Below, in pieces: positions 1 to 64,000 of a stretch of DNA of 64,000 nt (its first letter is position 1; the number at the start of each line of letters is the position of its first letter). This stretch comes from Staphylococcus phage vB_SscM-1. The notes under the pieces were generated by a model. It did not search any database. It worked only from the letters and a program-made list of their open reading frames with translations, and was not told the DNA's origin. A program made the position numbers and the translations under genes. The stretch is taken from sequence record NC_047767.1. One strand, given 5' to 3'.

Positions 1-300
1 TATGAGTAAGTAGGATGATAATTAAAACTTATAGGATGCATAGGATACGATAAGTTTTACTTATAGGATAAATCTTTAGGATGATTTACGATGAAATAGG
101 CTTAGGATGTTAGGATGCTTAAGTTACTATGGGATGATAAGATAAACTTATAGGATGTCTAGGATGTGATAAGTTTTACTTATGGTTATAACCATAAGTT
201 ATAGTTTGATAAGTTTTACTTATTATATAGGTTAAGGTGATAAGAAATTCAAATGATAAATTTCGAGGTATAAAAAGTATACCACCTTCAAACATGCATG
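1..300. repeat. Repeat-rich non-coding end/origin-like region (about ten TAGGATG/TAGGATA copies, three GATAAGTTTTACTTAT copies, palindrome TTATGGTTATAACCATAA)
   Basis: Direct reading of 1-300; no ORF of 60 aa or more in any frame. Confidence 0.6.
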
Positions 301-310
301 GTTGAGCCAT

Positions 311-330
311 TGTGGATAAACTGTGGATAA
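311..330. promoter_or_regulatory. Two tandem DnaA-box sequences TGTGGATAA (reverse complement of TTATCCACA)
   Basis: ccatTGTGGATAAacTGTGGATAAggt read directly. Confidence 0.45.
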
Positions 331-419
331 GGTAAAGTGTTATATTATAAGTGAAGTCAAGTTGATAACTTGATAAAGTATTTATACTTTATAACAAGAA
401 GAAACTTGATGAGTAGGTT

Positions 420-530
420 ACTCGAACTTAAGTAACCTACGAAGGCTTTGCCCTTAGATTTAGCCTTATAAATCTAAGTCGAGCTTGCTCGAAACGAAGC
501 GGTACGCTTCACAAACGATAACTTAAACTT
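420..530. other. Cluster of four consecutive stem-loops (AGGTTACT/AGTAACCT, CTTAGATTT/AAATCTAAG, GAGC/GCTC, GAAGCG/CGCTTC)
   Basis: Inverted repeats read directly in an ORF-free stretch. Confidence 0.4.
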
Positions 531-890
531 ATACATCAGACTCACATATAATATAAAGGCTACCACTATGTCCTTATTCAGGACTACATATAAGAAGTAC
601 TCAGGAGATTAATCTATAATAGGTTAGTCTCTTTTTTATTGGATTATACTCAAGTATACCAACATGATTTTGTCAAGAATAATAGGAGTAGGTTAATGCC
701 TTTCAGGCGTAAGTAACTCCTCAAATAAAAAGGTAAAATCTGTAAGTAGCAAGGGATATTTAGGTCAAGAATGTTGACTAAGTAGCGGAGTCTGATTTGC
801 TCAAGTAGCACCGTTAAATTCCGCCTACCCAGACCAGACCGCTTCTACCGGAATAAAATTCCGATTGAATAAGATTGTACACAATGTTTC

Positions 891-925
891 TGACCGTAAA
901 AGGATTGAGCACAATTAGCTTGTGC
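891..925. terminator. 12-bp perfect hairpin GATTGAGCACAA..TTGTGCTCAATC downstream of minus-strand gene 943-1203
   Basis: Perfect inverted repeat; lies 3' of the minus-strand stop codon. Confidence 0.5.
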
Positions 926-942
926 TCAATCTAATTACTTTA

Positions 943-1203
943 TTATTTAAAATAAATATCAAACCATTCTTCATATAATGATTCTGATAAATCTTTAAAT
1001 TTATCATTTTTATATTCAGTTTCTAACCAATCATAGTCTACAGTTAAAACAAATAAATATTTTTCTTCTTTGATATCTAATATTTCTCTTAATTCATTTT
1101 CTAAAATATTACATTGATAACGATTGTTTGTAGTTTGTAATAACTTGCGTACAAGTTTATTCAATCCTTCTTTACTTGCGTTTTTACTAAATTCCTTATT
1201 CAT
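943..1203 (-). CDS. Hypothetical protein (86 aa as re-called; ORF-track start at 1398 rejected)
   Basis: In-frame ATG at 1203-1201 preceded by AAAAGGA RBS; TTGACT-N17-TATCAT promoter at about 1262-1290 lies inside the longer ORF-track version. Confidence 0.45.
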   Translation of the reverse strand: MNKEFSKNASKEGLNKLVRKLLQTTNNRYQCNILENELREILDIKEEKYLFVLTVDYDWLETEYKNDKFKDLSESLYEEWFDIYFK

Positions 1204-1451
1204 ATAAATCAGTCCTTTTCTTTTTTTGTTTGCCTTGCTTACTACACTTATAATGATAAAGCATATAGGGTATAAAGTCAATAGTATTTTGAAACTTTTT
1301 TTATAAACTTTTAAAATAAGATTGCACACAATGTTTATGACCGACAATAGATTGTACACAATTCTATTTTTAAAATTTCTATGTCGTGTTTCTTCCATAT
1401 CAAACCAAAAAAAAGAATTTAAAAAAAATTAAACTTTTTTGCCTAAAAGTG

Positions 1452-1480
1452 TTTACAACGATTTCAGTATATGATATTAT
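1452..1480 (+). promoter_or_regulatory. Early sigma-A promoter TTTACA-N17-TATTAT
   Basis: Spacing counted directly; RBS AAAGGAGG follows. Confidence 0.55.
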
Positions 1481-1509
1481 TAGGATAGTTAAAGAAAGGA
1501 GGTGCGACA

Positions 1510-1818
1510 ATGAACGCGGAACGGATTGCAACGAACATTTGTTCGGTATTCGATTTTGACGGGTACAGGGACGATATAACGCCTAGCTACTATAATAGGT
1601 TAGGTCATAGTCGCTGGTATGAGTCACTAACGGTCAATGTACCTTATGGAGTGTTAAACACTGAAATACACTTCTACAAGCGTACAAGACGTTTTAAAAG
1701 CCCTACAGCGTTGGAGTGGGGAGTTGCTAGGGAGTTCAAAGGTTATGTAATATTGAGCCTATCTGGTACTGTATACATCATGAAAGATAACAGGTTACTA
1801 GGACAAAAAAAGTTTTAA
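1510..1818 (+). CDS. Hypothetical early protein (102 aa)
   Basis: ORF track; RBS AAAGGAGGTG 6 nt upstream. Confidence 0.6.
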   Translation: MNAERIATNICSVFDFDGYRDDITPSYYNRLGHSRWYESLTVNVPYGVLNTEIHFYKRTRRFKSPTALEWGVAREFKGYVILSLSGTVYIMKDNRLLGQKKF

Positions 1819-1837
1819 AAAAAGTTTATATAAAGTG

Positions 1838-1866
1838 TTGACAACCTCAGCACTTTATAGTAAACT
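1838..1866 (+). promoter_or_regulatory. Early promoter TTGACA-N17-TAAACT
   Basis: Counted directly. Confidence 0.5.
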
Positions 1867-1935
1867 AAAGATAGTTAAAGAAACAAGGCAAGTGCAAGCC
1901 AATTGCACACAATACAATATTAGGAGATGTTAAAT

Positions 1936-2232
1936 ATGAATAAAAACGAATTAAGCACAATGGAATTACATGAAATGTTAGTGGAGGCAAACGAAAACAC
2001 GAACGGAGCATATGAACACGTTCTGAAATACGAAGAAGCGGTATTTTGGTCTGATTTAGAAATGAGAGAGTTAAGTCCACAAGAAGCTATAAACATGGCA
2101 TTATATGGCAGTTATAAAACACATCATACCTATATAGGTTTAGACGGATATGGCAACCTAGCAGGCATGACGGAGGCGGAGTATAGAAAGGAATTACTGG
2201 ACTTATACGAAGAGTATTCTCAAGAATTATAA
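1936..2232 (+). CDS. Hypothetical early protein (98 aa; start moved to second ATG)
   Basis: AGGAGA then 8 nt then ATG at 1936; first ATG at 1927 sits inside the RBS. Confidence 0.6.
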   Translation: MNKNELSTMELHEMLVEANENTNGAYEHVLKYEEAVFWSDLEMRELSPQEAINMALYGSYKTHHTYIGLDGYGNLAGMTEAEYRKELLDLYEEYSQEL

Positions 2233-2309
2233 TAGTACACAATTAAATAGCGGTAGAATTCTACCGCTTCTATATTAAATTAAACACAATCTAATAGGAG
2301 ATGATTTTA

Positions 2310-2510
2310 ATGAAAAAAGAATTAGAAATTTTTACAGGTAATATTTATACAGAAAAGGATGTACACAATTTAATTGATGAGGTATCAGAAATTTTTATTA
2401 ATGAATTGGATACAATTGAAAGCGTGTATGTAATAATTAAAAAAGTTATTAAGTCTAATGGTAATCAAATAACTGTAGAAGCTTATAACATTTCAGATTT
2501 AATAAATTAG
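2310..2510 (+). CDS. Hypothetical early protein (66 aa)
   Basis: AGGAG then 9 nt then ATG at 2310. Confidence 0.5.
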   Translation: MKKELEIFTGNIYTEKDVHNLIDEVSEIFINELDTIESVYVIIKKVIKSNGNQITVEAYNISDLIN

Positions 2511-2554
2511 AATTAAATAGCACACAATCTATTAAAAAAATTATAAAAAAGGGT

Positions 2555-2857
2555 ATGATTAAAATGACAAACCAATTAACTAAAAAAGAAATTGAACAAA
2601 CTAAAGAATATATTTTAAATGCAATTGTTGAAGAAATTAATAATCAAGGCACTACATTTAATTTTATGAAAAAGGTTTATAACGATTATATGAAAAATGA
2701 ATTTGAACCAATTAATAATATAGATTTTGAAGATAGTATTGTATACAATGTATTTGATGTGGCGTATGAAGATTTATGTTATAATTATGAATTAATTTGG
2801 GAATTAGAACAACTTGGAATATTTTCAACATCTGATTTAATGGATGATTACATTTAA
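2555..2857 (+). CDS. Hypothetical early protein (100 aa; alternative start 2564)
   Basis: ORF track; weak RBS. Confidence 0.5.
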   Translation: MIKMTNQLTKKEIEQTKEYILNAIVEEINNQGTTFNFMKKVYNDYMKNEFEPINNIDFEDSIVYNVFDVAYEDLCYNYELIWELEQLGIFSTSDLMDDYI

Positions 2858-2874
2858 TAGTACACAATCTAAAA

Positions 2875-2910
2875 GAAGCGGAATCTAATTGACCGCTTCT
2901 TTATTTTTTA
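2875..2910 (+). terminator. Rho-independent terminator GAAGCGG..CCGCTTC plus T-run
   Basis: Hairpin plus TTTATTTTTT; the same hairpin family recurs at 2246-2270, 4394-4430, 5530-5552 and 7741-7775. Confidence 0.6.
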
Positions 2911-2974
2911 TTTATTAAATTGTATGCAAATCAATTGTACACAATTCAATTCTAAAAAAACTTAAAATTAGGTC

Positions 2975-3003
2975 TTGACAAAGGTTTAAAAAAATGGTAC
3001 AAT
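2975..3003 (+). promoter_or_regulatory. Early promoter TTGACA-N17-TACAAT, embedded in an AGGTCT..AGACCT stem followed by T7
   Basis: Counted directly. Confidence 0.55.
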
Positions 3004-3283
3004 GGAGTGGGAGACCTTTTTTTATATAAAAAAGATATTAGATTGTGTACAACTATATTCTCCAGGTATTAGATTGTACACAACTAGATTGTGTGCAATT
3101 TTATAAAAAAAAATTATTTATTTCTGGTCTTTCCCCCAACCTCGTCATTTGTATAGCGGAAGGGTTAGGCTGGTTACCGCTTGTCTTACTTTCTATATAT
3201 AGTATACCATGCGGTTAAATCATTGTCAACAGTTTTAACAAACTTTTTTTAAAAATATTTTTTTATTTTTTTACCTAAATCTG

Positions 3284-3312
3284 TTGACAGGTATTTTCAT
3301 TGTATGTTACAC
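3284..3312 (+). promoter_or_regulatory. Early promoter TTGACA-N17-TTACAC with TG extension, plus the conserved leader TTAACAAATCAAAGGAG
   Basis: The same promoter-leader unit recurs at about 7086-7142, 7438-7487 and 9043-9090. Confidence 0.6.
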
Positions 3313-3342
3313 TAGGTTTAACAAATCAAAGGAGTGGTCACA

Positions 3343-3669
3343 ATGAACCAATTTAAAAAAGACTTAACAGTAAAAATTTTACAGGATTACATCGATAGCC
3401 AATACTTAGGAGATTTAGATAATCAGCTTTTAGATGAAGATATCACACAAGAAGAATACAACGAAGCGGTTAGCCTAGAAGCTATTAAGAACTACACAGA
3501 AGGCGTTTTAAGCCACGCATATAGTACAGGGTACCTAGTTAGTCCAATTGACAACAGAAGGACTGTAGAAGCTAAACATATCAAATTTAGCGGTACAGAA
3601 AACATAGAAATGATGGTTATGCTTGCCAGTGCAGTATGCCATGCAATACATCAAAAAGAAATAAATTAA
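3343..3669 (+). CDS. Hypothetical early protein (108 aa)
   Basis: AGGAG then 8 nt then ATG at 3343; the ORF-track GTG start at 3334 is rejected. Confidence 0.6.
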   Translation: MNQFKKDLTVKILQDYIDSQYLGDLDNQLLDEDITQEEYNEAVSLEAIKNYTEGVLSHAYSTGYLVSPIDNRRTVEAKHIKFSGTENIEMMVMLASAVCHAIHQKEIN

Positions 3670-3742
3670 TTTCAAATAAAGGCTTGCAACGGTCAAGCCT
3701 TTATGTTATACTAAATTTAACAAATCAAAGGAGGTCGTCAAA

Positions 3743-4129
3743 ATGATGACATTAAAAAACAAAGTCGAAATTATTGTACCAAAATATGACAATGAAGGTG
3801 CTGAGATTTCAAGTCCTGTAATCAAAAGTGAAATAAATATCATGACTAAACTTGCTGGAGGTAATACAATCACTGAGGTTAAGGGTCAATGGTACTCAGA
3901 CGATACAGAAAGCGTTATGCAAGACGACAACTTGAATATTGAGTGGTACTATGACAAGGACATGGAGGACGCTCAAAGCTTTGTATTAGGCTTGTCGGTT
4001 ATTACTAGGGTATTGATTCTACAGTACCACCAGGAGGCGGTAAGCGTTAAAATTGATGGTGTGTTATACATCGTAAACGCTGACGACCTGTACAAGCTAT
4101 CAGGCACATTTGACAATTTAATGTTCTAG
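3743..4129 (+). CDS. Hypothetical early protein (128 aa)
   Basis: RBS AGGAGG then 8 nt then ATG. Confidence 0.6.
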   Translation: MMTLKNKVEIIVPKYDNEGAEISSPVIKSEINIMTKLAGGNTITEVKGQWYSDDTESVMQDDNLNIEWYYDKDMEDAQSFVLGLSVITRVLILQYHQEAVSVKIDGVLYIVNADDLYKLSGTFDNLMF

Positions 4130-4184
4130 GGATTTATTCCCTAGGCATTATATAAAAAAATTATACAATAAAGGACGGATAAAA

Positions 4185-4379
4185 ATGAAAACAGTTAGAA
4201 TTCTAAAAAATATTGAGGTTACTTTGGCACCTATTCATAATGACATAAATTGTGGACAATACTTTGACAAATATTATACAAATGTACACAAGAATATAAC
4301 AGTTACAAAAATTCATAAACAAATAGAAAAAGATGTTTATGATAGAAAATATTTAATTGATGCAATTGAAGTTAAATAG
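4185..4379 (+). CDS. Hypothetical early protein (64 aa)
   Basis: RBS AAAGGA; terminator at 4394-4430. Confidence 0.5.
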   Translation: MKTVRILKNIEVTLAPIHNDINCGQYFDKYYTNVHKNITVTKIHKQIEKDVYDRKYLIDAIEVK

Positions 4380-4998
4380 TGTACAATCTATTAGAAGCGG
4401 TTTAAATATAACCGCTTCTTTATTTTTTATTTATTACATTGTGTACAATTTAATTCTCCAGGTCTTACATTGTGTACAATTTAATTCAAAAAAAGTGTAA
4501 AATTAAGGCTTGACAAAAATCGAAAAATATGAGATAATGAAGTGACGACTATTTTTTCTATATAAAATTATTAAATTGTGTACAAGGTACTTTTTTTGGT
4601 CATCACTTTAATTATACCAAAAATGGTCTATAAAGTCAAGGATTAATTTTTACTTATTTTCAGAATAAAATTGTGTGCAATTAGATTGTGTACAATCTTA
4701 TAAAAAAAATTATTTATTTCGGCTCTTTCCCGTTACCCCTCTTGGGCAACTCTGGTAGTTATCTTTACTACACTTATAGTATATCATGGATGAAGCGGTT
4801 TGTCAACAGAAAAGATTAAAAAAGTTTTTTTAAATTTATTTATAAAAAGTGTTGACTTATGTATATTATCATGTTATTCTATATATAGAGTTAAGGAACA
4901 GCCACAAAAAAGAAAATAAAAAAACTTTTAAAAAAGGGTTGACACTTACTCTAAAGCATGATAATATAGAGTTAACAAAAGAAAAGGAGATGTTTTAA

Positions 4999-5274
4999 AT
5001 GAAAGATTACACTTACACAATTGAGGTTAAAGGCAAAACAAAAAAGAAGACAGTTTTAACATTCTTCTACAAGGGAGAAAAATTCGGTACTAGAACAAGC
5101 ACTAAACCTCCTGAAGCATTTGAAGCTTATGCAGTGGTAGAGGAGCCAGGTCAAGCACCTGGAATACTAGCGGTTGGCAAAATCAAAACATGTGAGCAGA
5201 ACACAAGAGAAATGAACAACTTCTACTCTAGAACAGGCAGACAAGAAAAAGCTTTCACAATCTTATTAAAATAA
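4999..5274 (+). CDS. Hypothetical early protein (91 aa)
   Basis: AAAAGGAGATG.. ATG at 4999; promoters at 4850 and 4936 upstream. Confidence 0.6.
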   Translation: MKDYTYTIEVKGKTKKKTVLTFFYKGEKFGTRTSTKPPEAFEAYAVVEEPGQAPGILAVGKIKTCEQNTREMNNFYSRTGRQEKAFTILLK

Positions 5275-5388
5275 AATAGTGCAGGATTCATTCCTGCACA
5301 ATCTTTTTAAAAACTTTTAAAAAAAGTATTGACACTTAAAAACAATTATGGTAATATTAAATTAACAAATCGAAAGGAATTGATAACA

Positions 5389-5526
5389 ATGAGATACGAA
5401 ATTACCGCATTAATCAATCAAGAGTTATTTATGTATGCAACATTCAACAAGCAGGAGGCAGAAGCAAAATATAGTGAATGGTGCGACCTGTACGGTCAAG
5501 ACAAAGTGAGCATGACAACAAGCTAA
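5389..5526 (+). CDS. Small hypothetical protein (45 aa); the ORF-track version starting at 5329 is rejected
   Basis: ORF-track start TTG at 5329 is the -35 box of a TTGACA-N17-TAATAT promoter; the real ATG is at 5389, after AAAGGAA. Confidence 0.45.
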   Translation: MRYEITALINQELFMYATFNKQEAEAKYSEWCDLYGQDKVSMTTS

Positions 5527-5573
5527 ACAGAAGCGGTTTAAACCGCTTCTACCTTTAAAGGAGGTGCTGGAGC

Positions 5574-5735
5574 ATGAACATGCTGGAGCATATCAGCAGG
5601 CAAGAGCATGTGCTGGAGCAGGTGCAGGCAGACCTGCAGGCGTTTCACAAGCTGGAGAAAAAAAGAAATAAAAAACTTTTAAAAAAACTGTTGACAGTAT
5701 CGAAACTATCCTGTAATATAATAATTAAGAAATAA
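5574..5735 (+). CDS. Candidate small ORF (53 aa), GC-rich CTGGAG/CTGCAG-repeat coding sequence, basic C-terminus
   Basis: RBS AAAGGAGGTG then ATG at 5574; translated by hand; its 3' end runs through the next promoter. Confidence 0.3.
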   Translation: MNMLEHISRQEHVLEQVQADLQAFHKLEKKRNKKLLKKLLTVSKLSCNIIIKK

Positions 5736-5761
5736 CAAAAAATAACTAGGAGATGTTACAA

Positions 5762-6088
5762 ATGAAATTTATCAAAACAATTGAAGGACTTTTAAACAAA
5801 GCAGAGCAAAAAGGGGAAGCGGTTTTAAATGGTCGCATGAATGAAGGCTGGGGAATGTTTGGAGAGCTGGAGGAGAAATATGCTATTGAGATTGAGGACA
5901 ATAAGCTGATTATGAGACACTGGGGAACGCAAACAATCGAAATTGATTTAAGTGTTAACAAAATCATTTCATACTATGGTGAGTCAGTGAGTGACCGTGA
6001 CAGCTTAAATACGCTTGTATATTGTTTAGGAATGGAGCCTAACTTTAGATACTTACCAAGCAAAGACTTATTCATCTATGAGGACTAG
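5762..6088 (+). CDS. Hypothetical early protein (108 aa)
   Basis: AGGAGATGTTACAAATG; second ATG used. Confidence 0.6.
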   Translation: MKFIKTIEGLLNKAEQKGEAVLNGRMNEGWGMFGELEEKYAIEIEDNKLIMRHWGTQTIEIDLSVNKIISYYGESVSDRDSLNTLVYCLGMEPNFRYLPSKDLFIYED

Positions 6089-6101
6089 AGAGGGTTAAAA
6101 A

Positions 6102-6130
6102 GTGCTGGAGCTTTCTCCAGCACATTATTT
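6102..6130 (+). terminator. Hairpin GTGCTGGAG-CTTT-CTCCAGCAC plus T-rich tail; an identical copy lies at 6803-6830
   Basis: Read directly; two identical copies. Confidence 0.55.
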
Positions 6131-6156
6131 AAAAAAATTAAATGGAGGTTTTACAA

Positions 6157-6657
6157 ATGAAAAATAATCAAGAATTTAGCAAAAACTTTTTAAGACTTTT
6201 AAAGGTTAAGAATGTGAATGATAAGAGAGTGCAGGGTTTTATAAATGCATATAATATCAAGCTGGAGGACAAAGAAGAAAGCACGCAGGGATATGTGAAC
6301 GTATTATACAGGGGTTATGATTTTGTAGTGTCTAAAGACTATGCAGGACAAACAGCCTTATATGTGAACGGTTATAACTTGAATGTGGACTATAAACATT
6401 TTAAGCACCTAGATTTTGATAATATTGTGCGGGCGTTAGAAAGGAAGAATAATAACCGTGTTGAGTACAAGAAATCAAAAACAGAGCAGTATAAAGAATT
6501 TAAGCACCGCCAGAGAACAGAAAAGCAAATGCTGGAGTATTATAAGGAGGATGTAGAAAAGCTGGAGCAGGAACTTAAAAGACTGCAGAGAGCCTGCAAG
6601 GACAGAGCGGATAAGGTAAAAAGCTATGACAGAAAAATAGCTAGATTATTTAAATAA
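6157..6657 (+). CDS. Hypothetical early protein (166 aa), C-terminal coiled-coil-like K/E-rich
   Basis: GGAGG then 8 nt then ATG at 6157. Confidence 0.6.
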   Translation: MKNNQEFSKNFLRLLKVKNVNDKRVQGFINAYNIKLEDKEESTQGYVNVLYRGYDFVVSKDYAGQTALYVNGYNLNVDYKHFKHLDFDNIVRALERKNNNRVEYKKSKTEQYKEFKHRQRTEKQMLEYYKEDVEKLEQELKRLQRACKDRADKVKSYDRKIARLFK

Positions 6658-6717
6658 AATGTTTGACAATCATAAATTAGTATGATAATATTAAATCAAA
6701 GGTTAGGAGGTGCAGGA

Positions 6718-6798
6718 ATGAAAGAACGATTATACAGATATGGACTTGTATTTTTTGGATGTGCATTCTGGTTATTATTCAGAATGATTTATGGTTGA
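6718..6798 (+). CDS. Candidate 26-aa hydrophobic peptide (MKERLYRYGLVFFGCAFWLLFRMIYG)
   Basis: RBS AGGAGG then 7 nt then ATG; TTGACA-N17-TAATAT promoter at 6665-6693; ends in terminator 6803-6830. Confidence 0.35.
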   Translation: MKERLYRYGLVFFGCAFWLLFRMIYG

Positions 6799-6857
6799 AA
6801 AAGTGCTGGAGCTTTCTCCAGCACAACTTTAAAAAAACTTATTAGGAGATGTTGAAA

Positions 6858-7085
6858 ATGAACATGAACGAAACTATTGAGAGCCTGAGGGAAGAGTTTT
6901 TACTACTTGATAATTATTACCCTCAGGGAGTGGCGTTAGACGTTATGGAGCGTATTGTAGCATGTGGTAAGGGTAAGGAAGCGGTGGACTGTATTGTTCA
7001 GCATATGCCTGTTGAAGCACCTGCAAGTGATATTGACCTATTCATTTATGAATGCATTCATCACTTTATAAATTATTATGAATAA
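6858..7085 (+). CDS. Hypothetical early protein (75 aa)
   Basis: AGGAGATGTTGAAAATG; second ATG used. Confidence 0.55.
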   Translation: MNMNETIESLREEFLLLDNYYPQGVALDVMERIVACGKGKEAVDCIVQHMPVEAPASDIDLFIYECIHHFINYYE

Positions 7086-7151
7086 AAGTGTTGACAGTTA
7101 TTTTTAACCTATGTTACACTTGTATTAACAAATCAAAAGGAGATGTTTTCA

Positions 7152-7430
7152 ATGAAAAACACAATTAAATCAGTTATTGAGGTATTAGAGAATAAAGGCT
7201 ACACAGTGGAGCAGGCAGAAGAAAACAGAATGCTGGAGGTTATAAGTCCTGCAGGTGTTGTGGAAGATATTACACCTAGCTTTGTTAATGCTGGAGCAGT
7301 AGAGGACTTACCAATTAGTGAATTCATCAATGAAGACACTAGAAACATATGTTTTGAGTTTTACGGTTGGACTTTAAACTTCCCAACAGCTAAAGAGTTA
7401 ATAACAGAAATTGAAAAAGTTTTTAAATAA
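7152..7430 (+). CDS. Hypothetical early protein (92 aa)
   Basis: Conserved leader plus AGGAGATGTTTTCAATG. Confidence 0.6.
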   Translation: MKNTIKSVIEVLENKGYTVEQAEENRMLEVISPAGVVEDITPSFVNAGAVEDLPISEFINEDTRNICFEFYGWTLNFPTAKELITEIEKVFK

Positions 7431-7496
7431 ATGTTTGACAGAAATATTTAACCTATGATACAATGAATTTAACAAAACAAAAGGAGATTGATAAAA

Positions 7497-7760
7497 ATGA
7501 TTATTAAAGAAATAGTACAAGGTTTCGTAGCAAATGAATTCGACAGAATGGAAGACTTGAAAGAGTCAGCGGTTAGCTGGTTAGAACTAACAGAAGATAG
7601 CTACAAGGAAGAGCAGAAGCACAACCAACAAGATTACAGCAGGAACATTAAAGCCTGCAGGGAAGCAATGCAGGAGGTCGAAAACACAGAAGACCTGCAG
7701 GTAATCAATGAGTGGTTAAGCTTTGCTGGAGTACAATATGAGGTCGAAGCGGGTTACTAA
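7497..7760 (+). CDS. Hypothetical early protein (87 aa)
   Basis: AGGAGATTGATAAAAATG; the TTG start of the ORF track is rejected. Confidence 0.6.
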   Translation: MIIKEIVQGFVANEFDRMEDLKESAVSWLELTEDSYKEEQKHNQQDYSRNIKACREAMQEVENTEDLQVINEWLSFAGVQYEVEAGY

Positions 7761-7789
7761 CCCGCTTCTAAATTAAAGGAGGTAATCAC

Positions 7790-8077
7790 ATGTTTACTAA
7801 AAAAGAAAACTACTCAAAATTACTACAGGTGCAAGAAATAAAAGCCGATACAACTTTTGAAGATACTACAACATTTTGGAACGTGGCAACATTTGAAAAC
7901 TCAACAGATGAATTAGAAGATAGCTATATCACAATTGAGGTATGGTCTGATGAAAGCAACTCAATAAAGATAATAGAATCAGACGACACAGACCATCAAG
8001 AGATTAGCGACAAGCTACCTAAAAATGTACTAAACCACTTACACAAATTAGTATATGCAGAACTAAATAAATTATAA
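7790..8077 (+). CDS. Hypothetical early protein (95 aa), acidic
   Basis: RBS AAAGGAGGTAATCAC ATG. Confidence 0.6.
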   Translation: MFTKKENYSKLLQVQEIKADTTFEDTTTFWNVATFENSTDELEDSYITIEVWSDESNSIKIIESDDTDHQEISDKLPKNVLNHLHKLVYAELNKL

Positions 8078-8092
8078 AAAGGAGGTAATCAC

Positions 8093-8275
8093 ATGTATGG
8101 TATTTGGAACGCAATAGAAGACGTGCAGGAGGTAAGAGACTACAGCAGGGAGCAGGTCATAGAGTTTGCTAATATTGAGCGTGTAACAGTCACAGGCATA
8201 AGAGAAGAAATCAAGACACTAGAAGAAGCGGAAGAGTTTTTACTAACACTAGGCTATATAGTAGAGGAGATGTAG
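8093..8275 (+). CDS. Hypothetical early protein (60 aa)
   Basis: Identical RBS AAAGGAGGTAATCAC ATG. Confidence 0.55.
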   Translation: MYGIWNAIEDVQEVRDYSREQVIEFANIERVTVTGIREEIKTLEEAEEFLLTLGYIVEEM

Positions 8276-8278
8276 ACA

Positions 8279-8443
8279 ATGACAATTAAAGAACTTATAG
8301 AGCAGTTGCAGGCAGTAGAGGACAAAGACCTACAGATATACGCATGTAATGAGCAGGGAGACAATTTACCTATTAACTCAGTATCATTGTATGATGAAGA
8401 GGACAAGCACAGCAACACAAACCCATTAGGACTAAACTATTAA
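8279..8443 (+). CDS. Small hypothetical protein (54 aa), translationally coupled
   Basis: ATG 3 nt after the upstream TAG; GAGGAG 11 nt upstream; translated by hand. Confidence 0.4.
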   Translation: MTIKELIEQLQAVEDKDLQIYACNEQGDNLPINSVSLYDEEDKHSNTNPLGLNY

Positions 8444-8456
8444 GGAGATGTTTATA

Positions 8457-8840
8457 ATGAACAAAGAACAGTATAACTATTTATTTAATAAGGTAACAGT
8501 ATTCAAGGATATGGAGGACTACAACAACAAGACAATTGACGGAGCAGAGCAATTAGACGAAGCACTGCAGGAAGGCTTTATACAAGACCTCACAAGAGGT
8601 GTATATAATGGAGCAACGGACACATTCACACCTAACACATTAAATGCTAAAGAACTTGTATTAGCAGTACAACAATATTTATATGAAACTGATTGGTTAT
8701 CTACTCTATACACTCAACATGAGGAAGATGACGACCTAGAAACTTTTGAGCAGTTAACAAGGTTTGATATGCTAGAGGACTATCTCAACTGTTATAGTGT
8801 GTTTACAATCGGTAACAGAATATATGCAGATATAAGCTAA
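8457..8840 (+). CDS. Hypothetical early protein (127 aa)
   Basis: AGGAGATGTTTATAATG; second ATG used. Confidence 0.6.
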   Translation: MNKEQYNYLFNKVTVFKDMEDYNNKTIDGAEQLDEALQEGFIQDLTRGVYNGATDTFTPNTLNAKELVLAVQQYLYETDWLSTLYTQHEEDDDLETFEQLTRFDMLEDYLNCYSVFTIGNRIYADIS

Positions 8841-9099
8841 TATAAGGCTCCTAGAGAGCCTTTAGATATTTTAGGTATAAAACTATTAAGAGAGGAATGG
8901 TGAGCGTATATGAGCGTACTAGAATCGGTAGACAATGCAATAAAGGAATTTAATCAATTACCTTATGAAGAGAAGAAAAACAAAGAAATCACGATTGATA
9001 AATTAATTGAAAAAAATCTAAAAAAACTTTAATAAAACCTTTGACAGATATTTTAGTTGTATGTTATACTTGTATTAACAAATCAAAGGAGTGGTAAAA

Positions 9100-9285
9100 A
9101 TGAAAGATACAATCAAAATGTACCAAGAAAGAATCAAATACTTCACGAAAGAGATTCACAGAATGCTAGACCTAATCGACAACGCAGAAATTCACGAACT
9201 GAATGATATCCTAGCAAGTGTGGACGACCTAAGATTCTTAAGAGCAGATGCTGAAAGAATGCTAGAATTTTATGAAGCAAGATAA
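9100..9285 (+). CDS. Hypothetical early protein (61 aa)
   Basis: Conserved promoter-leader; AGGAG then 8 nt then ATG. Confidence 0.55.
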   Translation: MKDTIKMYQERIKYFTKEIHRMLDLIDNAEIHELNDILASVDDLRFLRADAERMLEFYEAR

Positions 9286-9292
9286 AATGAGT

Positions 9293-9320
9293 AAGGGAAT
9301 TAATTCCCTTGCTTTTTTAT
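9293..9320 (+). terminator. Terminator AAGGGAATTAATTCCCTT plus T6
   Basis: Perfect palindrome followed by GCTTTTTT. Confidence 0.65.
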
Positions 9321-9483
9321 TTGTCTTGAATTAACTTGCACACAATGTAATCTATTCTAATTAGATTGTACACAATATAACCCACCCCGTGCGTTTTCAA
9401 CACATTGTGCACAACCTAATATCAGCTACGGGTGCTACCTGAGGTTCATATTTTTCGTGCTTAAATATAATTTTAAAAAATTT

Positions 9484-9660
9484 CCTAAATAAGGTAAATA
9501 TAAAAGTCAACATCCATACCCCCTTATTTAAAGTCAACATTACTAGCCCTTAACCCTCCCCCTATAATAAAAAATTAGGAAAGGGTAATTTATAAAAGTC
9601 AACATTTATAGTATATCTATAAAAGTCAACATCTACAACCCTTTCCTAAAAGTCAACACT
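9484..9660. repeat. Five direct iterons (T)AAAGTCAACA(T/C) at the early plus / minus-block strand switch
   Basis: Copies at about 9504, 9530, 9596, 9626 and 9651; no -10 box at promoter spacing, so they are not simple promoters. Confidence 0.55.
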
Positions 9661-10690
9661 ACTTATTATATACCTCCCTATATCTACACTTAATAAGTAC
9701 AGGGTCTACATAGGTATATTGGTTAAGGCTCCCTATGATATGATTGAATGTGCTCCTACGTGCATCCACCTCTATATAAGTTATATCATTGTCCTTACAA
9801 TACTGTTTCTTTATTATGTCCGATTCCTTAGTAATTTTATGGCTCATATATCCTGTTACTTCTTGATAGTGTTGCATACCATGTACTTCTACTGCTGTAT
9901 GAGATTCAGGTAAGTAGAAATCAAAACGTTTCAATCCTAGGTCTTTAAACTTGTACTCTCTTATATAAGGTATATTAAGTATATCTAGATAGGCTTGTGT
10001 GACCCTCTCACCGAAAGATGAATAAGATTTAGTACAAGTACACTTATAGGTATCACTTGTTAAGTCTAGCACCCTTATACTTTTTTTAGTATGGCAATTA
10101 GGGCAAGTTGTTGATATTCTACTTCTAGATGAGTATCTATAGTTGAAGAGGTCTTCTCTATTAGTTACATATTGGTGTATATGCTTATGGTGGTAAAGCA
10201 ACTTACTCTGCGGTACTGTGCTGTGTGGTACGTAGCTATCTCCTTTTATTGCTTTGAGTTTTTGATTAGAGATTATACCATATACTTCTTCCCTTATATT
10301 ATAGACTAAATAAAAGTACGTATCTGCTTCCTTTTTAACTGCTAGTATCTCACACCCTTTTACCTTATCTCCTACTTTATAGTCTTGCATCGTGTACTTC
10401 TTATTTTGTGTTGTGATATAGTTAAGCTTAACTCTCTTTAAGTTATTGACTTGTTGTGTGAACGTTTTATTGTTATACGTAATATCTATAAGCACGGTCT
10501 TAGACTGACTAGGACTATACTTAAGGTGTAAGTGACCTTCTATATCATGATACTTAAATGGTACGGTATGGTTCGTAGCTTTCCAATATATAGACTTGCC
10601 ACGTCTTGGTAATGTAGATAGGTCTATAAAGTTAGTTATACCTGTCTTAGTCTCTGAATAATAAATGTTATTGTTATTATAGTATTTCAT
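9659..10690 (-). CDS. Free-standing homing-endonuclease-like protein with a Vsr/DUF559-like nuclease C-terminus (343 aa)
   Basis: C-terminal RFDFYLPES..VEVHG..H..K..D motif shared with 43287-44219 and 60856-61788; RBS AAAGGAG; promoter 10715-10743. Confidence 0.55.
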   Translation of the reverse strand: MKYYNNNNIYYSETKTGITNFIDLSTLPRRGKSIYWKATNHTVPFKYHDIEGHLHLKYSPSQSKTVLIDITYNNKTFTQQVNNLKRVKLNYITTQNKKYTMQDYKVGDKVKGCEILAVKKEADTYFYLVYNIREEVYGIISNQKLKAIKGDSYVPHSTVPQSKLLYHHKHIHQYVTNREDLFNYRYSSRSRISTTCPNCHTKKSIRVLDLTSDTYKCTCTKSYSSFGERVTQAYLDILNIPYIREYKFKDLGLKRFDFYLPESHTAVEVHGMQHYQEVTGYMSHKITKESDIIKKQYCKDNDITYIEVDARRSTFNHIIGSLNQYTYVDPVLIKCRYREVYNK

Positions 10691-10714
10691 TAAAAAACAT
10701 CTCCTTTTTTTCTT

Positions 10715-10743
10715 ATTATAACATAAGAGTTTGGAGATGTCAA
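10715..10743 (-). promoter_or_regulatory. Consensus promoter TTGACA-N17-TATAAT (minus strand); a twin with the same TTGACATCTCCAAAC core lies at 11323-11351
   Basis: Counted on the reverse complement. Confidence 0.6.
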
Positions 10744-10899
10744 TAGGTTAAAGTATTTCTATTATAAGTGATATCGTACAAAGGATGATAAGTATAGCTA
10801 GTAATACAATACCTAAGACTCTATCTAAGTCGTCTCTGGCATCTACTATCATAAATACACTGAATATGAGAAGGAAGGCAAGTATAAAAGGCATTATCA

Positions 10900-11286
10900 T
10901 TACTTATCCTCCCCTAGTAAGTGTGGATTCTCAAATTTGTTGCCTATGATTTCTACATCAGTATCCCCTTGTTCATTAACGACTAGTTTCCAACTTTGAC
11001 CATTTTGCCATGCAGGATACATTAGCCAATATCCATCAATACGTCTCTTCACAACGCCAATTGCTTTATATCCCTCCGATATAGCTGTAACAATATCTCC
11101 CTCATATATCTCCTTACCGTTCTTATCTAATAGCCCAGTTGATTGTAAGAGTTCGATATCTTCGAAATTATCCACTTCGGTATATTTTCCATTCACCCAT
11201 ACAATCTCTTTATACTTATAATTAATTTCTTGAACATCAACAATCTTCTTGTGTATGTTTAAATATGCTCTAAACTTCGGTATCAT
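10900..11286 (-). CDS. YopX-family protein (128 aa)
   Basis: N-terminal MIPKFRAY.., C-terminal IIGNKFENPHLL; paralogous to 12165-12575 and 13313-13672. Confidence 0.65.
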   Translation of the reverse strand: MIPKFRAYLNIHKKIVDVQEINYKYKEIVWVNGKYTEVDNFEDIELLQSTGLLDKNGKEIYEGDIVTAISEGYKAIGVVKRRIDGYWLMYPAWQNGQSWKLVVNEQGDTDVEIIGNKFENPHLLGEDK

Positions 11287-11379
11287 TTATTTGTCCTCCT
11301 CTATAACATCTCATTTTGTCTTATTATATCATAGACGTTTGGAGATGTCAATTATTAATTTCCTCATACCATAATCTTA

Positions 11380-11592
11380 TTAGAACTTTAATATATATTT
11401 AAATTCCAATTCCTCATACTTAATATCTGCTATACTACTTGTTGGTATCTCTACATACTCACCATTACTAGATATTACATTTATTTTATCCTTACTAAAT
11501 ATCTCTCTTAGTACCTTATCATTATTAAATACAGAATAATATATATAAAGGTCATTATTTTTTGTTATTATTTTTATTAAGTGATAGTGCAT
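11380..11592 (-). CDS. Hypothetical protein (70 aa)
   Basis: RBS GGAGG then 8 nt then ATG. Confidence 0.5.
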   Translation of the reverse strand: MHYHLIKIITKNNDLYIYYSVFNNDKVLREIFSKDKINVISSNGEYVEIPTSSIADIKYEELEFKYILKF

Positions 11593-11604
11593 TATTATTC
11601 CTCC

Positions 11605-11760
11605 TTAGTCTTCGACAACAATGATAGGTCGTTCAAATTCACTATCTTTATACTCAACCTCAATTGTTATATCTTGTTCATCTGATGTTTTTAAATCAAC
11701 ATTTTCCCCATACCGTTCAGCAATATAGTTTAGTTCTTCTATCATCTCTTTTATTAGCAT
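11605..11760 (-). CDS. Small acidic hypothetical protein (51 aa; not in the ORF track)
   Basis: RBS AAGGAGG then 8 nt then ATG at 11760; translated by hand. Confidence 0.45.
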   Translation of the reverse strand: MLIKEMIEELNYIAERYGENVDLKTSDEQDITIEVEYKDSEFERPIIVVED

Positions 11761-11773
11761 TTAAAAGTCCTCC

Positions 11774-11938
11774 TTATTTTTCATCAAATTCTTGCAAAGT
11801 TTTTAATACTTTAAATCCTTCCATTTTAGAAACCCTACTACCAATAAAACGCTCTGGTGTATGTTCTATTTCTTCTAAGGCTTCTTCTGGATAACCGTCT
11901 GCTAGGTCTATAATAAAGTCTTCGTGCTCGTAGTCCAT
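11774..11938 (-). CDS. Small acidic hypothetical protein (54 aa; not in the ORF track)
   Basis: RBS AAGGAGGG then 6 nt then ATG at 11938. Confidence 0.45.
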   Translation of the reverse strand: MDYEHEDFIIDLADGYPEEALEEIEHTPERFIGSRVSKMEGFKVLKTLQEFDEK

Positions 11939-11981
11939 TAATTACCCTCCTTGTCTGGTTTTATAATTATTTATTAGTATC

Positions 11982-12164
11982 TTAAATTCCATAAGTTATT
12001 ACCAAAGAAATCATAAAAATAAAAGCAAAAAACATAAGAGTAAGTGCTGATATTGTAAATAACTTATTATATATTTCCTTTTCAATTGTCATTACTAAAA
12101 CAAATGATGTACCAAAAAAGAAAAAAGATGTTATCATTAGTAAGCATAATATAGTTAGTATCAT
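11982..12164 (-). CDS. Small membrane protein (60 aa, two TM segments)
   Basis: Hydrophobic; ATG directly after the upstream TAA; RBS GAGGAGG. Confidence 0.5.
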   Translation of the reverse strand: MILTILCLLMITSFFFFGTSFVLVMTIEKEIYNKLFTISALTLMFFAFIFMISLVITYGI

Positions 12165-12575
12165 TTACTTGTCCTCCTCTAGTAAGTGTTCATCCTGATA
12201 AACATTTCCTAGTATTTCAATTTCCAATGTATTTGTATAACTTTTAAAATAAAAATCAGTTAAAGGTATATTTTTAGAGATATGTAATCCTTCAATATAA
12301 AATCCACCTTTTACTTTTTTAACTATACCTCTTAAATAAATTGTTCCTTCTAACGTGCGTACATCGACAATTTGAGATTCAAATACTTCATTACCATTCT
12401 TATCTAATAGTCCAGTCGATTGTAGTAGTTCGATATCTGAAAAATGGATAAAATCTCCCATATCTTCTTCATCAAATACTTCTTTAGTCCATACACCCTC
12501 TGCATCATAATTAATTCCATGAACATTTAACATTTCTTTTTCCCATTTATCCCATGCTCTAAACTTCTGTATCAT
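12165..12575 (-). CDS. YopX-family protein (136 aa)
   Basis: MIQKFRAWDK.., ..ILGNVYQDEHLLE. Confidence 0.7.
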   Translation of the reverse strand: MIQKFRAWDKWEKEMLNVHGINYDAEGVWTKEVFDEEDMGDFIHFSDIELLQSTGLLDKNGNEVFESQIVDVRTLEGTIYLRGIVKKVKGGFYIEGLHISKNIPLTDFYFKSYTNTLEIEILGNVYQDEHLLEEDK

Positions 12576-12594
12576 CTAATCTCTCCTCCATTGT

Positions 12595-13131
12595 TTAACT
12601 TATGTGCTTCCACGAACGTTTATTTTTCACATCTCTAATAGCTTGTTCTGATACATTAAACATTAATGACAATTCTTTAACTGTTTTTGAGCTCTCTCTT
12701 ATATATTTAACTTTTTCTTCATTTAGTTTAGCTGAATGTTGTTTTTCTCCTCTGCTCACGTTAGCTAATCCATATTCATGAGCGTGAATTGAATTTTCTG
12801 TAGGTGTTGACCATTCCAAATTTTCTAAATTAGAATTTTGTTTATTCCCGTCTATATGATTAACATATGCTTTATTAAGGGGGTTAGGTAGAAAGGCAGT
12901 TGCAACAATTCTATGAACTAAATGCCTTTTACATTTTCCGTTTATACATAAATTTACCATTGGATAACCTGCGTTTCCTAAATACTGTGACATTTGTCTA
13001 CCTTTTATTTTCATGTTACTCGTTTTACGTTGTATAACCCTGTCTAAACTTTTTATATTACCTAAATTACTAACCTCATAAAAACCCTCATATCCTTTTA
13101 CATCTTTCCATTCCTCATACTCATACGCCAT
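12595..13131 (-). CDS. HNH homing endonuclease (NUMOD4-like N-terminus, HNH_3 core, C-terminal HTH)
   Basis: EGFYEVSNLG; HRIVA..NHIDGNKQNSNLENLEW..N motif. Confidence 0.75.
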   Translation of the reverse strand: MAYEYEEWKDVKGYEGFYEVSNLGNIKSLDRVIQRKTSNMKIKGRQMSQYLGNAGYPMVNLCINGKCKRHLVHRIVATAFLPNPLNKAYVNHIDGNKQNSNLENLEWSTPTENSIHAHEYGLANVSRGEKQHSAKLNEEKVKYIRESSKTVKELSLMFNVSEQAIRDVKNKRSWKHIS

Positions 13132-13136
13132 ATTAA

Positions 13137-13310
13137 TTACACCCTTTCCATTTTTTTATTCATATAAGGTAAACTTTTATAGAAATCTCTAGCTTGATGC
13201 TTGTAATAAAATCTTTTACCTTGTGACTTTCCTTCATCGTCTACCCACAATACATTCCATTGGTTCATATCTAATGTGTCTGTAATATCTTGGAATATCT
13301 TTCTAATCAT
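13137..13310 (-). CDS. Small hypothetical protein (57 aa; not in the ORF track)
   Basis: GGAGAG RBS; translated by hand; stop overlaps the HNH start region. Confidence 0.35.
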   Translation of the reverse strand: MIRKIFQDITDTLDMNQWNVLWVDDEGKSQGKRFYYKHQARDFYKSLPYMNKKMERV

Positions 13311-13312
13311 AA

Positions 13313-13672
13313 TTAATTACTCTCCTTTAGTAAATTGTGGTTCTCGAACTTGTTTCCTACTTTCTCTAGTATAGGGCTGTAATCATATAAGGATAACCCA
13401 TCTACTTTCCATTCTCCACTAGGTTCTTGGTATACGTAACTATAGTAGGTTCCTAACTTATCTTCGAACCGTAAAATATCTCCATCATATATTAAACTAC
13501 CATCTCTGTCTCTCATGTTAGTACATTCTATAAAGTCTACATCTTCAAAACTAAGTAATTTACTATTTCCGTACCTCCAATAGTTAGATACTATAGCCTT
13601 ATTTTTAAAGTCTATAAAGGAGATGTCTACAATCTCCTTATTTACCTTATCCCATGCCTTATAGTTTTTCAT
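13313..13672 (-). CDS. YopX-family protein (119 aa)
   Basis: MKNYKAWDK.., ..VGNKFENHNLL. Confidence 0.65.
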   Translation of the reverse strand: MKNYKAWDKVNKEIVDISFIDFKNKAIVSNYWRYGNSKLLSFEDVDFIECTNMRDRDGSLIYDGDILRFEDKLGTYYSYVYQEPSGEWKVDGLSLYDYSPILEKVGNKFENHNLLKESN

Positions 13673-13869
13673 TTGTAATCTCCTTTATACGTTATTCTAT
13701 AAAACCTTTTTCTTTATCCCATAATAAGTAACTTACTTTATCACCTTCCATAAGGTAAACTTGGTAAGCCATATTCTTATGTTCCTTGCAAACTCTAGTA
13801 ATTCTGCTAAGCTCATTTGTTCTTCTGCTTTATTCATAATTATCATTCTCCTTTATTGTTTATAATAGT

Positions 13870-13936
13870 ATTATACCATGCTTTACTGTTGTTGTCAACT
13901 AATAATTAAAAAAAAGACTACAAAATGTAGTCTTAA
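13870..13936 (-). promoter_or_regulatory. Terminator (AAGACTACA..TGTAGTCTT plus T-run) followed by consensus promoter TTGACA-N17-TATAAT
   Basis: Reverse complement read directly; same module as at 17532, 19658, 27936 and 33935. Confidence 0.6.
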
Positions 13937-13940
13937 TTAA

Positions 13941-14297
13941 TTATTCCTTATCTTTGGTAGGATAAACTTCTACACCCCAAGAATTTTGGTCTTTACCTGA
14001 GGATGATACTTCTAATGGAATTAAACCACCTAATCCTGCCTCTAAGATAATCTTTGCTGTATCTAATGAGATAGGATTATCACCCGATGCTATCGTATTT
14101 TGTGTGAAAGATGATGCTACATTAATTTCATTGTTGTACACATAAAATACAACTAAGTCCTTCTCTGTTATACTGACCGGGTAAATATGATGTGTATTAC
14201 CAGGGTTATCAAATGCAACTGTACCCATTAATGGTATTTTACCTTGTTGTACATTGTACTTGCTTAATAGCTCTTCTAATTCTTTTTTCATATCCAT
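13941..14297 (-). CDS. Hypothetical protein (118 aa)
   Basis: ORF track. Confidence 0.55.
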   Translation of the reverse strand: MDMKKELEELLSKYNVQQGKIPLMGTVAFDNPGNTHHIYPVSITEKDLVVFYVYNNEINVASSFTQNTIASGDNPISLDTAKIILEAGLGGLIPLEVSSSGKDQNSWGVEVYPTKDKE

Positions 14298-14309
14298 TTG
14301 AATTTCTCC

Positions 14310-14672
14310 TTAACCTCTATATTCCCATTGTAAGGGGTCATTTTTAAACTCAGACTTAAAGTATTGTGAACCTTCTATATAGCCCTTAATGTCCTCTAAA
14401 GTCGTATCTTTTAATACTTCAACACCATATACTTTTAATGTGTGAGTTCCACTAGTACTTTCAATTGTTAAACTAGGTACAACAAAATCATGACCTTTAC
14501 CTACACCATAAACAACCGTTTTCTGTACTACCGTTACTTTATCTGAATTATATGGTTGGTAAATATTAACTAATTTGTTTGTGCCATTCTCTAATCCAAT
14601 AGCTACTTTCATGTTACCTACTTTAAAATCCGTGTTATCCTTTAGCCACTCGATAATATCATTTGTGTTCAT
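14310..14672 (-). CDS. Hypothetical protein (120 aa)
   Basis: ORF track. Confidence 0.55.
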   Translation of the reverse strand: MNTNDIIEWLKDNTDFKVGNMKVAIGLENGTNKLVNIYQPYNSDKVTVVQKTVVYGVGKGHDFVVPSLTIESTSGTHTLKVYGVEVLKDTTLEDIKGYIEGSQYFKSEFKNDPLQWEYRG

Positions 14673-14686
14673 CTAAATCCTCCTTA

Positions 14687-14917
14687 TTAAAATAAACTTT
14701 TTAATGGTTCTCCTACTACTTCTATATAACTTTTATCATGACTAATATTAACTTCTTTTACAGTATAATTTTCGGGTAGTCGTTCAAGAGCAACGCCTAT
14801 AATAATTTTAAAAACATCTTTCTCTGCTTCACAATAACCTACTCTTACTTTGATATCATTACCTGTTCCCATATTTGATACATGATTAATTTCATCTGAT
14901 TTTATTCTTCTTGTCAT
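14687..14917 (-). CDS. Hypothetical protein (76 aa)
   Basis: ORF track. Confidence 0.5.
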   Translation of the reverse strand: MTRRIKSDEINHVSNMGTGNDIKVRVGYCEAEKDVFKIIIGVALERLPENYTVKEVNISHDKSYIEVVGEPLKSLF

Positions 14918-14931
14918 TATATTTTCTCTCC

Positions 14932-15315
14932 TTAGTCTTTATAATCTGGTTTTACTGGAACCCACATTTTTGGATTATAGTTAATTTCATATTGGTACTT
15001 AGAAACGTTTTTAGTTGTTACATCTTCTACCACATATGAAACATTATCTGATAGCCCAATGATATGTTTTTGATATTTTCCGTCTTTTTCTTCCACTACA
15101 ATTTCTAGTTGGTCATCTTCCTTATCTGCCTTAATAGACATTCTTCCTGACATTTGGAAGATGACGTCATTTTTAATAGCGTTAATAACGGTTACCTTTC
15201 TTACTACATTAAAGTTGTCTGACTCCTTAGACATGTTAGAGCTTACCCTATCTGCCTGTGAACAACCGGATAAAACTAATACTAATAGTGTTACAATTAC
15301 TAATAACTTTTTCAT
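14932..15315 (-). CDS. Putative lipoprotein (signal peptide plus lipobox LSGC)
   Basis: MKKLLVIVTLLVLVLSGCSQ. Confidence 0.6.
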   Translation of the reverse strand: MKKLLVIVTLLVLVLSGCSQADRVSSNMSKESDNFNVVRKVTVINAIKNDVIFQMSGRMSIKADKEDDQLEIVVEEKDGKYQKHIIGLSDNVSYVVEDVTTKNVSKYQYEINYNPKMWVPVKPDYKD

Positions 15316-15329
15316 ATTTTCCTCCTTAT

Positions 15330-15860
15330 TTAAACTAACATAGTTCCTACTGATTTATCGGCTTCTTCCTTCTCGGTCTCATCCATAAGAATAATTTCTC
15401 CTGGACTGAATAATCCCTCTGTATTAAAAGCTTTATCTCTAGAATATACTTTTAATGTTGGAAAATCTTCTTTTAACTGCTTAGCAATATACTCCCTACT
15501 CACAACTAATTTTAAGTCATGTCTAATTGCAAGGTATACTAATGTTGATGTCTTACCTATACCTCTTCTTAAAGTATAACTATCAATTCTACAAGACCTA
15601 TTGTCTTTAAGGGCACTAGTAAATATATCATGTAAATTATGATTAATATACTTAATTAAAATATTAAGTGATGCTTCTTTTTGTTTTTCTCTGTTGGATA
15701 CTCTAAAACTAAGCTTATGAGTTATCTCTGAGTCCTCCTCATCAATTCCACCATTCATAAATTCTTCTTGAGAAATTGAGGTAGGTTCTAATACACCTAA
15801 ATTAATATCTCTAATTATCTCTTCTAACTTTTCAATACATTCTCTTTTCATATTCATCAT
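15330..15860 (-). CDS. Hypothetical protein (176 aa)
   Basis: ORF track; contains RRGIGKTST, a degenerate P-loop-like motif. Confidence 0.5.
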   Translation of the reverse strand: MMNMKRECIEKLEEIIRDINLGVLEPTSISQEEFMNGGIDEEDSEITHKLSFRVSNREKQKEASLNILIKYINHNLHDIFTSALKDNRSCRIDSYTLRRGIGKTSTLVYLAIRHDLKLVVSREYIAKQLKEDFPTLKVYSRDKAFNTEGLFSPGEIILMDETEKEEADKSVGTMLV

Positions 15861-16339
15861 TTTTCCTCCTTATAATCTTTATATGTTTTCTTTAATACGT
15901 TACATAACATGTTTAATATAAATGTTGTTCCTGCAAACACGACAAGTATAACTAGTAATATAAAGTCCTCTTGTACTTTAAATGATGTGAGTACTACATA
16001 ACATACAAATGAACTTATATATACTATTACTAACATGTAGATAATAGCCACCATGAATTCTTTAATTGATGGTCGTAAACTAGTATCCTCATCTGTTATC
16101 GCCTTAAATATACCTAATAGTATTCCTATTATAGTAACAAAGGATAATGGACTCAGTTCAGGTAATCCTATATAGTCTAGTAAATGGGAAACACCTATCA
16201 TAAATCCAATAGCCATAGCTAAAAATGCTATGGGAATACCTACAGCTAACAGATATATACCTATATAAGGTATACTATTTATTATACCACTCTTAATTGA
16301 TTTTGTCAAGTTACTTATAAATAATTTTAGAAATTTCAT
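15857..16339 (-). CDS. Membrane protein (160 aa, several TM segments)
   Basis: Hydrophobic profile. Confidence 0.55.
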   Translation of the reverse strand: MKFLKLFISNLTKSIKSGIINSIPYIGIYLLAVGIPIAFLAMAIGFMIGVSHLLDYIGLPELSPLSFVTIIGILLGIFKAITDEDTSLRPSIKEFMVAIIYMLVIVYISSFVCYVVLTSFKVQEDFILLVILVVFAGTTFILNMLCNVLKKTYKDYKEEK

Positions 16340-16782
16340 GATAAATTCTCCCTAACAGAATTTTTTTCTGTTACTGTAACTCTTAGTATACTACCATACT
16401 CTACTTCCTTTTGATTGATATTATAATTATCATTGAATTCATTAAAATCGACATAAATATAATCATTAGTTCCATCTTTATAAATTAAGTCCACTGCTGT
16501 AATGTCTGAATAATTTGTTATCATGTCATACACATTTGAGGGGTCTAAATCAAAAGCCATATCACTAAAACTTGTTTGTAATATTTCTCTAGAGTTAAGA
16601 ATCTCTATACTAAAATACTTACATCTCTTTGAATTACTTTTGTGCTGAACCCCGTCAGAACTTTCTCCGTAAAAACTCATAGTTTCAGTAACTTCTTCTA
16701 TATGAAAGTTATTTACTTGGTTAGGCTCTAATCTTACCACATCACAATTTTCTAATACTAGGTCTATATACTCTAATTTCAT
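16336..16782 (-). CDS. Hypothetical protein (148 aa)
   Basis: ORF track; 4-nt overlap with the downstream gene. Confidence 0.5.
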   Translation of the reverse strand: MKLEYIDLVLENCDVVRLEPNQVNNFHIEEVTETMSFYGESSDGVQHKSNSKRCKYFSIEILNSREILQTSFSDMAFDLDPSNVYDMITNYSDITAVDLIYKDGTNDYIYVDFNEFNDNYNINQKEVEYGSILRVTVTEKNSVRENLS

Positions 16783-16843
16783 TAATATTTCCTCCTTTTT
16801 TTAATTATAACATATTAGGTAGTTAATGTCAATACTTACTATA

Positions 16844-17086
16844 CTATCTCTCATAAGGTACTGTATAAGCATAGTCTATTACTAATAATAGTAGTTGTTC
16901 CCCCTCTTCACTATCCCAATACTCTTCACGGAAACCATGGTGTACTTGAAATTCTATAAGTGAAGTCCTATCAACTGTTATAAGTAGTCTTTTTTCTTTA
17001 ACATCCCATATGTTTATTCCCGTATCATTCACATGCAATTTAAGACGTAATTCATCTAGTCGTTTTATAAATTCATATTCACTCAC
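16844..17086 (-). CDS. Hypothetical protein (80 aa)
   Basis: ORF track. Confidence 0.5.
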   Translation of the reverse strand: MSEYEFIKRLDELRLKLHVNDTGINIWDVKEKRLLITVDRTSLIEFQVHHGFREEYWDSEEGEQLLLLVIDYAYTVPYER

Positions 17087-17500
17087 TTAAAATACCTCCT
17101 CTATCATCTCTCCATCTTTCCAAATTAACACTAAATTTTTATCTTCATCTTCAGTATAAAAATGAGTTATTTCACAATCAACAGGTAAATTTTTTAACCT
17201 ACTGTTTATAGTCGTTCTATCATACAAATAACTCACGTTACCTAGTTTTCCTATACATCTTGATACCAAATCCAATTTTGTATCCTCTGTTATTTCCACT
17301 TCAACTTTTACCTCAAACACATGGTGTATATTCACATCTCTCGATACAATAGGCATAGCATTTTCATTAAAGTGAATAATTGCCTTCTCTTTACACTTCT
17401 CATTTATAGCCTCAAGAATTATATTTTTAATATTGTTCTGAATTCCATAAGTAATAAGTTCATGTGCTGTCATGTCTACTTTTTGTTTTATTGTTGGCAT
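17087..17500 (-). CDS. Hypothetical protein (137 aa)
   Basis: ORF track. Confidence 0.5.
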   Translation of the reverse strand: MPTIKQKVDMTAHELITYGIQNNIKNIILEAINEKCKEKAIIHFNENAMPIVSRDVNIHHVFEVKVEVEITEDTKLDLVSRCIGKLGNVSYLYDRTTINSRLKNLPVDCEITHFYTEDEDKNLVLIWKDGEMIEEVF

Positions 17501-17531
17501 GTTTTAGCCCTCCTTTATTGATTATATAAGT

Positions 17532-17593
17532 ATTATAACATAGATAAAAGTAAGTGTCAACAAAAAAAACACCTAAAAATTAATTTAGGTGTT
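17532..17593 (-). promoter_or_regulatory. Terminator (ACACCTAAA..TTTAGGTGT plus T8) and consensus promoter TTGACA-N17-TATAAT
   Basis: Reverse complement read directly. Confidence 0.65.
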
Positions 17594-17786
17594 AAATAGT
17601 ATCTTCCCCATCAGTTGGGTAATATTCCCAATTCCAATGCCAACCATCACTTGTAAAGTGGTAGTAAGTACCATCCTTTACAAATGAATAATCATAGTTA
17701 CCTTCATGTAAAGGTCTAGTATTAAGCTCTTCATCATTATTCTTTACACGCTCTATTAATTCTAAAAAATCTACTTCAGGTGCCAT
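17592..17786 (-). CDS. Hypothetical protein (64 aa)
   Basis: ORF track. Confidence 0.45.
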   Translation of the reverse strand: MAPEVDFLELIERVKNNDEELNTRPLHEGNYDYSFVKDGTYYHFTSDGWHWNWEYYPTDGEDTI

Positions 17787-17791
17787 TATAA

Positions 17792-18202
17792 TTACTCCTT
17801 ATGAAATTTATTTTTGTAATCACTTTCGTAAGTTACATCAAAGCCTACAATATTGTCTTTGTTAATATAAATCTTTTTATTACTATTTTGGTCATCTATA
17901 CTATGACCTGCTTTTAAAGATTCTAAAATTTGTCTTAACTGGTGAGTTGTATAGTCATTCTTCGATAAAAGAATCTTGTATCCTTTAAGGAATATAGTAA
18001 TGTTCACAATATTACTTTCTGTTTCTATACCGTTAATAATGTCCTCTCCCTTCTTTAAGAGGTCTCTGTCAAACTTATCTCTGTAACTTTCTATCTTTTC
18101 ATACTCAGACTGTATTATATTCTTCTTAGCAAATTCTAGGTGCCAATACCTACTCTGAGTTATGAGGTGGTCTAATAAATTAAGCATATCCTTTTTATTC
18201 AA
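17792..18202 (-). CDS. Hypothetical protein (136 aa)
   Basis: ORF track. Confidence 0.5.
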   Translation of the reverse strand: MNKKDMLNLLDHLITQSRYWHLEFAKKNIIQSEYEKIESYRDKFDRDLLKKGEDIINGIETESNIVNITIFLKGYKILLSKNDYTTHQLRQILESLKAGHSIDDQNSNKKIYINKDNIVGFDVTYESDYKNKFHKE

Positions 18203-18244
18203 TGTAAAGACCTCTCTTCTATTTAGTCTATACTTAATATAATA

Positions 18245-18472
18245 CTACCAATCATGTGTATAGGCTTCCCATAAATCTTCACTTCTCATCTCATGTATAT
18301 TATCTATAATCTCATTGGCTCTTTCCTTATCTACTAAATCTAGCTCTATATCTTTTTTATCTATACCAAGCCTATATAAATAATAATGACTAGCTAGAAT
18401 ATACTCTTTTTGTTTAGGTGTCATCTTATTAACTCTTAATTTCTCTTGTTTTATATACTCTTGAAAGTCCAT
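18245..18472 (-). CDS. Hypothetical protein (75 aa; start moved to the ATG after AAAGGAGGG)
   Basis: RBS AAAGGAGGG then 6 nt then ATG at 18472. Confidence 0.5.
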   Translation of the reverse strand: MDFQEYIKQEKLRVNKMTPKQKEYILASHYYLYRLGIDKKDIELDLVDKERANEIIDNIHEMRSEDLWEAYTHDW

Positions 18473-18486
18473 ACGTAACCCTCCTT

Positions 18487-18909
18487 TTAATTCCATAAAC
18501 TAGGCATTATAATAGCTAGGTTCATAAGTATATCTTTTATTAATTCTTTTTCTCTATTGTGTTCTTCAATAATTAAATCGTAAGTTTTACCATAATCAAA
18601 CTCTGTTTCATGTAATTCTATAATTAAAGATTTAATATGCTCTATCATCTCTATTTCAGTTCTTTCAACACCGTTGGTATCCTTAAAAGTGAGATAGGTC
18701 GAATCCACACACGCACGTTCACTACTATCTATAAAAGCATTTAAATCTGCGTATAATTGAATAAAGAAAGAACTATCGAAGTTCCAATACATAGGTTCAT
18801 TCCTACCTAATTTTTTATTCAACTTTTTATAATATTTACTCTTCTTTAACCCAAAAACTTCTTTCTCAAAGTCGTTTAGTTTAAGTCCTTTATAGTATTT
18901 CTTCTTCAT
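18487..18909 (-). CDS. Hypothetical protein (140 aa; start moved to MKKKYYK)
   Basis: ATG at 18909 sits immediately after the phosphatase stop, with GAGGAA RBS. Confidence 0.5.
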   Translation of the reverse strand: MKKKYYKGLKLNDFEKEVFGLKKSKYYKKLNKKLGRNEPMYWNFDSSFFIQLYADLNAFIDSSERACVDSTYLTFKDTNGVERTEIEMIEHIKSLIIELHETEFDYGKTYDLIIEEHNREKELIKDILMNLAIIMPSLWN

Positions 18910-18910
18910 A

Positions 18911-19612
18911 TTATTCCTCCAATCTAATAAGTGGTAACTCACTAACACCAAATACTGCCCCTACATCACACATTAACATACTACCATTCTCTTCTACTTC
19001 TCTACTACTTGTAGGTGTATGACCACATACATAAATGTAATCATCATTCCTAGGTTTAAAATCCCTAGACCATAATAATTCACCTAGTGATTGTTCTTCA
19101 ACTGGTTTGTAACTTACACCACCTGAATGAGTAAAAATGTATTTACCTTCTTTATAGTACTTTCTACAATTAGCCATAAGTATTTTAAACTTTCTATAAT
19201 TATCTGATTTCTTAAGTTTAATTAGTTCTTCTTTAATAAAGTCAAAATTATCTCTCATATTATCTTCTACACTATTATATTTTAAGGGTAATGTACTTAC
19301 ACCATAAGAGCTAAGTGTTTCTATGCAATATCTCGATAACCATTCAATGTCATAAATATTTAAACGTTCTACTCTCTCCATAATGTTGTAAAACTCATAA
19401 TCATGGTTACCTAACAAAGCTACTATGTTATCATCATTAGACATTAAGGCAAATATATAGTTAACAACGTCTTTAGAATTGTCTCCTCTATCAATGTAAT
19501 CACCTAAAAATACGATTGTCTCATTAGGTTCCCTTACTTTGTTAATTCTTCTTATTACATTTAGTAATTTATTATATTCACCATGAATATCCGGTACCAC
19601 GTATATAGCCAT
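18911..19612 (-). CDS. Serine/threonine protein phosphatase (calcineurin-like metallophosphoesterase)
   Basis: Motifs DIHG, GDYIDRG, GNHDYE. Confidence 0.85.
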   Translation of the reverse strand: MAIYVVPDIHGEYNKLLNVIRRINKVREPNETIVFLGDYIDRGDNSKDVVNYIFALMSNDDNIVALLGNHDYEFYNIMERVERLNIYDIEWLSRYCIETLSSYGVSTLPLKYNSVEDNMRDNFDFIKEELIKLKKSDNYRKFKILMANCRKYYKEGKYIFTHSGGVSYKPVEEQSLGELLWSRDFKPRNDDYIYVCGHTPTSSREVEENGSMLMCDVGAVFGVSELPLIRLEE

Positions 19613-19657
19613 TAGTTATCCTCCTTTTAATAACCTTTTCTTTAAGTTGTTATTAAC

Positions 19658-19726
19658 ATTATACCATATGTGATTATAGGTGTCAACTAGAATATAAAAA
19701 AAACACCTAAAATTAATTAGGTGTTA
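19658..19726 (-). promoter_or_regulatory. Terminator (ACACCTAA..TTAGGTGT plus T8) followed by consensus promoter TTGACA-N17-TATAAT
   Basis: Reverse complement read directly. Confidence 0.65.
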
Positions 19727-22240
19727 GTTTCCTGCATAGAATGAAATTCCTGATAAACTTATATATTGTCCTTGAGTTCCTGTTTCTATAGCAAAGTTAC
19801 CTGTAGTATCTAGTAAAACTTTACTTATAGTACTATCTGCAACAAATGCACCAAATATTTGTTTATCTCTAGGTCTAAACCCTATAGGTAATGTGAAAGC
19901 TACAGAACCTTGTGCAGGTGTTCCTCCTTTTACTATACCATATAGATAAACCATACCATCCGGCATTTTTATAGCTTTTGCTTTGTAATCATCGTTATAG
20001 TGAACCCAACTGTTTTTAGTTGTTAGTTCTATAGTAACAGGTTCTCTATTAATATTTCCACTCTGAGTTAACTCTTCAGGTTTAGTTGCACCAGTCATCC
20101 ATGTAACATTACCATTGTAGTATACGTCACCTGCTTGAACAACCATACCTTTATCTGATTTATTAGTTCCATGTGTATTTGTAGCATCATTTCTTATAGC
20201 AGAACCATTCATAGATATAACACAAGTTCTTTGGTTATCAAAGTAACAAGAATTAAATCCTCCACCGGAACCATCCCATATTAATGATGGTACTGTAATT
20301 GAACTATCTGCCATTCTGCAAGCATGAACCGTTCCGTAAGCACATCTACTAAATCTAATAAATGATTGACCACTTATACCAGAGGAATTAAAAGATTCTA
20401 TACTTTCTACTTTACAATAAGAAACACAGTCAAAGAATGTTATAGATTTTACTTTTACACCAGTACTACCTAAACTAGGGTCTACTATACCATTTTTCCT
20501 AGATATCCATACTGCAGAACCTATAATACCTTTTACAATAACATTCTCATCATATTCTCCCTCATCTACTTTAATAAAATGGTCTTTTTCTATTAATTTA
20601 GGGATAGAGTCTACTGCTTTTTGTATAGTATTAAAAGGATTATTTTCTGTACCATCACCGTTATTAGTTCCTGATTTACTAACATAAATATTATTGACAC
20701 TTGTTCTAGTTTTATATACTTTATCCATGATTGAGTCTAATTTACTTCCTGGAAATCTCCAACTAGTCCAAGCATCCATACTACCATTAGTTCTTCGTAT
20801 TAACGTTTCCCCTAAGTTTATATGGAAAGGTACAATCATTTGTAAAGCACTAGTAGGGTTTACTTGCCAATGGAATAAACCATAGCTATAATCTTTAGGT
20901 GTATTAAGTGTAGCATTTGTAACCCAATACATACCAGACTGTCTAATTGTGTTAGCATCACTAACAAATGTAGCTGTATCTTTAAAGTCTCCAACATTAG
21001 GTATTGTTCCCATGTTTGCAAAATCTTTACTTAACTTATCCATTTTTACTTGTATATCGGATATATTTTTAGAGTGGTTACTAAATTCTTTTTGGTTACT
21101 TCTATTTTTTCTTATATCTTCACTAATAGTTACATATAAAAAGTCTTTTACTTTTCTTTCTTTAGTTCCATTCTCATCTATAGGATTTGTTATTATACTA
21201 CCTCTAACATTAGTTTGCATAGAGCCTCCACCATCTAAATGGTAGGCAAACTTAACACCTAACTCACTACAAATACGGTAAGTATCCTCATAATCCATAC
21301 CCTGACCATTAATACCTCTACCTTGAACTGATATAACTAATATTGTTCCATCTTCTTTTTGAGCTATAATTTGTCTAGGGTTTTTCTCACCTGTATTAGG
21401 TATACTACTATAAACACTAGGGTCTACTTTCTCACCATTTAATATGATAGGGAAAAATGCTGTTAAAGCATCTATTGAAGTAGTTATATCTTCTAAGTTT
21501 GTAGTGCTAGGTATAGCATTAAGGGTTCTATCATTATCTATAGTTAATGTATAATTTTCTCTATGTGGTGTATTATTTATGATAGTTCCGTTATCCATTT
21601 GTCTACCTAATAGTTTTCCCGTACTTGTATCGAAAACACTAGCATTAGTAACGAAAGATGCATTTTTTCTTAAGGCAAACTCTCTAGCAGTTTCTAGTGA
21701 ACCATCATTAGGGTCATCATTAGCATAACCCCTATTCAATTTTATAGGGTACCCATTACTATCTTCGGTAGGTATTGTTGTAACAGTATACTTTGTGTCT
21801 GTTACACTATCTATATAACTTAAATAGTCAATCTCACTATACATAGAATCTTCATTAATAGTACTACGTAAGATACTAATTTCATTTTCTATTGTATTCA
21901 TAACTATTTCAACAACATAATCTGATGTTATTCTATCTTCTTTACGACCACCAATTTCATTCCAAAAACCCCAATTACCATTTAATTTTGCTTTGGTAAA
22001 AACTCTTTCTGAATTGTAAGGTTGGAAAGTCATAATTGAATAATTAGGGTTCCTAATTAAAAATGTTACATATCCGTTAGCACTAACACCTTCAGGGAAA
22101 CCTGTACTTGTTGTTACATAGTAAAATCCGGAATTAGTAAAGTAAGTATCCGGTGCATTAAGATTAGGTTTATCAACGGTTATAACTGTACCATCATCAC
22201 TTGTAACTTTTCTCTTTTGCCAATTTTCTGTACCTGTCAA
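19724..22240 (-). CDS. Tail fibre / receptor-binding protein, C-terminal 838-aa segment (beta-helix-like), continuous with 22435-22974 after a -1 frame change
   Basis: Hand translation across 22241-22434 in the -1 frame gives GDPGEDG..GEPGKDGQDGQDG..LTGTENWQKRKVT, which runs into this ORF. Confidence 0.6.
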   Translation of the reverse strand: MTGTENWQKRKVTSDDGTVITVDKPNLNAPDTYFTNSGFYYVTTSTGFPEGVSANGYVTFLIRNPNYSIMTFQPYNSERVFTKAKLNGNWGFWNEIGGRKEDRITSDYVVEIVMNTIENEISILRSTINEDSMYSEIDYLSYIDSVTDTKYTVTTIPTEDSNGYPIKLNRGYANDDPNDGSLETAREFALRKNASFVTNASVFDTSTGKLLGRQMDNGTIINNTPHRENYTLTIDNDRTLNAIPSTTNLEDITTSIDALTAFFPIILNGEKVDPSVYSSIPNTGEKNPRQIIAQKEDGTILVISVQGRGINGQGMDYEDTYRICSELGVKFAYHLDGGGSMQTNVRGSIITNPIDENGTKERKVKDFLYVTISEDIRKNRSNQKEFSNHSKNISDIQVKMDKLSKDFANMGTIPNVGDFKDTATFVSDANTIRQSGMYWVTNATLNTPKDYSYGLFHWQVNPTSALQMIVPFHINLGETLIRRTNGSMDAWTSWRFPGSKLDSIMDKVYKTRTSVNNIYVSKSGTNNGDGTENNPFNTIQKAVDSIPKLIEKDHFIKVDEGEYDENVIVKGIIGSAVWISRKNGIVDPSLGSTGVKVKSITFFDCVSYCKVESIESFNSSGISGQSFIRFSRCAYGTVHACRMADSSITVPSLIWDGSGGGFNSCYFDNQRTCVISMNGSAIRNDATNTHGTNKSDKGMVVQAGDVYYNGNVTWMTGATKPEELTQSGNINREPVTIELTTKNSWVHYNDDYKAKAIKMPDGMVYLYGIVKGGTPAQGSVAFTLPIGFRPRDKQIFGAFVADSTISKVLLDTTGNFAIETGTQGQYISLSGISFYAGN

Positions 22241-22434
22241 TCCACCCTTAAGTGTTTCTAACCATTCTTGCTCTGTTCCAGTAAATCCGTTCTCTAATGC
22301 TATCTGGTAAGCAGATAAACCATCTTGACCATCTTGACCATCTTTACCCGGTTCACCTACTAAGCTATCTAGGAAATCCTGTATATTACCTACAAAACCA
22401 TTCTCTAATGCTATCTCATATGCACTAGCACCAT

Positions 22435-22974
22435 CTACACCAAAACCATCTTCACCTGGGTCACCTTTTCACCTGGTTCCCCAGGTTCACCTTTAAGTGA
22501 CTCTAGCCATTCTTCTCTAGTTCCTTGGAAACCTTCTGCTAAAGCTATTTCATAAGCAGAACCGCCTTCGGTAATATCAACACCATCTCTACCAGGTTTT
22601 CCAGGTTCTCCTTGCTCCCCTTGTTCACCTTTAAGGCTTTCTAACCATTCTTTTTGAGTACCATTAAAACCATTGTCTAATGCTACCTTATAAGCACTAT
22701 CACCTTTTATATCTACTAGTTGTTGTTCTGTTAAATCACTAAAGTATACAATTACTAATTTTTCTCTCATCTGTCTTAGTGTAGTAAATTCTGGTACAGT
22801 AGCTTTAGGTAGAATTTTACCTTCTACTTCCCACCCTACGTAAAATTCACCTTCTGGATAGTCAGTATCTGGTATAAGGTTTTCTATTGTTATATAACCT
22901 GTAGTACCTTTAACATCCATTGTGGTATTTATTACTTTATTATACTTATCATATAGTAGTAAATTTTTAGCCAT
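22435..22974 (-). CDS. Tail fibre N-terminal segment with collagen-like G-X-Y runs and repeated SAYEIAL-GF-GT-EWLESLKG modules
   Basis: GEQGEQGEPGKPGRDG and GEPGEPGEK; frame breaks at the A4/T4 run near 22461-22470. Confidence 0.6.
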   Translation of the reverse strand: MAKNLLLYDKYNKVINTTMDVKGTTGYITIENLIPDTDYPEGEFYVGWEVEGKILPKATVPEFTTLRQMREKLVIVYFSDLTEQQLVDIKGDSAYKVALDNGFNGTQKEWLESLKGEQGEQGEPGKPGRDGVDITEGGSAYEIALAEGFQGTREEWLESLKGEPGEPGEKVTQVKMVLV

Positions 22975-23034
22975 AATATGTCTCCTATTCTTTACATTTA
23001 ATCACTATATAATATATCATAAAAGACACTGAAA

Positions 23035-23271
23035 TTAATCAGTGTCTTCTTCTAAATATTCTATGAAGTTCATAATTTTAAGGTATTGAGTGTTAGAAGG
23101 GTTTATAGTTCTTTTAAGTTTAACAAACTTCTTTAATTCATCCCACTTCTTCTCACTTTCTTGCCACTTTTCAAAATGTAATAATGATTGTGCTTTATGT
23201 TTCTCAATCTCTAATGGTACATTTACATTGCTTGCAGTTACATTGTTTATCTTCTTCTCCATTAGCATCAT
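23035..23271 (-). CDS. Hypothetical protein (78 aa; overlaps the 3' end of the upstream gene, weak RBS)
   Basis: ORF track only. Confidence 0.3.
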   Translation of the reverse strand: MMLMEKKINNVTASNVNVPLEIEKHKAQSLLHFEKWQESEKKWDELKKFVKLKRTINPSNTQYLKIMNFIEYLEEDTD

Positions 23272-23821
23272 CCAATTTTTTAAATTTTTCTGTTAATTCT
23301 TTATTCTCTAATCGTAATCTGTTGAATTCATCTACATCTACAATAATAAGGTCTCCTAGTTGTTTAGGTTCCGGGTAAAAATCAGGAACACTTCTACCGT
23401 AATATTCTAATTCTTTTTCAATGTCTATAAGCTTTTTATAATAATTACGTTGTATAGAAGATAAGCTGTTCATTGCCCTAAGTGATTTACTTAAGGCATC
23501 CCTTTCAGTTTTATAGTGATTAACACTAGATTTCATTAAATAATTATGCTTTCTAAATTCCTTCATTAAATCTGATGCATATTCTTGTACTATAGCTGTT
23601 TCTGCACTCTTAGAGTCTCTGTTTAAAATTTTAATATTATAATCCCGGTCTTCTGGGTATACTTCAAATGTACCTTTTTCCGGAGAGTATATAGTGATAA
23701 CATAAGATTCTTCATCGTAAATACTTGTTACTATACCTGTGTCTACTTTATTATTTGATACATCATAAATCTCTATTTCCATATCTAGCCCAATTTCTTT
23801 AAACTCTACATACTTTTCCAT
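23204..23821 (-). CDS. Hypothetical protein (205 aa; start moved to MEKYVEF), Cys-rich C-terminus
   Basis: RBS GGAGG then 6 nt then ATG at 23821; the ORF-track TTG start is rejected. Confidence 0.5.
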   Translation of the reverse strand: MEKYVEFKEIGLDMEIEIYDVSNNKVDTGIVTSIYDEESYVITIYSPEKGTFEVYPEDRDYNIKILNRDSKSAETAIVQEYASDLMKEFRKHNYLMKSSVNHYKTERDALSKSLRAMNSLSSIQRNYYKKLIDIEKELEYYGRSVPDFYPEPKQLGDLIIVDVDEFNRLRLENKELTEKFKKLDDANGEEDKQCNCKQCKCTIRD

Positions 23822-24018
23822 AATATTCCTCCATATATTGTAATAAAAAATATTGTTAAAATTAATGTTACTCCTGATAAGATTACAATCCAACCTCTTA
23901 TGGTTTCACCATCACGTAAGTAAACAGTACCTAAATACGTGATGTTAGCTCCTGCTCCAAACAGTAAGCACATAAAACATAGTATAACTATTGCTAGTAT
24001 GATACTTAAAACTATCAT
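23806..24018 (-). CDS. Small membrane protein (70 aa, two TM segments)
   Basis: RBS AAAGGA then 9 nt then ATG. Confidence 0.45.
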   Translation of the reverse strand: MIVLSIILAIVILCFMCLLFGAGANITYLGTVYLRDGETIRGWIVILSGVTLILTIFFITIYGGILWKSM

Positions 24019-24114
24019 ATTTCATAATCCTTTGGAGCTTCAACTGTATCTGGTATAGATGCATCTGTATAAATTTTACAAATCATCAGTAACCCTAATG
24101 TAAATAAAACTAAG

Positions 24115-24435
24115 CTAGTAAATAGTTTCATCTTCAATTTCCTCCTCTGTTAGTTCATACGTAGATAGCTGATATTTAAATATAGCGTTTTTACAAGCTA
24201 TATTTAAATAATCATTACAATCTTTAATAGACACACAATTATCAGCAATATCTACTATATCTACATCTACCATTATAACCATACCATTGTAAACAATGTT
24301 AGCAACATATATGTGTTCTGTACCTTCTAGGGTAGCATGGTGAGTTAAGTTATGGTTAACTACATCTAAGTCAGTATTGTCAAAGAAATGTTTACAGATT
24401 AGCTCTAAATTATTAATCATGTAAACTGTTCCCAT
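24115..24435 (-). CDS. Hypothetical protein (about 106 aa)
   Basis: ORF track; first ATG is at 24435. Confidence 0.45.
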   Translation of the reverse strand: MGTVYMINNLELICKHFFDNTDLDVVNHNLTHHATLEGTEHIYVANIVYNGMVIMVDVDIVDIADNCVSIKDCNDYLNIACKNAIFKYQLSTYELTEEEIEDETIY

Positions 24436-24853
24436 TTTCAATAAAGTTCTTCATACGTGTAAAGTAAATTCTGATTTTCTCCACTTCTTTAGCCTCATCA
24501 TCTTTTCTACCTAACCTTACAGTATATTTCACAATGTTAAATATCATAGAAGTCATAAATCCTATTACAGTTACTCTGTCCTCTAAGAAAGATATAACAT
24601 CCTGTGAGCCCGCATAGTGCTTAGGTATCTCAATCTTAGACTCTACACCATAATATTTTTCTAACATTCTTATGTTTGTGTCTAGTGCTATTAATGAGTT
24701 ATGAATCTGAGCTTCCGTTGGTGGAACATTTTTAACCATAAATGGTGTGTCCTCTATTATCTTATTACATGAATTCAAAATGTTTAGTTTAAATGCTGTA
24801 ATACCTGTTTCTTCTTTCTCTTGACTTTTAATAAATTCCTCTGTACTTAACAT
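24413..24853 (-). CDS. Hypothetical protein (146 aa)
   Basis: ORF track. Confidence 0.5.
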   Translation of the reverse strand: MLSTEEFIKSQEKEETGITAFKLNILNSCNKIIEDTPFMVKNVPPTEAQIHNSLIALDTNIRMLEKYYGVESKIEIPKHYAGSQDVISFLEDRVTVIGFMTSMIFNIVKYTVRLGRKDDEAKEVEKIRIYFTRMKNFIENGNSLHD

Positions 24854-24970
24854 ATAATTCCTCCTTTTAGTTATAAAAAAACCTCCTACACTTTAAGTGA
24901 AGGAGGAAAAGGAAAAAGATATTATGGAATGTATAATTATCTTATACGCTCCTTAATATAACAATTTTCC

Positions 24971-25402
24971 TTAGTCAAGACCTGTAGAGCCAAATCCATT
25001 TTCTCCACGGTCTGATTCACCTTCAAAGCTGTCTACTACGTTAACTTCAGGGTATAAAACAGGTGCTATAACTAACTGTGCAATTTTCTTACCTTTTTCA
25101 ATTACGGTTTTAAATGGGTAGATGTTGTCTACCATTACACCAATCTCTCCTCTGTAGGATTGGTCAACTGTTCCTAACTGTACTCTGACTCCTGTTTTAC
25201 TTGTAATACCTGACTTAGGTCTTACCTGAGCCTCTACGCCTAAAGGTAAATCAATAGCAATACCTGTAGGTACAATAGCACTACTATGAGGCTCAATTTC
25301 AATACGCTCTGTAGCGTATAAGTCTAACCCTGAATCTGTAGGGTTGGCTCTGTTTGGAGCCTTAGCTTTCTCATTTAATAACATAACATTCAATTTTTCC
25401 AT
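24971..25402 (-). CDS. dut: dUTP diphosphatase
   Basis: Motifs NPTDSGLDL, RPKSG, DQSYRGEIGV, RGENGFGSTG. Confidence 0.85.
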   Translation of the reverse strand: MEKLNVMLLNEKAKAPNRANPTDSGLDLYATERIEIEPHSSAIVPTGIAIDLPLGVEAQVRPKSGITSKTGVRVQLGTVDQSYRGEIGVMVDNIYPFKTVIEKGKKIAQLVIAPVLYPEVNVVDSFEGESDRGENGFGSTGLD

Positions 25403-25417
25403 AAGTTTAATTCTCCT

Positions 25418-25648
25418 TTAATATATATCTTTAATATTTACATCTTGAAGTCGTAAACAACCTGAGTAACTTTCTACCTTCAAGTTATCGTCAACTAGTT
25501 CACGCAAGTTATTAGTGATATCGTACTCATCAATATATCCTACATCAGCGTTAGCCTTTACTTCTATTGTGATTGTGATATCTTCATTCAATACTTCTGG
25601 CATATTATACCGTACCTCCTTACTTCCCTTACACAGTAAGTATAACAT
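25418..25648 (-). CDS. Hypothetical protein (76 aa)
   Basis: ORF track. Confidence 0.45.
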   Translation of the reverse strand: MLYLLCKGSKEVRYNMPEVLNEDITITIEVKANADVGYIDEYDITNNLRELVDDNLKVESYSGCLRLQDVNIKDIY

Positions 25649-25803
25649 ACCAGGTAGTATAAGTCAAGTTAAATCTCAGAAAGTTTTATTTGTTTTTTTA
25701 AATCTTTATAAATGCGTTCCACTTCTTTATCCATTTTGCTTTTACTTAAATGTTCTTTTAATACTTTAGCATCTTCAATTGAAAAAATGATAACTGGTTT
25801 CAT

Positions 25804-27906
25804 TTAGCTTGCCTCCTTGAATTCTTTTCTGTTTATTTTTTTAATATCTTTCTCTAATTCTACTTTTAATTCATTAGGTAACCTATAAGTATCAATAGAC
25901 TGCTGTTGACCTAATACATACCCATTTTGAGTGATTCTAATCTCAACTGTATACCATGAGTTATCTAAGTCTTCTTCTAATCTGGCAAGTAAAATTAAAC
26001 AATTATTCTTTATAATTCTGTTAGCATATCCACCTACACAGTGGGATAACATTTTACCCTCTTCTTTTAATTTAGAAACTGAATCTGCTGGTAAAAATTT
26101 AACCTTTCTTCCATCTGCTAACTTATAAGTTTTGTTTATAATACTTGTTAACTTGTCTTGATATCTATTTTTTAATTCTTTATCATCGAGCTCACTCTGT
26201 ATAGCTTGTTTCTCATCTGTTACTATATCATGCTCTAATTTTAATGAGAACGGAGTTAAATTAACACTTCTTTCTGTTCTATATCCTGCACCTACCAAAG
26301 AAGCTAAATCATTAATATAGTCTTTATAAATATTTGATAGACCATAATAGGTTATACGCTGTCTATCTTGAGCATCTACATCTAAGTAATGAACCATTTT
26401 TTTAAAGTCAGCAAATGTAATATTTATAGTATTATTAACATGCTCTCCAAATTCTAACGCAATAGAAACACTAGAAGGATGTTGAACCATTAAAAATGTA
26501 TCATCAAATAGTTTATTCAAGTTTATTTCATTATATAAGTGGTTAAAACTCTTTTCTAATCTCTTAGAAAAAGTAAGGTAATTATTTTGTTCAAATCTAT
26601 TAAGCTCTGTTAACTTATTGTAAACTTGTTTATTGAGTCCAAACGCTGTGTGTATTTTCCATTTACTACCTTTAGGTATACTAAACAACGAACTAAACGT
26701 GTTGAACATTTCATGTGTAGGGCTGTTATTAATCTTATCTATATTTTTAACAATTAAGGCTACTACTTCTAAGTAGTTATGCTCCTCTACCTTTACGCTT
26801 TTGATACCCTCTACTCTTGTGTTGTCTCTATAAATTGTGTAATGATTATTACCTACTTTAACTGAGCTATATGAACTACCATCAGTATACCTAGCTCTTG
26901 ACATAGAGTAACTTTCGTTACGTAGTGTTTTTTGTATAATACTAAATAATGCCGATTCTGTTAGGTTAGACTTTCTATAGTTTTTTAGAACAACATTAAT
27001 AATAACTTTTAAGTTAATATTTTCTTTAAATTCAAGTTCACGTATATCATCTTTATAAATGTTTAGAGATATCTCTCTTCTAGATATACTATTAGATAGG
27101 TAAGCCTTTAACTCTCCTGTCTTAGTATCAATATAGCTATCTTTTGTTAATAGCCATTCACCACCTACACTATTCATGTCTCTAATGTGCTTGACTCTCA
27201 AACCAAAGTCAGAATCGTTACTGTTGTAAGGATGCATACGACTTGCTTGTCTCCATATATTATCTCCTAGTCTTAAATAATATTCAGTAGAGAACTCTTT
27301 ATAGTATCCTGGATACCCTAACTCAGTATTTACATCTATGTTTGCTCTTATAGGGTATAAATTAGCTTGACTAATAATATCTAGGATATCATTATTTAAG
27401 GTTTTTACTTCTTCCTTATATTTATCTAGTTTTTCCTTCTGCCATTCCAAAAGGTTCTCTTCATTTTCAAGCTCTTCTATTTCTTTTTCTAACCAAGCTT
27501 TAGTTGAAGTTGTAAGCCTACTTGCACTACTATACTTATTATAGTACCTACACCCTTTACGTGACTCTCTATCTAGTTTTAAATACTCTTCCCAATGACT
27601 ATTTCTGATATTCCTATGTGAACCTCTTACAAGCTCTTCTAATTTTTTATACGGGTCTCCTTTAAAGGATGTAACTTCCTCATGACCACATAGAGCTAAA
27701 AATAACATAATATTTGTAGCAGTGTCAAAATTAAACAGATTACTAATATCTCTGAATAGCTCTTTAGAACCTAAATTAATAATGTCGTTCTTCTTTTTCT
27801 TTAGAAATACATCTGTTTCTCCTATAAAAATACTATTACAGTTAACCTTAGGTAAATTAATAACCTCTTGTTCTGTTAATCCTTCTTGTTTAAATTTTGC
27901 TGACAT
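25804..27906 (-). CDS. Large hypothetical protein with a PcfJ-like C-terminal region (700 aa as re-called)
   Basis: C-terminal LSHCVGGY motif recalled as PcfJ-like; RBS AGGAGA then 7 nt then ATG at 27906; the ORF-track TTG start at 27936 is rejected. Confidence 0.4.
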   Translation of the reverse strand: MSAKFKQEGLTEQEVINLPKVNCNSIFIGETDVFLKKKKNDIINLGSKELFRDISNLFNFDTATNIMLFLALCGHEEVTSFKGDPYKKLEELVRGSHRNIRNSHWEEYLKLDRESRKGCRYYNKYSSASRLTTSTKAWLEKEIEELENEENLLEWQKEKLDKYKEEVKTLNNDILDIISQANLYPIRANIDVNTELGYPGYYKEFSTEYYLRLGDNIWRQASRMHPYNSNDSDFGLRVKHIRDMNSVGGEWLLTKDSYIDTKTGELKAYLSNSISRREISLNIYKDDIRELEFKENINLKVIINVVLKNYRKSNLTESALFSIIQKTLRNESYSMSRARYTDGSSYSSVKVGNNHYTIYRDNTRVEGIKSVKVEEHNYLEVVALIVKNIDKINNSPTHEMFNTFSSLFSIPKGSKWKIHTAFGLNKQVYNKLTELNRFEQNNYLTFSKRLEKSFNHLYNEINLNKLFDDTFLMVQHPSSVSIALEFGEHVNNTINITFADFKKMVHYLDVDAQDRQRITYYGLSNIYKDYINDLASLVGAGYRTERSVNLTPFSLKLEHDIVTDEKQAIQSELDDKELKNRYQDKLTSIINKTYKLADGRKVKFLPADSVSKLKEEGKMLSHCVGGYANRIIKNNCLILLARLEEDLDNSWYTVEIRITQNGYVLGQQQSIDTYRLPNELKVELEKDIKKINRKEFKEAS

Positions 27907-27935
27907 AATTTCATCTCCTCTTAATTTATAAACCA

Positions 27936-27998
27936 ATTATAACATTAATTTATATAAATGTCAACAAAAAAAGAAGAACTTTTTAAAGTTCTTCTAAT
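27936..27998 (-). promoter_or_regulatory. Terminator (AGAAGAACTTT..AAAGTTCTTCT plus T7) and consensus promoter TTGACA-N17-TATAAT
   Basis: Reverse complement read directly. Confidence 0.65.
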
Positions 27999-28249
27999 GT
28001 TATATCATGTGTTGTTCTTTTAATTCTGTTTACCGGTGTTATATTGCTTCTTTCAATAAGTGTAACATACTTTCTAGAGTTTCTAAAGTTTAACGTATTA
28101 GGCATTGCCAAGGCATCCTCAAAGTCCTTCGTAAAAGATACAGGATTATTAAACTCATCTACTTCACTAACATACTTGTTTTCTGTACTGTCTAGGAATA
28201 TAACCTCATCGTTTGTTATAATCGTATCCGATTTTACAACTTCACTCAT
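27983..28249 (-). CDS. Hypothetical protein (88 aa)
   Basis: ORF track. Confidence 0.5.
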   Translation of the reverse strand: MSEVVKSDTIITNDEVIFLDSTENKYVSEVDEFNNPVSFTKDFEDALAMPNTLNFRNSRKYVTLIERSNITPVNRIKRTTHDITLEEL

Positions 28250-28262
28250 CCCTCAACACTCC

Positions 28263-28586
28263 TTAATATTTTATAATAATGTATTGTCCTTTATGTAGCT
28301 TATCAGAGGACAATCCGTTATACTTCTTTATTAACTCCTTGCTAACTCCATAATGTTTACTTATAGATTGCAAGCTTTCACCTTCTCTTACTTCGTGAGT
28401 AAGATAATCTTTAAATACTAAAACCTTATCTAGATGTGATATACCTACAGATTTAATATTGTTAAGTTCTTGTAGTCTTTCTACACTAACATCGTATTTT
28501 TTACTTATTGACCATAAAGTATCTCCTGATTTAACTCTATGATAGAACCTATTATGAATTCTTTCCAACTTCAGGATTTCTCTCAT
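28263..28586 (-). CDS. LysM-domain protein (two LysM repeats)
   Basis: YHRVKSGDTLWSISKKYDVSVERLQELN and HEVREGESLQSISKHYGVSKELIKKYN. Confidence 0.8.
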   Translation of the reverse strand: MREILKLERIHNRFYHRVKSGDTLWSISKKYDVSVERLQELNNIKSVGISHLDKVLVFKDYLTHEVREGESLQSISKHYGVSKELIKKYNGLSSDKLHKGQYIIIKY

Positions 28587-29202
28587 TATCTAACCCTCTC
28601 TCATAGTAGTTTGCTTGTAGGTAACATACCATGATAAGAATAAAATTAAACACTTCTGTCGCAATAATATGTGGATACGTGTTAGTTAACACCATACTAG
28701 TAATCAAACATAGTAATCCAGTACCCATGATTAAGAACAACCATTTACTCGTTCCTGTTGATGTTTTGGTTTTAAAATAGTTAGTTATTTGACCAATATA
28801 AGCAAGGATTATAGATGCAGAAGCAACTGATTGAGTAATGTGTGGTTTATCTAAATATAGGTATGATAGCAGTATAAGAAAAATTAAAAATATTGAAAAG
28901 TCTCTTATAACAATACTATAATCTCTCGACTTAAATACATGAATAACCAAACATATTATTCCTAGTAATAAATTGATACCTACTGCATATATTTGAAACG
29001 TATTAGCTTCTGTAACAATTAAGTTATGGAAGCTAATACCTACAGTAATAACAATAAAGAACCAGAAGTATTTACCTACACCAGTTAAGTCTTTAAACTT
29101 AACTAGAGCAATTAACCCAGGGATGTAACCTACTATCATTAATATAGCATACAAAGAACTTAGTAATTCTGGTAAATTAAGGATAATCTTAAAAAATTCC
29201 AT
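28552..29202 (-). CDS. Integral membrane protein (216 aa, about 6 TM segments)
   Basis: Hydrophobic profile; RBS GGAGGAGG. Confidence 0.55.
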   Translation of the reverse strand: MEFFKIILNLPELLSSLYAILMIVGYIPGLIALVKFKDLTGVGKYFWFFIVITVGISFHNLIVTEANTFQIYAVGINLLLGIICLVIHVFKSRDYSIVIRDFSIFLIFLILLSYLYLDKPHITQSVASASIILAYIGQITNYFKTKTSTGTSKWLFLIMGTGLLCLITSMVLTNTYPHIIATEVFNFILIMVCYLQANYYERGLDNERNPEVGKNS

Positions 29203-29207
29203 ATTAA

Positions 29208-29777
29208 TTAAATACCTCCTCCAATCTCCTCAAGCTCTTTAACAATTTCTTCCCATGATATAATACCTTTACCTTTAGTTAGGTACTGTACTTGACCATA
29301 TACATAAGCGTTAAAAGAACTAGGAACTCTATCAGGGTGGTCTGTCATATCCGCTGTATTCCATCTTATATCATCTGAGTACATAAATACCGGTTTCTTT
29401 AAAATATCTTCTACATAATTTAATAACTCAGGTGTTAAATCATAATTAAGTAGATTCTCTGCATCTCTTTTCATTTGGAAAATCTGACCAATCTCTGCAA
29501 CTGTTCCTCTTCCACCCGCATCTGCTGTAGGTACGTCAATAACATAAATATCTGCATTTTCAATAGCTACTGTATCATGTTCCACAATACGCTCTGCTAA
29601 TTTATCTGTATTAGCATTCTTTTTATCATTGATATCATTATTAGAACTAGGATTATAAACTGAAATACCAATTATTCCTTCTAACTCCTCTTTCTGCTTT
29701 TTACGATACTCAAATTGTGCTTTGTGCAACATATCTCCTGCAAGATATACTTGTAACTCTTTAACTTCATTAGTCAT
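29208..29777 (-). CDS. Nucleoside 2-deoxyribosyltransferase-like protein
   Basis: N-terminal VYLAGDM and DAGGRGTVAEIGQ resemble the NDT family's YLAGPFF and catalytic-Glu loop. Confidence 0.55.
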   Translation of the reverse strand: MTNEVKELQVYLAGDMLHKAQFEYRKKQKEELEGIIGISVYNPSSNNDINDKKNANTDKLAERIVEHDTVAIENADIYVIDVPTADAGGRGTVAEIGQIFQMKRDAENLLNYDLTPELLNYVEDILKKPVFMYSDDIRWNTADMTDHPDRVPSSFNAYVYGQVQYLTKGKGIISWEEIVKELEEIGGGI

Positions 29778-30666
29778 GTACTATTTCTCCTTTTTCTTCA
29801 ATAACCTCTCTTAATGTGTGAGGCATTTTTTTCTTAATTTGTTTTTCAACTATCTTTAAGATATTTTCTTTTTCTTCTTCCATAATATCATTAACAAAGT
29901 CATTACCTACTTGTTTCATGATTAAAGAAAAATTTTCTAATTCTAAATCATCTTCAGATAATCTATTCTCCTCTATAGCTCTAAAAATCATTTTTTCCAT
30001 TCTTGCTTTAGTAATTGCATAATCTGCTACTGAATCGTTATTTCTAGTCTCTGCTTTCATCTTCTTTTTACTAAATTCTTTAAATTCTTTTGATACAATC
30101 TTGTAATAATCATCATACTCAGTTTTGCCATTCAAGTATTTGATAACTACACCCTCTCCTGTATTAGGCTTAACAGTCATATCTGACTTTCCTACTAAAT
30201 CTTTTATTTCTTGCATGTCTAGTTCATTTAAATACATAGAAGGTTTCAAAACCATTAAAGGTTTTACCATCTGTAATCCTAAATGGTGAGATATTACTTT
30301 TACTTCCTCATAGGGTAAGTAAATATCATATTCTTTATCATAAATATCAAATACATAAAAGTTATAATAATATTCATCTTTATAGTTAATTCTATTTTTT
30401 ACCAGCCATTCCCCAAATATAATGTATCTTTGTAGGGCTGATACATAAGTGTTATTCACATTAATATTTTCATGTACCCAGTTATAAAAACCTCTTAAAG
30501 TTTCATGCTCATTTAATTTTTTTCTACGAGAAAAACATACAAGTTCTAAGTCCTCCATAGTAAAACTTGCATTACTACCATCCAATTTTTCTTGAACAAC
30601 CAGTCCTCTTTCCTTAAAGCTCTCTAACATAACACCTTTATTTTTTATCTTATCATAATGCTTCAT
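29770..30666 (-). CDS. ATP-dependent nucleic-acid ligase-like nucleotidyltransferase (KxDG motif; RNA-ligase-like)
   Basis: VVQEKLDGSNASF motif I. Confidence 0.5.
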   Translation of the reverse strand: MKHYDKIKNKGVMLESFKERGLVVQEKLDGSNASFTMEDLELVCFSRRKKLNEHETLRGFYNWVHENINVNNTYVSALQRYIIFGEWLVKNRINYKDEYYYNFYVFDIYDKEYDIYLPYEEVKVISHHLGLQMVKPLMVLKPSMYLNELDMQEIKDLVGKSDMTVKPNTGEGVVIKYLNGKTEYDDYYKIVSKEFKEFSKKKMKAETRNNDSVADYAITKARMEKMIFRAIEENRLSEDDLELENFSLIMKQVGNDFVNDIMEEEKENILKIVEKQIKKKMPHTLREVIEEKGEIVHD

Positions 30667-30738
30667 AAAAAATCCTCCTTTAATTTATAGTATCATTATA
30701 CCATAAATCAGGAGGACTGTCAAGCTAATTTATTAAAT

Positions 30739-31500
30739 TTATTCTATAACACCATAACTTTTATTATACTCTGATAAAGTACCACGGTGCTCTAATTCTT
30801 CAAATCTTTCATCCATTTCATGATTTCTAAGGATACTCTCTACCATCTCTACTACAGGGTGTCTTTGTACTTCCGTTAAGTTTAAGTGGTCAAAGTATTT
30901 CTTATCCTTATCTTTCTCATATAATCCTGATAGTAACTTATATAAACCATTAGTTTCTGGTTTACGTAAAGTCTTATCATCACATTGTGCAAAGTTACCT
31001 AAGAAAATAAACTTACTGTTATTACCTGCACGAGTAGCAATAGCACTAATTGTATTTATATCTAAGTTTTGAGCTTCATCAATTATAAAGTATACATCAT
31101 TTAATGAACGACCACGTATAGATTGGATAGAATCAAAGAATACTTTCTTACGGTTTTCATCTTGACCTTCAAACAAAATGTAATCTTTAATATTACTATT
31201 ACTATCCATTACTTCTAAGTTATCCATAAATGGTGCTACATAAGGATATAACTTATCTTGTGCATCCCCCGGTAAAAAACCTTGAGACATACCTATTTCA
31301 ACTTGAAGTCTTGTATAAATTAACTTTCTATAATCCTTGTCCTCAATTACTTTCTCTAATCCTACTGCTTGAGATAATAATGACTTACCACAACCACTTT
31401 GTCCTGATATAAAAGTAAATGGTTTATCATTTGTTAAATACTGGAAAGCTAATTTCTGTTCTTCATTTTTTGCTGTTATACCAAAATATGCCATATACAC
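30739..31500 (-). CDS. phoH: PhoH-like ATPase
   Basis: Walker A GQSGCGKS, Walker B IIDEAQN, overall PhoH-like layout. Confidence 0.7.
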   Translation of the reverse strand: MYMAYFGITAKNEEQKLAFQYLTNDKPFTFISGQSGCGKSLLSQAVGLEKVIEDKDYRKLIYTRLQVEIGMSQGFLPGDAQDKLYPYVAPFMDNLEVMDSNSNIKDYILFEGQDENRKKVFFDSIQSIRGRSLNDVYFIIDEAQNLDINTISAIATRAGNNSKFIFLGNFAQCDDKTLRKPETNGLYKLLSGLYEKDKDKKYFDHLNLTEVQRHPVVEMVESILRNHEMDERFEELEHRGTLSEYNKSYGVIE

Positions 31501-31542
31501 ATTGCCACCTTATTTATATTTACTTACTTTTAATATAATACT

Positions 31543-32100
31543 TTAAAAATCAATCTCATCATCATATAAGTCTCCAATACAGGTGTGTAGATAGTCTAAA
31601 TCTAACTCTCTAATTTCAGTTTCATTTCTTGATAATCCTGTATAGTAAACTGCTTCTACTGAGTCTAAATCATTATCTGCATAGTGATTAACAACATCTA
31701 CTACTGATTCATTATCTGGTAAGAAAATATCGTTATCTGAGAATTTGATAATAACATCACCTTGAGGTAATACATCGTTAAAAGCATCTATACTTACCTC
31801 TTCAAATATAGGGAATTCTACACCTCTAATTTCTCCTAAAGAGGTATGTCTAAAAGTTACTAAATTATTATCTTTTTCAATTTTGTAGAATCCTACACCA
31901 CCTGCATCTTTGTTATACTGAGCAACAAAATCTTTATTTAAACTTACTAAGAAAGGATTTAAAGAATTCCTATCTTTAGCATCCTCTGGGGTACCTTTAA
32001 CAGTATCATGAGCACTTTTTACATAATCACTTATTTTTCCTAAATCCGTTGTGTTTACTTCTCTTAATTCTTTTACTACAAATGGACTAATTTTTTCCAT
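31543..32100 (-). CDS. Hypothetical protein (185 aa)
   Basis: ORF track. Confidence 0.5.
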   Translation of the reverse strand: MEKISPFVVKELREVNTTDLGKISDYVKSAHDTVKGTPEDAKDRNSLNPFLVSLNKDFVAQYNKDAGGVGFYKIEKDNNLVTFRHTSLGEIRGVEFPIFEEVSIDAFNDVLPQGDVIIKFSDNDIFLPDNESVVDVVNHYADNDLDSVEAVYYTGLSRNETEIRELDLDYLHTCIGDLYDDEIDF

Positions 32101-32112
32101 ATTATCTCTCCT

Positions 32113-32592
32113 TTATTTTCCTATTGATTTTTTAGCTAACATATCTACATGGTCATTCCACTTATTATCACTATGTCCTTTTACTTTTACGAACTCAATT
32201 GTTATATGTTTCTGATACTCTCTTAACATCTTAATGTAGGTTTGACTAAGGATATTTCTTGCCTGCCAACTACCTTCATACCACTTTATTAATCCTATAT
32301 AATCTACATAAACTACAACTTGCTTATAACCTAACTTTATAGCTTTCTCTATACCATAGCAACAAGCCAATACTTCCCCGGTTACATTGTTGTACTTAGC
32401 AAGAGCTTTTTTATCTCCGCCCTTACTAACCTCTGCTAATACTTCAGCATCTTCACTAGGTGAGTCTAATAATACTGCTCCTGAACCATAAGTACCTTCT
32501 TTATAATCTGATGAACCATCTGTATATACATAAACAGTACTATCCAATTGGTACCTCCCCTCTAGACAAGAAGTAAGGGTGGTATGAGTCAC
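32113..32592 (-). CDS. Ribonuclease H
   Basis: VYVYTDGS..GSGAV, VKGHSDNKWNDHVDMLAKK. Confidence 0.8.
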   Translation of the reverse strand: MTHTTLTSCLEGRYQLDSTVYVYTDGSSDYKEGTYGSGAVLLDSPSEDAEVLAEVSKGGDKKALAKYNNVTGEVLACCYGIEKAIKLGYKQVVVYVDYIGLIKWYEGSWQARNILSQTYIKMLREYQKHITIEFVKVKGHSDNKWNDHVDMLAKKSIGK

Positions 32593-32737
32593 TTGTAAGA
32601 TTATAAATATATTTTACATGAATACTTTCATAATCAAAACAACTAAAGCATAGAGACTTAACTTCCTTCTCATCCTTTGCTACAATAAATATTTCAAAAT
32701 CATCCAAAGTTACTTTAAATAAACTTTTAAACTCCAT
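32540..32737 (-). CDS. Small hypothetical protein (65 aa), overlaps the RNase H start
   Basis: RBS AAGGGGG then 9 nt then ATG. Confidence 0.4.
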   Translation of the reverse strand: MEFKSLFKVTLDDFEIFIVAKDEKEVKSLCFSCFDYESIHVKYIYNLTSDSYHPYFLSRGEVPIG

Positions 32738-32750
32738 TACTTTTGCCCCC

Positions 32751-33437
32751 TTAAGATAATCTTTTTAGAATACTTATAAGCTCTTTAATATCTTCTGCGT
32801 TATAATCATCAAAATCTCTACCTTCAAAGAAATCATAAGCTTCATATCTTACTCCGTCACTAATATTCTCTGAATCTATAATTTCCTCTAAATCATAAAA
32901 GGAACTAATAAGTTCTTCCATATCCACATCATCTAATAAATCATGAAACTCCTGAGCATCATCTGACATAGATTTTAAAATTATATTATGGTAAGTGCTA
33001 CCCTCACCTGCACTTGTATACAAATGATTAATATTAAGAATTACTAGTGTGTTCACTACAACATTAAATTCACTTATAATAGGTAACTCTTCTACTAAAT
33101 ATTTAATATTACTATTAATAATATCATTAATAAGTTCATCACCTAGCATAGCTTTTTCTTCTTTAGAGCTATACTCTCTAAGATTAGAGAAGTCATCTCT
33201 ATATGTTATTAGTGAGTTTCTATCTGTACTTAATAATCTATCCATAGCACCTAGTAGCATAATCATATCGTGATGTGTACTCATTTCCTTAAGTAAATCC
33301 ATTAGTACAAAAAAGGACTCTTCTCCTATAGCTTTTTTAATATCCTGTAACTCAAAGGATTCTATCATAGCTAGTGTATCATCTATTTCTTCAATTGTAG
33401 GCAAATGTTTAATTAAATTATTTTCCTTCATTATCAT
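32751..33437 (-). CDS. Hypothetical acidic protein (228 aa)
   Basis: ORF track. Confidence 0.5.
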   Translation of the reverse strand: MIMKENNLIKHLPTIEEIDDTLAMIESFELQDIKKAIGEESFFVLMDLLKEMSTHHDMIMLLGAMDRLLSTDRNSLITYRDDFSNLREYSSKEEKAMLGDELINDIINSNIKYLVEELPIISEFNVVVNTLVILNINHLYTSAGEGSTYHNIILKSMSDDAQEFHDLLDDVDMEELISSFYDLEEIIDSENISDGVRYEAYDFFEGRDFDDYNAEDIKELISILKRLS

Positions 33438-33648
33438 CTTCCTCTTCTAATTCTTTGAATAGCTCCTCTGCTGTCATTCCTAAAGCTTTTTCTAATTTAG
33501 CTCTATTAGCACTTCTAGGTTTCTTTTTACCATACTCCCAGTAGGATATAAGAGAATAATGTACACCTAGTTCACTTGCTAAACTCCTTAAAGTAAATCC
33601 TTGTTCTTCTCTTACTTTTTTAAGTACTAGTGGTTTATTTTCCTCCAT
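33418..33648 (-). CDS. XRE-family helix-turn-helix transcriptional regulator
   Basis: TLRSLASELGVHYSLISYWEYGKKKP HTH. Confidence 0.75.
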   Translation of the reverse strand: MEENKPLVLKKVREEQGFTLRSLASELGVHYSLISYWEYGKKKPRSANRAKLEKALGMTAEELFKELEEEDDNEGK

Positions 33649-33649
33649 A

Positions 33650-33901
33650 TTAATCCTCCTTATATCTTAATGGATGTGAACCAGATTCTACTACCTTGAT
33701 AAAACGATAGCTATTACCTGGTAAAGCATTATCTCTTACATAACTCTTAGCCTTATTTTTAGCCTCAGCTTTACTCTTTGCTGTTACTTCTAATGGTACT
33801 GTCTTCTCTTTATTACCTAAGTTATAATTAAAGTAAACAGTAAATTTTAATTCCTCTTTCTTAAGAACATTTATTCTAAACCATCTTTTAAGTCTACTCA
33901 T
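33650..33901 (-). CDS. Hypothetical basic protein (83 aa)
   Basis: ORF track. Confidence 0.5.
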   Translation of the reverse strand: MSRLKRWFRINVLKKEELKFTVYFNYNLGNKEKTVPLEVTAKSKAEAKNKAKSYVRDNALPGNSYRFIKVVESGSHPLRYKED

Positions 33902-33934
33902 CTTAATATCTCCTTTCTTTATTAACTTAAATAC

Positions 33935-34006
33935 ATTATAACATATTTATAAAACCAAGTCAACTTAAATATAAAAAAAAGACTAGGAAATTAATCCTAA
34001 TCTTTT
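33935..34006 (-). promoter_or_regulatory. Terminator plus promoter TTGACT-N17-TATAAT downstream of the lysin genes
   Basis: Reverse complement read directly. Confidence 0.6.
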
Positions 34007-34015
34007 AGAGTCGTG

Positions 34016-35134
34016 CTAGTATACTTTAGTAATAATTAATCTTTCGTGCCACACGTAACCGTTATTATCTGGTGAATATACTCTACAATACCCATCTTTA
34101 GTAACTTCATAAACATAGAATATTTGACCCGGTTTGTATTTCTCATTCTTAAGTGTACCATTTCTAGTTGTAATTGTAACACCTGCACTATCGGCTTTAG
34201 CTTGTAGTATAGGTTTCTTTTGAACCTTTATTGTCCCTTTAGGAACTTTTTTACCAATTGCTAACTTAAGTTTTGGTGCCGGTGTTTTTTTCTTAGGTGT
34301 TACTTTCTTTTTAGCTTTAGCAACTGTAGCTTTAGCTTTAGCAACTGTCTTATTCTTAAATATCTCTACAACTCTTAAGCGTTCGAACCATACCCAACCA
34401 TTATTACTATTTGAGTATACTCTAGCCCAACCATTTTTAATTTCAAAGATATAAAATTGGTCATATCCTGCTTGGTAAACTTCGTTAGTAGGGTAGTACT
34501 TACCATTTTGTAACTTACAAATATTTACACCATACTTATCTGCTTTAGCTCTGAAATAAGCACCTTTAGAGTTAGATAAAGTTTTAGGTGGTACTTTACC
34601 TTTAACAATAGCTTTAGCTCCACTTGAACTATTAGATGTTGCAGGTGCTTTAGGTTTAGTAACTGGTTTAACTGTAGTAGGTTTACTTTCTGTAACTGTA
34701 GAACTTTTAGCGTACTTAGGTCTAATAAATACCATTGATGGGTCGTATGAGTGAGAACGTCTAGTAGCAACTTCAGTCTTACTTATTCCTCCACCCAACC
34801 AATTCTGCTCGATTACAGTTATTGTATTAAGTGTAGCACTGATAACTGAGGCAACGTGACCATATCCACCACCAAAAGTAGGACTAGTCCATACTACAAT
34901 ATCACCCGGTTGTGCTAAAAATTCAGGTGTATTGTTATATATATCTGCCTTACCTGTGAAGTCATTTTTATAAGGTATATCCTTAGCACCTTCACCGGCT
35001 AATGACATTCCCATTGCAAAGTAAGCATGGTAGTTAGCAGTATCAAAGCATTGCCATCCTGCATAGTTGTCCCAATCCCAACCTTTACCTTCTAAGGACT
35101 TAATGTAGTCCACAACTTGTTTTTGTGTTTTCAT
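34016..35134 (-). CDS. Endolysin: CHAP peptidase plus two SH3b-like cell-wall-binding repeats
   Basis: CHAP Cys (WQCFD) and His (GHVASV); C-terminal repeats homologous to the amidase C-terminus. Confidence 0.8.
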   Translation of the reverse strand: MKTQKQVVDYIKSLEGKGWDWDNYAGWQCFDTANYHAYFAMGMSLAGEGAKDIPYKNDFTGKADIYNNTPEFLAQPGDIVVWTSPTFGGGYGHVASVISATLNTITVIEQNWLGGGISKTEVATRRSHSYDPSMVFIRPKYAKSSTVTESKPTTVKPVTKPKAPATSNSSSGAKAIVKGKVPPKTLSNSKGAYFRAKADKYGVNICKLQNGKYYPTNEVYQAGYDQFYIFEIKNGWARVYSNSNNGWVWFERLRVVEIFKNKTVAKAKATVAKAKKKVTPKKKTPAPKLKLAIGKKVPKGTIKVQKKPILQAKADSAGVTITTRNGTLKNEKYKPGQIFYVYEVTKDGYCRVYSPDNNGYVWHERLIITKVY

Positions 35135-35223
35135 TTATTCTATTTCCTTTCTTGTTATATTGTATTCTTAATATAACAAGATACAAAAATAGGACTAAGG
35201 AATTAACCTTAGTCCTAAATATA

Positions 35224-36105
35224 TTACATAACTTTAGTAATAATTAATCGTTCATGCCATACCCAAAGATTTGAGTCTTTTGAATAAATTCTAGCCCAAC
35301 CATCTTTAACTTCGTAAACATGGAAATTAGGTGTACCTGCTTTATAAACTAGGTTAGTCTTTTGATACTTACTACCTACTTTTTTACACACTGTAATTCC
35401 TGCACTATCAGCTTTAGCAATAAATTGTTTAGAACTTTTATGAGCTAAAGTTTTAGGTGCTTTTTGTCCTACTTTAAGTTTACTAGTTGTTTTCTTAGTC
35501 TTAGGCTTAGTTGTTTTCTTAGCCGGTGCTTTTGTAGAGCCTCCAATAGATTTACCATGGATACCTTCTGCAATCTTCTTAGTAAATGATTGTAGGTTTT
35601 TCTTAATATAGTTCATGTCACCACTATTAGTAATAAATCCTAGTTCTACTAAACGGTAGTTAATATTAATTTGACCTGCAACATTACAATTTAATAAATC
35701 GTTACGTTTAGTTACACCTCTAATAACTCCTACTGTATCTTTAAGTGCTTTTTGAATACCATTATCAATACTATCTGCTGGATAAGCACTAGGTATAATA
35801 ACATGTCCTCCACTTGCACTTGGACTAGCACTATCTAAATGGAACTCAACTACAACTTTATATCCTTGAGATTTAACCCAATATAATCCGTAGTCTTTAG
35901 TATTACCTAATTTTTGACCATAAGCTGTATCTTGGTACATGTCTTGTGACTTACCGTAAATAGCAACAGTATGCCCTGCTTGCTTAAGATACTTAGCTAC
36001 ATTATCGACAATATTGTTTCTAATGAAATCTCTCTCATTTGTACCATTTCCGACTGCTCCAGGGTCGTTATATCCGTGACCTGCTACTAACATAATTTTA
36101 GTCAT
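35224..36105 (-). CDS. Endolysin: N-acetylmuramoyl-L-alanine amidase (Amidase_3) plus SH3b-like binding repeat
   Basis: MLVAGHGYNDPGAVG..; C-terminus ..GWARIYSKDSNLWVWHERLIITKV shared with the CHAP lysin. Confidence 0.8.
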   Translation of the reverse strand: MTKIMLVAGHGYNDPGAVGNGTNERDFIRNNIVDNVAKYLKQAGHTVAIYGKSQDMYQDTAYGQKLGNTKDYGLYWVKSQGYKVVVEFHLDSASPSASGGHVIIPSAYPADSIDNGIQKALKDTVGVIRGVTKRNDLLNCNVAGQININYRLVELGFITNSGDMNYIKKNLQSFTKKIAEGIHGKSIGGSTKAPAKKTTKPKTKKTTSKLKVGQKAPKTLAHKSSKQFIAKADSAGITVCKKVGSKYQKTNLVYKAGTPNFHVYEVKDGWARIYSKDSNLWVWHERLIITKVM

Positions 36106-36170
36106 TAAAAAATCACCTTTCTGTTATAATTTGTACTACATCTAATATAACAGAAAGGTGATTTATAATT

Positions 36171-36365
36171 TTATTTATTTCTTGATGATAAACTTTCTAG
36201 TTTCTTAATAATTTGAGATGCTGTTTTATTATCTACTGACTCTAAAGTTGTTTCTGGTAAAAGTTCAATTGCATCCCAAACTTCTTGTTTATTACTAAAT
36301 TTTTCATTAACAATAACATTACCAATTAATGATTCCATATAGTAAACTTGTTTATTAGTTGCCAT
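36171..36365 (-). CDS. Hypothetical protein (64 aa; start moved to MATNKQ)
   Basis: RBS AAGGAG then 9 nt then ATG at 36365. Confidence 0.45.
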   Translation of the reverse strand: MATNKQVYYMESLIGNVIVNEKFSNKQEVWDAIELLPETTLESVDNKTASQIIKKLESLSSRNK

Positions 36366-37732
36366 TCCATAAAACTCCTTTTTTATTATATGTATAACCA
36401 CGGACGTCAACGTGGCTTTAAACTTCGGTTTCCATCATCGTAATAACTTCCACCTCAATACTCCGCAGAGTAGACATAGCTATGTAAAGTATATAACTAG
36501 CATCTCTTCCTAGGAGAACACGCTTGCGTTATATACTCAATGAAACTCTACCCTCATTCGAGGAAACAGCAAACCGATTCGTCAATCGCACATGTTAATT
36601 CTCAAGTTTCATTTATGTATAACTCCCTCTAACCTGTAACTTGGGAGCGTGGTAATTTACCATACGTACAAATTCCAGTTTTACATATTCAGGTACTAGT
36701 AAATATTTCAACTAGTTTGTGAAGTACGCTACCTTGAACTCATAAACTCCAATAGCTAAATAAGTTGTTTTTACTGAGGACATTTTTATTATGTATATAC
36801 CCTAGTGGTTAACTAGGGAGTTACTAAGGAACCACCTTAGCAAGTGGATATCTACAAACGTTGGCTAACTCGATACCTGCTACGAGTACTCCTAATATTT
36901 AAAAATAGCGTTAGGCACGCCCACGACCTTCGTAACGTTTTGTTTAGTAAGCTTGTTTATTCTATCAAATAAGTTTATAAATTGTACTTGGTCTGATACA
37001 ATAGTTTACTTACCTATGTATCCCCCTGGGCAATTAAACGCAGGAGGCAGTTCTTATGCCTATCACTTATAAGAAAACCTAAAACCATTATAAGCTGGAC
37101 TTTTGAAGATTGGTTTATTTTGTTCACGCATACGTAAAAACTTACCACTATCCATGGTTGATAAATTCTTACGCCCAGTATCATAGGGTTAGTTGAACAG
37201 GGACAAGTTATGGAACTAACTTGCGATAAAAGAGTTTTGTAGTTTATGTATGGCTAGTTATTTTTTATGTAGGACGAACTAGCAAAACTACATATCATCA
37301 TATAACCAGTAACTTCAGATGATAATAAAGTTTTTTTACAACTGGTTCATTTATGTATTGCCTACTCCTCGTAAGGTGGTAAGCTGAATTAATATATTAT
37401 GTATACTAGGATTGTACCAGTAAACTTCCTAGTGTTATCTTCCCATCTTGCACAGGAGACCTCGAGATTATCAGTCCCTTTAAATAGTTTTTTTCCTATG
37501 CCTATTACTAGATAGTAAGGATTGATTAATTCCAAACGTTACCCTCAATCTTTGGGTTAGCTCACAATATTTGAGTATGACACAGACTGGTTCGTGGATG
37601 ATTACCTCAATTCTATATATGTAACCTTGCACCTTGAACCCATAAACTCAGGTGCACCTAAAGCCGGCTAAGGAGTTTGGGTGACTTGGGGACATAGCAT
37701 TACCTCTTTTTTTGTTAGGACTATGTATATAG

Positions 37733-37797
37733 AAGTGCAAGGGATTCGAACCCTTAGACTTAGCCTGCCTCCGGACACGCCGACTAGACACTTCTAT
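37733..37797 (-). other. tRNA-like minihelix: perfect T-arm (AAGGG-TTCGAAT-CCCTT) and 7-bp acceptor stem, but no D or anticodon arms
   Basis: Reverse complement TAGAAGTGTCTAGTCGGCGTGTCCGGAGGCAGGCTAAGTCTAAGGGTTCGAATCCCTTGCACTTCT folded by hand. Confidence 0.35.
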
Positions 37798-38833
37798 TAT
37801 GATACCTACACTCAACTTAGTGCTTACACTTAAGATAGCCTAAGGTTTACAAATGTTTAGTTTATATGCATTTCAGCATTTGGCACGGTATCCTACCTTT
37901 TCCCTTCATTTTCTTAAGACAAATGCTATAACCTCACGATTATAGAGACTGTGTTTAAGCACACAGTTAAGCTACTATTGTAATTTCATTATACCATATT
38001 ACTTGTTGTTTGTCAACTTCTTTTTTGTATTAAAAAAGTACACCTAGGAAACCTATACCATAATCTTATAGTGTACTGTGGTTTTTTATCTTAGGCTCGA
38101 AGCAACTCGGTACCTAAGAAAGGAAAATATGTATTTCTAGCAGGAAGTTTAGAAAGGATGTTGATATACCAATGTATAACGCTTTAATTAGAGAGGAGTT
38201 AACTTCCTGCTAGACATTATCAGTAAAGGAGTTTTAAGTCTGATAATATGTTTATGTTATTAAAAGAGGAATGATTCTGTTGTATTCTGATTAATACAAC
38301 TAAATATCCAAGCATAGCCCTTCTCAGGGGGAACTACCCAGTAAGAAACAGTATTAGACGACCTAGTGTAAGAAGATTCTATACGGTTGCAAGTCGTAGT
38401 CCATCTTTTACAGCAAAGAGCAATATAGGGGTTAGGTCTTTTACTAACCAACTTTCACACGATATGAAGAATTATAGTAAATTTCTATTTTAGCCTACAT
38501 ATCAAATTTGTTTTGTAATGTGGATTTGTGCTACTTGTACAGGTAACTTTCATTATCAAAACTATTTCTAGTCTCCAACCACATCAGAACTTTAAAGCGT
38601 AGTTTAAAAAGTTTCCGCTAAGAACTCCTTAAACGATTATTCCTGACTGTTACCTTGTCCTATATCCCTTACAGAGTAGTACCAAGCATTCCCCTCGTAT
38701 TAAAAAATACTCTAAGGTAAATGTCTGAGTTCTCACGCAGATTTATTACCTGTGACAATCTTGTACGTTACTCCTATCAGAGAGTTATTCCGTCACTATG
38801 CTTAGATATTTAGTTGTATTATCTTGTATATAT

Positions 38834-38862
38834 AATATAGCATACTTTTAATTCTTTGTCAA
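38834..38862 (-). promoter_or_regulatory. Promoter TTGACA-N17-TATATT inside the ORF-free region
   Basis: Counted on the reverse complement. Confidence 0.5.
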
Positions 38863-39041
38863 GTTCATTTTCAAATTATTTTAAATATGTATGTAGGATT
38901 CCACTATTAATCCTACATGTTTAATTATTTTAAGTGGTTTGATATAAGTTTTAAACTTATAAGAAAAATTGTTATTGTTTATACTGGAAAACAATTTTAT
39001 AAAAACAGTTGTGTAAGGGGTTTTAATTTGTTTGTAAATAC

Positions 39042-39070
39042 ATTATACCATATAATTCTACCCTTGTCAA
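39042..39070 (-). promoter_or_regulatory. Consensus promoter TTGACA-N17-TATAAT firing into the ORF-free region
   Basis: Reverse complement TTGACAagggtagaattatatggTATAAT. Confidence 0.6.
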
Positions 39071-39088
39071 GTTTATTTTAAACTTTTT

Positions 39089-39304
39089 TTATTCTCCTGA
39101 TAATTCTTCTTGTAATTTATCCCAATATTTCTCCGCTTCACTACGATTATCTTCTACGTGCTTAGTTACTTTTCCACATTTGACACAATATAAATCTTTA
39201 ATATGCCCTTCTTCTCTTTTTCTACTTCTCTTACGTGGTACCATAAATACTGAACCACATTCTTTACAGTTTAATTTTGAATAAGTCATTGCTTGTCTTT
39301 TCAT
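39089..39304 (-). CDS. Zinc-ribbon protein (71 aa; CxxC..CxxC)
   Basis: CKECG..CVKCG; RBS AAAAGGA then 9 nt then ATG at 39304. Confidence 0.5.
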   Translation of the reverse strand: MKRQAMTYSKLNCKECGSVFMVPRKRSRKREEGHIKDLYCVKCGKVTKHVEDNRSEAEKYWDKLQEELSGE

Positions 39305-39342
39305 TTTTATCATATCCTTTTCTTGTTTTATTTGTTAATTGT

Positions 39343-39640
39343 ATTATATCATAAATAAAAGTATAAGTCAACAAGTATTTAATATTTTTATTCCTGAGTA
39401 AACTTATAAATTTAATTTATAACTGTATTATACTATATCCTGAGTAATAAGTCAACAGATTATACTAAATTTTTTATATTCTGAGTAAATTAAAAAGTAA
39501 AATCCTTTTATATCAAGGGTTTCAAGCTCTAAATTTTATGTTTAGAAAATAAGGAGTACTCCTAATATATAATACTATATCTATTATAAATAAATAAAAG
39601 AACTTAAATATAAATATATAAATAATAGAGTTAAAGTCAA
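39343..39640 (-). promoter_or_regulatory. Three tandem minus-strand promoters (TTGACT-N17-TATAAT at 39343-39371 and 39427-39455; TTGACT-N16-TATATT at 39613-39640)
   Basis: Each counted on the reverse complement. Confidence 0.55.
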
Positions 39641-39790
39641 CAACTTAATTATTACTAAGTTATCTGAATATTCAATTAACTTTATGTTTAGAAAATAAGA
39701 AACCTTCTAATATATATTACTATATATTTATAATTAAATAAAAGAACTTAAATATAAATATATAAATAATAGAGTTGGAAAAATCAGCAA
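39530..39790. repeat. Two copies of a roughly 110-bp AT-rich direct repeat (..TTATGTTTAGAAAATAAG..AAATAAAAGAACTTAAATATAAATATATAAATAATAGAGTT)
   Basis: Aligned by eye, about 85 % identical; only two copies and no spacer structure, so not CRISPR. Confidence 0.55.
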
Positions 39791-39815
39791 CAAAAAAGTG
39801 ACTTACAAAAAGTCA
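39787..39815 (-). terminator. Terminator AAGTGACTT..AAGTCACTT plus T-run (minus strand)
   Basis: Reverse complement read directly. Confidence 0.55.
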
Positions 39816-39816
39816 C

Positions 39817-40026
39817 TTAGAAAAATAGTTTATAGGATTCAATCATTCGGGTATTTACATATACAGAAGCAGAGTCTATACTGCTTTCAGTAAATACTTT
39901 TACAGTAGGAGTACTAGCTCCACTAATTAGATAATCAATATCTCTGTGTTTAATTGGTTCTTCCTCAGTAGAAACTAAGAAATACTTAGCTCCACTAATC
40001 ATAGTTAGTTCTACATGTTTAATCAT
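39817..40026 (-). CDS. Hypothetical protein (69 aa)
   Basis: ORF track. Confidence 0.45.
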   Translation of the reverse strand: MIKHVELTMISGAKYFLVSTEEEPIKHRDIDYLISGASTPTVKVFTESSIDSASVYVNTRMIESYKLFF

Positions 40027-40038
40027 AATATAATCTCC

Positions 40039-40371
40039 TTATGTGAATTTGTTGAATACGAAAGAAAGTATAGCACCCAGAACAAGAAGCAAAACTTTCT
40101 CAGTAGTATCTTTTTTCTTATCATCTTTACTTTTAGTATTCTTTTTAAGTTCTTCAATCTTTTCATCTAACCTATCAAGCTGAACATATATAGCAGATTG
40201 TTTCTCAGAATTAACAGCTAGGTCTTTGTCTAAATCATGTATAATGCTTTTAAGTCTTTCTACATCTTCATCCAGTGACTTATAAGTTTCTTTATCAATA
40301 TAACCCTTTTCTTGTATTTGATTCCTTATTTTTTCTATTTGTTTAACAAGGGATTCAACATTTTGGCTCAC
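40039..40371 (-). CDS. XhlA-like coiled-coil protein with C-terminal TM segment (possible lysis accessory protein)
   Basis: N-terminal coiled-coil, C-terminal VLLLVLGAILSFVF; architecture only. Confidence 0.35.
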   Translation of the reverse strand: MSQNVESLVKQIEKIRNQIQEKGYIDKETYKSLDEDVERLKSIIHDLDKDLAVNSEKQSAIYVQLDRLDEKIEELKKNTKSKDDKKKDTTEKVLLLVLGAILSFVFNKFT

Positions 40372-40383
40372 TTATAATCACCC

Positions 40384-40704
40384 CTAAACACAATCGGCTT
40401 CAGAATAAATACTATATTCATCAAGAAAAGTACTTATTATATTTTTATAATCCTGGGTAATGATTTTACCATAAGAAGTCTTTACATCAATTACAAAAGT
40501 AATCTTTCCGAAAGTATCAAGGTTTAGCTCACATATAACCTCGTTTGGGTTATCCGAAGGTAGAAAATAATAATCAAAGTGTAGAATAGAACCATTTGTC
40601 AAAAGTCTATTAATTCTATATATGTGGTAAAAATCCCTATCCCCATTAAAATAAGACAAGGACTCTTTAAATTCTAACTTTAATGTATCTTTATACTTTA
40701 TCAA
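40384..40704 (-). CDS. Hypothetical protein (106 aa)
   Basis: ORF track. Confidence 0.5.
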   Translation of the reverse strand: MIKYKDTLKLEFKESLSYFNGDRDFYHIYRINRLLTNGSILHFDYYFLPSDNPNEVICELNLDTFGKITFVIDVKTSYGKIITQDYKNIISTFLDEYSIYSEADCV

Positions 40705-40741
40705 TCTTCAAACCTCCTCCACCATTTAATTTTTATATCTA

Positions 40742-41005
40742 TCACTTGTGTGGTATAATAGTAATGATATAAGATACTACAACAATAATAAGTAATATAA
40801 TTATTATGAATATATTCTCATGTACAATAAGAAATATATTAAAGCTTGACATTAAATATATTCCTAAAACATATGATGCCTGTAATTTTATATAGTAAAA
40901 GTACCTCATGTAAATATACCTACTAAGATTATCAATGGTGTTATTCAGTGCTATAAAATAGAACCAGAATAGAGGTAAAGATATACCGATAGCTAAGTAA
41001 GTCAT
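40742..41005 (-). CDS. Small multi-TM membrane protein (87 aa), holin-like candidate
   Basis: Three hydrophobic segments; lies near the lysins. Confidence 0.35.
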   Translation of the reverse strand: MTYLAIGISLPLFWFYFIALNNTIDNLSRYIYMRYFYYIKLQASYVLGIYLMSSFNIFLIVHENIFIIIILLIIVVVSYIITIIPHK

Positions 41006-41159
41006 TTACAGCAACACCAATCTATATAATATAGAGTATCCATATATTACCTATTAAATACCTGGATTACATAACTAATATAACATTCACAAACTTTTAC
41101 AAAGGAGGAATGTTAGATTAATAAGTGTAGCAAAATTTACCAAAGGAGGTCTCTAGGAC

Positions 41160-41546
41160 TTGTTTAATAACGTTTTTAAATTAATAATAAAGACAGTAAT
41201 CATCATTATATTCTTATTACTCATTCTATCTATTAATAACGCAATAGCTCTTATCTTTGGTATTAGACCTCAAACAGTAATAGCTTACGCTTTAGTAGGC
41301 GTAGGAGCTTCATATATATCTTTGATGTTCTATGATAGAGCAGTAGAGAAGAAGGAAGACCCTCTACCAGAGTATATACTCAAAGAAGTTGAAATTACAA
41401 GAGAAGAAGTAGAAGTTCTTAAATCTATTATACACGAGAAGATAGATATGAGCGACACAACAGAAGAGGAGATAAGAGTTCGTGCTAAAGTAAGGGAGAG
41501 GGAAAAACGTGAAAGAGAAAACCAGAGCAGAAGTAAAGAAAGCTAG
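41160..41546 (+). CDS. Membrane protein with basic RE-rich C-terminus (128 aa; TTG start)
   Basis: RBS AAAGGAGG then 9 nt then TTG; TM N-terminus. Confidence 0.45.
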   Translation: MFNNVFKLIIKTVIIIIFLLLILSINNAIALIFGIRPQTVIAYALVGVGASYISLMFYDRAVEKKEDPLPEYILKEVEITREEVEVLKSIIHEKIDMSDTTEEEIRVRAKVREREKRERENQSRSKES

Positions 41547-41778
41547 GAAGGAACTACTAAAGTCTGCAGAGGTTAAATCCATAACCTATAAAGGTGATAA
41601 ACGTATATCAAGCCCTAGTAGGGTATGTGGCGTGTGTAGAGCACCTCTATCAGGCATGAATTACGTGGAGGGTGTTGTACTATCAAAAAAGAAACACATC
41701 CACTTACAGTACTCTAAATTCCTTTATATAGACATATGTTATAACATCACAGACTGCTACAGAAATTTAAAGATATAG
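41509..41778 (+). CDS. Basic protein with a CxxC motif (89 aa; GTG start; overlaps the upstream gene by 38 nt)
   Basis: RBS GGGAGAGG; the overlap makes this uncertain. Confidence 0.35.
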   Translation: MKEKTRAEVKKARKELLKSAEVKSITYKGDKRISSPSRVCGVCRAPLSGMNYVEGVVLSKKKHIHLQYSKFLYIDICYNITDCYRNLKI

Positions 41779-41789
41779 GAGGTAATGAC

Positions 41790-42209
41790 TTGAATTCTAA
41801 AAATATAAGAGAGAAGATGCAGAAAAAGAAAGCACAAGAAGAGGATGCAAGACAAGCTATCACTAATGGTTTTATGCACAATATACACAAGTTAATGATG
41901 GACTTTAGTAAGAAAGTAGATAGCAATCAAATAGAAATAAAAGATACAAATGATTTGTATAAACTGTATGTTATCTTTAGCCAAATGAGTCAGTTGGATA
42001 ATAATGGTAATGAAGGCGGAGGAGCCTTACCACAATTATCAAGTACACAACAGCAAGTATTTGAAGATATCATAGACAACTCAGAAATAGACTCTGAAGA
42101 GGCAAAAGTAGACTTACAGAAAATTTCAGAAATGACAGAAGATGAGATTACTCAAATGATTTTAGAGAAAGAACAAATCATGAATGAAGAGAATTCTCAA
42201 ACATTCTAA
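41790..42209 (+). CDS. Hypothetical protein upstream of terL (139 aa; possible small terminase subunit)
   Basis: Position only; RBS AGGAGG then 7 nt then TTG. Confidence 0.35.
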   Translation: MNSKNIREKMQKKKAQEEDARQAITNGFMHNIHKLMMDFSKKVDSNQIEIKDTNDLYKLYVIFSQMSQLDNNGNEGGGALPQLSSTQQQVFEDIIDNSEIDSEEAKVDLQKISEMTEDEITQMILEKEQIMNEENSQTF

Positions 42210-42221
42210 GGAGAGATATGA

Positions 42222-42566
42222 ATGGATGGAAAGAAAATATTAAAAATAGCTCAAGAAACATTTGGTACTGAGGAGATAACAAGAGAACAATTAGACCACA
42301 TTATCAACATGTTAAATCCCTCAACATATATGTTAAGGTACCATACTTTAAGAGGGCACCCTATTACATTTAGTATTCCTAATAGGGATAGAAGTAAAGC
42401 ACAGGCACACCGCCCCTGGCAAGTAAAAATCGTAAATGACACCCATCCAAATAAAGTAGTAATTAAAAGCAGACAGCTTGGATTATCGGAAATGGGTGTA
42501 ATGGAGATGGTGCACTTTGCAGACCTTCATAGTTATGCTAACGTGAAGTGTTTGTTTACATTCCCT
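42222..42566 (+). CDS. terL: Terminase large subunit, exon 1 (ATPase Walker A KSRQLGLSE)
   Basis: SRQLG-type Walker A as in T4 gp17; exon end set by P1 pairing of UUCCCU with intron GGGGAA. Confidence 0.6.
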
Positions 42567-42855
42567 AAATAGTTGGGGAATTAAAACTCTGTTAAACGGG
42601 CAAAGCTGAATAATGAATAAGCTGGTAAGAGAACCTAAGTCCAAACGGATAGAGGCAATCCCGTGCTAAATCGAACTAAGGTATATATACCTTAGTTACG
42701 TAAAAGCCTAACGACTAAATTTCTAGGTAGCTATACAAAAGGGTATAGTGAGAACTAGATAAGAAAGCTCTTTATAGAGAAGTAAAGCAGAGAGCTTAAC
42801 ACCAAAACGTTGAGCTAAGATATAGTCTAGTCCGTATATAAATATCACGAAAGTG
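42567..42855 (+). mobile_element. Group I intron 1 in terL (T4 td-like IA2 core, no ORF)
   Basis: GGCAATCCCGTGCTAAAT and GCCTAACGACTAAATTTCTAGG core; P1 with U-G at the 5' splice site; terminal G at 42855. Confidence 0.55.
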
Positions 42856-43041
42856 ACGGTAGTAACGACTAACGAACAAATGAAGAAATTTGTTCAGTCT
42901 AGGTTAAACCCAGTACTAGAGAAGGAATATTTTAAAGATATTGTAAACTGGGACAAAGACTCACTAGGATATAAACAAATAAGAAATTCTAGTATGTTCT
43001 TTAGAACTAGTAGTAAAGCTAGTACTGTCGAAGGTGTGGAT
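42856..43041 (+). CDS. terL: Terminase large subunit, exon 2
   Basis: ..IVNWDKDSLGYKQIRNSS.. aligns with gp17 VEWNKGSIELDNGSS; exon end set by P1 GUGGAU/GUCCAC. Confidence 0.55.
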
Positions 43042-44274
43042 AGGTAGTAAGTCCACATTAAACTCTGTTAAACGGGGAAACCCCTAACGTAAAGACGAGG
43101 GCAATCCCGTGCTAAATGTTGACTTTATATAAAATATATGTTATAATATATTTGTAAGGTTAATTAAATGCCTAACGACTAAATTTCTAGGTAGCTATAC
43201 AAAAGGGTATAGTGAGAACTAGATAAGAAAACCGCCAAGATTATTTTTAGTAAGTAAATAAGTTTATAAAAAAGGAGGGTTATTGTATGGATATGGAGGA
43301 GAAATTTAAAGAAAAACTATATAATTTAGTAAAAGATGAATATACATTAATAGGTAAATACATTAGAAGTACTGAAAAAGTATGCATTAAACACAATAAA
43401 TGTGGCTATGAATGGGATGTATACCCTGGAAATATACTTAATAAAAATACTAGATGCCCTAGATGTGCAGGTAATGCAAAGCTAACACACAGTGATTTTT
43501 TATCTAGAGTTAAACATGTACATGATGATTCTATCGAAGTACTTAGCACATATAAAGGTCAACTTAAGAAAGTAGATTTACAACATGAATGTGGTTACAG
43601 GTGGTCAGCAACACCTAATAACATACTGAGAGGTAAAGGTTGCCCTAAGTGTAGAGGCTCAATGAAGCTAACACAAGAGCAGATAGATTGTAGGATGTCT
43701 GAGTTATTTGAAGGTGAGTATAAATTTTTAGAACCTTATATAAATAGTGACACAGCTATTATGTGTAAACATTCATGTGGTCATACATGGAAGGTAAGAC
43801 CTTACAATTTATTTGGAGGTAGAAAGTGCCCTGTATGTTATAGAAGGTCACAGGGAGAATTATTCATCCAAAATATTCTAGAGACTAACAAGGTTAACTT
43901 TACAATAGAAAAATCATTTGAGGGTTGTAAAGATAAGATAGCACTAAGGTTTGACTTTTACTTACCCGACTATAATTGTGTTATTGAATATGATGGTGAG
44001 CATCATTTCTTAGACAATCGTTACTCTAAAAATTCAGATTCACTAGAAGTGGTGAAAAAGCGTGATAAGATAAAGGATGATTTCTGTAGAGATAATGGTA
44101 TTAATATGATACGCATTCCATATTATATGGATGATTTAAAAGTTAAGGAACTAATATTAGAACTTCTTGGCGGAAGTAAAGCAGAGAACCTTTCACCTAA
44201 TAGAAAGGTTATGATATAGTCTAATCCGACTCTTAAATGAGTGTTAAAGTATTAGGAAACTAACGGTATAAATG
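43042..44274 (+). mobile_element. Group I intron 2 in terL carrying a homing-endonuclease ORF; core nearly identical to intron 1; internal TTGACT-N17-TATAAT promoter at about 43131-43159
   Basis: Same conserved blocks as intron 1; terminal G at 44274. Confidence 0.55.
43287..44219 (+). CDS. Intron-encoded homing endonuclease: three zinc-ribbon modules plus Vsr/DUF559-like nuclease domain
   Basis: Three C..H..CG..W..CPxC repeats; C-terminal RFDFYLPDYNCVIEYDGEHH..KRD; RBS AAAGGAGGG. Confidence 0.65.
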   Translation: MDMEEKFKEKLYNLVKDEYTLIGKYIRSTEKVCIKHNKCGYEWDVYPGNILNKNTRCPRCAGNAKLTHSDFLSRVKHVHDDSIEVLSTYKGQLKKVDLQHECGYRWSATPNNILRGKGCPKCRGSMKLTQEQIDCRMSELFEGEYKFLEPYINSDTAIMCKHSCGHTWKVRPYNLFGGRKCPVCYRRSQGELFIQNILETNKVNFTIEKSFEGCKDKIALRFDFYLPDYNCVIEYDGEHHFLDNRYSKNSDSLEVVKKRDKIKDDFCRDNGINMIRIPYYMDDLKVKELILELLGGSKAENLSPNRKVMI

Positions 44275-45567
44275 ATTGACTACCTTTCACTCGATGAGTA
44301 TGACCGTGTAAATGCACTTGCTGAGTCCTCAGCATTAGAGTCTATGTCTTCTTCCCCTTTCAAAGTAGTAAGGAGATGGAGCACTCCTACAGTTAAAGAT
44401 TATGGAATAGATAAGTTATACAAACAATCAGACCAATGGTTTTATGGTTATGACTGTAAACACTGTGACCATTTTAATGAAATGAAGTATGAAGACTACA
44501 ACCCAGATGATTTATCCGCAAGTGGAAATGTTCTTCTAGTTAACCCAGATGGAATAGATGAAGAAGCTAAGACTGTTCAGGATGGAACATATCAATATGT
44601 GTGTCAAAAGTGTGGTAAACCTTTAGAAAGATGGTATTCTGGTAGATGGGCTTGCAAGTATCCTAGCAGAACTGAAAATAACAAAGGTATAAGAGGATAC
44701 TTTATAAGCCAACTTAACGCTGTATGGATTTCTTTAGATGAGATTAAAGAAAAAGAAATGAGAACAGAGTCTAAACAAGCATTTTATAACTACATTATAG
44801 GAGCACCTTTCGAAGATGTAAAAATGAAAGTGTTAGATGGAGATATCCTGGATAATAAATCACCATTTGCTAAGAAACAATTATTTAATAGAGATAGATA
44901 CAAGTACATTTCAGTAGGTATAGATTGGGGAAATCATCATTGGGTAACAGTTCATGGTATGACACATGATAATAAGGTAGACCTTATTAGACTGTTTAAT
45001 GTTAAGAAAATGAGTAGACCTGATTTAGTAGAAGCAGACTTAGAGAAGATAATGTATGAGATATCAAAATATGACCCTGATATAATTGTAGCAGATAACG
45101 GAGACTCAGGTAACAATGTTCTTAAACTCATAAATAGATTTGGAGAAGATAAAGTATTTGGATGTACTTATAAATCTTCACCAAGGTCATCAGGACAACT
45201 TAGACCAGAGTTTAATGAGAAAAAGAATACTGTAACAGTAGATAAGCTAATGCAAAATAAAAAGTATATACAAGCATTAAAAACAAAAGATATTAGGATG
45301 TACCAAGAAGTAGATGATGACTTAAAACTTTATTTAAAACATTGGCAAAATGTTATAATTATGGATGAAGAAGATGAAAAGACAGGAGATATATACCAAA
45401 TAATTAAAAGACGTGGAGACGACCATTATAGTCAGTCAGCAGTTATTGGGTATATAGGTATTAATAGACTTTTAGATTTAGAAACTAAAACTAAAGGTAC
45501 TAACTTTGAATCTACATTTGTATCTACTGATTACAACACAGAAGATAATCCCAAATATCATATTTAG
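44275..45567 (+). CDS. terL: Terminase large subunit, exon 3 (Walker B plus nuclease domain)
   Basis: Junction ..TVEGVD/IDYLSLDEYDR gives a hhhhDE Walker B; 431-aa ORF. Confidence 0.6.
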   Translation: MDYLSLDEYDRVNALAESSALESMSSSPFKVVRRWSTPTVKDYGIDKLYKQSDQWFYGYDCKHCDHFNEMKYEDYNPDDLSASGNVLLVNPDGIDEEAKTVQDGTYQYVCQKCGKPLERWYSGRWACKYPSRTENNKGIRGYFISQLNAVWISLDEIKEKEMRTESKQAFYNYIIGAPFEDVKMKVLDGDILDNKSPFAKKQLFNRDRYKYISVGIDWGNHHWVTVHGMTHDNKVDLIRLFNVKKMSRPDLVEADLEKIMYEISKYDPDIIVADNGDSGNNVLKLINRFGEDKVFGCTYKSSPRSSGQLRPEFNEKKNTVTVDKLMQNKKYIQALKTKDIRMYQEVDDDLKLYLKHWQNVIIMDEEDEKTGDIYQIIKRRGDDHYSQSAVIGYIGINRLLDLETKTKGTNFESTFVSTDYNTEDNPKYHI

Positions 45568-45581
45568 GAAGTGAAATAAAC

Positions 45582-46406
45582 TTGACAATTAAAACAATTA
45601 ATGATATAATAAGTAATGTAGATTTAACTACTAAATCTATGGATGAGAATAAACTGTTTTTCTATACAGGTAAATTCTTCTCCATGGAGGATGTTATTGA
45701 TAACTTAGATAAATATAATGTTGTTTATGAGCAAGTATATAAAAGTTATGGATTTAATAACTTTTATGATATGTTCATTTACGCAGACTCCAATACTGAT
45801 AAAGTATATAAAGGAGGAAACAAAGAATTATCTAAGCTTAATAAGGTTAAAAGAAAAGTAATGAGAAATGGCAAAATGATAGAGATGACTGTGTATGAGG
45901 CTAATGGTAATGAAGAAGAAGGTAAAGATAAACAACCATCTTCAGAAGATACTTCTACACCTAGGTCAGCTATCGGAGCAAAAGCAAAAGATAATGGTAA
46001 TGGAGATACTAAGGTAAATCCTAAAAAATTAGCAACCACTTTAGGACAACTAAAGAATTCAGGAGCTAATATTGAAAATGTGAGACAAGATGCTGATATG
46101 TATAGAGAATACACTGATGAAAATGGAGAAACGATAGGTTTGTCTGTTTTTAAAGAAGACGATAATACAATCACATTAGGAGGTTTCACTGGAGCAGAAG
46201 ATGTAACAGGACTAGGTATAAGGTCAGTTATGGAACTTATAAAACTAGGAATACAGAAAGAGAAAGGTATAATTGTAGAAGGTATAGACTCAGTAGAAGC
46301 AGAAGAGTTTTTAAAAACTTTGGGGTTCAAAAAAACTCAAGAAGTTTATAAGATGAGTAAAAAAGATGTTAAAGGATTTATTGGAGACTATGGAGACTTT
46401 TTATAG
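45582..46406 (+). CDS. Hypothetical protein (274 aa; TTG start coincides with a TTGACA-N17-TATAAT promoter-like sequence)
   Basis: ORF track; start uncertain. Confidence 0.45.
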   Translation: MTIKTINDIISNVDLTTKSMDENKLFFYTGKFFSMEDVIDNLDKYNVVYEQVYKSYGFNNFYDMFIYADSNTDKVYKGGNKELSKLNKVKRKVMRNGKMIEMTVYEANGNEEEGKDKQPSSEDTSTPRSAIGAKAKDNGNGDTKVNPKKLATTLGQLKNSGANIENVRQDADMYREYTDENGETIGLSVFKEDDNTITLGGFTGAEDVTGLGIRSVMELIKLGIQKEKGIIVEGIDSVEAEEFLKTLGFKKTQEVYKMSKKDVKGFIGDYGDFL

Positions 46407-46548
46407 TATAATAGTAGTCTATACAATTATATTTTTCACATACACAATTTCAAAGACCTACCATAACATTGTTAGCCTATCTAATCATAAGAAGATTGAT
46501 AGTAGCTTAACAGAACTAAAAAAGGATATAGAAAATTTATTAAAGTAA
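46366..46548 (+). CDS. Small membrane protein (60 aa)
   Basis: TM segment FYSIIVVYTIIFFTYTI; overlaps the upstream gene. Confidence 0.35.
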   Translation: MLKDLLETMETFYSIIVVYTIIFFTYTISKTYHNIVSLSNHKKIDSSLTELKKDIENLLK

Positions 46549-46567
46549 AGGAAGAGGAAATTATATT

Positions 46568-47035
46568 ATGGAAAGAGAATTTAACACACTAACATTAGAA
46601 GAGTCTATTACACCTAAAAGTGAAGAAGTAAGAAAAGAAAAAGTAAAAGAATTCAGCCAAGAGTTATGTAATATGGTAAAAGACTTATACAAAACTTATA
46701 ACTTCTTTAGACAAGACCCTGTAGACGAGAAAGATGGTCACATGATGGTATTCTCTAGTAGACTAGGGGATGAAATAACAGGAGCTTACCATGAAAGAAT
46801 GTTTAAACTTGCTTTTGATAATTCATTAACTATTTTTGAAACAAACAAGCAATTTAAACAAGATGTTGAAGAAGGTAAAGCAATAGAACTAGGTGATGTT
46901 GTAATAGTAGAGACAGCACATCAAAATGTTCTAACAGGAAATGAATTTAACCTAAGCATTACATTTATGCTTAGAGAAGTATATGAAGAAAAACAAAGGA
47001 TTGAAAAGGAAGAAGAAGAGAAGCTTGATTTATAA
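46568..47035 (+). CDS. Hypothetical protein (155 aa)
   Basis: RBS AAGGAAGAGG. Confidence 0.55.
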   Translation: MEREFNTLTLEESITPKSEEVRKEKVKEFSQELCNMVKDLYKTYNFFRQDPVDEKDGHMMVFSSRLGDEITGAYHERMFKLAFDNSLTIFETNKQFKQDVEEGKAIELGDVVIVETAHQNVLTGNEFNLSITFMLREVYEEKQRIEKEEEEKLDL

Positions 47036-47075
47036 GCTTCTCTATTATTATGAGACTAATTTAGGAGTTTAAATA

Positions 47076-48074
47076 ATGAAAAAAGAAAATAAAGTAACAG
47101 GTGTAATAGGAACTTTATTTGTTGTATTTATGGCTGTTGTTATTGTGCTTATGATTATTATGTATCAAAAAACACAACAACAAAAACAAGAAAATGAATC
47201 ATTAGAGAGACTAGTGGAGATTTACAAAAAAGAAGATGAAACTACTGATGACTCCGCTAAAGAGTATGTTAAGAAGATAAATAAAGCGGAAGATGAACTA
47301 GTTAAAGTAAAAAAAGAAACAAACTATAAAAATTACAATTCTAAATCTAAAAAAGAAAAAGCAAAAGAAGATAGAGAAACTAGGGAAAGAATATACAACA
47401 TTAGTAGTGATGAGGATATAGAAGATGAAATAATTATGGTTAGAGGATTGATAGAAGAAAGAGAAGGTATAGATGCACCAAAAATAGTAATAGATGAAGA
47501 AGGCATAGGAACAATAGTTGTTCCTAAAGGTACAGACCTTGAAGATTTAGAAGTAACGAGTATTATATCTGATAACATAGATACCTCTACTTCTAATTTA
47601 AATCCAGCAAGTCCTCTTATACCATCAGTACCTGTTTTACCTCCTTTACCAGAAAGTTCTAACAATAATGATAATACTTATTACCCTCCAGAGGATAATA
47701 ATGTTTTACCAACAACACCTATAGAACCACCTACAACAGAAGAACCTCCTATTGTAAATCCACCTATTATACAACCTCCTGTTGTACAACCTCCAACAAC
47801 TGAGGAACCAAGCACAGAAAATCCAAGTACTGAAGAACCACCAACAGAAGAACCTAGTACTGAAGAACCAAGTACTGAGGAGCCTTCAACAGAAGAACCT
47901 TCAGAAGAACCAAGCACTGAAGAACCTTCAGAAGAAAATCCAATAACAGAAGAACCGTCAATAGAGGAGCCTAGTACTGAAGAACCTACAACTGAAGAAC
48001 CAAGTACTGAGGAAGAAATAACAGAAGAAGTACCTACAACAGAAGAAGAAATTAATGATGAAGAAGAGTCTTAA
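47076..48074 (+). CDS. Membrane-anchored protein with a Pro/Glu/Thr-rich tandem-repeat C-terminus (332 aa)
   Basis: N-terminal TM; (T/S)EEP(S/T) pentapeptide repeated about 15 times. Confidence 0.55.
   Translation: MKKENKVTGVIGTLFVVFMAVVIVLMIIMYQKTQQQKQENESLERLVEIYKKEDETTDDSAKEYVKKINKAEDELVKVKKETNYKNYNSKSKKEKAKEDRETRERIYNISSDEDIEDEIIMVRGLIEEREGIDAPKIVIDEEGIGTIVVPKGTDLEDLEVTSIISDNIDTSTSNLNPASPLIPSVPVLPPLPESSNNNDNTYYPPEDNNVLPTTPIEPPTTEEPPIVNPPIIQPPVVQPPTTEEPSTENPSTEEPPTEEPSTEEPSTEEPSTEEPSEEPSTEEPSEENPITEEPSIEEPSTEEPTTEEPSTEEEITEEVPTTEEEINDEEES
47800..48040 (+). repeat. 15-nt tandem repeats encoding TEEPS units
   Basis: actgaagaaccaagt-like units read directly. Confidence 0.6.
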
Positions 48075-48154
48075 AAGCTCTTCTTCTTTGATATTTAAGG
48101 TTATGATATATTAATTATGTAAGTAAATTAACCATATGGTGGTGTAAATTATTG

Positions 48155-48505
48155 ATGGGTATTAATATATTATCTTCATTAATAGTTGTTATAACATGTA
48201 TTAGTTTACTATCTCTATTATTAATACTGACTACAGGATACTTCAATAAAAACATTTTGGTTAAAATAACACTTTATGTTATACTAATAGCAGGAATATA
48301 TTTTTTAATTATAATGTTTAAACAGACATCAGGTATTATAAAAGATGATGTTATCAATACAATAGAAAACACAGAAAGATATAATGGATTTGTAAGTCCT
48401 ATTACAGTAGTATCTACAGGTATAATAGGTACAATACTAGGTTCGTGTTGGTATAAGTTTAACAGTTATATAAAAAACTATAATATGAAGAATAAAAAAC
48501 GCTAG
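48155..48505 (+). CDS. Membrane protein (116 aa)
   Basis: Three TM segments. Confidence 0.5.
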   Translation: MGINILSSLIVVITCISLLSLLLILTTGYFNKNILVKITLYVILIAGIYFLIIMFKQTSGIIKDDVINTIENTERYNGFVSPITVVSTGIIGTILGSCWYKFNSYIKNYNMKNKKR

Positions 48506-48520
48506 AAATGGTGAGTAATA

Positions 48521-48892
48521 GTGACATATTCAAAAGACAAAAAATGGGATGAAGCTAAAGAATTTATTAAGAACCAAGGTATGAAAGATAACTGGATTGA
48601 GATAGTGGATTATTATAGGCAGATAGGTGGTAAGCATGTAGCAGTTTTTATTGCTCTAGATAAAACTAAATACATGATACTAGAAGCAACAAAGGATAAC
48701 AGAGTTATTTTAGTTGATAAAGATAATAATATTAGACTAGAGGACTACACTGTGGTTACAGAAAGTAAAAAAATGTTCTATTATATAGAGGAGCCTTTTG
48801 AAATACAAATAAAGTTACCAGAGCATGTTAGAGACATAACATACAATAACACAGTAGTACTAACGATGGTTAGAGTCAAGGAGGGTAAGTAA
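48521..48892 (+). CDS. Hypothetical protein (123 aa; GTG start)
   Basis: RBS GGTGAG. Confidence 0.5.
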   Translation: MTYSKDKKWDEAKEFIKNQGMKDNWIEIVDYYRQIGGKHVAVFIALDKTKYMILEATKDNRVILVDKDNNIRLEDYTVVTESKKMFYYIEEPFEIQIKLPEHVRDITYNNTVVLTMVRVKEGK

Positions 48893-48893
48893 A

Positions 48894-50606
48894 TTGGCAG
48901 ATTTTTTTAAAAATTGGAGGATAGGGGATTTACCTAAACAAAATGAAAAAATAAATCAAGTTTCTATAGATGGAGACTTACAAGCTAACATAAGAAAGAT
49001 AGAAGAAGATAATAAGAATTACAATGAGAGTATAGCAAAGTCTTTATACGGACAGCAACAAGCATACGCAGAGCCTTTTATACAAATGATGGATACTAAC
49101 CCAGAGTTCAGAGATAAAAGAAGTTACATGAAAAGTGAACATAATCTTCATGATGTTCTTAAGAAATTTGGTAACAACCCTATTCTTAATGCTATAATAC
49201 TAACAAGAGCAAACCAAGTGTCTATGTATTGCCAACCTGCCAGATACTCTGAGAAAGGTCTAGGATTTGAAGTAAGACTTAGAGACCTAACTAAGGAACC
49301 AGGTAGAAAAGAGCAAGAAGAAATTAAGCGTATAGAAGAATTTTTACTAAACACAGGAACTAAGAAGGATGTAGATAGAGACTCATTCCAATCTTTCTGT
49401 AAAAAGATTGTAAGAGATACTTACATCTTTGACCAAGTTAATTTTGAGAAGGTGTTTAGTAAAAAGAATAATACTAAACTAGAGAAGTTTATTGCAGTAG
49501 ACCCTTCTACTATATTTTATGCCACAGATAAAAAAGGTAAGATTATAAAAGGTGGCAAGAGATTTGTTCAAGTAATGGATAAAAAGGTAGTAGCAAGTTT
49601 TACATCAAGAGAGCTTGCAATGGGTATAAGAAACCCTAGAACAGCAGTAGAGTCTTCTGGATATGGATTATCAGAAGTAGAGATAGCAATGAAAGAATTT
49701 ATTGCTTATAATAATACAGAATCATTTAATGATAGATTCTTCTCTCATGGTGGAACGACTAGAGGTATATTACAGATACGTTCAGACCAACAACAATCTC
49801 AAAGAGCTCTAGAGAACTTTAAGCGTGAATGGAAATCCAGTCTATCAGGTATTAATGGTTCATGGCAGATACCAGTAGTTATGGCAGATGATATTAAGTT
49901 TGTTAACATGACACCTACTGCTAATGATATGCAATTTGAAAAGTGGTTAAACTATCTTATCAATATTATTGCAAGTTTGTATGGTATTGACCCTGCTGAA
50001 ATAGGATTCCCTAACCGAGGAGGAGCTACAGGTTCTAAGGGAGGAAGTACTCTAAACGAGGCTGACCCTTCTAAGAAACATCAAGCTTCACAAAACAAAG
50101 GTTTGCAACCATTACTTAGATTTATAGAAGATTTAATAAACACACATATAATTTCTGAATATGGAGATAAATATACATTCCAATTTGTTGGTGGAGATAA
50201 TTCAGCAGAGAAAGAAAAAATAGAAATACTTAAAGCTAAGACTGAATTAGGAATGACTGTTAATGAAGCAAGAGAAGCTTTAGGATTAACAGGAAAACTA
50301 AAAGGTGGAGATGCACCATTAAACGGAGCATACGTACAATACTATGGTCAATACCTACAACAAGAACAATATGAAGAAGCTAAGCAAAAAGAAAGATTTG
50401 AAATGCTTCAACAAATTCTACAGGGCAACAATGAAGAAGAAGATGACCAAACAGTAGAAACAGCTAAAGTTGATAATAAGAAACAAATGGATGGTAAAGT
50501 AGAACCTGAAAGTAAAGTAGGAAAAGATGGTCAAATAAAAGACCAAGATAATACAAACTCTAAAGGTGTAAAACATTCATATGATAAAAAAGATTGGAAA
50601 CAATAA
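48894..50606 (+). CDS. Portal protein
   Basis: 570 aa directly upstream of protease and capsid; size and synteny as in Twort/K-like phages; TTG start after AAGGAGGG. Confidence 0.7.
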   Translation: MADFFKNWRIGDLPKQNEKINQVSIDGDLQANIRKIEEDNKNYNESIAKSLYGQQQAYAEPFIQMMDTNPEFRDKRSYMKSEHNLHDVLKKFGNNPILNAIILTRANQVSMYCQPARYSEKGLGFEVRLRDLTKEPGRKEQEEIKRIEEFLLNTGTKKDVDRDSFQSFCKKIVRDTYIFDQVNFEKVFSKKNNTKLEKFIAVDPSTIFYATDKKGKIIKGGKRFVQVMDKKVVASFTSRELAMGIRNPRTAVESSGYGLSEVEIAMKEFIAYNNTESFNDRFFSHGGTTRGILQIRSDQQQSQRALENFKREWKSSLSGINGSWQIPVVMADDIKFVNMTPTANDMQFEKWLNYLINIIASLYGIDPAEIGFPNRGGATGSKGGSTLNEADPSKKHQASQNKGLQPLLRFIEDLINTHIISEYGDKYTFQFVGGDNSAEKEKIEILKAKTELGMTVNEAREALGLTGKLKGGDAPLNGAYVQYYGQYLQQEQYEEAKQKERFEMLQQILQGNNEEEDDQTVETAKVDNKKQMDGKVEPESKVGKDGQIKDQDNTNSKGVKHSYDKKDWKQ

Positions 50607-50752
50607 AATAAATTGTTAATTCAATTTTGAAAACAACTTCTTGTGTGCTATAATAGTACTTAAGAAGTTGTTATTTTTCTTATTTGTTGATTAAGTGTTA
50701 TATTATGTATGTAAGTACAGAAAAATAATTAACATTGTGAGGTGTAATAAAC

Positions 50753-51535
50753 TTGCACACAGATGAGCAAACATTTATGTTTAATGCCTTTATGCCAGTA
50801 GACGTAAAGAAATCAGTGGATACAGAATCTGAAACATATACAATATCAGGATGGGCTAGTACAGGACAACTAGATTTACAGAATGAGATTATAGACCCAA
50901 AAGGTATAGATATTACACATTTCCGTGAGCATGGTTACATAAACTATGAACACAAGTCTAATATCAGAATAGGTTATCCTACAGAGAATTGTTACGTTGA
51001 CGTAAATAAAGGATTGTATGTAGAAGCTAAGCTATTTAAAAATAACCCTTACGCTACTGAAATGGTTCAGTTAGCAGAAACTTTAGAGAAATCTGGAAGT
51101 AATAGAAAGATTGGATTTTCTATAGAGGGTGCTATTACTAAACGTAACATTAATGATACACGAGTAATAGAGGGTGTTAAGATTACAGATATAGCAGTTA
51201 CAGCCACACCTGCTAATCCTTCAGCTACTATAGAAACTATTTTGAAAAGTTTCTTAACAGGTAATGGTATATCTCCTGAAACTCAGGTAGATGCAGGAGC
51301 CTTACGTAGAGAAGAACTAGCATCAAGTATAACAAAGCTAACTTATACTTTAGGTATTAAAGACCCTAAAGAGTATAAAAACATGTGGGATGGCGTAGTT
51401 GAGTATTTGACAAAATCAGAAAGAATGGGTTATGAAGAATCTATCATAACTTTACAATTAGCCAAAGGTTTATCAAGAAGAGATGCAGAGTTAGCAGTAT
51501 TAGATATACGGAAGGAGAACTTAAATAATGAGTAA
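50753..51535 (+). CDS. Prohead protease
   Basis: 260 aa between portal and capsid; TTG start after GAGGTG. Confidence 0.6.
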   Translation: MHTDEQTFMFNAFMPVDVKKSVDTESETYTISGWASTGQLDLQNEIIDPKGIDITHFREHGYINYEHKSNIRIGYPTENCYVDVNKGLYVEAKLFKNNPYATEMVQLAETLEKSGSNRKIGFSIEGAITKRNINDTRVIEGVKITDIAVTATPANPSATIETILKSFLTGNGISPETQVDAGALRREELASSITKLTYTLGIKDPKEYKNMWDGVVEYLTKSERMGYEESIITLQLAKGLSRRDAELAVLDIRKENLNNE

Positions 51536-52481
51536 AGAAATGAAAAATATTTTGGATGAGTACGAAAAACTTAACCAACAAGAAGTTTCTAAATCAGAAG
51601 AACCTAAAGAAGAGGAAGCTAAAGCAGAAGAAAATACAGTAGAAGAAACAGAACAAACTGTAGCTGAAACTGAAGTAGCAGAAGCTCAAACACCAGAAGA
51701 GGTAGACCCTGAGAAAGTAGAAGAGCAAGAAGAAGAAGCTAAACCAGAAGAAGATGCTGAAGAAGCTAAGGAAGCTGAAGAAGAATCAGAATCTGTAGAA
51801 AAATCTAAAAAAGAGTCTAAAGACCCTGTAGACCATAAAGACACAGATACAGAAGATAAAGACAACGAGAAACGTAAGAACAAGAAAGATAAAGATAAAG
51901 ATGAAGATAAAAAGGACAAAAAAGAAGAAGGTAAAAAAGAAGAAGCTAAGAAATCTATTTCAGATGAATTAATTCTTGAAGGCTTTACTCAAATTCTTAA
52001 ATCAATCCAAGATATCAATGAAGACAAACAAGAGTATGTTTCTAAAAGTGAATTCAAATCTTTAGAAGAAAAATTAGATGCTATTCTAGGTAAACAAGAA
52101 GAAGTTAAAGAAGAAGTTTCTAAATCAGAAGAAGAAGTAGAATCAGATGAAGAGGAAGCAGTTTCTAAATCTGTTACTTCTAAAGAAGAAACTAAAGAAG
52201 AAAAAGCAGACGGTTATGTTTCTAAGTCAGCAACAGTTGAAGAAGATACTCAAGAAGAAACAGCAGAAGCAGAAGAAGTTCAAGAACAAGAACCTACAAT
52301 TAGTCGTGAAGAACTACGTACTAAATTTATGAAGAGCTTCCGTGAACAAGCTTCTAAGAAAGACAAATCTGTTATTCAATTAAACCACGCTAACGAGTCT
52401 TATACACGAGTAATGAATGACTTTGATAATGCATCAGAACATGATTTACAAATTGTAAAAGAATTTGCAGGTATTGAATAA
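51528..52481 (+). CDS. Acidic E/K-rich protein with VSKSE repeats (scaffold-like)
   Basis: Position between protease and capsid; low-complexity acidic sequence. Confidence 0.5.
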   Translation: MSKEMKNILDEYEKLNQQEVSKSEEPKEEEAKAEENTVEETEQTVAETEVAEAQTPEEVDPEKVEEQEEEAKPEEDAEEAKEAEEESESVEKSKKESKDPVDHKDTDTEDKDNEKRKNKKDKDKDEDKKDKKEEGKKEEAKKSISDELILEGFTQILKSIQDINEDKQEYVSKSEFKSLEEKLDAILGKQEEVKEEVSKSEEEVESDEEEAVSKSVTSKEETKEEKADGYVSKSATVEEDTQEETAEAEEVQEQEPTISREELRTKFMKSFREQASKKDKSVIQLNHANESYTRVMNDFDNASEHDLQIVKEFAGIE

Positions 52482-52586
52482 TATACTCAAAGAAGTGTTA
52501 TATTATAGAGTGTAACTAATGAAATAAAGGGTAGGGTAATACTCTACCCTACATATAAACAAAAAGATGAAAGGTGATTAACTTTT

Positions 52587-53996
52587 ATGACTAACGCAGG
52601 AAAAGAAAAACAATTATCCCCGGCTCAAGATAAAGTAGCGGATAAGTTACAAGATGAATTATTTGAAAAAGTTTCTAAATCATACCAAACTGGTTATGGA
52701 ATTACTCCAGATACACAAGTAGATGCAGGAGCTTTACGTAGAGAGATTTTAGATGACCAAATTACAATGCTTACATGGACTAATGACGATTTAATTTTCT
52801 ATCGTGAAATTACTAAACGTCCAGCACAATCAACAGTAGTTAAATATGATGTTTACTTACGTCATGGTAACGTAGGACATTCACGATTTGTTCGTGAAAT
52901 TGGGGTAGCTCCAGTATCAGACCCTAACATCCGTCAAAAAACCGTATCAATGAAATACGTATCAGACACTAAAAACATGTCAATCGCATCAGGTCTTGTA
53001 AATAACATTGCAGACCCAGCTCAAATCTTAACAGAAGATGCTATCGCAGTTGTTGCAAAAACAATTGAGTGGGCTTCATTCTACGGAGATGCTTCTTTAA
53101 CAGCAGATATCGAAGGAGAAGGTTTAGAGTTTGATGGTTTAGCAAAATTAATTGACAAGAACAATGTAATTGATGCTAAAGGTGAATCTTTATCACAAAA
53201 ATTATTAAATGAAGTAGCAGTTCGAGTAGGTAAAGGCTTCGGTACAGCAACTGATGCATTTATGCCTATCGGTGTTCAAGCTGACTTTGTAAACAACTTA
53301 TTAAATAACCAATACCAATTAATGGCAGATAACAGCGGTAATGTAAACGCAGGTTACAACGTACAAGGATTCTATTCTTCTCGTGGTTTCATTAAATTAC
53401 ATGGTTCTACAGTAATGGAAAATGAATTAATCTTAGATGAGTCATTACAACCATTACCAAACGCACCACAACCAGCTAAAGTTTCAGCTACAGTTGAAAC
53501 AGCTCAAAAAGGTAAATTTACTGATGAATCTGACCGTGCTTTAACTTATAAAGTTGTAGTTAACTCTGATGATGCTGAAAGTGCTCCATCAGAAGCAGTA
53601 GAAGCTACTGTAACAAACGCTACAGATGGCGTTAAGTTAACAATTTCAGTTAACTCTATGTACCAACAACAACCTCAATTCGTTTCTATCTACCGTCAAG
53701 GTAAAGAAACAGGTATGTTCTACCTAATTAAACGAGTTCCAATGAGTCAAGTTAACGAAGAAGGTAACTTAGTATTCGTAGATAAAAACGAAACTTTACC
53801 AGAAACAGCAGACGTATTCGTTGGTGAAATGTCTCCACAAGTATTACACTTGTTCGAGTTACTTCCAATGATGAAATTACCATTAGCTCAAATTAACGCT
53901 TCTGTTACATTTGCAGTATTATGGTATGGTGCATTAGCTTTACGTGCTCCTAAGAAATGGGCTCGTATTAAGAACGTTCGTTATATCGCAGTTTAA
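52587..53996 (+). CDS. Major capsid protein
   Basis: 469 aa, strong RBS, position; matches the SPO1-like capsid size class. Confidence 0.75.
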   Translation: MTNAGKEKQLSPAQDKVADKLQDELFEKVSKSYQTGYGITPDTQVDAGALRREILDDQITMLTWTNDDLIFYREITKRPAQSTVVKYDVYLRHGNVGHSRFVREIGVAPVSDPNIRQKTVSMKYVSDTKNMSIASGLVNNIADPAQILTEDAIAVVAKTIEWASFYGDASLTADIEGEGLEFDGLAKLIDKNNVIDAKGESLSQKLLNEVAVRVGKGFGTATDAFMPIGVQADFVNNLLNNQYQLMADNSGNVNAGYNVQGFYSSRGFIKLHGSTVMENELILDESLQPLPNAPQPAKVSATVETAQKGKFTDESDRALTYKVVVNSDDAESAPSEAVEATVTNATDGVKLTISVNSMYQQQPQFVSIYRQGKETGMFYLIKRVPMSQVNEEGNLVFVDKNETLPETADVFVGEMSPQVLHLFELLPMMKLPLAQINASVTFAVLWYGALALRAPKKWARIKNVRYIAV

Positions 53997-54093
53997 TTAC
54001 TATATTATAAACAACTTAATACAAAACAAAATAGTGGGTAAACTTAGTTTATCCACTTTTTTTATTAAAAATACTTGAAAGGAACATCAATAT

Positions 54094-54390
54094 ATGTTAA
54101 AATTTACTAAAAATAAAGCAGAAAAAATTGCTACCATTCATGGTACATTAACAATTAAAGAAGATGGAACAGTAGAAGGTCTAACACCTGAGCAGGAAAA
54201 AGAATTCTCAAATGTTCCAGGATTTGAATTCGAAGAAGAAAAGAAAACTACTAGAAAACAATCAGCTTCTACTAGTAAGGAAGAAGAACCTAAAGAAGAG
54301 GAAAAGAAAGCCTCTACTAGAAAATCTACAAGTACTACTAGAAAATCTACAGCACGTAAAACAACAGCCAAAAAAGACGAAGATAAGTAA
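54094..54390 (+). CDS. Hypothetical basic K/E/T-rich protein (98 aa)
   Basis: ORF track. Confidence 0.5.
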   Translation: MLKFTKNKAEKIATIHGTLTIKEDGTVEGLTPEQEKEFSNVPGFEFEEEKKTTRKQSASTSKEEEPKEEEKKASTRKSTSTTRKSTARKTTAKKDEDK

Positions 54391-54404
54391 AGGGTGAGAT
54401 AGTA

Positions 54405-55310
54405 ATGGCATTATTCGGAGGTCATTTAGACCCTTATGAAAAAGCATTAAATTATGAATATCCATACCATCCATCAGGTAACCCTAAACACATAGATAGA
54501 GAAGCTATAGATGATATAACATTAGCAGATTATGGATGGACTCCAGATGCTATAAAATATCATTATATGTATGGTATAACGGTACAGAACCCAGATACAG
54601 GTAAACCTATGGGGGATGAATTTTATAACCATGCTTTAGAAGTAGCAATATCAAAAGCAGAGAAAGCACTAGATATTACTATACTGCCAGATATCATGCA
54701 TGAGATGAGAGACTATAATGAAACAGAATTTAATAGTTATATGTTTGTTCATGCCTATAATAAACCTATTTTACAGGTAGAAAACTTACAGCTTCAATTC
54801 AATGGCAGACCAATATATAAATATCCTGCAAACTGGTGGAAAGTAGATAACTTAGCAGGACATGTACAGCTATTCCCTACAGCACTAATGCAGACTGGTA
54901 ATAGTATGTCATATGATGCAGTGTTTAATGGATATCCTCAACTAGCAGGTGTGTATCCACCTTCAGGAGCTAGGTTTGCACCTCAAATGATACAACTAGA
55001 ATATGTAGCAGGAATGCTACCTAGAAGAAGAGGTAGAAGAGCTAAACCTTGGGAAGTACCGGCAGACTTAGAACAATTAGTTATCAAATATGCATTGAAA
55101 GAAATATATCAAGTATGGGGTAACTTAATTATCGGTGCTGGTATTGCAAACAAGACTCTATCTGTAGATGGTATTACAGAAACAATTGGAACTACACAAT
55201 CAGCTATGTATGGTGGAGCAAGTGCACAAATTCTTCAAATAAACGAAGATATAAAAGAACTAATAAGTGGACTACAAGCTTATTACGGTTCAAACATGAT
55301 AGGACTATAG
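54405..55310 (+). CDS. Virion structural protein (301 aa)
   Basis: Synteny between capsid and sheath. Confidence 0.5.
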   Translation: MALFGGHLDPYEKALNYEYPYHPSGNPKHIDREAIDDITLADYGWTPDAIKYHYMYGITVQNPDTGKPMGDEFYNHALEVAISKAEKALDITILPDIMHEMRDYNETEFNSYMFVHAYNKPILQVENLQLQFNGRPIYKYPANWWKVDNLAGHVQLFPTALMQTGNSMSYDAVFNGYPQLAGVYPPSGARFAPQMIQLEYVAGMLPRRRGRRAKPWEVPADLEQLVIKYALKEIYQVWGNLIIGAGIANKTLSVDGITETIGTTQSAMYGGASAQILQINEDIKELISGLQAYYGSNMIGL

Positions 55311-55324
55311 GGAGGTTTTAAATA

Positions 55325-56203
55325 ATGGGAAATGATTTTACATTAGGTTCTCCCGGAGAAGGAAATATAGCTAATAAGTCTACTAACTATTCTTCTAATA
55401 GTGATATAAACAATGTAACTAAAAAGTCAGAAACAGCAAGAGTAGAATTTGATATACCTAGTATGATTAAATTTATAGAGGACAGAGGTATAAAAGTATT
55501 ATGGGAAAGAGCATACTTTTGTCCTTGTTTAAATCCAGACACAGGGCATCCTAGAATGGATTGTCCTAGATGTCATGGTAAAGGTATAGCATATCTACCT
55601 CCTAAAGAGACGATAATGGCTATACAATCACAAGAAAAAGGTATTAATAATATAGAGATTGGTTTATTAGAAAGTGGTACTGCTATTGGTACAACAAGAT
55701 TAGAGCATAGAATATCTTACAGAGATAGATTCACAGTACCAGAAGTACTAATGCCTCAATCAATGGTTTATTTTGTAAGTGATACACGTATTAAAAAAGG
55801 AATACGATTGTACTATGATGTAAGAGAAGTTACGTTTATAACTACTCAAGAAGAGGTTATTAGAGAAGAAGATTATGAAATTAAAAATGGTAGACTATTC
55901 CTAGATGAAAAATATAAGAATAGTACTGTATCCTTAAACATTTTAATGACTTTAAGATATGTCGTATCAGATATACTAAAAGAAAGTAGATACCAATATA
56001 CGAAGTTTAACCAACCAAAACCCAGATTTGATAACTTACCTCAAAAACTTCTTTTAAAGAGAGAAGACGTTATAGTTCTTCAAGACCCTTACAAAATGAA
56101 TGATGGGGATATTGAGGATATAGAATTGCAAGTAGAAGACCCTAAAGCATCAGTTAATAATAATGCTTCAGGAGGATTCTTTGGAGGGGCGTTAGGTAAC
56201 TAA
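55325..56203 (+). CDS. Virion structural protein (292 aa)
   Basis: Synteny. Confidence 0.5.
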   Translation: MGNDFTLGSPGEGNIANKSTNYSSNSDINNVTKKSETARVEFDIPSMIKFIEDRGIKVLWERAYFCPCLNPDTGHPRMDCPRCHGKGIAYLPPKETIMAIQSQEKGINNIEIGLLESGTAIGTTRLEHRISYRDRFTVPEVLMPQSMVYFVSDTRIKKGIRLYYDVREVTFITTQEEVIREEDYEIKNGRLFLDEKYKNSTVSLNILMTLRYVVSDILKESRYQYTKFNQPKPRFDNLPQKLLLKREDVIVLQDPYKMNDGDIEDIELQVEDPKASVNNNASGGFFGGALGN

Positions 56204-56823
56204 TGGCTAGAATAAAAGGTAATAGACCTAAAATGTTTAAAGAGCCTAAAAAGGTAGGTAGAAGGGCTATATCAGCTATACAGGGAGAAATACTCGATAA
56301 CTTACAACAGACAGCTATGAGAGTAGATGACGTGTATATTAAAAGAATGCCTAACTACCTTGAAATAACAGAAAGAAAGCTAGAAGAAAAAGGTGTAGTA
56401 GATTTAAAGAAAGCCTTTGCAACTTCTAGTAAAAAGAAGCGTACTAAAGATGGTGGATGGTACTTAGTCGTACCTATTAGGTTAAAGACTAGTAAGATGT
56501 CTAAAAAGACATATCAAGACCTAAGAAAGTTAGAAACACCATCAGGACAAAAAACAACACTAACAGATTACTTAGAAGGACTAGAAAAAAATCAAGTTAC
56601 ACATGCAAGTATGGTTCCTAACACGCCTTATAAAAATACAACTAAGATTAAGCGTAAAAAGGATAGAAATGCATCATACTTTATGTTTAGAACAGTTTCA
56701 AATAAGTCACCTGCTAATGCATGGGTTCTTAACAGAGATAAAGTAAATAAAGATAATTTCTCTAACACAACAATGAAACATGTACAAAGCTTGATGAAGT
56801 GGAAAATGAATAATCTGAAATAA
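56203..56823 (+). CDS. Virion structural protein (206 aa)
   Basis: Start overlaps the upstream stop (ATGA). Confidence 0.5.
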   Translation: MARIKGNRPKMFKEPKKVGRRAISAIQGEILDNLQQTAMRVDDVYIKRMPNYLEITERKLEEKGVVDLKKAFATSSKKKRTKDGGWYLVVPIRLKTSKMSKKTYQDLRKLETPSGQKTTLTDYLEGLEKNQVTHASMVPNTPYKNTTKIKRKKDRNASYFMFRTVSNKSPANAWVLNRDKVNKDNFSNTTMKHVQSLMKWKMNNLK

Positions 56824-56834
56824 AGGAGGATATT

Positions 56835-57671
56835 ATGGCTATTACTTCTGTAGACTCATATCTATTGTCAGAAATCAAGCCTAGACTCAAAACAGTGCTA
56901 GAGAATTGTTATATTATAGATGAAGTTTTAAAAGACTTTGATAAACAATCAAGGGATAGTTTTAAAGAGGCTTTTGTAGGAAAAAATGCACAGCATGAAG
57001 TTACAATAGGATTTAATTTCCCACAGTTTAAAACTAACCATGAAGCACATTATCTTATACAATTAGGTCAAGGAGAAGAAAGTAATAAATCTCTAGGTGG
57101 CTTACAAGGTGTATATGATTATGCTAACGGAGAAACATTGTCTGAAAGCTCTGTAGCAACTTTAGAAGGTAATGAATTATGTTTTACTGTTTCTAAAGAC
57201 ATCTACAAAGTTATAAATATAGAAGACATTGAGTTCTCTAAAGCAGACAAAGTAAGACATGAAGGAAACAAGATATACTTTGCTTATAGTGGAAATGAAG
57301 AGTATGAAGGATACAATGGTATAGTTAACTATGTTGAAAAAACAGGGGAAACTAAAGGACTTGTTAAAGGTATGACTATTAATGAACAAGTAACTATTGT
57401 AGGGTTATCTCACAATGTAGATGTAGCAAGATGTCTAGATGCAATACTAAAGATGATATTAATATCTATGAGAGATAGCATAGAAGAACAACAAACATTC
57501 CAACTACAAACATTATCATTTGGAGACTTAGCTCCTATAATAGGAGAGGGTGAGTCTATGATATTTGGTAGACCCACAATTGTACAATACACATCTTCTA
57601 TGGATATGGACTATACAGTAACAAATGATATTAATAAGTTAACATTTAAAGCAAGAAAGGAATGGAATTAG
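56835..57671 (+). CDS. Virion structural protein (278 aa)
   Basis: Synteny. Confidence 0.5.
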   Translation: MAITSVDSYLLSEIKPRLKTVLENCYIIDEVLKDFDKQSRDSFKEAFVGKNAQHEVTIGFNFPQFKTNHEAHYLIQLGQGEESNKSLGGLQGVYDYANGETLSESSVATLEGNELCFTVSKDIYKVINIEDIEFSKADKVRHEGNKIYFAYSGNEEYEGYNGIVNYVEKTGETKGLVKGMTINEQVTIVGLSHNVDVARCLDAILKMILISMRDSIEEQQTFQLQTLSFGDLAPIIGEGESMIFGRPTIVQYTSSMDMDYTVTNDINKLTFKARKEWN

Positions 57672-57890
57672 ATGGTTAGAAAAAAGCAAGTAGCAAAACC
57701 TAAGCCTAAAGATTTCACAGGTTATATCCATATAGATACCTTCTTAGAGACAGCTAAAGTTATGTTTAACATGACAGGCGGTCAAGCAGAAGGATTTAAA
57801 GCATATATGTATGGTAATACTTATCAGTACAGTGAGTTAGACTTTTTACCTCATTTAGAAAAGTATTTAGGAAGAAAATTAGATATTTAA
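57672..57890 (+). CDS. Hypothetical protein (72 aa)
   Basis: ORF track. Confidence 0.45.
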   Translation: MVRKKQVAKPKPKDFTGYIHIDTFLETAKVMFNMTGGQAEGFKAYMYGNTYQYSELDFLPHLEKYLGRKLDI

Positions 57891-57911
57891 TAAGATAGGA
57901 GAATTAAGTAT

Positions 57912-59675
57912 ATGGCAAAAGATGTATTCCCAAGAAAACCAATACAAAGACCGCATACCTCAGTTGAAGTAGATACTTCAGGTATCGGTGGTTCCGCTAG
58001 TGCTAGTGAGAAAGTACTTTGCTTGATTGGTAAAGCAGATGGTGGAGAACCAGATACAGTTTATGAATTAAGAAACTATGCTCAGGCTAAACGTGTTTTC
58101 CGTAACGGAGAATTACTAGATGCTATCGAGTTAGCATGGGGTTCTAATCCACAATACACAGCAGGTAAGATTTTAGCTATGCGTATTGAAGATGCAAAAC
58201 CAGCAAAATTAGAAGCAGGTGGATTAAGAGTTATTTCTGAATTATACGGAAATGATGCAAACAATATCCAAGTAGCTTTAGAAAAGAACACACTAAATGA
58301 CTCATTACGTTTACGTTTAATTTTTGAAAACGATAGAATTAACACAACATTTGATAACTTAGGTAATATCTTTACTATCCGTTACACAGGAGACGAGTCT
58401 ACAGGTTCATTCTCTGTTGAGAAAGACCAAGAGACAGGTAAAGCTACTAAGTTAGTTTTAAAAGCAGGTAGTCAAGAAGTTAAGTCTTATGATTTAAACG
58501 GTGGAGCTTACAGTTACACAAATGAAATCATTCAAGATATTAATCAATTACCAGACTTTGAAGCTAAGTTATCACCTTATGGAGATAAAAATATTGAATC
58601 TAAAGAATTAGATGAAGCACAAGATGTAGACATCAAAGACAAAGCTAAGTATGTTAAATCTATTTTTGGAGATATCCAAAAGCAAACAGCATACAATGGT
58701 TTAATCCGCTTTGAACAAGTAGAAGAAGACCAAAGTGCTCCAGAAGACGTAGAAGTTGAAGCAGGGGAAGAAGATGCTACTGTAACAGCAACATCTACAG
58801 TTAAAGCAATCGAACCATTTGCATTAACTAAATTAGCGGGAGGAACTAACGGAGAACCTCCAACATCATGGGCTCATAAATTAGAGAAGTTTGCTCATGA
58901 AGGTGGATACTATGTAGTACCTTTATCAGACAAGCAATCAGTACACGCTGAGGTAGCTCATTTTGTTAAAGAACGCTCAGATGCAGGAGAACCAATGAGA
59001 GCTATTGTTGGTGGAGGTATTAATGAATCTAAAGAACAATTGTTCGGAAGACAAGCATCATTATCTAACCCACGAGTAGCATTAGTTGCTAACTCAGGTA
59101 CATTCCCAATGGATGATGGTCGTCAATTAAAAGCACCAGCTTACATGACAGCATCAGCTATCGGTGGTTTAGTATCAGGTTTAGATATCGGTGAATCAAT
59201 TACATTCAAACATATCCGTATCAGCTCATTAGATGCAATTTATGAGTCTACAGATTTAGACCAATTGAATGAAAATGGAATTATCACTATTGAATTTGTT
59301 CGTAACCGTACATCTACTAACTTCCGTATTGTAGACGATGTAACAACATTCAACGATAAATCAGACCCAGTTAAACATGAAATGGCAGTAGGAGAAGCTA
59401 ATGACTTCTTAGTATCTGAATTGAAAGTACAACTTGATGATAACTTCATCGGTACACGTACTATTAATACAAGTGCATCAGTCATTAAAGACTTTATCCA
59501 ATCTTACTTAGACCGTAAGAAACGTGATAATGAAATCCAAGACTTCCCTGCAGAAGATGTACAAGTTATCGTAGAAGGTAATGAGGCTAGAATCTCATTA
59601 ACAATCTACCCTATCAGAAGCCTTAAAAAGATTTCTGTTAGCCTTGTTTATCGTCAGCAAACATTACAAGCCTAG
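57912..59675 (+). CDS. Tail sheath protein
   Basis: 587 aa immediately upstream of the tube gene; same length as Kayvirus sheath proteins. Confidence 0.75.
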   Translation: MAKDVFPRKPIQRPHTSVEVDTSGIGGSASASEKVLCLIGKADGGEPDTVYELRNYAQAKRVFRNGELLDAIELAWGSNPQYTAGKILAMRIEDAKPAKLEAGGLRVISELYGNDANNIQVALEKNTLNDSLRLRLIFENDRINTTFDNLGNIFTIRYTGDESTGSFSVEKDQETGKATKLVLKAGSQEVKSYDLNGGAYSYTNEIIQDINQLPDFEAKLSPYGDKNIESKELDEAQDVDIKDKAKYVKSIFGDIQKQTAYNGLIRFEQVEEDQSAPEDVEVEAGEEDATVTATSTVKAIEPFALTKLAGGTNGEPPTSWAHKLEKFAHEGGYYVVPLSDKQSVHAEVAHFVKERSDAGEPMRAIVGGGINESKEQLFGRQASLSNPRVALVANSGTFPMDDGRQLKAPAYMTASAIGGLVSGLDIGESITFKHIRISSLDAIYESTDLDQLNENGIITIEFVRNRTSTNFRIVDDVTTFNDKSDPVKHEMAVGEANDFLVSELKVQLDDNFIGTRTINTSASVIKDFIQSYLDRKKRDNEIQDFPAEDVQVIVEGNEARISLTIYPIRSLKKISVSLVYRQQTLQA

Positions 59676-59747
59676 TACCAACAAGGAGGTACTAGGTACC
59701 TCCTTTTTATAAAAATAATTAAGAAATAATTAGGAGAGTGAATATAG

Positions 59748-60092
59748 ATGGCATCAGAAGCTAAACAAACAGTCCATACTGGTAATACCGTCCTTCTAAT
59801 GATTAAAGGTAAACCGGTAGGAAGAGCTCAATCAGCATCAGGTCAACGTCAATATGGAACTACTGGTGTATACGAGATTGGGTCAATCATGCCTCAAGAA
59901 CACGTTTACTTAAAATATGAAGGTACATTAACAGTAGAACGTTTAAGAATGAAGAAAGAAAACTTTGCAAAACTAGGATATGCTTCATTAGGTGAAGAAA
60001 TCCTTAAGAAGGATATCATTGATATTCTTATTATTGATAACTTAACTAAACAAGTTATTATTAGTTATCACGGTTGTAGTGCCAATAAATAA
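59748..60092 (+). CDS. Tail tube protein, exon 1 (ORF stop probably lies in an intron; exon likely ends near 60086)
   Basis: 114 aa ORF against an expected tube of about 140 aa; followed by group I intron sequence. Confidence 0.55.
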   Translation: MASEAKQTVHTGNTVLLMIKGKPVGRAQSASGQRQYGTTGVYEIGSIMPQEHVYLKYEGTLTVERLRMKKENFAKLGYASLGEEILKKDIIDILIIDNLTKQVIISYHGCSANK

Positions 60093-60420
60093 TTGTTGCC
60101 TCTATACAGTAATGTATAGTTGAATAATACCTGAAATTGCGGGAACCCCTTAAAGCTAATCAAACTACAAAGTAATCCGAAAGGATAAGCTTGAATGTTA
60201 CGAAAGTAGAAAAAATTGATTAGATGGTATAAGGTGAGATAAAAGCATTAGTAACTAACGACATATTACTAGTGTCCTAAGTACTGGAACAATAGGAAAT
60301 CCGCAGGCAAGCTTACGAAAGTGAGAAGCTTCAACGACTGTAATAGGTAGACTCCTTATAAATAAGGGTCATGGGACAGTCTAACCCCTTTAAAATATAT
60401 TGAAAGATAGGGTGTAAGTG
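60093..60420 (+). mobile_element. Group I intron A (T4 td-like) in the tail tube gene
   Basis: GCGGGAACCCCT P3-like block; AAATCCGCAGGC; CAACGACTGTAATAGGTAG P7-like block; terminal G at 60420. Confidence 0.45.
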
Positions 60421-60498
60421 AACTATAACGAGAGCTGGACAACTAATGAAATTGTAACAGAATCTATTGAGTTTAGTTATTTAACAGCATCAACTAAC
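60421..60498 (+). CDS. Candidate tail tube mini-exon 2 (NYNESWTTNEIVTESIEFSYLTASTN)
   Basis: Open frame in phase with exon 1; flanked by intron cores. Confidence 0.35.
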
Positions 60499-60740
60499 TA
60501 GGTGCCTTTACACAGCAATGTGTATCGAACAATCCTCTAATTCAGGGAACCTCTAAACATATTAAGATGTAGACAATCCTGAGCTAAGCTCCTTTAAGGA
60601 GAAAGTGCAACGACTAGTCAGAATGACGTACACTCAAGTGAGTGGAAATGGGGATTACCCTTATGGGGTAGTGATATAGTCTGAACTATATGGAAACATA
60701 TAGAAGGTTAGGAATAACGAACCTAATCGTAACATAATTG
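60499..60740 (+). mobile_element. Group I intron B (T4 td-like) in the tail tube gene
   Basis: GGGAACCTCT..TAGACAATCCTGAGCTAAG and 3' ..ATAACGAACCTAATCGTAACATAATTG resemble the td intron core and 3' end. Confidence 0.45.
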
Positions 60741-60761
60741 CAGATAAAGCTTCAAATTAAT

Positions 60762-60800
60762 AAGGAAGACCTAACAATAAAAGTTAGGTCTTTAATTTTA
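60762..60800 (+). terminator. Terminator AAGACCTAAC..GTTAGGTCTT plus T-rich tail
   Basis: Read directly; placed after the predicted tube exon 3 stop at 60760. Confidence 0.55.
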
Positions 60801-60804
60801 TACT

Positions 60805-60832
60805 TGCTTTGTCAGAAGCAGTGTGGTATAAT
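60805..60832 (+). promoter_or_regulatory. Promoter TTGCTT-N16-TGgTATAAT for the downstream endonuclease gene
   Basis: Extended -10 sequence. Confidence 0.5.
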
Positions 60833-60855
60833 ATAAAATATAAGGAGGTAATATT

Positions 60856-61788
60856 ATGACAAATACAAATCAATTCACATTCAATATAGAGAAGAGTAAA
60901 GAGATATGGAATGAATGGTGTATAAACCAAAATTTAAAACCCTTAGTAGAATATGAAAAGTCACAACAAACTTTTTACTTTGAATTCTTAGAAGGTAAAT
61001 TTAAGGGGTTAGTAGGTAAAACATATTGGGCTAGTATTAAGAGAGGCTCTATTATGTTAATGAGTTGTTTAACACCTGAAAGTAAAGATAAATATATTAA
61101 GTCTTTAGGAGAGTCAAAAGGTATCAGGATACTTGAAGACTATAAAGGTGGTAGAAAGATTAAACATAAATTTATAGTAGCGGAAGGTAAATACCAAGGA
61201 TGTGAAGGATATATAACGTTAAATGATTTAGAGAGTTTAGGTAGAATAGACAACAGAAGTTTATCTGAAAAAGGAAGGAAACAATATTTTGATAAGCAAG
61301 CAAGACTCAGAGATTGTGTTATTTTAGAATATCCTAAGGAATATAGAATAAAAACTAAAGATAAGATAATAGTAAAAGATAAAGAAGGTCATGTTCATAA
61401 TATTATTGTACAGGACTTTTTTGAGAAAACATCTTTAATGGAACTATCTTGTGCTAGTGAAGGGGAGAAAATAGTTAAAGAAATACTTACTAAAAATGCT
61501 ATAAAATTTGAGAAAGAAAAATCATTCAGAAATAAAGAAGGTAGAATACAAAGATTTGACTTTTATATTAATGAAAATAATAAAGAGTATGTAATAGAAT
61601 ATAATGGTGCACAACATTATAGAGATTCTACAGGATACCTCAAAGATACTTTAGAAGTAACTCAGAAAAGAGATAAACTAAAAAAAGAATATATTAAAGA
61701 TAAAGGAATAGAGTTATTAATTATTCCTTACACAGTAACAGATAAAAAAGAAATGGAAGAAATGATTTTAGACTTTTTTAACAAATAA
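60856..61788 (+). CDS. Homing-endonuclease-like protein with Vsr/DUF559-like C-terminus (third paralog)
   Basis: RFDFYINENNKEYVIEYNGAQHY..KRD..IPY; RBS AAGGAGG. Confidence 0.6.
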   Translation: MTNTNQFTFNIEKSKEIWNEWCINQNLKPLVEYEKSQQTFYFEFLEGKFKGLVGKTYWASIKRGSIMLMSCLTPESKDKYIKSLGESKGIRILEDYKGGRKIKHKFIVAEGKYQGCEGYITLNDLESLGRIDNRSLSEKGRKQYFDKQARLRDCVILEYPKEYRIKTKDKIIVKDKEGHVHNIIVQDFFEKTSLMELSCASEGEKIVKEILTKNAIKFEKEKSFRNKEGRIQRFDFYINENNKEYVIEYNGAQHYRDSTGYLKDTLEVTQKRDKLKKEYIKDKGIELLIIPYTVTDKKEMEEMILDFFNK

Positions 61789-61844
61789 CCCTTGACTCAT
61801 CCTCAAGGGTTATGCTATACTTTAAATAAAGGAGGAGAGATATA

Positions 61845-62003
61845 ATGAATAACAGACAATCTAAAATAAAAGGATACAACATGTTTCATTATTACGACTA
61901 CCCTACAACTAAAGGAAAATTTAAAAAGATAATGAAAAGGAAATCTAGAACAGAACTTAAAAAAGACTTACAGAAAGAAAGGGATAACTATGAAAAAGAG
62001 TAA
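61845..62003 (+). CDS. Small basic protein (52 aa; not in the ORF track)
   Basis: RBS AGGAGG then 9 nt then ATG. Confidence 0.35.
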   Translation: MNNRQSKIKGYNMFHYYDYPTTKGKFKKIMKRKSRTELKKDLQKERDNYEKE

Positions 62004-62133
62004 TAAAAAGACCTTAGGTAAGATGACACATAAAAGAGCAGTTTGGGATATTAACCCTGTAACAAGAGTAACTAAAGACAAAACAAAATATACTAGAAAA
62101 AAGAAGCATAAAAATGTTGACAATAATTATTAA
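61990..62133 (+). CDS. Small very basic protein (47 aa)
   Basis: RBS AAAGGGA; overlaps the previous ORF by 14 nt. Confidence 0.3.
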   Translation: MKKSNKKTLGKMTHKRAVWDINPVTRVTKDKTKYTRKKKHKNVDNNY

Positions 62134-62175
62134 AGATGTTATAATACTATTATAAACAGTAAGGAGACGATATTA

Positions 62176-62436
62176 ATGAGAATGACAGAGCATGTAAGAT
62201 ATACTATGGATTGCTTTATGCAACTAGGTGTTACATTTGAAGTAACACCTGAAGCCATTATTGTAGTAGCAACAGATGAAGATGTTTACAGTATCCAATT
62301 TAAAGATGGTATTGCAGAGGTAGCATATAGATATTATGGAAAACTTAAAAGATTAGGTGTGTTACAGCATTTAACAAACTATACACTAGAAGAAACACCA
62401 CAAATGTGTGAAGAGATAAAGGAGCATATTCAATGA
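62176..62436 (+). CDS. Hypothetical protein (86 aa)
   Basis: TTGACA-N17-TATAAT at 62116-62144; RBS AAGGAG. Confidence 0.55.
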   Translation: MRMTEHVRYTMDCFMQLGVTFEVTPEAIIVVATDEDVYSIQFKDGIAEVAYRYYGKLKRLGVLQHLTNYTLEETPQMCEEIKEHIQ

Positions 62437-62729
62437 AAAAAATAACAATTATCAGAGAAGAATTAGAAAGTAATTTAAGTAAATTCCCAGAAGGGAAAAG
62501 TAAGTTTGATGCAATTGAAATTAACAGTATTTTAGAAGTATTTAAATCTAAAACTAGACAAGCAGAGAAGATTACTAAGAAGTACTTACCAGGACAAGAA
62601 GTACTGACAATTGATTACAGTCTGTATGACTCATTACAGGAGTATTATACATACTTAATCAATAATAAAGAAAGAATCATTCAAGGATTACAGGAAATTG
62701 TAAATAAAATAAAAGATTTAGAAAAGTAA
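62433..62729 (+). CDS. Hypothetical protein (98 aa)
   Basis: Start overlaps the upstream stop (ATGA). Confidence 0.55.
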   Translation: MKKITIIREELESNLSKFPEGKSKFDAIEINSILEVFKSKTRQAEKITKKYLPGQEVLTIDYSLYDSLQEYYTYLINNKERIIQGLQEIVNKIKDLEK

Positions 62730-62859
62730 TTTTGACTTTAAAAGTAAATATGTTATAATAGAGATAAGCTTAAGAGCCTGTACTAAGTACGTGTTATATT
62801 AAATATGACAGTGAATAGTACAGGTTTATTATTTATAAAAAGGAAGGTAAAGGATATTT

Positions 62860-63282
62860 ATGGAAGAAAATAAAGAGACTAAAGATGTTAAAGATATGAC
62901 ACCTGAAGAAATTGAAGAAATGAAATATAAAGTAGAAAAAGACAAAGAAAAGACAGTTAACAAAGTAATACGTGGCGTTAATGATGTATGGGAAAAGGAA
63001 TATGATTTTAAAGAACTAGACTTAAAATTTAAAGTTAAAGTTAGATACCCTAATGCTAGAGAGCAAGGTCGTATTTTTGCTTTACGTTCATCTTTCCTAG
63101 GTGGCATGGATATGTACCAAAATGAAGATGTATTCCAAGCATACCAGATGTTAGCAACGTTACAAGAAGTGGGGGAAGAAGTTCCTAAAGAATTCAGAGA
63201 TGTTGAAGAAGTATATAACTTATACCCATTAAAAGTTATGTTCCAAGACTGGATTGAATTCTTAAGTTCCTTTCGATACTAG
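62860..63282 (+). CDS. Hypothetical protein (140 aa; possible tail assembly chaperone by position)
   Basis: Position after the tube; RBS AAGGAAGG. Confidence 0.45.
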   Translation: MEENKETKDVKDMTPEEIEEMKYKVEKDKEKTVNKVIRGVNDVWEKEYDFKELDLKFKVKVRYPNAREQGRIFALRSSFLGGMDMYQNEDVFQAYQMLATLQEVGEEVPKEFRDVEEVYNLYPLKVMFQDWIEFLSSFRY

Positions 63283-63307
63283 AAATGAAATACTAGAGCA
63301 TGGGGGT

Positions 63308-63832
63308 ATGGACTCCCTAGTAAAGACACCTTATGCAAGAAATATGTGGGCTATCATGAAAGAATTTAAGGTATTACCTACAGAGAAGAGATTCCAGGAC
63401 TTATCATATGAACAGATGGACTTTATCATTGCAAGTATGAATAGAGATAATTGGTTAGAGTACCAAGCTTCTAAAGGACAACAACACATGGATAATCTTG
63501 TAGAAGATGACGATACTAGTTGGTGGGATACAGCTCATGATGAGTTTGACCCTGTACCAGACTTCTTAGATGCAGAAGACCTAGCTAGACAGGTAGAAGA
63601 TAAGATGTCTGATTTAGAGAAAGAACAAAGACAAAACAGATTTGATGCAGAAATGGAAGATGAAGAAGATTTAATGCATCAAAATAAGATGGAACTTATT
63701 AAGAGAAATATTGAGGAGCTAGATGAAGAATTAGCCAACGGAAGATTTGAAGGTGACTTAAATCCTCAAGTATCTCAAGAAAGTATTAACCAAGCACTAA
63801 ATGAATTTGATGATGATGATTTATACATTTAA
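63308..63832 (+). CDS. Acidic hypothetical protein (174 aa)
   Basis: ORF track. Confidence 0.5.
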   Translation: MDSLVKTPYARNMWAIMKEFKVLPTEKRFQDLSYEQMDFIIASMNRDNWLEYQASKGQQHMDNLVEDDDTSWWDTAHDEFDPVPDFLDAEDLARQVEDKMSDLEKEQRQNRFDAEMEDEEDLMHQNKMELIKRNIEELDEELANGRFEGDLNPQVSQESINQALNEFDDDDLYI

Positions 63833-63888
63833 GGGTGGTAGAATTTACTACCATCCTATTTTTTATACTATAGGATGGTGAGTAAAGA

Positions 63889-64000
63889 ATGGCAATGAAT
63901 GATAACTATAGGTTAAATATATCGGGTGATAGTAGAGATTTAGAAAGAAGTTTGCAAACTATTATTGCCATGATGGATGCTATAGAAGAAAGAGACCTAG
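63889..64000 (+). CDS. 5' end of a gene running off the window (MAMNDNYRLNISGDSRDLERSLQTII..)
   Basis: Open to the window end. Confidence 0.35.
   Translation, partial: MAMNDNYRLNISGDSRDLERSLQTIIAMMDAIEERDL

Follow-up and report, generated by a model that had tools for sequence, protein, structure and literature searches.

A stretch of the Twort-like Staphylococcus/Mammaliicoccus phage vB_SscM-1 at 36411-39088, between a Zn-ribbon gene and the lysis module, is probably an island of separate non-coding RNA units, all read leftward from the minus strand; we hold this identity and anatomy, taken as a whole, with good confidence. The window analysed is a stretch of 64,000 nucleotides (NC_047767.1), within which the gap begins, in the minus-strand direction, after the Zn-ribbon gene, whose stop is at 39089, and extends to about 36371, where the first lysis-module ORF starts. 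Leftward, the units are promoter P1 with a leader of ~150 nt, promoter P2 with a 530-nt RNA, a CU-rich spacer, promoter P3 with about ten cassettes, and an element of ~140 nt, here called Element G. The 530-nt unit is almost certainly a structured non-coding RNA orthologous to Kayvirus lncRNA2 (also lnc002), and it joins an already known but uncharacterised kind of RNA. A first-pass annotation had read the region as a highly expressed large non-coding RNA or a set of them. What emerges is a set of non-coding units that includes one large RNA, of 530 nt and with very strong covariation, and the expression part of that reading stands in so far as this RNA is the ortholog of an abundant Kayvirus transcript. 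In vB_SscM-1 itself, the promoter matches and the orthology with Kayvirus suggest that the island is expressed.

Our ORF scan agrees with the earlier claim that 36411-39088 holds no ORF above 63 aa, as the longest one overlapping it in any frame has 63 aa (38260-38451, minus strand, TTG start). The region had also been called less AT-rich than its flanks. GC content is 0.33-0.41 over 36400-38800, and the claim is correct against the right side (0.17-0.30) and the immediate left (0.27) but not against the lysin genes at 34-35 kb (0.32-0.38). All four hairpins named earlier are present, although the coordinates of two had been wrong by 9-13 nt: they lie at 36488-36537 (AGTATATAAC/GTTATATACT, conserved and covarying in relatives), 36800-36818 (CCCTAGT/ACTAGGG), 38090-38118 (CTTAGG/CCTAAG) and 38216-38247 (ATTATCAG/CTGATAAT). 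The term "hairpin-dense" fits some units, the 530-nt RNA having an MFE z of -4.25 and five more units about -2, but it fails for cassettes B, C, E, X and Y (z ~0).

Promoters and leader unit

Three consensus sigma-A promoters stand within the region on the minus strand, and their modules form one 60-nt repeat family. P1 (39042..39070; TTGACA-17-TATAAT with a TG extension; 12/12) lies just past the Zn-ribbon gene, and in alignment its position is kept in Twort, Sepunavirus, Kayvirus, EW13, 184DA and Stab23. P2 (38834..38862; TTGACA-17-TATATT; 11/12) is directly upstream of the 530-nt RNA and aligns with the promoter preceding lncRNA2 in K, Twort, EW13, 184DA and Stab23; Sepunavirus and Baoshanvirus are without it and have a hairpin in its place. 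The third promoter, P3 (37988..38016; TTGACA-17-TATAAT with a TG extension; 12/12), had been overlooked in the first-pass annotation. It heads the cassette array, and the block containing it (38094-37973) is 89% identical to one that heads a cassette and tRNA array in PG-2021_14 and PMS3. Further minus-strand matches at 39371-39343 and 39455-39427 (11/12 each) and at 39640-39613 (10/12) complete the set of sigma-A promoters claimed earlier, all of which were found, with scores of 10/12 to 12/12. The seven best promoter matches are all on the minus strand, while promoter-like sites overall are not enriched (28 vs 22.5 +/- 4.9 in shuffles).

Downstream of P1 is a leader or sRNA unit (38880..39035, minus strand; MFE z = -2.05) with a cross-genus core of ~75 nt (…CCTTACACA…CTGTTTTT…TTGTTTTCCAGTATAAACAATAACAAT). 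Its terminal hairpin occupies 38927-38882, with AUACAUAUUU coming next, and phage K has an annotated terminator at the equivalent place.

The 530-nt RNA and its orthologs

The large structured RNA (38292..38821, minus strand) folds into ~19 helices. Its ends are joined by the 26-bp closing helix H1 (38821-38796 with 38317-38292), seen in the DNA as a 26-nt inverted repeat (38292-38317 / 38796-38821; 96% complementary) that the first-pass annotation did not list. The 23-bp long-range helix H9/H10 pairs 38680-38657 with 38359-38333, and the fold further contains a GAAA-tetraloop hairpin (38574-38559), a covarying pseudoknot (38583-38579 with 38523-38519) and a variable A-rich linker (38518-38472). 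A covariation check on the syntenic regions of relatives had been proposed, and covarying structure was found: in an alignment of 18 sequences, which represent five or six independent lineages only and in which many compensatory cells were inherited together, 77 of the 131 consensus pairs carry compensatory changes. Cells are paired at 97.4%, compared with 38-41% in controls with slid 3' partners, a comparison that is flattered by predicting the structure from the tested alignment itself but whose margin is very large. The covariation score is 0.551 vs ~0.07, and none of 500 shuffles attains the observed values. The vB_SscM-1 copy forms 125 of the 131 consensus pairs.

Searching with nhmmer and a query of 621 positions, we obtained full-length matches (starting at ~2-70 and ending at 545-608) in Twort, Sepunavirus, Kayvirus, Baoshanvirus, EW13, Stab23 and 184DA, with E-values from 1e-24 to 1e-64 (Twort 8e-64; BE25 1e-59; K 3e-38; Baoshanvirus 1e-24 to 1e-27); in the profile search the vB_SscM-1 stretch scores 462 bits. 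The RNA is single-copy in each phage, is present in five or six Twortvirinae lineages, all of them from Staphylococcus and Mammaliicoccus, and in every genus is flanked by the Zn-ribbon gene (phrog_1257) and the holin/endolysin module. The PG-2021_14/PMS3 lineage is without it, indicating that the RNA is dispensable in at least some Twortvirinae.

The match in 515A1 (37952-38589) encloses the published lncRNA2 interval of 38,000-38,525 (PMC7698491), and that in phage K (38001-38638) the published 38,024-38,566 (PMC11598898). Described by RNA-seq only, lncRNA2/lnc002 ranks with the most abundant transcripts of phage K and 515A1, and the Kayvirus tRNAs downstream of it are far scarcer, with no terminator between (PMC7698491, PMC9241854, PMC11598898). 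It makes up 8.4% of CPM in 515A1 (PMC7698491), and lncRNA1 and lncRNA2 jointly account for 27% of phage K reads (PMC11598898; also PMC9241854). These abundances are those of Kayvirus only, the vB_SscM-1 copy being known here from sequence. The Kayvirus and vB_SscM-1 RNAs are homologous over their whole length, with 125-130 of the 131 consensus pairs kept in both, and share the strand, a location with the Zn-ribbon gene on one side and the lysis module on the other, a consensus sigma-A promoter of their own immediately upstream and the absence of a terminator downstream. However, their identity is only ~62%, and the vB_SscM-1 copy has neither of two insertions seen in relatives, a 36-nt hairpin in K and Zeno and one of ~45 nt in Stab23 and PSU4. 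Whereas in Kayvirus lncRNA2 is followed by ~310 nt and three tRNA genes, in vB_SscM-1 a different tail, the third promoter and ~1.4 kb of cassettes without tRNAs follow.

That tail is the CU-rich spacer (38020..38291, minus strand; MFE z = -2.33), which is conserved in Sciuriunavirus only. In it, 38217-38201 pairs with 38149-38133 as a 17-bp hairpin, after which comes AAUACAUA, and a second hairpin lies at 38118-38090. Seven UCCU motifs, which are anti-Shine-Dalgarno-like, give it a density of 25.7/kb vs 4.8/kb over the whole window. UCCU is likewise enriched downstream of lncRNA2 in Kayvirus-like phages, in sequences that cannot be aligned with the spacer.

ROOL and GOLLD had been named earlier as comparable large RNAs. 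In a scan with all 4227 families of Rfam 15, neither ROOL (RF03087) nor GOLLD (RF01998) matched at the gathering score, nor at E <= 10 over 36000-39800, and neither model matched the K, Twort, BE25 and JDF86 loci at E <= 1. We therefore rejected membership of either family for the 530-nt RNA, there being no covariance-model match at any threshold tried and no Rfam family that matches even at E <= 10. For RNase P RNA, tmRNA, 6S RNA, group I/II introns and known small ribozymes, the scan returned chance-level hits only. There is nonetheless a likeness to ROOL and GOLLD in context and behaviour: they too are phage-encoded RNAs of 0.5-0.8 kb beside tRNA islands, reach rRNA-like abundance, fold into many helices with a pseudoknot, contain an internal linker of poor conservation, and have no known protein partner or function (PMC12286853, PMC9241854). 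The helix layout of the lncRNA2 family differs, and cage self-assembly is the defining structural result for ROOL and GOLLD; for the lncRNA2 family, the one hint in that direction is that a palindromic hairpin loop occurs in three of four lineages.

The cassette array and its tRNA-like fold

The array consists of about ten short cassettes, each of which closes with a hairpin followed 0-3 nt on by AUACAUA. ATACATA occurs ten times on the minus strand of the gap, every copy preceded by a hairpin, and has no plus-strand copy there; the 64 kb as a whole contain 19 minus-strand copies. Related arrays have the same strand bias. The blocks are sharp-edged and recur, reshuffled, in unrelated Mammaliicoccus and Staphylococcus phages, with 80-97% identity and in each case at the head of a same-strand tRNA array; they vary in order even among Sciuriunavirus genomes that are >90% identical in shared blocks. 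We read the hairpin-AUACAUA junction as a processing and/or recombination mark, and put the chance that the cassettes are processed into separate RNAs at about even.

All cassettes lie on the minus strand. Cassette A (37797..37974; 178 nt; MFE z = -2.05) has a counterpart with 94-97% identity in phi116, an unrelated Mammaliicoccus phage of 134 kb, in which the block stands upstream of tRNA-Asn, drum RNA, tRNA-Tyr and tRNA-Pro, and it also occurs in ZCSS1, PG-2021_31 and MSShimriz1. Segment X (37612..37730; MFE z = +0.9), for which no homolog was found, contains the hairpin GCACCU-GAGUUUAUGGGUUCA-AGGUGC at 37655-37625. This hairpin is one of two copies of a repeat in the first-pass annotation, whose module ACCTTGAACYCATAAACTC we likewise find at 36731-36749 and 37631-37649. 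Cassette B (37395..37611; ~215 nt) ends in the hairpin CUAGGA-AGUUUACUGGUACAA-UCCUAG, then UAUACAUAA; blocks 82-86% identical to it occur in PG-2021_14 and in two Sextaecvirus siphoviruses, vB-SscS-F1 and PG-2021_4, and in every case a tRNA array begins just downstream. Segment F (37213..37394) is a mosaic of short shared pieces, including 37345-37292, with three AUACAUA junctions, and its hairpin loop GAAGUUACUGGUUAUA recurs in phage K lncRNA1 (22-nt match, E = 0.011). The most widely shared is cassette C (37015..37212; ~198 nt; MFE z = -0.7), which is 83-90% identical to ten homologs, found in Sciuriunavirus, in PG-2021_14/PMS3 and in four phages of the Sextaecvirus type; four of its 38 predicted pairs covary, at a divergence too small for this purpose. 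Cassette D (36788..37011) has two pieces, 37009-36951 and 36943-36788, and ends in the hairpin CCCUAGU-UAACC-ACUAGGG, then UAUAUACAUAA; PG-2021_14 and PG-2021_31 match it at 95-100% identity, and DH5 at 85%. Segment Y (36715..36787), common only to MSShimriz1 (97%), carries the second copy of the GAGUUUAUGAGUUCA-loop hairpin at 36755-36725, whose stem is different and is still predicted to pair. Cassette E (36612..36714; ~103 nt) ends in the hairpin CUCCC-AAGUUACAGGUUAGA-GGGAG, then UUAUACAUAA, and has counterparts in Sextaecvirus-type phages at 80-90% identity. Five of the units (B, C, E, X and Y) are no more stable than shuffled sequence and too similar across phages for a covariation test, and for these only strand-specific features suggest a role as RNAs and not merely as conserved DNA.

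ARAGORN reported no tRNA gene in the 64-kb window, and the tRNA model (RF00005) had no match at E <= 10 over 36000-39800; ARAGORN and the Rfam models recovered every tRNA in the related loci. The earlier remark that only one tRNA-like fragment is detectable here is thus accurate. It is a truncated, 65-nt fold at 37731..37795 (minus strand; MFE z = -2.27), which scores 17.6 bits with the tRNA-Sec model vs a threshold of 47 and has no homolog in any locus compared. Like a tRNA, it has an acceptor-type stem of 7-10 bp and a canonical, perfect T arm (AAGGG-UUCGAAU-CCCUU) with the GGUUCGAAUCC loop. Unlike a tRNA, it is ~10 nt too short, is rejected by ARAGORN and the Rfam tRNA model, and has no anticodon arm, one short central hairpin with a 4-nt loop replacing the D and anticodon arms.

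As short non-coding elements associated with tRNA arrays, the cassettes resemble drum RNA (RF02958) and the T4 species 1 and 2 RNAs, which are co-oriented and interleaved with phage tRNA arrays. The phi116 array that has cassette A also holds a bona fide drum RNA (77 bits). In vB_SscM-1, however, no cassette matches drum or another Rfam family, and there are no tRNAs. To our knowledge, neither a hairpin with an AUACAUA junction nor the shuffling of cassettes between phages has been described for drum or the T4 species 1 and 2 RNAs.

Alternative readings of the gap

One alternative is a giant RNA, a single transcript of ~2.7 kb spanning the whole gap, either of the ROOL/GOLLD type or a distant member. 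Such an RNA would suit a phage-borne, promoter-driven region by the lysis genes, where relatives keep tRNAs, and one group has annotated the whole 1154-nt intergenic stretch of phage K as lnc002 (PMC9241854). We consider it very improbable all the same. The gap is split by a terminator-like hairpin and by two internal consensus promoters, at 38862-38834 and 38016-37988; 530 nt only are conserved across genera while the remainder is lineage-specific or mosaic, the ROOL and GOLLD models fail to match even at E <= 10, and the coverage peak spans 525-543 nt in two RNA-seq studies (PMC7698491, PMC11598898). That the gap instead holds pseudogenised or mis-annotated coding sequence, as protein-gene remnants or small ORFs, is scarcely credible. 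In the homologous region of MSShimriz1, BE25, JS1 and others, automatic annotation has placed "hypothetical protein" ORFs (30-55 aa) on either strand, but these ORFs differ in position, strand and frame between relatives. Variable columns have no codon periodicity in the large RNA (112/133/118) or in cassette C (25/24/22), and neither has a conserved ORF; the longest stop-free stretches change frame from phage to phage. Indels are many and mostly 1-2 nt in the large RNA and 1-2 nt long in cassette C. The helices, for their part, stay paired via double substitutions, and Kayvirus lncRNA2 was described as non-coding in three RNA-seq studies (PMC7698491, PMC9241854, PMC11598898).

A decayed tRNA array, made up mostly of mutated tRNA genes and spacers that are now functionless, had also been proposed. 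Kayvirus, Stab23 and 184DA hold one to three tRNAs in the gap, Element G comes after tRNA-Trp in Kayvirus, the cassettes adjoin tRNA arrays in other phages, and there is the tRNA-like fold at 37731-37795. The association with tRNA arrays is the part of this proposal that stands; the cassettes have no detectable tRNA ancestry, as none matches tRNA models even at E <= 10, their lengths are 100-215 nt and not 73-90 nt, and the largest unit of the gap is a conserved structured RNA unrelated to tRNA. Because they keep 80-97% identity in unrelated phages beside intact tRNAs, we take them to be separate conserved elements rather than tRNA debris, and find decay of an array improbable. It could alternatively be that the cassette half (37990-36612) is mainly a DNA recombination hot spot, in which promoter modules and hairpin-ATACATA repeats promote illegitimate or homologous exchange between co-infecting phages and the blocks are passengers with no RNA role. 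Block order that varies among near-identical genomes, sharp edges at a repeated motif, unremarkable folding energy in several cassettes and little covariation are all in its favor. Long invariant stretches inside cassette C, however, persist in three phage groups that otherwise share little, which argues for selection on the block itself. The junction motif is also strand-strict, directly follows a hairpin and is co-oriented with tRNA genes, suggesting a role at the RNA level, and a consensus promoter is retained before the array in two genera. We find it unlikely that recombination is the main explanation.

Proposed mode of action and the boundary with the lysis module

Starting from an island of separate non-coding RNA units, we infer its maturation and functions as follows. 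Host sigma-A RNA polymerase would read it leftward, on the minus strand, from three consensus early-type promoters, so that the 530-nt RNA would be made from early infection onward. As it has no terminator of its own, this RNA is probably excised from read-through transcripts, by cutting or by trimming as far as the terminal helix. A compact fold with closed ends should protect it from host exonucleases and might thereby allow it to accumulate to rRNA-like levels. By analogy with ROOL and GOLLD, we tentatively propose that it acts stoichiometrically, the folded particle serving as a scaffold, sponge or cage, and would act neither as an mRNA nor as an antisense regulator.

P3 would drive the array of about ten short non-coding cassettes. 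A bolder idea, and a long shot, is that the Twortvirinae lncRNA2 family joins ROOL and GOLLD as a third class, independent of both, of "ornate" phage RNAs that self-assemble, and that the cassettes form a pool, shuffled horizontally, of small RNAs acting as decoys or against defence systems, freed by an endoribonuclease that reads the junction. The hairpin-AUACAUA junction contains UACAU, the pentad at which the staphylococcal toxin MazF and the Bacillus toxin EndoA cleave.

Element G (36481..36622, minus strand; MFE z = -2.2) is a structured non-coding RNA, consisting of a three-way junction closed by a 10-bp helix and a long hairpin of ~22 bp, which is the AGTATATAAC/GTTATATACT hairpin of the first-pass annotation. 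Compensatory changes occur at 12 of its 48 predicted pairs among six sequences. It is 84-89% identical to Kayvirus and 184DA, the flanking genes being at ~68%, and in Kayvirus it has tRNA-Trp on one side and the first gene of the lysis module on the other. In its long hairpin, the 3' strand appears to resemble the -10 box of the Kayvirus late-promoter consensus, TGTTATATTA (PMC7698491). Element G would divide the island from the lysis operon, probably halting early read-through and overlapping a late promoter. Beyond it, a Sciuriunavirus-specific leader (36372..36480, minus strand) precedes the ribosome-binding site of the first lysis-module ORF and contains the hairpin CCACG…CGUGG, followed by UUAUACAUAUAAU.

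The ORF-free gap and its 530-nt RNA

The gap at 36411-39088 has the same flanking genes in all Twort-like genera examined: a Zn-ribbon gene on one side (39313-39089, 74 aa; phrog_1257), and a small ORF followed by the holin and endolysin genes on the other. The best matches to 36100-39400 come from Sciuriunavirus phages (Herelleviridae, Twortvirinae; ZCSS1, UHP46, PG-2021_31/33/76, and MSShimriz1) at 92-97% identity, spanning just 67-74% of that query. The first-pass annotation had read the gap as expressing a large ncRNA, or a set of them, at a high level. This core reading was right, and the locus is real and worthwhile. The gap indeed contains no ORF above 63 aa in any frame, and neither a tRNA (ARAGORN) nor an Rfam match at gathering score was found in it. 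The four hairpins and the repeated 19-mer named earlier are present, although their coordinates had been slightly off. Consistent with the promoters proposed there, all seven of the best sigma-70-type matches within 35800-40000 lie on the minus strand, among them a 12/12 match at 38016-37988 (P3) that had not been listed. The gap was also said to be less AT-rich than its flanks. Its GC is above that of the right flank but not clearly above that of the lysin genes.

The most informative repeat had been overlooked. Two 26-nt arms, 38796-38821 and 38292-38317, are 96% complementary, and the former starts just downstream of the promoter at 38862-38834 (P2). They bound the large RNA, 38821-38292 on the minus strand, whose 530 nt replace the size estimated earlier, which was wrong. 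Whole-length homology extends to DNA in 276 phage records, all Staphylococcus or Mammaliicoccus Twortvirinae. The matching interval in vB_SauM-515A1, 37952-38589, spans all of the "lncRNA2 region" as published (38,000-38,525); that in phage K, 38001-38638, spans lncRNA2 (38,024-38,566) and falls within lnc002 (37679-38832). Three independent RNA-seq studies place lncRNA2 on the same strand, transcribed from an early promoter of its own; its share is 8.4% of CPM in 515A1, and lncRNA1 and lncRNA2 jointly contribute 27% of phage K reads, while the tRNAs downstream are far scarcer without an intervening terminator (PMC7698491, PMC9241854, PMC11598898). Neither structure nor function is given in these papers, and a review notes a contextual resemblance to ROOL and GOLLD, nothing further (PMC10383478). 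We conclude with high confidence that the large RNA is a structured ncRNA orthologous to lncRNA2. The existence and abundance of lncRNA2 in Kayvirus is already published. Relative to the searchable literature, what appears to be new is its conservation across all staphylococcal Twortvirinae genera, its covariation-supported architecture, and its absence from Rfam.

Fold, distribution, and possible role of the large RNA

An RNAalifold consensus was computed from an 18-sequence alignment. It has 131 pairs, 77 of them with compensatory double changes, and 97.4% of cells are paired, versus 38-41% in controls with the 3' partners shifted by 1-3 columns, where just 10-21 pairs show double changes. 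The covariation score is 0.551 versus ~0.07, and none of 500 shuffles reached the observed values. The window copy keeps 125 of the 131 pairs, with a folding energy 4.25 SD below shuffles. A closing helix of 24-26 bp (H1) joins the ends. Inside it, a 5' domain of seven helices and a second long-range helix of 23 bp (H9/H10) are found, the latter surrounding a domain with an invariant GAAA tetraloop hairpin and a pseudoknot. The five pseudoknot pairs (38583-38579 with 38523-38519), identified by scanning for further covarying stacks, supersede a non-covarying helix of the RNAalifold prediction. Toward the 3' end, a set of small hairpins follows an A-rich linker that varies in both length and sequence. 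In most lineages, helix H17 has a loop (38394-38382) that is self-complementary and centered on an invariant GC: UUGCAA in the window, CUAGCUA in Sepunavirus, and AGCU in both Kayvirus and Baoshanvirus, with the Twort loop (UCGCU) not palindromic. Judged from the loop sequence, it may be a kissing-loop site for self-association, a lead only, which three of four lineages fit and Twort does not.

A protein-coding reading is ruled out by the absence of codon periodicity and of any conserved reading frame in the large RNA, where indels are mostly of 1-2 nt. Kinship with ROOL or GOLLD, suggested by the first-pass annotation, was not found either. The scan of the window and seven related loci, including those of K, Twort, BE25, and JDF86, covered all 4227 Rfam families, both at gathering score and with relaxed E-values, and neither the large RNA nor the cassettes described below had a match. 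ROOL, GOLLD, OLE, raiA, RNase P, tmRNA, 6S RNA, introns, and ribozymes all failed to match in the window and in the K, Twort, BE25, and JDF86 loci; the sole Rfam matches overall were genuine tRNAs and one drum RNA, in relatives. In the records of MSShimriz1, BE25, Quidividi, JS1, 184DA, and phi116, the homologous non-coding regions carry "hypothetical proteins" from automatic annotation, 30-55 aa long and spread over both strands. Such calls differ between relatives, are not conserved, and are almost certainly spurious.

Homologs were taken from Twort, Sepunavirus, Kayvirus, Baoshanvirus, EW13, Stab23, 184DA, IMG/VR, and metagenomes. They group into five or six lineages, with between-lineage identity of 55-70%. 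By nhmmer profile, each phage has exactly one copy, with no second copy or paralog in the rest of the window. Scans that required an exact 19-base pattern, which distant relatives could escape, yielded chance matches alone among 185,579 bacterial genomes (one per species; none profile-confirmed) and three true matches in metagenomes, all phage-like and within known lineages. Nothing in the window is homologous to phage K lncRNA1, apart from a 22-nt hairpin-loop match in segment F of the cassette array, and lncRNA1 and lncRNA2 are not detectably similar. The large RNA is missing from one Twortvirinae lineage that infects Mammaliicoccus (PG-2021_14 and PMS3). In its place, between the Zn-ribbon gene and the cassette and tRNA array, is a 524-aa DUF2828/DUF7788 protein (L046 4276-5850 in PG-2021_14, L052 1-1228 in PMS3; phrog_850, "RNA-binding protein"). 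At this one locus, it seems, an RNA-binding protein has taken the place of an RNA. The protein has no sequence relative in the PDB and no homolog in the window; a Ro60/TROVE-like identity is possible.

The comparisons establish the anatomy and orthology of the large RNA, and the folds and non-coding nature of both this RNA and element G (described below). A working model covers its transcription, maturation, and mode of action. Judging from the orthologs, host polymerase would transcribe the island strongly, early, and continuingly. The RNA lacks a terminator, yet in phage K it far outnumbers its downstream neighbors, so it is probably cut out of a longer transcript or trimmed back to its terminal helix. 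Its compact fold, with both ends enclosed in a long duplex, would be expected to make it persist. It could then act stoichiometrically as an RNA particle, whether scaffold, sponge, or cage, a role consistent with its rRNA-like abundance and with its tetraloops, pseudoknot, and disordered internal linker. We offer this abundant structural or sequestering particle only as a tentative model. A similar RNA-particle picture is now emerging for ROOL and GOLLD (PMC12286853). The palindromic H17 loop hints weakly at self-pairing.

Phage therapy against Staphylococcus relies mainly on Twort-like staphylococcal phages, K, ISP, Sb-1, and 812 among them. By RNA-seq, one of the commonest phage transcripts in infected cells is an RNA whose fold has so far not been described in the searchable literature, and it is conserved well beyond Kayvirus, in Twortvirus, Sepunavirus, Baoshanvirus, and Sciuriunavirus. 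What had been a "coverage peak" becomes a defined RNA with helices, pseudoknot, and loops open to mutation, purification, and imaging. It is a natural candidate for asking whether cage formation, as in ROOL and GOLLD, extends to phage RNAs beside tRNA islands in general.

A mosaic array of small cassettes

Leftward of P3, comparison with the closest relatives shows blocks that are present, absent, or reordered. We compared 37990-36612 with three related loci (L001, L003, and L049). The order is A-tl-X-B-F-C-D-Y-E in the window (tl being a tRNA-like fold), A-D'-F-C in ZCSS1, and F-A-D'-Y-C in MSShimriz1, and Sciuriunavirus genomes with differing orders are >90% identical in shared blocks. The array is the most plastic spot of an otherwise collinear neighborhood. 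Unrelated phages also carry blocks at 80-97% identity: phi116 (134 kb), the Sextaecvirus siphoviruses vB-SscS-F1, PG-2021_4, DH5, and TPWB06 (90 kb), and PG-2021_14 and PMS3. In each of these, the cassettes lie immediately upstream of a same-strand tRNA array; PG-2021_14, for example, has a P3-like promoter followed by B, C, D, tRNA-Thr, tRNA-Ser, and tRNA-Ser. In phi116, a cassette A homolog shares its array with a clear drum RNA (Rfam RF02958; L044 2764-2881, 77 bits against a threshold of 43) between tRNA-Tyr and tRNA-Asn, unannotated in the record. Tentatively, the array suggests that phages of one host group swap small non-coding RNA genes as they do tRNA genes. The mosaic array with its junction motif likewise appears to be new relative to the searchable literature.

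The alternative of a decayed tRNA array was not borne out. ARAGORN found no tRNA in the window or its Sciuriunavirus relatives. In the sole tRNA-like piece of the array, 37731-37795, an acceptor-type stem is combined with a perfect T arm and the anticodon arm is missing; no homolog of this piece was found. Folding energy is modestly low (z about -2) for this fold, cassette A, and the tail that follows the large RNA, and unremarkable versus shuffles for B, C, E, X, and Y. Ten homologs of cassette C show long invariant runs, frame-breaking indels, and no periodicity, with divergence too small for a real covariation test. Hairpins at 37655-37625, 36755-36725, 37437-37403, 36652-36622, and 37327-37297 combine unrelated 5-7-bp stems with similar 14-18-nt loops ((G)AGUUUAYGRGUUCA, AGUUUACUGGUACAA, AAGUUACAGGUUAGA, and AAGUUACUGGUUAUA), one of which is also in phage K lncRNA1 (L048). 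The degenerate pattern AGTTWAYNRGTWMWR matched exactly only its three source copies, and with one mismatch allowed, 12 matches were found against 11 expected. The loop similarity is therefore an impression that we do not count as evidence.

Nearly every non-coding block ends in a hairpin followed by AUACAUA, and block edges coincide with the motif. In the gap, ATACATA occurs ten times on the minus strand (36395, 36620, 36796, 37021, 37251, 37358, 37404, 37728, 38134, and 38892) and never on the plus strand, out of 19 minus-strand copies in the whole 64-kb window, and all copies in the gap lie 0-3 nt past the 3' strand of a hairpin. Related arrays (L045, L047, and L049-L051) show the same strand bias. 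The PG-2021_4 array (L047) has the motif after its last tRNA as well, and a near-variant, UUUUACAUAA, follows tRNA-Trp in phage K. AUACAUA contains UACAU, the pentad at which S. aureus MazF and B. subtilis EndoA are reported to cut. Counts of 0-3 UACAU sites per lncRNA2 homolog are uninformative about depletion. We see an even chance that cassettes are processed into separate small RNAs at these junctions; the hairpin-AUACAUA element could equally well be a recombination junction.

Element G, the tail, and the upstream unit

Element G (36622-36481), the last 140 nt before the lysis module, is 84-89% identical to Kayvirus and 184DA sequence after tRNA-Trp; the neighboring genes are just ~68% identical. 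It is non-coding and folds into a three-way junction and a long hairpin, with 12 of 48 pairs compensatory among six sequences. The long hairpin is the AGTATATAAC/GTTATATACT pairing noticed earlier, which gains covariation support. In Kayvirus, element G reaches the ribosome-binding site of the first lysis-module gene, and the lysis operon depends on a late promoter, pL74, with the consensus -10 box TGTTATATTA (PMC7698491). The 3' strand of the long hairpin, UAGYUAUAUAC, is similar to the pL74 -10 box. We infer that element G would end early transcription from the RNA island and overlap the late promoter.

The 270-nt tail between the large RNA and P3 (38291-38020) is conserved within the genus only. 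On the RNA strand (minus), UCCU motifs reach 25.7/kb versus 4.8/kb window-wide; CUCCUUU-type motifs are also present, and AGGA is nearly missing. Kayvirus-like tails (phage K, L006 3648-3960) cannot be aligned with the window tail but share its UCCU enrichment, which is four- to fivefold in the window and in Kayvirus. The phage K tail includes UCACCUCCUUUCAC, which matches the 16S rRNA 3' end (anti-Shine-Dalgarno sequence). The UCCU motifs may base-pair with ribosome-binding sites; alternatively, they may be what is left of mini-ORFs on the opposite strand.

At the other end, promoter P1 (39070-39042) and a ~75-nt core are conserved across nearly all genera. In the window and Kayvirus, this unit closes with a hairpin, annotated as a terminator in K, and P2 follows. 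Because P2 is absent in Sepunavirus and Baoshanvirus, their large RNA must come from P1. Farther upstream, 39330-39800 is the AT-richest stretch of the neighborhood (GC 0.17-0.24), and the "three tandem promoters" of the first-pass annotation fall inside it. It contains a tandem direct repeat of ~145 nt (39532-39632 and 39678-39776, sub-blocks 91-98% identical) and the shorter repeats CTGAGTAA and AAGTCAACA. In phage K, the corresponding gp191-gp190 interval was reported to be the sole untranscribed locus and put forward as the origin of replication (PMC9241854).
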